In this document: positions 1-15,493 of the stretch, in pieces | How the letters are laid out: the number at the start of each line of letters is the position of its first letter | Position numbering within the stretch: the stretch's first letter is position 1 | DNA from: a virus | Lineage: Duplodnaviria > Heunggongvirae > Uroviricota > Caudoviricetes | Reading direction: 5' to 3' (one strand) | IMG/VR virus record: IMGVR_UViG_2606217117_000017 | Length of the DNA stretch: 15,493 nucleotides | Notes under the pieces: model-generated | Told to the model about the DNA's origin: nothing | The model's database searches: none | The model's input: the letters and a program-made list of their open reading frames with translations, nothing else | Program-made: the position numbers and the translations under genes

Positions 1-623
1 CGCTGTGTGTAGGCCAGCGATACATACTGAGAACCTTTATCACTGTGATGGACCGTGCCGGACGGTCGACGGGCCCATAACGCCTGCTCCAGTGCATCCA
101 GCACGAATGTCGTCTCCATGGACGATGAGACCCGCCACCCCACAATGTATCCGGCAAACACATCAATGATGAACGCCACATAGACGAAGCCCTGCCATGT
201 GCTGACGTAAGTAAAATCAGCCACCCACAGCTGGTCAGGTCGTTCTGCCACGAACTGACGGTTTACGCGGTCGCCTGCGGCAACGGCTTTCCGGCTGATG
301 GTCGTACGGACCTTTTTACCCCGGAGAACACCGGCAAGTCCCATAACCGCCATGAGACGTGCCACAGTGCATCTGGCCACTCTGATACCTTCCCGTAACA
401 ACTGACGCCAGACTTTACGCACACCGTATACCTTGTGATTTTCATCGTATACGCGCTGTATCTCTTTCTTCAGCCAGTCATCGCGCTGCGCACGGGCACT
501 GCGTTTATCCGGATGATGTCGCTGTTGCTGACAGTGGTAATACGTTGACGGGGCAATATGCAGTTCGCTGCATAGCGGTCCGACCCCGTACTGCTCACGC
601 AGCTTATCCAGCAGTGGCATCAT
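1..623 (-). CDS. IS629 OrfB (DDE transposase catalytic subunit), partial; C-terminus lies beyond the window start
   Basis: Own translation of the minus strand: starts ATGATG at 623-618 ([29 protein letters not shown]...) and reaches ...[20 protein letters not shown] at the window edge (IS3-family DDE-region signature HSDxGSQY). Same frame throughout. Confidence 0.8.
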
Positions 624-946
624 TTTTTCCAGAGGCGGTCGAACTCCGCCTTCGCAAAATAAGCGGAAGCCTGGCGAAGGATATCGTTACTGCGGCGCAG
701 TTCACGATTTTCACGCTCCAGCTCTTTCAGACGCTGACGTTCAGCGGTGGTGAGCCCTCCATCACCGCCCCCGGTATCCCGCTCATGCTGGCGAACCCAG
801 ACACGCAGAGTCTCCGGCGTACAGCCAATCTTTGGAGCAATGGAACAAATTGTCGCCCATTGTGAGTCATATTCGCCCTGACTTTCCAGAACCATACGGA
901 CTGCCCGTTGACGGACTTCAGGGGAAAAACGAGTATTTTTAGTCAT
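620..946 (-). CDS. IS629 OrfA (IS3-family transposase N-terminal HTH subunit), 108 aa
   Basis: ORF-track protein [26 protein letters not shown]...[34 protein letters not shown] matches IS629/IS3-family OrfA from memory; poly-A slippery region at its 3' end. Confidence 0.88.
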
Positions 947-1001
947 CCTGTTTACCTCTTTCTCAGGAAGTTTAGTCTCCAGGATTCCCGGGGCGGTTCA
1001 A

Positions 1002-1700
1002 ACTGTACGTCGACTGATACAGCGGATTAACGAGATAATGATTTACGCTGTAAACACTGGTCTGATTGATGCCAATCCAGCATCGGGGGTTGGGATGGCC
1101 TTTGAGAAGCCCAAAAAGCAAAACATGCCAACATTGCGGCCAGAAGAATTGCCGAAGCTGATGCGTTCTTTAGCTATGTCAAACCTATCTGTTTCGACTC
1201 GCTGTCTCATTGAATGGCAACTCCTGACACTTGTGCGTCCTTCTGAAGCCTCTGGTGCTCGTTGGGCAGAGCTCGATCTTGATACAAAGCTCTGGACTAT
1301 TCCGGCAGAGAGAATGAAAGCCAAACGAGAGCACATTGTTCCTTTATCACCCCAAGCTTTAGATATTTTGGAAGTGATGAAGCCCATCAGTGCTCATCGT
1401 GAACATATTTTTCCTAGCAGAAATGATCCTAAGCAATCAATGAATAGCCAAACTGCTAATGCAGCTTTAAAACGTATTGGTTTTGGAGGAAAGCTAGTTG
1501 CTCATGGCCTCCGATCTATTGCAAGTACAGCAATGAATGAAGCTGGGTTCAATGCGGATGTTATTGAAGCAGCTTTAGCTCACAGTGATAAAAATGAAGT
1601 TCGTAAAGCCTATAATCGTTCAACCTACCTGGTTCAAAGAAAAGATTTAATGAACTGGTGGGGATTATTTTGTATTAGTTCGAAGAGTGTGAATAAATGA
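1002..1700 (+). pseudogene. int: P4-family tyrosine integrase, C-terminal ~230 codons only; 5' portion separated by the IS629 insertion
   Basis: Open frame runs from the IS629 end (no stop from 1002) to 1700. Translation contains catalytic-domain motifs AHGLRSIASTA (HxxR) and AHSDKNEVRKAYNRSTY (catalytic Tyr region) and resembles CP4-57 IntA/P4 Int C-terminal halves (QRINEIMIYAxNTGLIDAxP...). No N-terminal arm-binding domain is present in the window. Confidence 0.8.
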
Positions 1701-3334
1701 ATACTTATAAGCAAACCATTAAACAAAAATCAAGATTAAACATATGGGAAACAGCTATCGCAAGGTTGACAACCCAAGCTGAGAGCTCAAGAATCTTAGA
1801 ATCAAACTATTTAACAAATCTTATAGATTTTTGTTGGAAAGATACACTAAATCAAGTTGCTATATATGATGAGAGCATTGTATTACGCAATGGTTATAAT
1901 TGGGTGCAAAAAATAAGTGATAGTTATAAACCTAAAGCTGCAAGTGAACTAAAGATTGCTTTCTTTTGCGGCCCTGAACCAGAAAATGACTTGGATATAC
2001 TCTTATCATTAGATGTTAGAATAGAAAATATCTGGGCTTTTGAAATTGATAACAATTCATATAACACTGCCTTACAAAAAGCTAAAGAGTTCTATCCAAA
2101 ATTAAAAATATTCCCTGGTTCTATTGGGGAGTTTTTTAAAACCACACATCATACCTTTGATATTATTTACCTTGATTTTACAAGTTCGTTATTGACTAAA
2201 AAGAGCCCTCCCCTTGGAGTAATAAACTCTGTATTTGACAATCAGGCCCTATCAGACTTAGGGGTGTTAATTGTAAACTCTTGCGAACCCGATGCTAACG
2301 AAGATAACGCAACATTTCTTGCAAGTTATTTCATGAATCACGAAATAATTGAATCATCTGTAATTAACAAAACTAATGATGATGATTATGATGATAACTA
2401 TGATTATTTTTCACTTTTTATTGAATCCCCCACATCACAAGGATACGATGATATAAAGTCATTAGCAAAAGTTATAAAGACTAACATATCCGGAGCGTAC
2501 TCTGCCTTTTCAACAAGTTATGTAATGCACTATGCTTCAATGATTAGTCCAACACTTCGTTTTCTACAAAATAACTCATTAAAAAGACAATTATTTAATG
2601 ATAAAAAAGCTGAAGTAACTGCAACCTTTGCAGAAATTGGATCAACTGACTTTTTCAAAACATTAATATCAACAGATGGTGAAGCATCGTCCCCCTCCAT
2701 TTTAGGAAACAGATTCCTAGATAATGAAAGCTACCCATTCTGGAATTTCATTGATTCATTAAATGGCTCAGGAACAAGTATTTCATCTTACTTTAAGAGC
2801 TTTTTCACCACCGCTAAAGAAGGTGTATCCATTTTAAATGCCGTGCAATTTCGGGAATCATTTCACTCAATGCTTACAGGAGCTAGAAAGCTATTATCTC
2901 AGCGAATGCTCAATGCAATACCCCAAATAATAAAAGCAATTCCTGATGCTAGAGGTGGTTTATTCTGTGACATTCCTTTACCCCACCTTTGGTTAGAGGT
3001 GGCACTTAATCAGTTAGGTGCACCATACCATGTAAACGTGAAAATGCATAATCGATGGAAATATAAAGCAAAAACTCGCACAATGCATACGGACTTATTT
3101 GTTTTTGATAGATGCAGAGGTTTTTATGACTCAATGCCTATGATAGATCAATACGAAACGATTCTTACTAACATCGAAGAACAAATTTTCGCTAGGTGTT
3201 GTATTGATATTATTGGTAAGCAATGTCGTTGGCCAACTCCAAAACTTTATTTTGGTTCGAACCTAATTGGAATAAACGAGTCTGATTGGTCTGAGTTCGC
3301 CGAACTTCGTGAAAGAGAAATTATAAAAGAATAA
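1697..3334 (+). CDS. Hypothetical 545-aa protein, AT-rich cargo gene in the P4 int-psu accessory hotspot; function unknown (candidate anti-phage defence protein). N-terminal third has a weak Rossmann/SAM-methyltransferase-like motif pattern.
   Basis: Long uninterrupted ORF with a start overlapping the int stop (ATGA at 1697-1700). Hand counts of 60-nt blocks give roughly 23-45% G+C versus ~70% in a block of alpha. Motif-like segments KIAFFCGPEP, DVRIENIWAFEID, FDIIYLDFTSS, GVLIVNS; acidic low-complexity stretch NDDDYDDNYDY. No Walker A, HNH or obvious PD-(D/E)xK motif seen. Confidence 0.75.
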   Translation: MNTYKQTIKQKSRLNIWETAIARLTTQAESSRILESNYLTNLIDFCWKDTLNQVAIYDESIVLRNGYNWVQKISDSYKPKAASELKIAFFCGPEPENDLDILLSLDVRIENIWAFEIDNNSYNTALQKAKEFYPKLKIFPGSIGEFFKTTHHTFDIIYLDFTSSLLTKKSPPLGVINSVFDNQALSDLGVLIVNSCEPDANEDNATFLASYFMNHEIIESSVINKTNDDDYDDNYDYFSLFIESPTSQGYDDIKSLAKVIKTNISGAYSAFSTSYVMHYASMISPTLRFLQNNSLKRQLFNDKKAEVTATFAEIGSTDFFKTLISTDGEASSPSILGNRFLDNESYPFWNFIDSLNGSGTSISSYFKSFFTTAKEGVSILNAVQFRESFHSMLTGARKLLSQRMLNAIPQIIKAIPDARGGLFCDIPLPHLWLEVALNQLGAPYHVNVKMHNRWKYKAKTRTMHTDLFVFDRCRGFYDSMPMIDQYETILTNIEEQIFARCCIDIIGKQCRWPTPKLYFGSNLIGINESDWSEFAELREREIIKE

Positions 3335-3348
3335 ATCTCCACGCGCGC

Positions 3349-3367
3349 AGTGCTTTCCCCGCCTCGC
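3349..3367. other. cos site: 19-nt P2/P4-type cohesive-end sequence
   Basis: 3349-3367 is gtgctttccccgcctcgcc, the reverse complement of GGCGAGGCGGGGAAAGCAC, which I recall as the P2/P4 cohesive end. It sits between the cargo gene and psu, as cos does in P4. Confidence 0.7.
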
Positions 3368-3468
3368 CCGCCCGCTTTGCGGGGCGGTTTTAATGCAGTT
3401 GCACTGACACGCTCAGACCGCGCCGGGAATGGCGCGGTTTGCAGAAAATGAGGCAGGGAAACGCATGC

Positions 3469-3502
3469 AAAGCCATGCACCTTATCGATGCATGGCTTTT
3501 TT
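3469..3502 (+). terminator. Rho-independent terminator (possibly weakly bidirectional) between cos and the psu 3' end
   Basis: Perfect inverted repeat aaagccatgca (3469-3479) / tgcatggcttt (3489-3499) with a 9-nt loop, followed by a T-run on the + strand (3497-3502). On the minus strand the hairpin is followed by a less T-rich tail. Confidence 0.6.
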
Positions 3503-3532
3503 CAGTAAAAACGGGCGGATTTTCGGGGAATT

Positions 3533-4105
3533 TTACACTGACTGACGTGATGCAAGTTGCGCACTTTTACGCGAAAAAATCATGTTCTGCGCAGGGGTGA
3601 ATTTTTCACGGCTGTCATCCACCGAAGCCACGTCAGGCCTGAATCCGATGGTCGTTAAAATGTCGCTATCCTGTGCGGAATAATTAATTTTTTCACCCTT
3701 CGCAAGCCAGGACAGAAGGGCTTCACGCAGGGCATCTGTGGCACGCTGTATGGCACAGTTTCGGGCAATGGCCGTCAGCTCACTGTAGCCCATCAGCTCC
3801 GGTGCCAGTGCGGCCGCCAGTACTGTGCCGTGCTGCTGCATAAAATCATTCAGCCGGTCGCGGATGCTGATGTGCTGAACGGCTTCATGCGAACGAATAT
3901 AACGACCGGCGGCCTGATTCACCTGCCATTTTCTGACTTCGATAATATTGCGTAATTCGTCCAGGCGGCTGACGTTTCTGCCTTCTCCTGACAGAAGCCG
4001 CAGATATTCCTGTTCGGCCGCTGCCAGCTCATTTTTGCGTTGCAGCCATGCTGCTTTGTTATTCTGACAGGTGTCAAAGGCCTGCTGTAAGGCTGTGCTT
4101 TCCAT
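3533..4105 (-). CDS. psu: Psu (polarity suppression / capsid decoration protein), 190 aa
   Basis: 190-aa ORF, last gene of a three-gene leftward operon after sid and delta. Size and order match P4 Psu as recalled. Confidence 0.85.
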   Translation of the reverse strand: MESTALQQAFDTCQNNKAAWLQRKNELAAAEQEYLRLLSGEGRNVSRLDELRNIIEVRKWQVNQAAGRYIRSHEAVQHISIRDRLNDFMQQHGTVLAAALAPELMGYSELTAIARNCAIQRATDALREALLSWLAKGEKINYSAQDSDILTTIGFRPDVASVDDSREKFTPAQNMIFSRKSAQLASRQSV

Positions 4106-4178
4106 CGTTATCTCTTTCTCATCATGCTGAAGAATAAAAATACGGTGTGCGGCGACGGCCGGGGTTAACCGGCAGCCC

Positions 4179-4679
4179 TCATTCCAGACGCAGCGAATAT
4201 GATTGTGTTTTTAACCGTACTGGCGGCAGTTCCTGTTTTTCATGCAGGCGTTCTGCCAGTTCGTCCGGCGTGACCGGGCGGACAATGAAGCGGGTGATGG
4301 TCTGAAGCGTTTTAAACACCAGACCACAGTCCGGATCCGTGCACACATAAAAACGCTCGGTGACTTCCTGAGACAGACGCCGCGATGTTCTTGACAGCGC
4401 AAGGCCTTTACATCTCCGACAACAATATCCGGTAACAAGCATTCTTTTCGGGCGTTTCATACTGCCGGAGGCTGACGTCAGTGAATCGCGGTATCTCTGT
4501 TTGCCTGAAATGTATTCCATTCCTGAATCTTTACTGTCAGAGAAAAAGCTTTCACTCGCTTCAAATGTCGCAGAGCAATAAATATTCCGGCACTGTGCAA
4601 TCATTATCTTGGTGCCATCGTCCATGAAATGTGCGCGACGGGTGTGAGCAACATGTCCACACGACGGGCAGTAAATCAT
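4179..4679 (-). CDS. delta: Delta (Ogr-family zinc-finger late transcription activator, tandem Ogr-like domains), 166 aa
   Basis: Two Cys-rich Ogr-like zinc-finger modules (MIYCPSCGH...CRNIYC... and ...YCCRRCKG...CTDPDC...). 166 aa as in P4 delta. Start ATG overlaps the sid stop (ATGA at 4676-4679). Confidence 0.85.
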   Translation of the reverse strand: MIYCPSCGHVAHTRRAHFMDDGTKIMIAQCRNIYCSATFEASESFFSDSKDSGMEYISGKQRYRDSLTSASGSMKRPKRMLVTGYCCRRCKGLALSRTSRRLSQEVTERFYVCTDPDCGLVFKTLQTITRFIVRPVTPDELAERLHEKQELPPVRLKTQSYSLRLE

Positions 4680-5410
4680 GACAGCAGTCCTCTGGCCTTA
4701 AGCTCTGCTCCCTGCTGGTCTATTTTGTCCTGCCACACCTTGCGCTGTGCCGGTGTGCCTGCCACCTCATAATCCATGTGCGGGAGTGTTGCCGCTGACA
4801 GTCCGGTCAGCCGGAGAACCGGCTCGCCGGTGAGGCTGATTTGCATCTGTTTAATTTTCTGTTCCAGCGATGATTTCACCTGCTGCATGACAGCTTTATC
4901 GGGTGCGACGTAGCCCTGATGGCCGGTGGTGTTGGCGAGCGGATTTTCCTGTACCAGGATACTCAGATGCATTGCCCGGACAAGCGCCTCACAGGTTTCA
5001 TTCAGGGCGTGTTCCAGCTCATGCTCTGCATACAGACTCAGAAGGTGATGATGTGCCTTCCGGTAGGCGGTGGCCGTGCTGTCACACGCCCCTTTCAGGC
5101 GTTCACGTTCGAAATTCAGCACCACGGCCAGATTGTCATATTCCTGTACCAGCTCCCGGCGTGCCACGCGCTCAATGTGGCGCTGTTTCAGCTCGTCGCT
5201 CAGGACACCACCGGCTGCACGAAAGGCCGTGCGCCAGTCGTCAGCGTCGTTTCCGTTGGCCTGCGTCAGCGCATTTTTTTCCTGCTCTGCCCGTTCAATG
5301 GCCGTGATGGTCTCATCCATCAGGCGGGCGTTCTCAAGATGAGCGGCTCTGGCCTTTTCCAGTTGTGCCAGTGCGGGTTGCAGATATTCAGGGATGGTGT
5401 TGTCAGACAT
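4676..5410 (-). CDS. sid: Sid (capsid size determination, external scaffold), 244 aa from ATG at 5410 (an upstream in-frame GTG at 5428 would give 250 aa)
   Basis: Coiled-coil-like, Ala/Glu/Leu-rich protein at the head of the sid-delta-psu operon. ATG at 5410 is preceded by GGAG about 10 nt upstream; 244 aa matches P4 Sid as recalled. Confidence 0.8.
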   Translation of the reverse strand: MSDNTIPEYLQPALAQLEKARAAHLENARLMDETITAIERAEQEKNALTQANGNDADDWRTAFRAAGGVLSDELKQRHIERVARRELVQEYDNLAVVLNFERERLKGACDSTATAYRKAHHHLLSLYAEHELEHALNETCEALVRAMHLSILVQENPLANTTGHQGYVAPDKAVMQQVKSSLEQKIKQMQISLTGEPVLRLTGLSAATLPHMDYEVAGTPAQRKVWQDKIDQQGAELKARGLLS

Positions 5411-5424
5411 TTTCCGGCTCCTCG

Positions 5425-5500
5425 TCACTTCAGGTTAAGAAAATTGTGACGTACACCGGACAACAACACGACGCATTGCAGATGTGCCAGCCCTGACACA
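5425..5500 (-). promoter_or_regulatory. Candidate Psid late promoter with Ogr/Delta-type activator dyad TGT-N12-ACA
   Basis: TGTgccagccctgacACA at 5483-5500 (palindromic half-sites 12 nt apart), centred about 55 nt upstream of a predicted minus-strand start near 5436; weak -10-like cacaat at 5437-5432. A second TGT-N12-ACA at 5435-5452 lies too close to the sid ATG to be the activator site. Confidence 0.4.
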
Positions 5501-5579
5501 GGAGACTCATCCTCACACCGGCAAGCCAGGAAAAGGTCGCAGGAAAAACCGGCTTACTGTTTGTTTTTTTATATTTTAC

Positions 5580-5683
5580 TGTTCACCTCTGTTCACCATA
5601 AGAAAAAAGATAAGTAATACAGTAAGTTAAAGGGTGAACAATCGCAGTAATGACTGTTCACCGTCTGTTCACCACTGTTCACC
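5580..5683. other. ori: replication origin with six copies of the P4 type I iteron TGTTCACC (alpha-binding octamer)
   Basis: Perfect octamers at 5580-5587, 5590-5597, 5655-5662, 5666-5673, 5676-5683 (TGTTCACC) and 5633-5640 (GGTGAACA, inverted), flanked by AT-rich runs (5561-5580, 5700-5730). Located between the divergent sid and vis/alpha operons. Confidence 0.75.
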
Positions 5684-5788
5684 CGTTGATGGGCTTTTTG
5701 TGCTGTTTATTACTGTTTATTTTTATTAATTCGCCGGGAATGAATAAGAAAAAACGATTTGTATTTCACTATAAAAATTACGAATTGC

Positions 5789-5818
5789 TTTAAGTGGCTT
5801 TAAATGACTTTAAGTGGA
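5789..5818. promoter_or_regulatory. Three tandem 10-bp repeats resembling P2 Cox boxes (TTAAAGNCA on the minus strand)
   Basis: ctttaagtgg / ctttaaatga / ctttaagtgg at 5789-5818. The reverse complement contains TTAAAGTCA and TTAAAGCCA, matching the Cox-box consensus as I recall it. Lies upstream of the candidate PLL dyad. Confidence 0.4.
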
Positions 5819-5852
5819 GATGAACAAAAAACACACAAGCATTGTAAGGCTG

Positions 5853-5870
5853 CCGGAACAAATCCCCCCT
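5853..5870 (+). promoter_or_regulatory. Candidate PLL-type late promoter activator site (TGT-N12-ACA) upstream of vis
   Basis: TGTaaggctgccggaACA at 5853-5870; A/T-rich -10-like sequence around 5893-5900; vis ATG at 5963. Confidence 0.35.
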
Positions 5871-5962
5871 GTTGCGTCTGCCAAAAATATTCACAAAATA
5901 AAGCGCTACCCGAAGCCGGACGGACTTATCCGGTGCTGTATGGACATTAACGAGGTAGCCCG

Positions 5963-6229
5963 ATGCAAGCTGTTTTTTCTTCCCCGTCTCCCGCCCCTGT
6001 GACGCCACTGATGCCGCTGCCGGACATCACGCAGGAACGTTTTTTACGTCTGCCGGAAGTAATGCACCTGTGCGGCCTGTCACGCTCGACCATCTATGAA
6101 CTCATCCGTAAGGGGGAATTTCCGCCGCAGGTGAGTCTTGGCGGTAAAAATGTGGCCTGGCTGCACTCTGAAGTCACCGCATGGATGGCCGGGCGCATTG
6201 CCGGACGCAAACGGGGGTACGACGCATGA
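5963..6229 (+). CDS. vis: Vis / AlpA-family excisionase-type DNA-binding regulator (88 aa; an internal ATG at 6011 would give 72 aa)
   Basis: MerR/AlpA-type HTH ([48 protein letters not shown]). GAGG SD 8 nt upstream of ATG 5963. Position and size equal P4 vis (orf88) as recalled. Confidence 0.75.
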
Positions 6230-6264
6230 TGATGCCCGCTCTGCAAAAACTCCCTTTTTCTGGC

Positions 6265-6294
6265 TTGCCTTTTTTCGGCATTTGCGGATATAGT
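6265..6294 (+). promoter_or_regulatory. Candidate sigma70 promoter (PLE-like) for the immunity/alpha operon
   Basis: TTGCCT (6265-6270), 18-nt spacer, TATAGT (6289-6294); followed by the seqA-like element. Confidence 0.35.
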
Positions 6295-6324
6295 TTTCCC
6301 GCTGCCGCAAAATCGGCAGCCGGG

Positions 6325-6620
6325 CGTGGAAACCCGAGCAATCTAACGGCGACATATGACGCGCCATGCGTCTTTTTTTGTGTCGCAATCAACGCCACAG
6401 AGCGCCAGATTATGGTGTGGTGTGTGGTCAGTCGAGCAGATGGCACTCCGTGCATCCTGCCCGCGTCCGCTCATTATGCCGCAGGGTCAATGGTAGCTCA
6501 GGCGGGGCAGCCTCCGGGCTGGCCGGTATCCGTTAGAGCCGGTATTTCCACCCCCGTCTGGGCTATCGCCATCGAGCGTGGAAACTCCGGCGATAGCGTA
6601 ACCTGCTATCTAACGGAGGC
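6325..6620 (+). ncRNA. cI: P4-type RNA immunity leader: putative seqA (~6335-6353), CI-RNA/seqB (~6520-6545) and seqC (~6598-6618)
   Basis: Two direct copies of cgtggaaac...atctaacgg (6325-6349 and 6578-6614) flank a segment containing the complementary tccgttaga (6529-6537). This is the arrangement expected for a CI RNA that pairs with upstream and downstream target sites. Boundaries are approximate. Confidence 0.45.
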
Positions 6621-6627
6621 TGCCATC

Positions 6628-6825
6628 ATGGCTACAACCCTTACCCCTTCACACCCTGAATTTGTCTTTGTGTTTGCGGCTGTCCGTCGCGCAGACCGTC
6701 ATCCCCGTATCTGCATGCTTCGCACCGTCGCCGGTGATGAACGCAGTGCCCGCCGTTCCCTTGTCCGTGACTATGTGCTCTCCCTTGCTGCCCGTCTGCC
6801 GGTGGTGGAGGTGTCCCGTGCGTAA
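6628..6825 (+). CDS. Hypothetical small protein (~65 aa) immediately downstream of the seqC-like site
   Basis: ATG at 6628 preceded by GGAGG (6614-6618). It is the 3' part of a longer ORF-track frame whose upstream portion overlaps vis and the regulatory leader and is unlikely to be coding. Confidence 0.4.
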
Positions 6826-7105
6826 TAAAAAAGCCCCTCAGACCGTCTCAGCACGTCATGACGCCCGTGAACACCTCAGCATTGAGGCTTACCATAAGCT
6901 CAACCGCGCCAGCGCCGTATCCCAGTTTGTTGGGGGTGATTTGATTCACCGTGAACTCTCCGGCCTGCATCAGCTCTACATTCCGCATATTTTCAGCTAC
7001 CTGAATGAAGATATTGATTTTGTGCTGAATGAGCTGAAAGCCAAAGGCCTGTGCCGCGATTTTCTCGCCCAGCAGAAAGACCGGGGAGACAGGACGCATG
7101 TTTGA
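6818..7105 (+). CDS. Hypothetical protein (~95 aa) at the position of P4 epsilon (anti-repressor); identity not established
   Basis: GTG at 6818 preceded by GGAGG (6807-6811); overlaps the stop of the preceding small ORF and is itself overlapped by the orf151 start (ATG 7098 / stop 7103-7105), suggesting translational coupling. It is the 3' part of ORF-track frame 6662-7105. Confidence 0.5.
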
Positions 7106-7553
7106 TTTTCCCCAGCCCGGTGAGATTTACCGTTCTGCCGGTTTTCCCGATGTGGCCGTGGTCGGCATTCTGGAAGACGGTATTCCGTGGGAAATGCCGT
7201 ACCGCTGCCCGGACATTGTCTGGAACCCGTACCGCCGTAAATTCAGTATCCTTGTGCGTATCCTCGCTGACGGGCGCACCACAGACATCCCGCTGGGGCG
7301 TTTTCTGCGGGAATTTACCTGTGACCGTCCTGACCTGTTTAAACGCAGCCCCGTAAACCGGCATGCGGTACTGAAAGAAATGGCCGGAGACCCGGAATTA
7401 CAGAAATGGCGGGAGAAATATCTGGATATTTACCCGCAGGACACTGTTCCGGTCAGCCGGGCGGCACCGGTGGCGCGGGAATGGCGGGAAATTCCCCGCA
7501 CGGAGCCTGACCCGGAAATCACCCCGGATAACAGTTACCGCAATTATCTGTAA
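7098..7553 (+). CDS. orf151-like protein (151 aa), P4 left-operon protein of unknown function
   Basis: Exactly 151 codons, upstream of alpha in the same operon; GGAGA SD upstream. Confidence 0.7.
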   Translation: MFDFPQPGEIYRSAGFPDVAVVGILEDGIPWEMPYRCPDIVWNPYRRKFSILVRILADGRTTDIPLGRFLREFTCDRPDLFKRSPVNRHAVLKEMAGDPELQKWREKYLDIYPQDTVPVSRAAPVAREWREIPRTEPDPEITPDNSYRNYL

Positions 7554-7688
7554 TTAAAAAACGACACCCGAAAAATTAAATGTGCGTATTCGCGCAGGGA
7601 TACGCACGTCTTCAGGAGACGCAGATATGCCTTATCAGTTAATGCAACCGGCACGGAATGCAGTCATCTGTCACAGGGAGGAAAACAA

Positions 7689-8009
7689 ATGAAAACACCC
7701 TTACCGCCCGTCTTACGCGCTGCCCTTTACCGTCGCGCTGTCGCCTGTGCCTGGCTGACCGTGTGCGAACGTCAGCACCGCTACCCGCATCTCACCCTTG
7801 AGTCACTGGAAGCGGCCATCGCCGCTGAGCTGGAAGGCTTTTATCTGCGCCAGCACGGTGAGGAAAAAGGGCGTCAGATAGCCTGTGCCCTGCTGGAAGA
7901 TTTAATGGAATCCGGCCCCCTGAAGGCCGCGCCGTCGCTGTCCTTTCTCGGGCTGGTTGTGATGGATGAACTCTGTGCCCGTCACATAAAAGCGCCGGTA
8001 CTGCACTGA
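7689..8009 (+). CDS. 106-aa protein immediately upstream of alpha; position and size fit P4 Cnr (copy-number regulator), identity not verified
   Basis: Strong SD (GGGAGG at 7675-7680), 106 codons, ends 14 nt before the alpha ATG. Confidence 0.65.
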
Positions 8010-8023
8010 AGGAGAACAACACC

Positions 8024-10357
8024 ATGAAAATGAACGTAACCGCCACCGTCAGCCATGCGCTCGGCCACTGGCCGCGTATTCTCCCGGCGCTGGGGATTCA
8101 GGTGCTGAAAAACCGTCATCAGCCCTGTCCGGTCTGTGGCGGGAGTGACCGCTTCCGTTTTGATGACAGGGAGGGGCGCGGCACCTGGTACTGCAATCAG
8201 TGTGGTGCCGGTGACGGCCTGAAACTGGTTGAAAAGGTGTTTGGTGTCTCCCCGTCCGACGCGGCCGCAAAGGTGGCTGCCGTGACCGGCAGCCTGCCCC
8301 CGGCTGACCCGGCAGTGACGGCTGCCGCCGGTGCTGAAACAGACGCTGCCCGGAAGAACGCCGCCGCACTGGCACAAACCCTGATGGCGAAAACCCGTCC
8401 CGGAACCGGTAACGCCTACCTGACCCGCAAGGGCTTTCCCGGCCGGGAATGCCGGATGCTGACCGGCACACACAGAGCCGGTGGCGTGAGCTGGCGTGCC
8501 GGTGACCTTGTGGTGCCACTGTATGACGACAGCGGCGAACTGGTTAACCTTCAGTTAATCAGTGCTGACGGCCGTAAGCGCACCCTGAAAGGCGGACAGG
8601 TCAGGGGCACCTGTCACACCCTTGAAGGACAGAATCAGGCCGGAAAACGTCTGTGGATAGCGGAGGGATACGCGACCGCACTTACCGTGCATCACCTGAC
8701 CGGTGAAACGGTGATGGTGGCGCTTTCTTCCGTGAACCTCCTTTCTCTGGCCAGCCTTGCCCGGCAGAAGCATCCGGCCTGTCAGATTGTCCTTGCCGCA
8801 GACCGTGACCTCAGCGGTGACGGCCAGAAAAAAGCCGCCGCAGCCGCAGATGCGTGTGAAGGTGTTGTTGCCCTGCCGCCGGTCTTCGGTGACTGGAATG
8901 ATGCCTTCACGCAGTACGGCGGGGAGGCCACCCGTAAGGCCATTTACGATGCCATCCGGCCACCGGCTGAAAGCCCGTTCGACACCATGAGTGAAGCGGA
9001 GTTTTCCGCCATGAGTACCAGCGAAAAGGCCATGCGTATCTATGAGCATTACGGCGAGGCGCTCGCGGTCGATGCCAACGGCCAGCTTCTGTCCCGCTAT
9101 GAAAATGGTGTCTGGAAGGTGCTGCCGCCACAGGACTTTGCCCGGAATGTGGCCGGGCTGTTTCAGCGGCTGCGCGCGCCGTTCTCCTCCGGGAAGGTGG
9201 CCTCCGTGGTGGACACCCTGAAGCTGATTATTCCGCAGCAGGAAGCCCCCTCCCGCTGCCTGATTGGCTTTCGTAACGGCGTGCTCGACACGCAGAACGG
9301 CACGTTCCACCCGCACAGTCCGTCACACTGGATGCGTACCCTGTGCGATGTGGATTTCACCCCGCCGGTGGAAGGGGAAACGCTGGAAACCCACGCCCAC
9401 GCGTTCTGGCGCTGGCTTGACCGTGCCGCCGGTGGCCGTGCGGAAAAACGCGACGTGATTCTGGCCGCACTGTTTATGGTGCTGGCAAACCGCTATGACT
9501 GGCAGCTCTTTCTGGAGGTGACCGGTCCCGGCGGCAGCGGCAAAAGTATCATGGCCGAAATAGCCACCCTGCTGGCCGGGGAGGATAACGCCACGTCGGC
9601 CACCATTGAGACGCTGGAATCCCCGCGTGAACGTGCCGCGTTAACTGGCTTCTCACTGATACGCCTGCCGGACCAGGAAAAATGGAGCGGCGACGGAGCC
9701 GGACTCAAGGCCATCACCGGCGGCGATGCAGTGTCCGTTGACCCGAAATACCGGGATGCGTACTCCACGCATATCCCGGCGGTGATTCTGGCCGTGAACA
9801 ATAACCCGATGCGCTTCACCGACCGCAGCGGCGGCGTGTCACGCCGGCGGGGGATTATTCACTTCCCGGAACAGATAGCCCCGCAGGAGCGCGACCCGCA
9901 GCTTAAGGACAAAATCACCCGCGAGCTGGCGGTCATCGTGCGTCACCTGATGCAGAAGTTCAGCGACCCGATGCTCGCCCGGTCACTGCTTCAGTCCCAG
10001 CAGAACTCAGACGAGGCACTGAACATCAAACGGGATGCCGACCCGACGTTTGATTTTATCGGCTATCTGGAAACCCTGCCGCAGACCAGCGGCATGTATA
10101 TGGGGAACGCCAGTATCATCCCGCGTAATTACCGTAAATACCTCTATCACGCCTATCTGGCCTACATGGAGGCAAACGGCTACCGGAATGTACTCAGTCT
10201 GAAAATGTTCGGGCTGGGGCTGCCGGTGATGCTGAAGGAATACGGACTGAATTACGAGAAGCGCCATACCAAACAGGGGATACAGACCAACCTGACACTG
10301 AAAGAGGAAAGCTACGGCGACTGGCTGCCAAAATGTGACGCCCCTGCAACAACCTGA
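8024..10357 (+). CDS. alpha: Alpha: P4-type primase-helicase with origin-binding domain, 777 aa
   Basis: N-terminal zinc-binding primase motif CPVCGGSDRFRFDDREGRGTWYCNQCG; Toprim-like EGY (WIAEGYATA) and DRD (LAADRDLSGDG); Walker A GPGGSGKS; AGGAG SD at 8011-8015. Length equals P4 alpha as recalled. Confidence 0.92.
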   Translation: MKMNVTATVSHALGHWPRILPALGIQVLKNRHQPCPVCGGSDRFRFDDREGRGTWYCNQCGAGDGLKLVEKVFGVSPSDAAAKVAAVTGSLPPADPAVTAAAGAETDAARKNAAALAQTLMAKTRPGTGNAYLTRKGFPGRECRMLTGTHRAGGVSWRAGDLVVPLYDDSGELVNLQLISADGRKRTLKGGQVRGTCHTLEGQNQAGKRLWIAEGYATALTVHHLTGETVMVALSSVNLLSLASLARQKHPACQIVLAADRDLSGDGQKKAAAAADACEGVVALPPVFGDWNDAFTQYGGEATRKAIYDAIRPPAESPFDTMSEAEFSAMSTSEKAMRIYEHYGEALAVDANGQLLSRYENGVWKVLPPQDFARNVAGLFQRLRAPFSSGKVASVVDTLKLIIPQQEAPSRCLIGFRNGVLDTQNGTFHPHSPSHWMRTLCDVDFTPPVEGETLETHAHAFWRWLDRAAGGRAEKRDVILAALFMVLANRYDWQLFLEVTGPGGSGKSIMAEIATLLAGEDNATSATIETLESPRERAALTGFSLIRLPDQEKWSGDGAGLKAITGGDAVSVDPKYRDAYSTHIPAVILAVNNNPMRFTDRSGGVSRRRGIIHFPEQIAPQERDPQLKDKITRELAVIVRHLMQKFSDPMLARSLLQSQQNSDEALNIKRDADPTFDFIGYLETLPQTSGMYMGNASIIPRNYRKYLYHAYLAYMEANGYRNVLSLKMFGLGLPVMLKEYGLNYEKRHTKQGIQTNLTLKEESYGDWLPKCDAPATT

Positions 10358-10364
10358 CCCACCT

Positions 10365-10390
10365 GACCGGCATCTGCCGGTCTTTTTTTT
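10365..10390 (+). terminator. Rho-independent terminator downstream of alpha
   Basis: Stem gaccggc / gccggtc (10365-10382) with a 4-nt loop, followed by T8 (10383-10390). Confidence 0.65.
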
Positions 10391-10404
10391 ATCCCGACAT
10401 CCCC

Positions 10405-10706
10405 CGAAGGTGAACAATCCAGTGTTCACCCTTCACCGTATATTCACCCGTTATCATACTGAAATTAAAAGAGAAAAACGAAAGGTGAACAGTGTGAACA
10501 ATCAAATCAAAAAAAACTTTTTTCTTCCTGAGTGATTTCAGTACGGGGGATTAATCACCGGTATGAGTCACACCGACAGAATGCCGGAGGTGAAGAATCG
10601 AATGTTCACCCTTCACCCATTATTCACCACCTATCACTCTGAAATAAAAGGAGAAAAAAGAAAGGTGAACAGTGTGAACAGTTCTTTCGAAAAAAAATTT
10701 TTTTCC
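10405..10706. repeat. crr (cis replication region): two ~120-bp direct repeats, each with three perfect TGTTCACC/GGTGAACA iterons plus degenerate copies
   Basis: Repeat 1 ~10405-10525, repeat 2 ~10585-10706, highly similar. Perfect octamers at 10409-10416, 10423-10430, 10484-10491 and 10603-10610, 10664-10671, with near-copies GTGAACA at 10494-10500 and 10674-10680, GGTGAAGA at 10589-10596, and TTCACC partials. Each repeat ends in an A/T run. Confidence 0.75.
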
Positions 10707-10983
10707 TGTACGATATAGCATCAATCCAAGTAAAAATGCGCTTTCATTTCACATTAACTTACAGCCATTGGTATACGATTAGGTATACGCACAAAAACTG
10801 AATTAAACAAAATCATTAAAAATCAAAGCAATACAATATTTATTCAAACTCCGCCAGCCATGATTGGACGGTGTAAGGACAACACCAACAAAAACAGGAA
10901 GTTAGAAGTCTCAGCAAAACACCGACCAGACGGTGAGGAGACATAAAAGGATACGCAAAGGAGCCGCGGCTCCTGGTAACATG

Positions 10984-11007
10984 AAAGCCCACAGATGTGG
11001 GCTTTTT
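10984..11007. terminator. Hairpin downstream of the autotransporter stop (possible bidirectional terminator)
   Basis: aaagcccac (10984-10992) / gtgggcttt (10997-11005) with a 4-nt loop, then tt. A second palindrome, ggagccgcggctcc, lies nearby at about 10959-10974. Confidence 0.45.
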
Positions 11008-11016
11008 CGTTGATGG

Positions 11017-14000
11017 TCAGAACGACCAGTTCACACCAGCTACCGCGTTCCACGGGGATTCCACACCGGCACTATGGCTATACCCCACCCCAAGATGCCC
11101 GCTTAACGTACTGCTGAATGAGGCTTTAATACCTGCCTGGTATATTCCACGTCTGCCCGACAAATAATTGACGAAATTACCGTCACTATTCACTTTCACC
11201 CGGTTATCATCGACAAATTCTTTGCGCACAGCCGCCTTCAGCCACGGCTCAACTTCCATACCGTTCCCCAGACGCATGTTGTAACTCAGCGTTGCGCCCA
11301 GTTCACGATATATACTGCGGGTATCGACTGATTTCGATTTCATGCCATTGGATAAATGATATTCGGGGTTATCAGCGGTGAACCCCGTTAACGATGCATA
11401 CGGCGTCAGGTTCCAGTTACCATCGGTAAATCGCATCCCGGTTTCAATGTGACCGCCCAGCCCGTTGCTGTGGTAACTGCCATTGGCGGCTCCACCGCTG
11501 CTCATTTTACCTGCTACGTTACTTTTAAAACGGTTCAGCTTCACGACACCGTCCAGATAGAAACCACTTTCATGTTCCCAACTGGCATAGCCGCCCAGAG
11601 AATAACTGCCCACACTGCCATGTCCTCCGCGATCAAAACCGATATGTGAATGGGAATAGCCCATAAAAGCGCCTAGCGTGGTAATTCCTTCAGGAATATC
11701 ATTACGGCTGTCGATCCCCACTGTCATTCCGGTCAGCGTCTGCTCAAACCCGGCACCCGCATCGGTGGTGACATTATTACGGGTGTTATACGTCGCCCCC
11801 CAGACATTATTGTTGTGTGGACTCGCTTTCATTATGTTCAACCGCTCGCGAATACTGTTTAGCTCAGCATCAAATACCAACGGTAATGTTGCTGCCATAT
11901 TGAGTACGGCTGCCGTAGAAGGCGTAATGCGTTTCTCCGGAACGGGTGTCGGCGTTGGATCGGGAGTAGGGTCTGGTTTTGGATTTGGGTCTGGCTTTGG
12001 ATCGGGTTTTGGGTCTGGCTTTGGATTTGGGATGGGGTCCGGGTTGGGTTTGACATCATTGGTCAGGTTCCAGTTGCTGTTGCCGTCACTTTTCAGGACA
12101 TACTCATAGGTCCCAAGATCAACGAAACCGCCGGTATTGCCCAGCGTAAACGAAGCATCCCCTCCCCCTGTTTTCACCAGCGTCATCGCGTCGTCAGACT
12201 GTGGGCTGACGCCGGTATCCTGAACAAAGATTTTAAAATTACCAGTGGCGTTGTTGTTGACGACCAGTTGATCGCCCCGGGAGCCTGCAACGTTGGTATG
12301 CAGGTAGAAATTACCGCTACCGGAAAGTTCATTGGTTGTCAGCGTATTGTAGATACCGTTAGTTGTGGCAGGCGCTGCTGTTTGTGCTGACAAATAAACA
12401 TCACCGTCGTTGAGTAGCAAACTGTTTACTCTATATTCGCAGTTGCTGGTACCTGCACAGGAATTATTGCTGTTAAGCCAGACACTGCCCCGGCTGGCAG
12501 CCGTCAGGTCGGCAAGCGTGGTATCGACGCCATTTCCCAGAGTCAATGTCGCGCTATCGGTAATCCGGACCGCCCCTTCGAGTTTAACTGGCGTAACATT
12601 ATCCCGTGGCGTCATTAACGACAGGCTTCCTGTCGCGCCACTGACCGATGCATCCGCCAGCGTACCTGCGTAGACGATTGCCGTACCGCCAGCGACCTGG
12701 AGATCTTCTGCCCGGGCCAGAGCCTGAAACTCATCTTTTGACCGCCCAAGGGTATATTGCCCGCCAGAGTTAACCTTTGTGGCGGAGTCCTGACCCAGGT
12801 TTTGCATTGCCCCACCCTTGCCAACCGTGGAGTCGCGAGCTTCGGTACCTGCTAATACCAATAAATTACCGCCATTTTCCAGCAACATATTGGTCGCTAA
12901 ATTGCCGGAAATGGAAAAAGTACCGTACTGGTGAGTACCGCTGATTTCAATACCGTTAGCCGTGCTCGTCTGGAGAGCGGCACCGCTGTTCTGGACGATA
13001 TCTGTCGCTTTGCCATTATCGTTGACTGTCAGCGTACCGCCTTCATTGATCTTTGTTTTTATTGCCTCTCCGTTAGCTGAAACTGTTTGTATTCCGCCGT
13101 CGTTAATTGTTGTCTCATTCGCCACACCCTCGACAATTTGTTCACCGCCGGTGAGCGTCGTGCCTGTCGCAGTGGCTTTTGTTTTGACGATCTCCCGTCC
13201 GCCCATATTGACCTGTGTTTTGTCAGAAGAGGTGTCTGACTCCACGGTTAACACGCCGCCATTTGCCAGCAGGATATTGTTCGCCGCACCCTGCTCGATG
13301 CTGAACGCGACGCCATCCGCGCGTGTTCCTGTGACCCGCGTCGCCCTGGTGGTTGCAACCAAAGCGCCCTGGCTACTCTGCTGTATCCCCGTTGCGCTGC
13401 CTTTCTCCCGCACATCGAGTGTGCCGCCGTCATTAAGCACCGAGTTTTCAGCCAGACCGCCCTCATTAACTACCTGTGAACCCCCATTAATAATGGAACC
13501 TTCCGCTGTCCCGTTTGCCATAATTTGTTGTAGGCCAGAGACGATATCGGTATTGATTGCCTTACCATAATTCTGAACGGTTTGCGTGCCACCATTGATG
13601 TGTGTTTTCTCTGTTGACCCACCATCAACAATTTGTTCACCACTTTCGATATTTGCTTCAGTGGCTAAACCATATACCGTTTGCTTGCCACCTTTGATAT
13701 TTGCTTTATCAGAAGTGGCACTGGCATATATTGTTTGGGTGCCAGCACTATTGAGTACAGTGCCAACATCTTTTCCATAAACATCCATTTTGCCGTTGGC
13801 ATTAATAATCGTGTCAACTGCGCGGGAACCAGTGACGACTGTTAATGAGCCAGCGTTTTCCAGCACTACATTTTTAGCTTCTGAATTCCTGATGTAGAAA
13901 GCATCACCATAACTGTTGGTTCCTTCGATAAGTGTTCCGGAGGTCGTGGAAGCAATTAATGCGCCGCCGGATTGTTGCTCAACATGCTTAGCCTCACCAC

Positions 14001-14164
14001 CGTCCTGAACCTCCAGAACGCCGCCATTATTAAGTCTGGTGCTATCTGTTTTAGCCTCCTTCTGGACAATCAGCTTACCGCCAGTATCAATGGTAGTATT
14101 TTTCGCCGAGGTTTTAGCCACTACCGTCAGTTCGCCGGTATTTTCCAGCACAACATAATTAGCC
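11017..14164 (-). pseudogene. AIDA-I/Ag43-type (type Va) autotransporter adhesin, 5'-truncated by IS10 (no signal peptide or N-terminal passenger start in window)
   Basis: C-terminal beta-barrel ending ...AVAGVNWSF; repetitive Gly/Thr/Asn-rich passenger with ~19-aa repeats (GGxQxV...); Pro-rich linker PNPDPIPNPKPDPKPDPKPDP. The ORF-track start codon at 14218-14220 and first 18 codons lie inside the IS10 terminus, so the native 5' end is missing. Confidence 0.8.
11948..12053. repeat. In-frame tandem repeat (24-bp period, GGNTYTGG-type units) encoding the Pro-Asp/Lys linker of the autotransporter
   Basis: gggtctggctttggat occurs at 11988-12003 and 12012-12027, with related hexamer units throughout 11948-12053. 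Confidence 0.7.
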
Positions 14165-15493
14165 CTGATGAATCCCCTAATGATTTTGGTAAAAATCATT
14201 AAGTTAAGGTGGATACACATCTTGTCATATGATCAAATGGTTTCGCGAAAAATCAATAATCAGACAACAAGATGTGCGAACTCGATATTTTACACGACTC
14301 TCTTTACCAATTCTGCCCCGAATTACACTTAAAACGACTCAACAGCTTAACGTTGGCTTGCCACGCCTTACTTGACTGTAAAACTCTCACTCTTACCGAA
14401 CTTGGCCGTAACCTGCCAACCAAAGCGAGAACAAAACATAACATCAAACGAATCGACCGATTGTTAGGTAATCGTCACCTCCACAAAGAGCGACTCGCTG
14501 TATACCGTTGGCATGCTAGCTTTATCTGTTCGGGCAATACGATGCCCATTGTACTTGTTGACTGGTCTGATATTCGTGAGCAAAAACGACTTATGGTATT
14601 GCGAGCTTCAGTCGCACTACACGGTCGTTCTGTTACTCTTTATGAGAAAGCGTTCCCGCTTTCAGAGCAATGTTCAAAGAAAGCTCATGACCAATTTCTA
14701 GCCGACCTTGCGAGCATTCTACCGAGTAACACCACACCGCTCATTGTCAGTGATGCTGGCTTTAAAGTGCCATGGTATAAATCCGTTGAGAAGCTGGGTT
14801 GGTACTGGTTAAGTCGAGTAAGAGGAAAAGTACAATATGCAGACCTAGGAGCGGAAAACTGGAAACCTATCAGCAACTTACATGATATGTCATCTAGTCA
14901 CTCAAAGACTTTAGGCTATAAGAGGCTGACTAAAAGCAATCCAATCTCATGCCAAATTCTATTGTATAAATCTCGCTCTAAAGGCCGAAAAAATCAGCGC
15001 TCGACACGGACTCATTGTCACCACCCGTCACCTAAAATCTACTCAGCGTCGGCAAAGGAGCCATGGGTTCTAGCAACTAACTTACCTGTTGAAATTCGAA
15101 CACCCAAACAACTTGTTAATATCTATTCGAAGCGAATGCAGATTGAAGAAACCTTCCGAGACTTGAAAAGTCCTGCCTACGGACTAGGCCTACGCCATAG
15201 CCGAACGAGCAGCTCAGAGCGTTTTGATATCATGCTGCTAATCGCCCTGATGCTTCAACTAACATGTTGGCTTGCGGGCGTTCATGCTCAGAAACAAGGT
15301 TGGGACAAGCACTTCCAGGCTAACACAGTCAGAAATCGAAACGTACTCTCAACAGTTCGCTTAGGCATGGAAGTTTTGCGGCATTCTGGCTACACAATAA
15401 CAAGGGAAGACTCACTCGTGGCTGCAACCCTGCTTACTCAAAATTTATTCACACATGGTTACGCTTTGGGGAAATTATGAGGGGATCTCTCAG
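14165..15493 (+). mobile_element. IS10 (IS4 family), complete 1329-bp copy; outside end at 14165, inside end at the last base of the window
   Basis: Begins CTGATGAATCCCCTAATGATTTTGGTAAAAATCATTAAGTTAAGGTGGATACACATCTTGTCATATGATC (IS10 outside end, from memory) and ends ...TTATGAGGGGATCTCTCAG (inside end); length 1329 bp. Confidence 0.9.
14272..15480 (+). CDS. IS10 transposase, 402 aa
   Basis: ORF-track protein MCELDILHDSLYQFCPELHLKRLNSLTLACHALLDCKTLTLTELGRNL... matches the IS10/Tn10 transposase from memory; starts 108 nt inside the element. Confidence 0.92.
   Translation: MCELDILHDSLYQFCPELHLKRLNSLTLACHALLDCKTLTLTELGRNLPTKARTKHNIKRIDRLLGNRHLHKERLAVYRWHASFICSGNTMPIVLVDWSDIREQKRLMVLRASVALHGRSVTLYEKAFPLSEQCSKKAHDQFLADLASILPSNTTPLIVSDAGFKVPWYKSVEKLGWYWLSRVRGKVQYADLGAENWKPISNLHDMSSSHSKTLGYKRLTKSNPISCQILLYKSRSKGRKNQRSTRTHCHHPSPKIYSASAKEPWVLATNLPVEIRTPKQLVNIYSKRMQIEETFRDLKSPAYGLGLRHSRTSSSERFDIMLLIALMLQLTCWLAGVHAQKQGWDKHFQANTVRNRNVLSTVRLGMEVLRHSGYTITREDSLVAATLLTQNLFTHGYALGKL

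What the first reader, a model, noticed from the sequence alone, without database searches (positions are those of the whole stretch)
1300..1700. Compositional breakpoint inside the 3' third of int, with the int stop overlapping the cargo start
Hand counts of 60-nt blocks give about 53% G+C at 1081-1140 but about 38% at 1441-1500, and the AT-rich character continues through the 545-codon ORF. The int TGA and the cargo ATG overlap (ATGA, 1697-1700). This suggests the cargo was acquired together with a foreign int 3' end, so the cassette junction lies within int, and that the cargo may be co-transcribed or translationally coupled with int.
Basis: seen in the sequence. Interest (0 to 1): 0.5.

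Follow-up and report, generated by a model that had tools for sequence, protein, structure and literature searches.

The report
Defence-hotspot edge inside satellite integrase gene
The drop in G+C at the end of this integrase gene is real, but it is the normal left edge of the known swap-in site for anti-phage genes in P4-like phage satellites: all related integrases show it, and the piece that came in with this cargo is only about the last 130 bases of the gene.

Summary
Observation confirmed. G+C is 53.3% at 1081-1140 and 38.3% at 1441-1500. The int TGA and the cargo ATG share ATGA at 1697-1700.

The drop is purely synonymous: third-position G+C falls from 0.42 to 0.22 at window 1389 (p=0.014), while first and second positions stay flat.

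The drop does not mark a junction specific to this cargo. It occurs in 59 of 60 related integrases from Enterobacterales, whatever lies downstream, and in two other integrase families of P4-like satellites.

The locus is the known P4 hotspot between int and cos. The right edge is sharp, 7 nt from cos (3350-3368). The left edge is diffuse and lies inside int. An E. coli allele with an unrelated cargo is 99.4% identical up to about 1543 and 64% after 1568. All cargo classes become unalignable after the WWG codons (1656-1664).

Across 33 loci with 19 cargo classes, cargo identity is linked to the last ~360 nt of int (permutation p=0.0002).

Coupling with int is untested. In this window an IS3-family element has removed int codons 1-168.

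The cargo is an uncharacterised 545-aa protein with a methyltransferase fold. Relatives also sit in a P2 prophage accessory slot and in what looks like a Vibrio integron cassette array.

Overall: a new cargo in a known system, plus a fine-scale recombination footprint.

The parts
1..1000 (-). End of an IS3-family insertion sequence (IS629/IS1203-like by my reading of orfA), carrying the ALIL frameshift pseudoknot at 549-665. It interrupts int.
   Evidence: 100% identical over 1-1000 to many annotated 'IS3 family transposase' copies. Rfam ALIL match of 120 bits. Intact-int relatives match the window only from about 990-1001 onward.
1001..1700 (+). 3' fragment (codons 169-401) of the tyrosine integrase of a P4-like satellite that integrates at ssrA. 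A pseudogene in this window.
   Evidence: The full-length 401-aa gene sits next to ssrA in L001 and has the Arm-DNA-bind_3, Phage_int_M and Phage_integrase domains. Window and L001 differ by one base over 1001-7400.
1389..1664 (+). Stretch of int with low third-position G+C (0.22 against 0.42 upstream). First and second positions are unchanged. This is a family-wide feature.
   Evidence: Change point at codon 298, p=0.014. GC3 versus GC12 profiles. 59 of 60 relatives show lower GC3 here. Family median change point is codon 282, equivalent to window 1341.
1544..1571 (+). Crossover zone between this allele and the L002 allele, which carries an unrelated 561-aa cargo.
   Evidence: Only 3 differences over int nt 1-1048, then scattered differences at 1544-1571 and dense differences from 1572. 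Max-chi-square breakpoint at 1568; no permutation in 2000 reached it.
1572..1700 (+). Cargo-linked end of int. It encodes the catalytic Tyr (1626-1628) and the conserved WWG (1656-1664).
   Evidence: The nearest neighbour in this bin is L009 (K. aerogenes, orthologous cargo) at 92%. Rahnella L011 is among the next, at 83%.
1665..1700 (+). Variable int tail (LFCISSKSVNK plus stop). It reads through the cargo's leader, which holds an SD-like AAGAG at 1683-1687, 9 nt before the ATG, and the ATGA overlap at 1697-1700.
   Evidence: All cargo classes are unalignable after WWG. Tails differ between most cargo classes. In the Rahnella and Pectobacterium orthologues int stops earlier, 11 and 17 nt before the ATG.
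1697..3334 (+). Cargo: a 545-aa uncharacterised protein with a class-I methyltransferase fold (about residues 85-220) and an unmatched C-terminal half. 33.9% G+C, GC3 26%.
3343..3368 (-). Sharp right edge of the hotspot: GCGCGCA followed by the 19-nt P2/P4 cohesive-end sequence (cos, 3350-3368).
   Evidence: Exact match to GGCGAGGCGGGGAAAGCAC on the minus strand, none in shuffles. In 10 E. coli elements with different cargos, sequence is unrelated up to about 5-7 nt before cos and nearly identical from there on.
3368..3387 (+). G+C-rich hairpin with a T run; a terminator-like site directly after cos.
   Evidence: Consensus scan only.
3533..4105 (-). psu, the first backbone gene on the far side of the hotspot.
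   Evidence: Annotated Psu in L001. Only a slight GC3 fall in its last 60 codons.

Best explanation
Window 1001-3368 is the left part of a P4-like phage satellite integrated at ssrA: int, one cargo gene, then cos. This interval is the known hotspot where such satellites swap anti-phage cargo. I propose that swaps replace everything from a fixed point beside cos up to a variable crossover point inside the conserved 3' end of int.

Shown:
- The right edge is sharp, about 7 nt from cos.
- The left edge is diffuse. Pairs of alleles with different cargos break at about 1224-1307, at 1544-1571 and finally at 1665, after the WWG codons.
- The nearer a base of int lies to its stop codon, the more often it has travelled with a cargo. 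The last ~360 nt of int are therefore linked to cargo class, are more diverged at synonymous sites among otherwise close alleles, and have third-position G+C close to that of the AT-rich cargo pool.
- For this element, the piece that demonstrably goes with the 545-aa cargo begins at about 1572.
- The last 11 int codons and the TGA are a read-through of the cargo's own leader. That is why the stop overlaps the ATG.

Inferred:
- That the synonymous G+C decline is caused by this shared history with the cargo pool, or by reduced homogenising recombination next to non-homologous DNA.
- That exchange starts from a cos end, as Rousset et al. 2022 suggested.

Not shown: expression of the cargo through int transcription.
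For: - Locus identity: ssrA-int-cargo-psu-delta-sid in L001; cos at 3350-3368; C4 and isrK RNAs and the alpha primase further on. The hotspot is described in PMC9122126 and PMC13586616.
- The drop is synonymous only: GC3 13-30% in codons 300-390 against about 40-50% upstream, with GC12 flat.
- The drop is family-wide: 59 of 60 intact relatives, mean GC3 0.48 falling to 0.34, with 34% G+C in the 1 kb downstream. Median change point is codon 282.
- It also occurs in the P4/leuX-type family (11 of 12) and in a family about 40% identical (12 of 14).
- Breakpoints: 1568 against L002, about 1224 against L003, 906 against L004 and L015; about 1307 for L006 against L105.
- All classes become unalignable after WWG.
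- Linkage in 33 unique loci with 19 cargo classes: same-cargo non-clonal pairs rise from about 80-85% to 89, 92, 93 and 95% from window-equivalent 1305. Different-cargo pairs with at least 97% identical 5' parts fall to 88, 90, 85 and 78%. Permutation p=0.0002.
- Among 18 close alleles, third-position identity falls from about 70% to about 50% from 1305 onward.
- Pairwise identity declines toward the 3' end in all three int families.
- Sharp cos-side edge.
- Orthologous cargos in Klebsiella, Rahnella and Pectobacterium sit in the same slot with alignable int tails.
Against: - The causal step from linkage to low GC3 is not demonstrated. Swapped int ends come from other satellites' int genes, so hitchhiking alone does not say why those ends became AT-rich in the first place.
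- GC3 of the last 90 codons did not correlate with the G+C of the downstream 1 kb across loci (Spearman about 0, n=39).
- In the cross-genus sample the same-cargo excess of identity was small (+5 points, last bin only).
- The psu side shows almost no comparable gradient. This fits a one-sided model but does not prove it.
- The key pair classes are small (6 and 10 pairs) and the pairs are not independent.
- L004 and L005 share the same int tail yet carry different cargos, so the junction is sometimes beyond the int stop.
Confidence: 0.6

Rival explanations
1. One reading: a single acquisition event brought this cargo together with a foreign int 3' third, so the G+C break at about 1300-1400 is the cassette junction of this element.
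For: - The GC3 change point is at 1389.
- L003 diverges from this allele from about 1224.
- The 1280-1560 stretch is rarer among E. coli genomes than 993-1270: most other alleles are about 81% identical in the former and about 90% in the latter.
Against: - L002, with an unrelated cargo (no BLASTP similarity), shares 1224-1543 at 99-100%.
- The K. aerogenes allele with the orthologous cargo is no closer than other alleles in 1305-1570, and clearly closer only from 1575.
- The same GC3 drop is present in 59 of 60 relatives with other cargos.
Confidence: 0.08
2. The AT-rich 3' end of int is kept by selection for expression of the downstream gene. It would provide an internal promoter, an unstructured leader or a ribosome-binding region, so that the cargo is co-transcribed or translationally coupled with int.
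For: - There is no intergenic space: a 4-nt overlap, and only 15 nt between the cargo stop and cos.
- 18 of 29 same-strand cargos start within -20 to +27 nt of the int stop. Six, from five unrelated cargo families, use ATGA.
- An SD-like AAGAG lies 9 nt before the ATG (sequence).
- In the P4 prototype, cII also follows int on the same strand.
Against: - The GC3 drop is at least as large when the first cargo gene is on the opposite strand: 0.155 against 0.124.
- Promoter-like sites are not more frequent than in shuffles, and none lies on the + strand in 1040-1696.
- The overlap is lost in the Rahnella and Pectobacterium orthologues.
- ATGA in about 5 of 28 independent cases is only weakly above a rough chance expectation of 5-10% (my estimate).
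Confidence: 0.15
3. The ultimate cause of the low synonymous G+C is mutational. DNA next to non-homologous cargo recombines less with other alleles. It therefore escapes homogenisation (and any GC-biased conversion) and drifts toward A+T. This is compatible with the best explanation and would be its underlying cause.
For: - The 5' three quarters of int are homogenised among close alleles (third-position identity about 70%), while the last quarter is near saturation (about 50%).
- The two gradients start at the same place, about 1305-1390.
Against: - No direct measurement of recombination rate or mutation spectrum was made.
- GC-biased conversion in bacteria is itself debated (my knowledge, not tested here).
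- The psu side lacks a similar gradient.
Confidence: 0.25
4. The drop is an effect of amino-acid composition in the catalytic domain, or chance in a short sequence.
For: Raw G+C change within the 700-nt fragment alone is not significant (p=0.10).
Against: - First and second codon positions are flat across the gene.
- GC3 change point has p=0.014.
- 59 of 60 relatives change in the same direction.
- Five other tyrosine integrases in the fetched loci show no consistent 3' decline, though the sample is small.
Confidence: 0.03

Closest known systems
Defence hotspot of P4-like satellites between int and psu/cos (Rousset et al. 2022, PMC9122126; Moura de Sousa et al. 2026, PMC13586616)
   Same: Same backbone (int, psu, delta, sid, alpha, cos, C4 RNA). 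Same slot. Cargo in either orientation. Elements with near-identical core genes carry unrelated cargo. The hotspot lies directly beside cos.
   Different: In the text I searched, neither paper mentions G+C content or breakpoints. Here the left edge is mapped inside the int reading frame, with a variable tail after WWG, crossovers over the last ~400 nt, and gradients of linkage and synonymous G+C. The right edge is mapped to about 7 nt from cos. The 545-aa cargo is not among the systems described in the sections I read.
Satellite P4 itself (NC_001609): int followed by cII, with gop and beta, before cos
   Same: int is followed on the same strand by an AT-rich accessory gene (cII, 34% G+C). P4 int also ends in an AT-rich tail after its WWADYLD motif.
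   Different: P4 int belongs to a different family (about 36% identity, leuX site). There is a 66-nt gap rather than an overlap. In P4 int, the GC3 fall is confined to the last ~40-60 codons.
Hitchhiking of flanking genes with a hypervariable locus under diversifying selection, for example gnd beside the O-antigen cluster of E. coli (my knowledge, not tested here)
   Same: A conserved gene next to a swapped cassette shows mosaic structure, and its divergence rises toward the cassette.
   Different: Here one side is a fixed site (cos) and only one flank shows the gradient. The flank also shows a synonymous compositional shift.
Overlapping stop/start (ATGA) gene pairs with translational coupling
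   Same: A 4-nt overlap, the same strand, and an SD-like motif inside the upstream gene.
   Different: The upstream reading frame ends in cargo-derived leader sequence, and the overlap is not conserved in two of the three orthologous loci. Coupling was never measured. In this window the upstream gene is cut by an IS.

Membership tests
P4-like satellite int-cos defence hotspot | P4 backbone genes and RNAs around the locus | tested here: met
   psu, delta, sid-like, ash, DUF5375 and alpha primase. C4 antisense RNA and isrK.
P4-like satellite int-cos defence hotspot | cos packaging site directly beside the variable region | tested here: met
   Exact 19-nt cohesive-end sequence at 3350-3368, 15 nt after the cargo stop.
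P4-like satellite int-cos defence hotspot | Unrelated cargo at the same slot in otherwise similar elements | tested here: met
   19 cargo classes in 33 unique loci.
P4-like satellite int-cos defence hotspot | The cargo protects against phage | not testable with these tools
   No hit in PADLOC. Only contextual support: relatives in a P2 accessory slot and in a Vibrio cassette array.
Tyrosine integrase of the P4 type | Arm-binding, central and catalytic domains; catalytic Tyr | tested here: not met
   Met by the intact copy in L001 (Y378). The window copy lacks codons 1-168, including the arm-binding domain, because of the IS. Here it is a pseudogene.
   L002 (unrelated cargo) is 99-100% identical through 1543.
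   59 of 60 relatives have lower GC3 in codons 301-390.
Translationally coupled overlapping gene pair | Stop/start overlap on the same strand | tested here: met
   ATGA at 1697-1700.
Translationally coupled overlapping gene pair | Overlap conserved among orthologous loci | tested here: inconclusive
   Kept in K. aerogenes. Replaced by gaps of 11 and 17 nt in Rahnella and Pectobacterium.
Translationally coupled overlapping gene pair | Shared transcript, with downstream translation dependent on upstream translation | not testable with these tools
   Needs RNA-seq, 5'-RACE or reporter fusions.
Class I SAM-dependent methyltransferase (cargo) | Rossmann-type methyltransferase fold | tested here: met
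Class I SAM-dependent methyltransferase (cargo) | Sequence membership in a curated methyltransferase family; cofactor-binding motifs | tested here: inconclusive
   No Pfam or NCBIfam hit. The PDB profile search gave only E=0.75 to YrrM. Invariant G92, E116 and D160 sit where cofactor-binding residues would be expected, but this is my reading and was not tested.

The most novel reading that the evidence does not exclude
Two readings are not excluded.

(1) The 545-aa protein (a Trm1-like methyltransferase fold plus an unmatched C-terminal half) is a new single-gene anti-phage system. It would move between the P4 int-cos hotspot, the slot between the tail-fibre assembly and tail-sheath genes of P2-like prophages, integrative islands, and what looks like a Vibrio chromosomal integron.

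(2) The sharp cos-side edge combined with the graded int-side linkage is the population footprint of a one-ended exchange. A cos end would start recombination and a homologous crossover in the int 3' end would finish it. The integrase's C-terminal tail would then be rewritten at each swap.
Probability: 0.45. Interest if true: 0.6.

Novelty: new member of a known kind. Interest (0 to 1): 0.4.

Why it matters
- It turns a compositional oddity into a measurable footprint of how satellites exchange defence genes: a fixed edge 7 nt from cos, and a crossover zone in the last ~400 nt of int.
- That gives direct, testable support to the cos-end plus homologous-crossover idea that Rousset et al. raised only as speculation.
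- It matters for delimiting cassettes. Cloning 'the genes between int and psu' omits the cargo-linked int end, which may hold expression signals.
- It flags a widespread, unannotated protein family with a methyltransferase fold as a candidate defence gene.
- It warns that the integrase C-terminal tail, and any phylogeny built on the int 3' end, reflects the cargo's history rather than the element's.

Tried and rejected
- **Related cargos.** I guessed that the 561-aa cargo of L002 was a diverged homologue of the 545-aa cargo, because a 561-aa Salmonella homologue exists. BLASTP shows no similarity. The 747-aa cargo of L007 is also unrelated.
- **Chi site.** The WWG codons give aCTGGTGG, which resembles Chi in the orientation that a RecBCD entering from cos would recognise. 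There is no exact Chi in the window or in any of the 60 ints, and most alleles have ATTGGTGG. Dropped.
- **Internal promoter.** The consensus scan found no + strand site in 1040-1696 and no excess over shuffles. A perfect TATAAT at 1611-1616 has no usable -35 hexamer and is simply the Ala-Tyr-Asn codons (sequence).
- **Symmetric gradient in psu.** Only a slight GC3 fall (59, 54, 51) in 11 genes. Homology on that side starts in the intergenic DNA at cos.
- **GC3 versus local G+C.** GC3 of the int end does not correlate with downstream or host-flank G+C.
- **Family searches for the cargo.** Pfam, PADLOC, NCBIfam, PHROGs and a PDB sequence profile were all empty or insignificant.
- **Artefact noted.** The 5,596 matching records were caused by the 30 IS bases at the start of that query, not by int.

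Full report
**1. What is in the window**

Bases 1-1000 are the end of an IS3-family insertion sequence on the minus strand. They are 100% identical to many annotated copies and carry the ALIL frameshift pseudoknot at 549-665. From 1001 the sequence is the 3' part of a tyrosine integrase gene, which ends at 1700. A 545-codon ORF follows at 1697-3334. After it come psu (3533-4105, minus), delta, a sid-like gene, the C4 and isrK RNAs, ash, DUF5375 and the alpha primase.

Five complete E. coli genomes carry the same element with an intact 401-aa integrase directly beside ssrA. The window differs from one of them (L001) by one base over 6.4 kb. Window position x corresponds to L001 position x+3011.

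The exact 19-nt P2/P4 cohesive-end sequence lies at 3350-3368, 15 nt after the cargo stop. The finding therefore sits in the known defence hotspot of P4-like satellites, between int and psu/cos (PMC9122126; PMC13586616). In this window int is a pseudogene that lacks codons 1-168.

**2. Checking the observation**

ATGA at 1697-1700 joins the int TGA and the cargo ATG.

- G+C is 47.7% in 1001-1300, 39.2% in 1301-1700 and 33.9% in the cargo. It is 57% again in 3335-3532.
- Split by codon position, the fall is entirely synonymous. In the full-length gene, third-position G+C is about 40-50% up to codon 300 and 13-30% afterwards. First and second positions stay at 40-60% throughout.
- The best third-position change point is codon 298 = window 1389 (0.42 to 0.22, p=0.014).
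- On raw G+C within the 700-nt fragment the best point is 1358, with p=0.10.
- Over 1001-3334 the best single point is 1588.

**3. Is the break specific to this cargo? No**

I fetched 80 loci from other Enterobacterales species that encode this integrase family, and 16 E. coli loci.

- In 59 of 60 intact genes, third-position G+C is lower in codons 301-390 than in codons 1-300 (means 0.34 and 0.48). First and second positions are unchanged. The 1 kb downstream averages 34% G+C.
- 35 of 59 genes have an individually significant drop. The median change point is codon 282, equivalent to window 1341.
- The drop is the same or larger when the first cargo gene is on the opposite strand: 0.155 against 0.124.
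- P4-like satellites with near-identical psu carry three different integrase families. All three show a third-position fall near the 3' end, a hypervariable tail after a conserved WW/QWY motif, and falling pairwise identity toward the 3' end.
- Five other tyrosine integrases in the fetched loci showed no consistent decline, but this is a small control.

**4. Where the junctions really are**

The int of this element is a patchwork.

| Segment (window coordinates) | Nearest relatives | Their cargo |
|---|---|---|
| 495-906 equivalent | L004 and L015, 99-100% | SIR2 |
| 906 to about 1224 | L003, 97-99% | SEC-C protein |
| Up to about 1543 | L002, 99.4% | Unrelated 561-aa protein (no BLASTP similarity) |
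| From 1572 | L009 (K. aerogenes), 92% in 1575-1664 | Orthologous cargo |

- Against L002, differences are scattered at 1544-1571 and dense from 1572. The max-chi-square breakpoint is 1568, with 64% identity to its right; no permutation in 2000 reached the observed value.
- In the last bin, the Rahnella orthologue's int (L011) is among the next closest at 83%.
- Every cargo class becomes unalignable after the WWG codons at 1656-1664.
- The last 6-19 residues of the protein vary between most cargo classes.
- In the Rahnella and Pectobacterium orthologues, int stops 11 and 17 nt before the cargo ATG. In E. coli and K. aerogenes the frame runs on through the same leader to the TGA of ATGA.
- The last 11 int codons are therefore a read-through of the cargo's leader. 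That leader holds an SD-like AAGAG 9 nt before the ATG.
- Other pairs break elsewhere in the int 3' end. L006 against L105 breaks at about 1307. L004 and L005 share the tail and diverge about 90 nt beyond the stop.

**5. Linkage in the population**

I analysed 33 unique loci of this int family, from E. coli RefSeq and IMG/VR, falling into 19 cargo classes.

- Pairs with the same cargo but different int backgrounds rise from about 80-85% identity in the 5' part to 89, 92, 93 and 95% in the four 90-nt bins from window-equivalent 1305.
- Pairs with different cargos but at least 97% identical 5' parts fall to 88, 90, 85 and 78% over the same bins.
- The excess association of cargo class with the last 360 nt has a permutation p of 0.0002.
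- Among 18 close alleles, third-position identity drops from about 70% to about 50% from 1305 onward.
- In the cross-genus sample the same-cargo excess is small, about 5 points in the last bin only.

**6. The other edge**

In 10 E. coli elements with different cargos, sequence is unrelated up to about 5-7 nt before cos (consensus GCGCGCA) and nearly identical from there on. psu shows almost no third-position gradient. The slot therefore has one sharp edge at cos and one diffuse edge inside int.

Rousset et al. speculated that cos ends start exchange and that a second, homologous event completes it. The pattern found here is what that model predicts, with the second event falling in the int 3' end. 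This is inference, not demonstration. A Chi-like octamer at the WWG codons looked attractive, but there is no true Chi in the window or in any allele.

**7. Co-transcription and coupling**

The geometry is compatible. There is no intergenic DNA, there is an SD-like motif, and the only terminator-like hairpin lies after cos.

- Tight spacing is common. 18 of 29 same-strand first cargo genes start within -20 to +27 nt of the int stop.
- Six use ATGA, representing five unrelated cargo families. By my rough estimate that is only weakly above chance.
- No + strand promoter-like site lies in 1040-1696.
- In this window the IS points away from int and has removed the int promoter and start. Any cargo expression here needs another promoter, such as the weak match at 1010-1039.

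None of this can be settled without transcript data.

**8. The cargo**

The 545-aa protein has no Pfam, PADLOC, NCBIfam or PHROG match. It has 180 homologues of about 540 aa in Proteobacteria, in Methanosarcina and Paenibacillus among other sources, and in metagenome assemblies.

- Orthologues in K. aerogenes, Rahnella and Pectobacterium occupy the same slot.
- More distant relatives sit between the tail-fibre assembly and tail-sheath genes of P2-like prophages, in an int-plus-relaxase island in Salmonella, and in a run of small same-strand cassettes in Vibrio parahaemolyticus that looks like the chromosomal integron.
- A defence role is a reasonable guess from context. Moura de Sousa et al. 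found 6 of 8 unknown P4 hotspot loci protective. It was not tested here.

**9. Verdict**

- The cassette edge is inside int, and the int end travels with the cargo.
- For this element the linked piece starts at about 1572, not at 1300-1400.
- The G+C break is a family-wide edge effect of a known hotspot, not the scar of one acquisition.
- The cause of the synonymous AT-richness remains inferred.

Noticed in passing
window 1-1000: An IS3-family element (IS629/IS1203-like; ALIL pseudoknot at 549-665) has cut int after codon 168. The satellite in this strain cannot make its integrase. The insertion point GGGGC..TT.AAACTG in the intact gene resembles the IS end itself.
   Followed up: partly
window 1697-3334; L096-L103: The cargo family (about 540 aa, methyltransferase fold, no database name) also occurs between the tail-fibre assembly and tail-sheath genes of P2-like prophages, in a Salmonella int-plus-relaxase island, and in a Vibrio parahaemolyticus cassette array that looks like an integron.
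   Followed up: partly
window 3343-3368, and the same site in L001-L005, L105-L111: Homology between elements with different cargos resumes about 5-7 nt before the cos cohesive-end sequence (consensus GCGCGCA). This edge is much sharper than the int-side edge.
   Followed up: yes
L107, L109 (int end at 3907-3910) and L106: With opposite-strand cargos, the cargo stop can also overlap or abut the int stop: a 4-nt convergent overlap in L107 and L109, and direct abutment in L106. The slot is packed tightly in both orientations.
   Followed up: partly
L004 against L005/L006: These elements share the same int tail (WWGEFVHNRH.LMQAI) and about 90 nt beyond the stop, yet carry different cargos (SIR2 against a 294-aa minus-strand gene). 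The left junction is not always inside int.
   Followed up: partly
L104 against L105: Same cargo at about 88% identity, but int positions 1275-1575 (window-equivalent) are 90-98% identical. That is higher than both the int 5' part and the cargo itself. Unexplained; it may be a recent conversion patch.
   Followed up: no
window 1664-1693, minus strand: A promoter-like site (TTCACA, 18 nt, AATAAT; 10 of 12) in the int tail points antisense into int. It is within the number expected from shuffles.
   Followed up: no
window 6288-6573: Rfam finds the P4 immunity RNA region: c4-a1b1 target (6288-6340), isrK (6301-6378) and C4 antisense RNA (6486-6573).
   Followed up: no
window 11017-15480: Beyond the alpha primase lie an AIDA/Ag43-type autotransporter (11017-14220, minus) and an IS10-like element: RNA-OUT at 14210-14279 and a DDE transposase at 14272-15480.
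   Followed up: no
L095 (P4, NC_001609) 2607-3926: P4's own integrase ends in a roughly 30-codon AT-rich tail after WADYLD, where first- and second-position G+C is only 13-30%. This suggests that its C-terminus also derives from hotspot DNA.
   Followed up: partly

Follow-up and report, generated by a model that had tools for sequence, protein, structure and literature searches.

What does a single large open reading frame (ORF) that matches no named family do in the cargo slot of a P4-like satellite? The question is raised by the window analysed here, a stretch of 15,493 nucleotides from a tailed-phage record (IMGVR_UViG_2606217117_000017). A first-pass annotation had placed in its P4 int-cos-psu hotspot one 545-aa ORF of foreign composition and had proposed it as a new anti-phage factor. 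The P4 int-cos slot is a defence hotspot in published work (PMC9122126; PMC13586616). Since unknown cargo is common there, and six of eight P4 loci of unknown kind were protective when tested (PMC13586616), another candidate in this slot is expected rather than surprising. The locus is made up of the following features.

620–1000, minus strand: left end of an IS3-family element of the IS629/IS1203 type
1038–1700, plus strand: 3' fragment of a P4-type integrase gene (220 codons)
1697–3334, plus strand: candidate defence ORF of an unnamed family (545 aa, stop included)
3350–3368, minus strand: cos, the exact 19-nt P2/P4 cohesive-end sequence
3368–3387, plus strand: terminator-like GC-rich hairpin followed by a T run, immediately after cos
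3533–4105, minus strand: psu (polarity suppression/capsid decoration), satellite backbone beside the hotspot

The proposed placement holds. The ORF occupies the interval between the P4-type integrase gene and cos, with psu adjoining; its start overlaps the integrase stop (ATGA), and cos, the right edge of the cargo slot, begins 16 nt past its own stop. The slot varies among similar satellites, as is typical of P4-like hotspot cargo, and in other E. coli strains it holds a SIR2 protein or other genes. The foreign composition is equally clear, the ORF having a GC content of 34% and being AT-richer than its flanks. The IS, whose orfA lies at 620–946, ends at about position 1000 and splits the integrase gene, which encodes an uninterrupted protein of 401 aa in related genomes.

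The protein belongs to a family of about 516 clusters at 50% identity, nearly all of them full-length (500–560 aa), which ranges over Enterobacteria, Bacteroidota, Cyanobacteria, other bacteria and Methanosarcina. The exact 545-aa sequence is found on 430 contigs. The family gene is AT-richer than its flanks in ten of ten hosts, and dN/dS values of 0.06–0.10 among the E. coli, Klebsiella and Photorhabdus copies indicate strong purifying selection. No model of Pfam, NCBIfam, PHROGs or PADLOC v2 matched the 545-aa protein; the PADLOC-DB v2.0 scan, which covers known and candidate anti-phage systems, returned zero families, in agreement with the earlier failure to recognise a named defence family. 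Judging by the descriptions in the available part of PMC13586616, the protein does not correspond to any of the new P4 systems reported there (Crouga, Bandua, Aernus, Toga, Reve, Hailong), and the DefensePredictor paper contains no domain matching it. The accession WP_021572920 was not found in the literature, nor was any paper mentioning the protein. A retron paper rich in mentions of methyltransferases proved to be unrelated, the phage methylase being the trigger in that work. Searching 50,697 sequenced phage genomes with tblastn gave no family match, which counts against a defence role, and a plasmid search gave three distant matches in an uninformative context.

The architecture of the protein can be described by the following segments, all on the plus strand.

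1697–1921 (residues 1–75), plus strand: family-specific N-terminal helical bundle
1949–2356 (residues 85–220), plus strand: class-I SAM-methyltransferase (Rossmann-like) core, beta1 to beta6
1967–1990 (residues 91–98), plus strand: C-G-P-E-P-E-N-D, invariant loop after beta1
2042–2044 (E116), plus strand: acidic residue closing beta2, invariant
2156–2182 (residues 154–162), plus strand: FDIIYLDFT, beta4, at the position of motif IV
2372–2416 (residues 226–240), plus strand: acidic Asp/Tyr-rich loop, variable, indel-rich and of low model confidence
2432–3331 (residues 246–545), plus strand: family-specific helical region and alpha/beta region

The methyltransferase-like pattern that had been noticed in the N-terminal third is upheld by structural and sequence comparison. 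The core has the seven-stranded Rossmann-like alpha/beta fold of class-I SAM-dependent methyltransferases, with acidic residues at the ends of beta2 and beta4. E116 aligns with the Glu of TrmR/YrrM at the SAM-ribose-binding position of class-I enzymes, and FDIIYLDFT aligns with YDVIFIDAA of the same proteins; D155 and D160 of beta4 are invariant, and E116 and D160 are unchanged across the 44 aligned sequences. The glycine-rich motif I (E/D-x-G-x-G-x-G) was not found after beta1. It is replaced by the C-G-P-E-P-E-N-D loop, the signature of the family, in which G92 is the sole residue retained from the canonical GxGxG. Since motif I departs from GxGxG and the loop carries acidic residues, the predicted SAM binding is not assured, and the core could use another adenosyl cofactor or serve as a non-catalytic binding module. 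Among the 44 aligned relatives, Pfam gave sub-threshold Spermine_synth and Methyltransf matches only; the weak Spermine_synth matches, in five members, hint at a decarboxylated-SAM-type pocket.

The closest structures to the core are tRNA and mRNA guanine methyltransferases, and a fold search of the BFVD viral library returned generic methyltransferases only. The nearest neighbour is Trm1, the tRNA m2,2G26 N2-guanine methyltransferase (PDB 3axt, 2dul), at 10–14% identity and over the core alone; its C-terminal domain is unmatched in the family, and no member matches the Trm1 family model (Pfam TRM, PF02005) even at E ≤ 1. Moreover, Trm1 is a housekeeping enzyme, whereas the present family is rare, is carried on mobile elements and has G-P-E-P-x-N-D as motif I. 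The sole solved protein reached by sequence is TrmR/YrrM (PDB 5zw3), one of the COMT-type cation-dependent O-methyltransferases, whose match to the core profile is borderline (E = 0.0099 over 56 residues). The two are in register from beta2 to beta4 (ENVWAIE/EIYTIE, the G of the beta3 loop, FDIIYLD/YDVIFID), and N194, nearly invariant in the family after beta5, stands presumably where COMT-type enzymes hold a metal ligand. Nevertheless, the family proteins are 2.5 times larger than TrmR/YrrM and do not match Pfam Methyltransf_3.

Outside the core, conserved basic or aromatic positions were found in the N-terminal bundle (Y4, K9, S12, R13, W17, L24, T25, W69), and residues 246–545 contain a second conserved block rich in Arg, Lys, Tyr and His (F423, C424, D425, G441, H445, R453, Y456, K459, D471, R474, Y477, Q496, R500). 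Neither structure nor sequence revealed a relative of residues 246–545, and their profile gave a chance match only against the PDB (E = 1.8). The first-pass annotation had described two parts joined by an Asp/Tyr-rich linker; in the models the protein instead forms one integrated fold, a compact body with the class-I SAM-methyltransferase domain at its centre. Residues 246–545 modelled separately reach a pLDDT of 58.8, too poor for a fold search, and an autonomous C-terminal domain was dropped as a candidate. The C-terminal Cys residues pointed out in that annotation are present but not universal: C473 is Ala in the distant members P0245 and P0179. A Cys/His metal site is thus unlikely to be essential, and an essential Cys3-His zinc site was rejected on this ground and on the loss of the F-C-D triplet in P0245.

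The genomic contexts of the relatives are the main source of functional information. The survey of P4-like elements proposed earlier did recover the gene at the same locus: the int-[cargo]-cos/psu slot holds relatives in satellites of Klebsiella (K. aerogenes), Rahnella and Photorhabdus. A paralogue with 41% identity lies between G and FI (the Z/fun slot) of P2-like prophages. Another homologue sits in the cargo region of a lambdoid prophage, flanked on one side by an HNH_2 gene and on the other, with one gene in between, by a KAP NTPase; that of V. parahaemolyticus is a single-gene integron cassette with flanking attC, and one more is found in an element with an integrase and a relaxase. Elsewhere the nearest neighbours include RdrB, ThsA, AbiEi, AriA, PD-Lambda-5, restriction endonucleases and PDC-S02/S06, and there are lone chromosomal insertions and an archaeal copy beside defence-type NTPases. 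At many loci the neighbours are ordinary metabolic genes, which counts against a defence reading. A search of 67 loci for a conserved partner gene found none, as the first-pass annotation had claimed for the present ORF; no neighbour family is common to more than five of the 67, and the shared ones belong to the P4 backbone or the host. The family thus travels without a partner among very different cargo slots.

One divergent member, P0245, carries the family module C-terminal to a retron-type reverse transcriptase (RT), that is, in the effector position. Its RT matches the PADLOC models RT-Protease_XI, RT-TIR_XII and RT-Toprim_I-C (E values of 1e-130 to 1e-111), and in relatives of this RT the place of the module is taken by a CHAT, TIR, trypsin-like, kinase, phosphatase or deaminase domain. 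An a1/a2-like inverted repeat lies just upstream of the fusion; an Rfam scan of the upstream region gave a sub-threshold Acido-Lenti-1 match only, on the opposite strand. P0245 alone thus fits the description of a retron effector, which is encoded with or fused to a retron RT and its msr-msd RNA. Unlike these RT-effector fusions, the 545-aa protein has neither an RT nearby nor an ncRNA. Both metagenome contigs that show the fusion belong to one divergent lineage, which counts against the defence reading.

Taken with the hotspot position, the P2 G-FI paralogue, the integron cassette, the prophage cargo locus, the RT fusion and the defence-gene neighbours strengthen a defence reading. In the likeliest reading, to which we give an even chance, the ORF product is an accessory protein that mobile elements carry without a partner and that defends against phages or other invaders by itself, its effector being a SAM-dependent modifying enzyme. 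Other single genes known as cargo from the P4 int-cos and P2 hotspots, such as those for SIR2 proteins, DUF4238, Toga and Reve, share the slot and the stand-alone organisation, and are likewise AT-rich, foreign and rapidly swapped (PMC9122126; PMC13586616). Their products are nevertheless unrelated to the family in sequence and fold, and a methyltransferase-fold effector is not among the chemistries described for such cargo.

In the mechanism that we propose, the methyltransferase-fold core would be the effector, using SAM or a related adenosyl cofactor for the covalent modification of an anionic, nucleotide-containing target. This target would most plausibly be RNA or single-stranded nucleic acid, since guanine methyltransferases are its nearest structures and Arg, Lys, Tyr and His abound in the second conserved block; that the substrate class is read off structural neighbours of only 10–14% identity counts against it. 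The N-terminal helices and the C-terminal half may recognise the target or hold the enzyme inactive until infection. As an outcome, gene expression or replication of the phage, or of the infected cell, would be blocked; the first-pass label of an abortive-infection factor is an inference. In a lysogen, the satellite gene is probably co-transcribed with int. A more specific version, rather unlikely as it stands, makes methylation itself the weapon: infection would trigger the SAM-dependent methylation of the base-pairing face of nucleobases in RNA or single-stranded DNA of the phage or host, stalling translation or replication. Guanine N2, the site modified by Trm1, would be one candidate position, and the reaction would be the methyl-transfer counterpart of DarT-type ADP-ribosylation. 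In that case, a new architecture of regulated nucleic-acid methyltransferase would be defined by the invariant G-P-E-P-x-N-D loop together with the C-terminal half that matches nothing, and it would have been recruited independently in satellites, P2-like prophages and integrons and by a retron-type RT.

Several alternatives to a defence role have to be weighed. It is unlikely, to begin with, that the protein is a counter-defence or other conflict enzyme that disarms the immunity of the host or of a competitor or manipulates the helper phage; its means could be the modification of an immune component or of a signalling nucleotide, or the depletion of SAM. The fast-swapping satellite, prophage and integron slots could also house anti-defence genes, which likewise diversify rapidly according to PMC13586616, and an enzyme fold whose cofactor loop is unusual would suit such a function. 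Yet the P4 int-cos and P2 Z/fun slots have so far given defence systems when tested (PMC9122126; PMC13586616), the lone chromosomal and archaeal copies stand beside defence-type NTPases, and the RT fusion groups the module with immune effectors.

It is quite unlikely that the protein is an orphan DNA methyltransferase working for the mobile element, whose methylation of satellite, helper or host DNA would shield the element from restriction on entry into a new host and would not be aimed at phages. The motif IV position reads L-D-F-T, with no (D/N)PP(Y/F) motif, and the pairing of a (D/N/S)PP(Y/F/W) motif IV with a target-recognition domain, typical of exocyclic-amine DNA methyltransferases (N6-A/N4-C), was not found. 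The Pfam model N6_Mtase matched none of the 44 aligned relatives. Four family members match PADLOC Mad2, considered here together with Type I-like N6-adenine DNA methyltransferases, partially and over the core only; among the 44 aligned relatives this match, the only one from PADLOC, occurs in two. Mad2 is a defence-associated methyltransferase acting within MADS, an eight-gene, methylation-based self/non-self system (10.1101/2023.03.30.534895), whereas the family has neither a partner nor an NPPY-type motif. A single-polypeptide restriction-modification enzyme of the Type IIG/IIL kind would carry a nuclease domain, and none (PD-(D/E)xK, HNH or other) was seen, as already noted from the first inspection.

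Cargo without immune function, such as a small-molecule, protein or rRNA/tRNA methyltransferase conferring a metabolic or resistance benefit (e.g. ribosome methylation against antibiotics), is very unlikely. Integron cassettes and plasmids, on which copies occur, are common vehicles of resistance genes, a COMT-type tRNA O-methyltransferase gives the only sequence match of borderline significance, many structural neighbours are natural-product methyltransferases, and metabolic genes are neighbours at several loci. Nevertheless, the protein has no match in NCBIfam, a library that includes the NCBI resistance-gene models, and its length of 545 aa and its large, conserved extra half set it apart from the resistance methylases known. 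The family is also rare and patchy (57 of 185,579 species; five of 5,426 complete E. coli genomes), no biosynthetic cluster was seen around its loci, and P2 and P4 are reported to lack resistance or virulence cargo (PMC13586616).

Finally, the gene could be intact but silent in this window, in a decaying satellite whose integrase promoter was removed by the IS. The truncation of int upstream of the ORF counts against a defence role here, the ATGA overlap implies reliance on int transcription, and promoter-like sites at the locus do not exceed their frequency in shuffled sequence; IS ends, for their part, often drive outward transcription. This last reading is improbable, as positions 1000–3500 are 100% identical to copies downstream of intact integrases, the frame has no frameshift or stop, and defective P4 elements keep their defence genes intact (PMC13586616).

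If the gene protects against phages, it would found a new defence family of about 500 sequence clusters that current defence finders miss. Described single-gene systems mostly act by NAD or nucleotide depletion, nucleic-acid cutting or membrane damage, and a lone methyltransferase-fold effector would not be among them. As a small E. coli gene without a partner, it lends itself to a simple test of defence. Were the defence role true, it would also bear on the way in which mobile elements exchange defence modules, with one cargo gene on the move among P4 int-cos and P2 Z/fun slots, integron cassettes and a retron-type RT.

The window carries a P4-like phage satellite, located at ssrA in E. coli, with the following layout.

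Features of the satellite and its flanks in the window (strand given where assigned)
620-946, minus strand: orfA of an IS3-family element end of the IS629/IS1203 type, whose terminus lies at about 1000
1038-1700: P4-type tyrosine integrase, last 220 codons
1697-3334, plus strand: the 545-aa ORF under study
3350-3368, minus strand: cos, exact 19-nt P2/P4 sequence
3533-4105: psu
4179-4679: delta
4676-5428: sid
6181-6825: Ash-family gene
8024-10357: alpha primase-helicase
11017 to 14220: adhesin-like autotransporter YpjA/EhaD (1067 aa; AIDA, Pertactin and Autotransporter domains), outside the satellite on its right side
within 11017-15480: IS4-family DDE transposase (402 aa), right of the satellite

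The alignments to complete genomes end at 14164, which makes the IS4-type element peculiar to the source strain. Complete genomes carrying the same satellite have an uninterrupted 401-aa integrase beside ssrA; in the window copy, the IS629/IS1203-type insertion deletes the first ~181 codons of this gene. The IS junction is also where the alignments end in the complete genomes with the cargo gene, among those listed, and int is intact (401 aa) in NZ_CP098203, the one genome viewed in detail. Since its integrase is cut by the IS, the window copy of the satellite is probably unable to excise. The cargo gene is itself intact and, over window positions 1000-3500, 100% identical to copies behind intact integrases.

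The int-cos interval is wholly taken up by the ORF, which leaves 16 nt between its stop and cos and has a GC content of 0.339 vs 0.50-0.58 on either flank. This bears out the first-pass annotation, which had described an AT-rich ORF filling the P4 hotspot. The start codon of the ORF and the stop codon of the integrase overlap (ATGA), an arrangement that makes co-transcription and co-translation of the ORF with int probable. At 3368-3387, starting from the final base of the cos 19-mer, lies a perfect 6-bp GC hairpin with a T run behind it, which could be a terminator for transcription leaving the cargo gene or part of the cos recognition region. The slot corresponds to the psu-int hotspot described in P4-type satellites (PMC9122126) and is variable between related satellites, some of which have it filled by a SIR2-family protein or by other hypothetical proteins. 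In one related SIR2-carrying satellite, from E. coli E47 (locus L081, 1-569), an annotated 'anti-phage dCTP deaminase' lies directly outside the integrase end, so that a defence gene abuts the attachment side of the satellite. By position, the ORF belongs to the P4 and P2 hotspot cargo.

The exact protein sequence (WP_021572920) is found on 430 contigs, labelled 'hypothetical protein' by all sources; scans of Pfam, NCBIfam, PHROGs and PADLOC v2 gave no match for it, in agreement with the earlier impression that it resembles no named defence family. A word-indexed search returned 180 full-length relatives, and an exhaustive profile search 516 clusters at 50% identity, nearly all of 500-560 aa and matching end to end. 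Their hosts include Enterobacterales, Vibrio, Aeromonas, Pasteurellaceae, Burkholderiales, Bacteroidota, Cyanobacteria, Firmicutes, Acidobacteria, Myxococcota and Methanosarcina. Five members (P0110, P0133, P0144, P0148 and P0157) bear 100-180 additional C-terminal residues, which match no family. The gene is rare, patchy and horizontally moved: it occurs in 5 of 5,426 complete E. coli genomes, the family in 57 of 185,579 species representatives, and in all ten hosts examined the gene is AT-richer than its surroundings (in Melittangium, 53% GC vs 69%). The copies in E. coli, Klebsiella and Photorhabdus satellites are under purifying selection, with a dN/dS of 0.06-0.10 between them.

The AlphaFold2 model, built from an alignment of 44 family members, is a confidently predicted single body (pLDDT 90.7, pTM 0.92).

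Regions of the 545-aa protein in the AlphaFold2 model
residues 1-75: long helices
residues 85-220 and strand 241-243: seven-stranded class-I methyltransferase core
residues 226-240: acidic, variable, low-confidence loop
residues 250-420: helical region
residues 429-510: helix, beta-hairpin and more helices

The methyltransferase-like pattern that had been noticed in the N-terminal third is thus a class-I core in the model. At the sequence level, its profile finds a single solved protein, the tRNA O-methyltransferase TrmR/YrrM (E 0.0099), in which the residues aligned with the invariant E116, G141 and D160 bind SAM or lie at motif IV; the ribose-binding Glu and the beta4 Asp are kept. Motif I is not GxGxG but an invariant C-G-P-E-P-E-N-D loop, the hallmark of the family. 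The protein falls outside Trm1, the COMT-type O-methyltransferases, the N6-adenine DNA methyltransferases and every PADLOC family, lacking a defining feature of each and having only the core in common with them. No structural or sequence relative of the C-terminal half was found. Modelled by itself, this half drops to a pLDDT of 58.8, which argues that it shares a single fold with the rest of the protein and is no domain of its own; of the acidic linker and C-terminal region previously proposed, the acidic loop stands, and a separable C-terminal part does not. A second conserved block lies in this half (F423, C424, D425, G441, H445, R453, Y456, K459, D471, R474, Y477, Q496 and R500) and abounds in residues typical of phosphate or nucleotide binding. 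It includes C-terminal Cys and His residues pointed out before, but an essential zinc site is disfavoured, as the Cys residues are lost in distant members.

The absence of a partner gene extends beyond the window: among 608 neighbouring ORFs at 67 loci no family is common to more than five loci, those that do recur are P4 backbone or host genes at ssrA, and none of the Pfam families among the 148 nearest neighbours appears more than twice. What recurs is the kind of location. Orthologues occupy the same int-cargo-cos/psu slot in satellites of Klebsiella aerogenes, Rahnella and Photorhabdus. In E. coli P2-like prophages a 41%-identical paralogue has the tail-fibre assembly gene G on one side and the sheath gene FI on the other (locus L012, 7871-9529; also L013 and L014), with flanks 96% identical to phage P2; other P2-like phages have different cargo there. 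Its 90%-identity cluster has members from Serratia, Yersinia and Citrobacter, the G-FI location having been read in E. coli. This Z/fun slot has been named a defence locus, and P2 and P4 are reported almost never to swap defence genes (PMC13586616); their carrying distant paralogues rather than the same gene is consistent with this near-absence of exchange. In a Vibrio parahaemolyticus chromosomal integron (L002, 7811-9760) the homologue is a single-gene cassette between attC-type repeats, which shows that it functions, or is at any rate selected, alone. Several cassettes away, the same array encodes Tse2-like ADP-ribosyltransferase, PLD-type and T5orf172 proteins. Other relatives lie in the cargo region of an Aeromonas lambdoid prophage (with an HNH_2 gene directly upstream and a KAP NTPase two genes downstream), within a Salmonella integrase-plus-relaxase element, and, in Methanosarcina, close to genes for an nSTAND NTPase and for a DEAD helicase. 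Nearest neighbours elsewhere include RdrB, ThsA, AbiEi, AriA, PD-Lambda-5_A and restriction enzymes, together with the PADLOC candidates PDC-S02 and PDC-S06. On a Caulobacter plasmid (L019, 6980-14863) a distant homologue (27% identity, 618 aa), annotated as a class I SAM-dependent methyltransferase, is followed by four co-directional genes encoding two small hypothetical proteins, an 815-aa nucleoside triphosphate pyrophosphohydrolase and a 713-aa GNAT protein; this locus may represent the system in a multi-gene form.

The module also occurs in fusions. P0179 (777 aa) has a poly-gamma-glutamate hydrolase-type peptidase domain (PF05908, residues 11-185, E 3.4e-40) N-terminal to it. On two independent metagenome contigs (L022, 2012-5386; L023, 176-3550) a divergent member, P0245, has the module joined to the C-terminal end of a reverse transcriptase (RT) that matches the single-gene retron types RT-Protease_XI, RT-TIR_XII and RT-Toprim_I-C of PADLOC (E 1e-130 to 1e-111). 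Relatives of this RT carry CHAT proteases, TIR, trypsin-like proteases, kinases, metallophosphatases, deaminases or AAA ATPases at the same C-terminal position, and the module therefore occupies the effector slot. Upstream of the RT, a 15-nt inverted repeat (L022 2556-2570 and 2694-2708, 123 nt between arms) finishes three bases short of what is likely the real start codon (Met234 of the called product; the gene as called probably begins too early) and resembles the a1/a2 repeats expected of a retron msr-msd RNA. A match to the Rfam family Acido-Lenti-1, also upstream of the RT but on the opposite strand (L022 2379-2434, minus), is below threshold (27.3 bits vs a gathering score of 37; E 0.0037). 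The fusion may be a so far undescribed type of retron, one whose effector has a methyltransferase fold. Coming from a single lineage, the effector slot is a pointer to the mechanism, not a proof of it.

For the 545-aa protein, the integrity of the gene, purifying selection, the fold, retention of the ribose-binding Glu and the beta4 Asp, autonomy and the distribution over cargo slots are established, and its function is proposed from these. It fairly likely confers phage resistance. The methyltransferase-fold core would use SAM and act on a nucleotide-containing polymer, most plausibly RNA since the nearest structures are Trm1, TYW2 and cap methyltransferases, and the family-specific parts may sense infection or restrain the enzyme. 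That it acts by SAM-dependent modification of nucleic acid is a tentative proposal, and a new mechanism with methylation as the weapon seems rather unlikely. The best reading overall, worded as a protein that acts alone against phages or other invaders with this core as its effector, is evenly poised. Alternatively, the same gene could encode a counter-defence enzyme, which we regard as unlikely. An orphan DNA methylase protecting the mobile element is quite unlikely, as the (D/N)PP(Y/F) motif is missing and no DNA-methylase family matches. Non-immune cargo such as a resistance methylase is very unlikely, NCBIfam giving no match and such a gene being ill-suited to P2/P4 cargo habits. For the window copy only, there is little likelihood that the gene is silent behind the IS insertion.

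The finding is real, and its first-pass reading as a novel single-protein anti-phage system is largely sound but unproven. None of the recent P4 systems Crouga, Bandua, Aernus, Toga, Reve and Hailong fits the protein when compared by description, and neither its accession nor a matching domain was found in the papers searched; it may be among the untested or negative loci listed in supplements. One more gene of this kind in the P4 hotspot is expected rather than surprising. This one is set apart by how broad and well conserved its family is, by having been recruited independently to four kinds of cargo slot and to a retron-type RT, by a predicted chemistry that is new among single-gene defences, and by how easily the decisive experiment could be done.

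Follow-up and report, generated by a model that had tools for sequence, protein, structure and literature searches.

In the 15,493 nucleotide stretch of viral DNA analysed here (the window), three tandem 10-bp repeats and a TGT-N12-ACA dyad lie upstream of a vis gene. The initial annotation took these, together with a second dyad, as signs of a satellite that senses a P2-like helper phage. The question raised by this locus is which element carries the repeats, which protein would read them, and whether the arrangement is shared by related elements.

Identity of the element

Comparison with phage P4 (X51522 4291-11624, reverse strand) found 98.2% identity over window positions 3369-10703, and 97.5% over the 1-kb stretch around the decamers. 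The near-identity extends across psu-delta-sid-ori-vis-cI-epsilon-alpha-crr, which places the element in P4 at the species level, and the gene order is that of P4: sid-delta-psu, then Psid, ori and PLL, then vis. The genes delta, sid and psu are all present and intact, and vis is the first gene downstream of PLL. The following genes were assigned:

3533-4105, minus strand: Psu, with a protein domain that fits P4
4179-4679, minus strand: delta, an Ogr-family activator encoded by the satellite itself (Pfam Ogr_Delta, 1.4e-22, with two zinc-finger stretches)
4676-5428, minus strand: Sid, with a protein domain that fits P4
5963-6229, plus strand: vis (ORF88, AlpA-family excisionase/regulator; Pfam Phage_AlpA, 7e-21, and the P4 ORF88 annotation)
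6181-6825: Ash/Icd-like protein, with a protein domain that fits P4
8024-10357: alpha primase-helicase, with a protein domain that fits P4

Rfam also identified the P4 immunity RNAs, namely the C4/CI RNA (6486-6573) and its targets (6288-6340), plus isrK. The window had no match to P4 left of 3369 or right of 10703, and the P4 int/attP and gop-beta-cII region was not found in it. Judged by its sequence, the element is a P4 prophage, a near-identical copy of P4 from cos to crr, which the initial annotation had not recognised as P4 itself. The decamers and the dyads sit in the divergent Psid / ori / PLL control region of this prophage.

The left flank contains an IS3-family element upstream of an integrase gene, recognised by an ALIL frameshift pseudoknot at 549-665 and by DNA matching Stx phages at >99% (1-1007). 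This integrase gene differs from that of P4 and is truncated to the C-terminal 220 aa (1038-1700). In E. coli Z0117EC0055 the same element has an intact 401-aa integrase adjoining ssrA; the copy in the window may perhaps have lost excision despite its intact helper sensor. Between the integrase gene and cos/psu, in the cargo/defence hotspot of P4, a 545-aa ORF (1697-3334, plus strand) occupies the place of P4 gop-beta-cII. No match to this ORF was found in Pfam, PADLOC or NCBIfam, and it is annotated as hypothetical in E. coli Z0117EC0055. On the other side, P4 homology ends right of crr (10703-15493), without the P4 attP. This flank comprises an AIDA/Ag43-type autotransporter gene (11017-14220, minus strand) followed by IS10 (RNA-OUT 14210-14279, transposase 14272-15480). 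The right side of the element abuts glaH instead in E. coli Z0117EC0055.

The tandem decamers as P2 Cox boxes

Tandem Repeats Finder confirmed the three decamers, reporting a period of 10 and 3.1 copies at 5787-5817. On the plus strand they read CTTTAAGTGG CTTTAAATGA CTTTAAGTGG (5788-5817). The initial annotation had read their minus strand as the consensus for P2 Cox binding sites, and this reading fits the published cox-box consensus, TTAAA(G/C)NC(A/C) (PMC3936717). Cox sites are described as having at least six copies of this box, with starts 10-11 bp apart and a footprint of at least 70 nt (PMC3936717; PMC5009727). The site for P2 Cox in P4 lies upstream of PLL, its boxes pointing away from the -35/-10 elements and leaving the promoter free (PMC3936717; PMC5009727), and the GenBank record of P2 states that the P4 late promoter is activated by Cox. 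In the window the array consists of:

5788-5817, minus strand: three tandem 10-bp repeats, the core of the Cox-box array (Tandem Repeats Finder; annotated at X51522 9176-9205; identical to P4)
5785-5793, minus strand: Cox box TTAAAGCAA, 7/8 specified positions
5795-5803, minus strand: Cox box TTAAAGCCA, 8/8
5805-5813, minus strand: Cox box TTAAAGTCA, 8/8
5816-5824, minus strand: TTCATCTCC, a weak cox-like box (6/8) on the promoter side, 11 bp from its neighbour

The starts of these boxes on the minus strand (5785, 5795, 5805 and 5816) are 10-11 bp apart. The boxes read on the strand opposite to vis, lie at least 25 bp upstream of the PLL dyad and are directed away from the promoter. With two exact boxes and one of 7/8, they match the published P4 Cox site in consensus, spacing and orientation. 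A scan with the degenerate consensus found additional, weaker cox boxes further upstream. Since 3-4 good boxes are visible against at least six in the literature, the remaining boxes must be very degenerate.

Exact matches to TTAAAGNCA number three in the whole window, against 0.65 expected; on the minus strand they are at 5795-5803 and 5805-5813. Phased runs of at least three boxes were found only twice in 826 kb of related background DNA, or about 0.04 expected per window. Throughout the P4 genome, boxes of at least 7/8 in 10-bp phase occur only at 9180/9190/9200, which are these same decamers. As a control, the same scan was run on P2, where it recovered phased boxes both over Pc and within the Cox site annotated at attP.

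The initial annotation had called for a comparison with P4. The region of about 5784-5837 proved to be base-for-base the same, the nearest differences lying just outside it, so that the decamers and their immediate flanks are identical to P4 and the repeats align to its Cox-box site. P4 records label the decamers 'ori type 2 repeat' within the replication origin, X51522 9176-9205 corresponding to window 5788-5817. A strong deduction is that the Cox footprint would be centred on, or cover, exactly these decamers. Short ORFs at 5790-6008 (minus strand), 5804-5950 (plus strand) and 5814-6002 (plus strand) were dismissed as spurious; P4 annotates no gene there.

The PLL promoter and the vis leader

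The late promoter PLL, between the decamers and vis, was assigned two features:

5843-5860: PLL activator dyad TGTAAGGCTGCCGGAACA, TGT-N12-ACA, an Ogr/Delta-type site (pattern and conservation)
5870-5899, plus strand: PLL core promoter, with a -35-like TGTTGC (5870-5875) and a -10-like CAAAAT (5894-5899) in a conserved block

A TGT-N12-ACA dyad upstream of vis had been claimed at 5853-5870. The dyad exists, but at 5843-5860, and the gap between the repeats and the dyad is 25 bp rather than 35 bp, both figures having been off by 10. TGT-N12-ACA is the published consensus of Ogr-dependent late promoters (PMC3931495). The bare pattern occurs seven times in the window against 4.0 expected, and 18 of 200 shuffled sequences reach seven, so it is not rare; the significance of the PLL dyad comes from its position and conservation, not from the bare pattern. 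Compared with P4, the dyad carries three substitutions, all in the spacer, with TGT and ACA intact. The 28 unique E. coli-type PLL sequences, one variant apart, all keep TGTAAG and GAACA, and the centre varies. Conserved half-sites around a variable centre are the pattern expected for the target of a protein that contacts two half-sites.

Downstream of the dyad, the block cTTGTTGC-N-AAAATATTCACAAAATA is kept in most of the aligned P4-like loci, which come from many genera. No sigma-70 consensus promoter was detected in 5400-6000, as expected for an activator-dependent promoter. The dyad, the weak or absent sigma-70 consensus and a delta gene with an Ogr_Delta domain, all features of a late promoter of the Ogr/Delta type, are present. 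From the -10-like CAAAAT we infer a transcription start for PLL near 5906, which would place the centre of the dyad at about -54.5 and the strong Cox boxes at about -118 to -89. Julien and Calendar reportedly found, in 1995, that the dyad is centred about 55 bp upstream of the transcription start.

In relatives from outside E. coli (L006-L045) the PLL dyad is a 17-bp palindrome, for example TGTGGTGGGCCACTACA, with the form TGT-N11-ACA, or has a spacer of N13; the Psid dyads of these relatives keep N12. The use of the activator at PLL may differ in the lineages with N11 or N13 dyads.

The vis leader (5908-5950) is highly conserved across genera. It contains an inverted repeat, CCGGA (5916-5920) and TCCGG (5929-5933), along with a CGGA motif that recurs. 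P4 has similar repeats of CGGA, spaced by about 10 bp, at X51522 3966-4078, between the int start and the attP core. The leader is a candidate Vis operator or RNA hairpin.

The Psid promoter and the replication origin

On the other side of the control region, the following features were located:

5445-5462: second TGT-N12-ACA, TGTGACGTACACCGGACA, 38 bp promoter-proximal to the Psid dyad
5483-5500: Psid activator dyad TGTGCCAGCCCTGACACA, TGT-N12-ACA, serving the divergent sid-delta-psu operon
5580-5683: six type I iterons TGTTCACC of the P4 ori, binding sites of the alpha protein (P4 annotation)

The Psid dyad had been placed correctly in the initial annotation, which missed the one next to it. 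An exact TGT-N12-ACA is found at the position equivalent to the Psid dyad in most related loci long enough to include it; among the loci examined, the second dyad was found only in P4-type sequences (the window and L005). The dyad at 5445-5462 is probably the second Delta site of Psid, near -18, which Julien and Calendar reportedly described in 1995.

A replaceable block among P4 relatives

To place the decamers among related elements, 123 P4-like PLL regions gathered via Vis and the PLL core sequence were compared, 101 of them with unique slots. One block of the control region varies as a unit:

5776-5825: replaceable block of about 50 bp (boundaries set by eye from the aligned sequences)

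Among the P4-like PLL regions this block is replaced by unrelated tandem repeats of 10-11 bp. In the E. coli P4-type subset the flanks are kept ('...TTTCACTATAA' on the left and 'AAAAAACACACAG...TGTAAG' on the right) and the block comes in three versions:

Cassette type 1: the cox-box decamers, as in the window; 439 of 5426 complete E. coli genomes
Cassette type 2: TTCCAGTTCCTTCAGAACCCTTTGAGACCCTTCCAGTCCGG; 209 of 5426 genomes
Cassette type 3: TTCCAGCTCCTTCCAGAGCGTTTTAAAGCTATCTGGCGCTG; 373 of 5426 genomes

The whole intergenic region was found in 1069 of the 5426 complete E. coli genomes, roughly a fifth. Across the three cassette types, identity is 98-100% for Vis, alpha, Delta and Sid; with satellite proteins so nearly identical, the reader of the cassette is unlikely to be encoded by the satellite. 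Loci that show alternative cassettes at the slot are L051, L057, L026, L015, L010, L016, L121 and L178.

At least three phased P2 cox boxes were present in 7 of the 101 unique slots, each time on the minus strand; only 0.1% of background windows have such a run. In other genera and some E. coli (L178) the slot is filled with direct repeats that have a TTGCCA core, 3-6 of them at intervals of 10-11 bp. Three or more TTGCCA-like sites on the same strand were counted in 52 of the 101 slots, whereas only 2.6% of the 2690 background windows had as many; 51 of these 52 slots have the sites in one orientation. The strict detection of phased arrays misses the helpers' own operators except 186 attP and is thus conservative, leaving 42 of the 101 slots unclassified. 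In the distant element L121 (Vis 62% and alpha 84% identical) this slot holds cox boxes that point the other way.

Matches between cassettes and helper operators

The cassettes were set against the switch/att DNA of nine P2-like phages, 39.5 kb in all. TTGCCA is the motif of the annotated Apl operators of phage 186, with seven at pR-pL and five at attP, and for the L015 cassette the two best local matches (E = 0.002 and 0.007) lay within the two Apl-binding regions annotated in 186. The switch repeats of the 720R8-type Cox class are similar to the cassette of L010.

For the type 2 cassette, the best match was a 12-mer in the att-proximal zone of WPhi. This 12-mer adjoins a repeated GTGGACAC motif like that in the annotated Int P' arm of P2, where the P2 record places the Cox site. 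The type 2 cassette also has two 8/10 matches to the Pe-Pc direct repeat of WPhi, and it shares 7-mers with WPhi. The Cox protein of WPhi, for which a direct repeat of 12 nt is the reported recognition site, is described as unable to activate P4 (PMC5009727). The WPhi core motif AAGGGAC, with at most one mismatch, never reached three hits in any slot. The assignment of type 2 to WPhi-type Cox sites is suggestive, not firm; a modular sensor would predict that satellites with this cassette respond to WPhi Cox.

No assignable match to the type 3 cassette was found in the nine helper switch regions, and BLAST searches of types 2 and 3 against 50,697 phage records gave chance hits only. Aligning the P4 cassette directly with the switch/att DNA of P2 also gave nothing; the boxes of P2 itself are too degenerate for this, and the link between the two comes from the consensus scan alone. 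Taken together, the satellite arrays may match the operators of P2 Cox, 186 Apl, probably the WPhi-type and 720R8-type Cox, and others.

The boxes of the satellite at 5785-5813 (8/8, 8/8 and 7/8) surpass those of P2 Pc (L046 2455-2482; 7/8, 6/8 and 8/8), and many satellite TTGCCA arrays are cleaner than the pR-pL operators of 186. Such differences hint at selection on the satellites to capture the helper protein with high affinity.

We judge the chances to be about even that the block 5776-5825 is a modular helper sensor, in which P4-like satellites swap operator arrays for the excision/switch proteins of their helpers. The cassette, and not a satellite protein, may then set which helper wakes the prophage. 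No description of a swappable PLL cassette was found in the searchable literature, which covers few of the older P4 papers. If true, the helper specificity of a P4-like satellite could be read from about 50 bp of DNA, giving a handle for predicting which P2-like phage mobilises which satellite and its defence cargo, and the non-conservation of the so-called type II origin repeats would be explained. The cassette polymorphism is the result that goes beyond known P4 biology and is worth pursuing.

Alternative explanations for the decamers

The label given to the decamers in P4 records suggests another role, as functional parts of the replication origin (an unwinding element, or a site for alpha or a host factor), to which the likeness to cox boxes would be secondary. 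They are annotated inside the rep_origin feature, the DNA around them is A+T-rich, and the type I iterons are about 105 bp away. However, elements whose alpha proteins are 98.5-99.4% identical carry two unrelated cassettes in this block between conserved flanks, and a block swapped among near-identical elements is not expected of a conserved origin component. The replacement cassettes also look G+C-richer (by eye, uncomputed), and the type I iterons occur in most relatives, whereas the decamers are confined to P4-type elements. A role in the origin is therefore unlikely. It is less likely still, with only a slim chance in our estimate, that the decamers are operators through which the satellite's own Vis autoregulates PLL, rather than sites for a helper protein. 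Vis belongs to the recombination directionality factors, proteins that bind tandem repeats spaced by one helical turn, and P4 Vis has been reported to regulate transcription away from att (PMC7498355). Yet elements with any of the three E. coli cassettes share a Vis that is 100% identical, the cassettes of L015 and L016 differ although their Vis proteins are near-identical, and the vis leader at 5908-5950 offers a far better conserved candidate target.

The region is A+T-rich, the consensus is short and bare TGT-N12-ACA is not enriched in the window, all of which would suit a simple repeat that resembles cox boxes by chance. Against this, arrays of at least three phased boxes are as rare in background DNA as given above, the sequence is identical to the experimentally studied site of P4, and 439 E. 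coli genomes carry it, mostly with at least 95% identity. The P4 identity and the background statistics effectively refute a chance origin, whose probability we regard as negligible.

Proposed mechanism of helper sensing

The locus is very probably the upstream regulatory region of PLL of a P4 prophage, composed of a Cox array and an Ogr/Delta dyad. The proposal of a satellite that senses a P2-like helper is upheld by the P4 identity, the match to the Cox consensus, the spacing and the orientation, all directly observed here as is the conservation of the half-sites, and by the adjacent delta gene. A PLL responsive to Cox, Ogr and Delta is already-known, textbook P4 biology. In the scheme below, Cox binding and activation and the dependence on Ogr/Delta are taken from the literature on P4, and the start site and the extent of the footprint are our estimates from the sequence.

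The three decamers and the weaker boxes flanking them would form a head-to-tail operator array for P2 Cox. Upon infection by, or induction of, a P2-type helper, Cox would be made early, nucleate on the boxes, polymerise away from the promoter and wrap the DNA; the promoter would stay free and PLL would be activated. Transcription from PLL would then run through vis, the immunity region, epsilon and alpha, and the prophage would be derepressed. Later, the zinc-finger activators Delta (of P4) and/or Ogr (of P2) would act at the PLL and Psid dyads. For the window this amounts to a clean annotation, an intact late promoter with predicted responsiveness to P2 Cox and to Delta/Ogr identical to that of P4, and nothing new is claimed for it.

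Comparison with known systems

The closest known system is PLL of phage P4 itself (X51522 about 9130-9210), which is the same element, with the same decamers and flanks. The window differs from P4 by the three spacer substitutions of the dyad, by a few others in the flanks, and by the int/att module and the cargo between int and cos.

The Cox operators of P2 (Pe-Pc and attP) share the consensus, the spacing of 9-11 bp and the logic of direct repeats. P2's own boxes, however, are more degenerate (6-8 of 8) and overlap Pc, where Cox represses, and at P2 attP the boxes face both ways, whereas the P4 array lies upstream of its promoter, points in one direction and activates. The Apl operators of phage 186 have a like architecture of short direct repeats 10-11 bp apart, and according to the literature Apl binding requires at least three of them; the motif (TTGCCA) and the protein differ from those of Cox, and an array of this motif is not present in this window.

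The late promoters PP, PO, PV and PF of P2 and Psid of P4 have the same TGT-N12-ACA dyad and use the zinc-finger activators Ogr/Delta/B. PLL, unlike these, also carries an upstream Cox array.

The same logic is known from the SaPI/PICI satellites, which leave dormancy on sensing a specific protein encoded by their helper. In SaPIs that protein binds Stl, the repressor of the satellite; unlike this arrangement, the operator array of the P4 type lies in the DNA of the satellite and reads the DNA-binding protein of the helper directly.

Follow-up and report, generated by a model that had tools for sequence, protein, structure and literature searches.

The genetics and biochemistry of the immunity system of phage P4, formed by the CI RNA and its targets seqA and seqC, have been worked out in detail since 1992. 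The P4 CI RNA is matured by RNase P at its 5' end, with PNPase taking part in 3' maturation. It is listed among RNase P substrates (PMC5499578), and seqA, CI, seqC, eta and kil of P4 are described in PMC4825925, PMC3632133 and PMC10111431. The retronphage phiR73 is presented in PMC7567579, which cites Sabbattini et al. (1996), as P4-like and as carrying the same system with a different immunity specificity.

Related RNAs occur in other phages. The C4 RNA of P1 and P7 (RF01695, RF03163; a1b1 and a2b2 targets, icd-ant) belongs to the same RNA family as the CI RNA encoded in the window, that is, the whole 15,493-nt stretch of DNA analysed here. C4 is an antisense RNA processed from the transcript that it regulates, as the CI RNA of the window probably is; both have two-part targets upstream and downstream, and in both the downstream target covers the ribosome-binding site of an Icd-like gene. 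The outputs differ. P1 regulates the antirepressor Ant, while the window locus regulates the P4 replication operon, and P4 adds read-through translation of eta as an escape route (general knowledge and PMC10111431). The P1-like phage D6 aligns with the window over CI plus the start of icd. In N15, phiKO2 and PY54, which are linear plasmid-prophages, the locus of the anti-immunity CB RNA (icd-antA) has an isrK-like and C4 pair upstream of icd, as in the window, and is about 77–80% identical in nucleotide sequence to positions 6490–6597; there, an antirepressor is regulated, not a replication operon.

A P4-like satellite prophage in the E. coli chromosome

Judged by its sequence, the segment 3369–10703 of the window is a P4-like satellite prophage of E. 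coli. It is 98.2% identical to P4 (BLAST) from psu through crr, in an alignment that spans psu, delta, sid, ori, orf88/vis, the immunity region, epsilon, orf151, orf106, alpha and crr, and the gene order psu-delta-sid-vis-eta/kil-epsilon-orf151-orf106-alpha is the same in both. The core genes of P4-like satellites (psu, delta, sid, alpA, epsilon, alpha and integrase) all occur in P4 order, the integrase in truncated form, and the Pfam matches in the prophage were AlpA, Derepression (epsilon) and integrase. Searches of Pfam, NCBIfam, PHROGs, PADLOC and PDB sequences returned no match for a 545-aa ORF, and no tRNA or tmRNA genes were found within the window. Whole-window searches placed the window in the E. 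coli chromosome adjoining ypjA/ehaD; a near-identical relative adjoins ssrA. A P4-type system is present in 1084 of 5426 complete E. coli genomes, or about one-fifth. Of the 894 E. coli genomes with a CI-like match, 46 carry an identical copy of the 79-nt CI RNA.

The immunity region (6265–6630) lies between vis and epsilon (6818–7105), the same place as in P4. Positions 5900–7100 are 96.6% identical to P4, the immunity region aligns base for base, and order, spacing, sequence and flanking genes are all shared. A sequence-only reading of this DNA had proposed a P4-like seqA/seqB/seqC arrangement and had named alignment with the P4 immunity region as a check. The alignment bears the proposal out, as do three Rfam matches and the compensatory changes described below.

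The prophage looks defective. Its integrase is interrupted by an IS3-family element, which has an ALIL frameshift signal (549–665) and adjoins the remaining C-terminal 220 aa. At the opposite end of the window is an IS10, with RNA-OUT at positions 14210–14279. The integrase gene is full-length in an intact relative. Selection on the immunity module in this strain is therefore not guaranteed, and the module could be a relic in a decaying prophage, unexpressed or unused here. We regard this as very unlikely. No part of the module is damaged, whether promoter, targets, t1, CI stem or the frames of kil and eta; the match between the three sites is perfect, and other strains carry near-identical copies. 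Moreover, satellites of the same immunity type that superinfect the cell would still meet a resident CI RNA that protects the cell or the element.

Layout of the immunity region

Homology, RNA family membership, predicted accessibility, covarying pairings, a conserved terminator and a conserved eta frame together indicate, with a probability of about 0.93, that 6265–6630 is a P4-type RNA immunity region with the architecture of P4 and an allele that would be self-immune and not cross-immune with P4. Its parts are collected in Table 1, where the a and b sub-sites are named by analogy with the P1 nomenclature.

Table 1. Features of the immunity region and flanking genes, in window coordinates.
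Feature	Position	Strand	Basis and details
vis/alpA (orf88)	5963–6229	+	Pfam Phage_AlpA 74 bits; P4 ORF88 annotation
eta ORF, 199 aa	6226–6825	+	Pfam Phage_ASH; NCBIfam Icd-like; conserved frame
PLE promoter (predicted)	6265–6294	+	Promoter scan; sigma-70-like
Leader RNA (seqA RNA, isrK-like)	6301–6379	+	Rfam isrK, c4-a1b1; fold
seqA target	6326–6349	+	b1 GUGGAAA 6326–6332; a1 UCUAACGG 6342–6349; complementary to 6545–6551 and 6530–6537, respectively
t1 intrinsic terminator	6358–6379	+	Terminator scan; GACGCG CCA UGCGUC then U7
CI RNA	6492–6570	+	Rfam C4; fold; X02534 dyad maps to 6492–6567
seqB in CI RNA	6530–6551	+	a' CCGUUAGA 6530–6537; b' UUUCCAC 6545–6551
Helix X (predicted)	6562–6597	+	6562–6570 with 6589–6597; covariation
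seqC target	6578–6616	+	b2 GUGGAAA 6578–6584; a2 UCUAACGG 6609–6616
kil ribosome-binding site	6615–6630	+	SD GGAGG 6615–6619; ATG 6628–6630
kil, 65 aa, Icd-like	6628–6825	+	PHROG 1743/6928; NCBIfam Icd-like; nested in eta

The predicted promoter PLE consists of a -35 element TTGCCT (6265–6270), an 18-nt spacer and a -10 element TATAGT (6289–6294), the latter coinciding with the 'consensus -10 sequence' annotated in the P4 record X02534. Transcription probably starts near 6301, where the isrK model begins. The leader RNA is laid out as a hairpin (6301–6320), a second hairpin carrying b1 in its loop (6321–6336), a single-stranded linker with a1, and the terminator t1. With PLE upstream of seqA, t1 lies between seqA and cI; its hairpin (6358–6372) and U7 tract follow seqA on the 3' side, where P4 has its own terminator.

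Three Rfam covariance models matched the + strand above their curated gathering scores: C4 at 6486–6573 (76.2 bits; threshold 45; full-length model), isrK at 6301–6378 (75.4 bits; threshold 50; full length) and c4-a1b1 at 6288–6340 (51.9 bits; threshold 46.7). The CI RNA and the seqA leader RNA are the counterparts of these matches in the P4 literature (PMC3632133, PMC4825925).

The mature CI RNA, with ends placed by homology, would be about 79 nt long. It is predicted to fold, at -48.1 kcal/mol and with z = -4.4, into a basal stem of 16 bp (6492–6507 with 6552–6567) and two internal hairpins, with a GCCA 3' tail (6568–6571); a stem starting at G6492 and followed by GCCA is compatible with an RNase P substrate. 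Here a' occupies a hairpin loop, and b' falls in a single-stranded joint. All four pairing segments are predicted to be accessible, because the folds put them in loops, the joint and the linker. In seqC, a small hairpin (6592–6598 with 6604–6610) separates b2 from a2.

The leader raises a further possibility. IsrK of Salmonella Gifsy-1 (IsrK/STnc1160, RF01394) is reported to activate, in trans, the translation of an anti-terminator inhibitor, and the P4 seqA RNA has been called a structural homologue of IsrK, with an analogous interplay with STnc1160 suggested (PMC4825925). The transcript from PLE to t1, with its full-length isrK match, could likewise be a stable small RNA that acts in trans, either titrating the CI RNA or activating translation of a longer isoform. 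To our knowledge, no such trans role has been described for the P4 seqA RNA. Nothing in the sequence separates a trans role from a role in cis, and the leader fold alone is not unusually stable (z = -1.1). We consider this additional role unlikely.

Pairing of the CI RNA with its targets, and the overlapping genes

The sequence-only reading started from two direct copies of a split repeat, cgtggaaac and atctaacgg, on either side of a complementary segment. The first copy lies where it was placed (6325–6333 and 6341–6349). The second is also present, with its two parts at 6577–6585 and 6608–6616 rather than within 6578–6614. The complement tccgttaga was correctly located at 6529–6537 and matches 6609–6617 at 9/9 and 6342–6349 at 8/8 positions. 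A second complementary block had been missed, although cgtggaaac was listed in the repeat: UUUCCAC pairs with both 6326–6332 and 6578–6584, and complementarity therefore extends well beyond an 8–9-nt core. The complementarity search gave a stretch of 26 nt that is 73% complementary, and in the window copy all 15 core positions of seqB are complementary to seqA.

The seqB duplex has a calculated energy of -35.4 kcal/mol with seqA and -41.1 kcal/mol with seqC. Dinucleotide shuffles averaged -23 +/- 3.6 kcal/mol, and the observed energies were reached by 3 of 1000 shuffles for seqA and by none of 1000 for seqC. On the + strand, seqC and seqA are the best two duplex sites in the whole window. In the same window-wide scan, several G+C-rich tiles of the minus strand reached similar energies; duplex energy alone is therefore not specific.

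When the whole CI RNA was folded with either target in nested form, the net gain was only 3–4 kcal/mol, because CI would need to unfold, and the minimum-energy fold of the precursor in cis was a long seqB–seqC hairpin. Loop-mediated contacts are beyond these tools, and we therefore relied on short-site duplexes and covariation.

A pattern scan with one genome per species yielded 33 further loci, found in Serratia, Citrobacter, Enterobacter, Erwinia, Pantoea, Rahnella and others, to which P4 and four E. coli loci were added. In essentially all of 39 loci, the matching complement is present in both seqA and seqC, and its offsets are fixed. Covariation was counted in an alignment of 36 P4-like sequences from many Enterobacterales. 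Pairing reached 99.8% in the seqB–seqA contact, where 9 of 15 pairs had changed on both sides, and 100% in the seqB–seqC contact, where 10 of 15 had done so; controls in which the partner was slid by 1–3 columns gave 33–55% pairing. The CI RNA helices (97.7% paired) also show compensatory changes, and the t1 stem is conserved, with a G–C to C–G swap in 12 of the 36 loci. This covariation is strong independent evidence, drawn from sequence comparison, that the RNA–RNA contacts, which are established for P4, are real and under selection. The earlier proposal that an RNA from the central segment pairs with both flanks is thus upheld, and its interpretation as a whole was essentially right for what proved a real observation.

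Two other pairings fared differently. An 11-nt perfect contact between the first CI hairpin (6506–6516) and the kil SD region (6614–6624) was tried and rejected, its covariation being no better than that of shuffles. Hairpin Y (6585–6618) showed weak covariation.

The region also encodes protein. An ORF at 6181–6825 had been recognised and judged more likely a non-coding leader; the ORF exists, and the judgement does not hold. Its eta frame matches Pfam Phage_ASH at full length (100.5 bits) and, C-terminally, the NCBIfam Icd-like domain (72 bits), and PGAP annotates eta as a 199-aa Icd-like protein in near-identical genomes. The frame runs through seqA, CI and seqC, its final 65 codons are kil, and 37 of 39 diverse relatives, even with many indels, keep it open for at least 171 codons across the stretch from seqA to the stop of kil. 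The eta ATG at 6226 overlaps the stop of vis/alpA (ATGA), the first gene of the late (PLL) transcript. Eta is described in PMC10111431, citing Forti et al. (1999), as translated only from the late promoter and translationally coupled to alpA; the same account has eta translation preventing termination in P4, and Kil, the C-terminal 65 residues of eta, arising from PLE transcripts that escape termination. As eta bears these signs of a genuine gene, the region is both coding and RNA-regulatory.

Could the repeats then reflect eta/Ash coding only, as repeated peptide motifs with no RNA–RNA function? The frame is open and conserved, with its Phage_ASH match, and the sub-site copies are spaced by 252 and 267 nt, both multiples of 3, so that they encode similar peptides (RGN..., NLT/YLT). 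However, the inverted seqB changes in step with both direct copies at 9–10 of 15 positions, which protein constraint cannot explain, and the three covariance-model matches and the conserved CI stem would be left unaccounted for. Covariation effectively refutes the coding-only explanation.

By analogy with the P4 literature, the RNA immunity system would work as follows. PLE would be constitutive and transcribe rightward through seqA, t1, the CI RNA precursor, seqC and the start of kil. The CI RNA, cut out of this transcript, would be the trans-acting immunity factor. On nascent PLE transcripts, its a' and b' would find their partners in seqA (a1/b1) and in seqC (a2/b2). The contact with seqA would increase termination at t1, which would also autoregulate CI. 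Pairing at seqC would cover the kil Shine-Dalgarno sequence, and the untranslated RNA would be terminated before or inside kil, at t4 and the Rho-dependent timm, so that the replication genes from epsilon to alpha would stay off. Transcripts from the late promoter upstream would escape because ribosomes translate eta through the whole region.

An overlap of the downstream copy with the SD of the next ORF had been seen early on and is confirmed: a2 and the kil SD share two bases, GGAGG standing at 6615–6619, not 6614–6618, with the next ATG at 6628. This overlap also fits a simpler mechanism, like that of the P1/P7 C4 RNA, in which only translation of the Icd-like gene kil is blocked and Rho polarity is secondary, with no antisense-induced termination at t1 or t4. 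Kil is Icd-like, the C4-plus-icd layout is common to P1-like and N15-like phages, and a timm-homologous region (a Rho-dependent terminator) lies inside kil at 6628–6784, differing from P4 at 2 positions; timm, X51522 8365–8209 (PMC3177188), was mapped to the window through the alignment with P4. Against such a mechanism, a canonical intrinsic terminator sits directly 3' of seqA and is kept with compensatory change. For P4, Briani et al. (2000), cited in PMC4825925, reportedly found that the CI RNA increases termination at t1 in vitro when no host factors are present, and that t4 is Rho-independent. A block of translation as the sole effect is therefore rather unlikely, and we favour the P4-type mechanism that includes termination.

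Immunity specificity and Helix X

The window copy differs from P4 in the pairing sites themselves. P4 has GUGAGAA and UUCACAGG where the window has GUGGAAA and UCUAACGG, and the change is coherent at seqA, seqB and seqC; a further difference lies in the loop (6600–6603) of the small hairpin that separates b2 from a2. Of about 30 substitutions relative to P4 in 6265–6640, 18 fall within the six sub-sites, which make up 45 of 376 nt (binomial P = 5e-10; substitutions counted without gaps, from alignments). In the same ungapped comparison, 6 of 15 core positions differ from P4 at each site, and the immunity specificity is not expected to be that of P4. The calculated energies of short-site duplexes are -20 to -23 kcal/mol when the alleles are cognate and -6 to -8 kcal/mol when a window site is paired with one of P4. 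Since both sub-sites are changed in all three places, the element is predicted to be immune to itself and heteroimmune to P4, a prediction that draws on the duplex energies and on the phenotypes of P4 point mutants. PhiR73, and P1 versus P7, are precedents for such heteroimmunity.

Among the 39 loci, the a' loop and b' triplet take 3 b-alleles and at least 8 a-alleles in 18 combinations. The modules reassort between elements that are otherwise about 97% identical: one locus (L005) combines the P4 b-allele with the window a-allele, and another (L017) has the reverse.

The predicted Helix X joins the CI RNA to seqC. Its 5' strand is made up of the final 6 nt on the 3' side of the CI stem and the GCC of the tail, and its loop, 18 nt long, contains b2. 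Pairing is 99.1%, and 5 of 9 pairs show compensatory changes; two of these changes cannot be a by-product of the CI stem. Helix X cannot form together with the lowest 6 bp of the CI stem or with a hairpin that partly covers the kil SD, and the states with Helix X and with the alternative are nearly isoenergetic (about -70 versus about -71 kcal/mol). The precursor may toggle between a form with a processable CI stem and a sequestered kil SD, and an unprocessable form in which b2 is displayed and the SD is free.

Helix X is also predicted in phiKO2, PY54, D6 and phiP27. It was found in 124 of 131 distinct C4-type regions (at least 8/9 paired, mostly with an 18-nt loop), counted at fixed offsets, since minimum-energy folds did not place the end of the CI stem reliably. 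In this broad C4 set, the non-cognate control is high (7.2/9), and the count speaks for conservation, not covariation. Conserved across P4-, N15-, P1- and phiP27-type C4 loci, Helix X lies outside the Rfam C4 model.

That immunity is a combinatorial two-module code and, jointly, that Helix X is an undescribed switch confined to the precursor is a tentative proposal, and one we think possible rather than probable. The system as such is already known, and the window copy is a natural specificity variant of it; as a discovery it matters little, and any novelty would be confined to the two-module allele code and Helix X. Its natural allelic series nonetheless provides textbook-quality covariation support for the two RNA–RNA contacts. 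At this place, the only entry in genome annotations is an "Icd-like protein", the immunity RNA goes unnamed in the annotation listed under the match, and the legacy P4 record gives, in the same frame, a 137-aa "cI gene product / transcriptional repressor". That repressor annotation is historical; the immunity factor is an RNA. If the two-module code is true, the combination in the window would be a distinct immunity type, heteroimmune to P4. The heteroimmunity to P4 that the window allele predicts bears on whether satellites may share a host and whether they may superinfect it.

A helix that competes with the CI stem

The CI RNA, the small antisense immunity RNA of the P4-like satellite (Rfam C4), is overlapped at its 3' end by a further helix, here termed helix X. 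The CI stem supplies the 5' arm of this helix from its 3' strand, extended by GCC, and the 18-nt loop contains b2, one of the two sub-sites of the downstream CI target. Covariation of helix X was strong across the 36 P4-like loci, and the helix is also kept by C4 loci of the N15, P1 and phiP27 types; the Rfam C4 model does not take it in. Helix X competes with the base of the CI stem, and likewise with a hairpin over the Shine-Dalgarno sequence (SD) of kil.

A second pairing was considered in the same region. The first CI hairpin (6506–6516) is perfectly complementary over 11 nt to the kil SD region (6614–6624), and this complementarity was found in the P4 clade. Because no covariation between the two segments was detected in the wider family, they probably do not form a conserved contact.

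Flanks of the satellite and a candidate anti-phage gene

The features at and around the satellite are listed in the table. The integrase remnant retains only the C-terminal 220 aa and adjoins an IS3-family element; the closest genomes resemble the window from position 990 onward. Without help, the satellite probably cannot excise. Between the remnant and psu lies a 545-aa ORF, in the interval described as a defence-system hotspot of P4-like satellites (PMC8628076, PMC9122126). Whereas P4 carries gop, beta and cII there, the window has this ORF instead. Searches of Pfam, NCBIfam, PHROGs, PADLOC and PDB sequences found no match to it, and a relative carries it under the annotation 'hypothetical'. 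The ORF is a candidate uncharacterised anti-phage gene. On the right, an adhesin gene lies directly outside the prophage and is followed by an IS10 end.

Features of the immunity region and the flanks (window coordinates)
Feature	Position	Strand	Details
ALIL frameshift pseudoknot	549–665	−	in the IS3-family element
Truncated prophage integrase	1038–1700		Pfam Phage_integrase
545-aa ORF	1697–3334	+	
ORF labelled cI	6409–6825		3041–3457 in NC_001609 (L002, phage P4)
Helix X	6562–6597		6562–6570 pairs with 6589–6597
Autotransporter adhesin	11017–14220	−	AIDA/pertactin-type, ypjA/ehaD-like, 1067 aa
RNA-OUT	14210–14279		marks the IS10 end
402-aa ORF	14272–15480		within 14165–15493; putative IS10 transposase

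Annotation and co-resident immunity regions

In NC_001609, the ORF over the CI RNA is still labelled 'cI gene product / transcriptional repressor', as it is in PHROG 6928, and among the E. coli features that RefSeq lists at the match an Icd-like CDS is the only one named, without an RNA gene. The RNA immunity factor is therefore unannotated.

The only two genomes with two P4-type immunity regions each are those of Citrobacter youngae (L018/L024) and Enterobacter intestinihominis (L025/L037), and in both (n = 2) the copies are unlike each other at the a and b sub-sites alike. The unlike copies are consistent with co-resident satellites being heteroimmune, but such a difference is expected by chance, since 18 allele combinations are in circulation.
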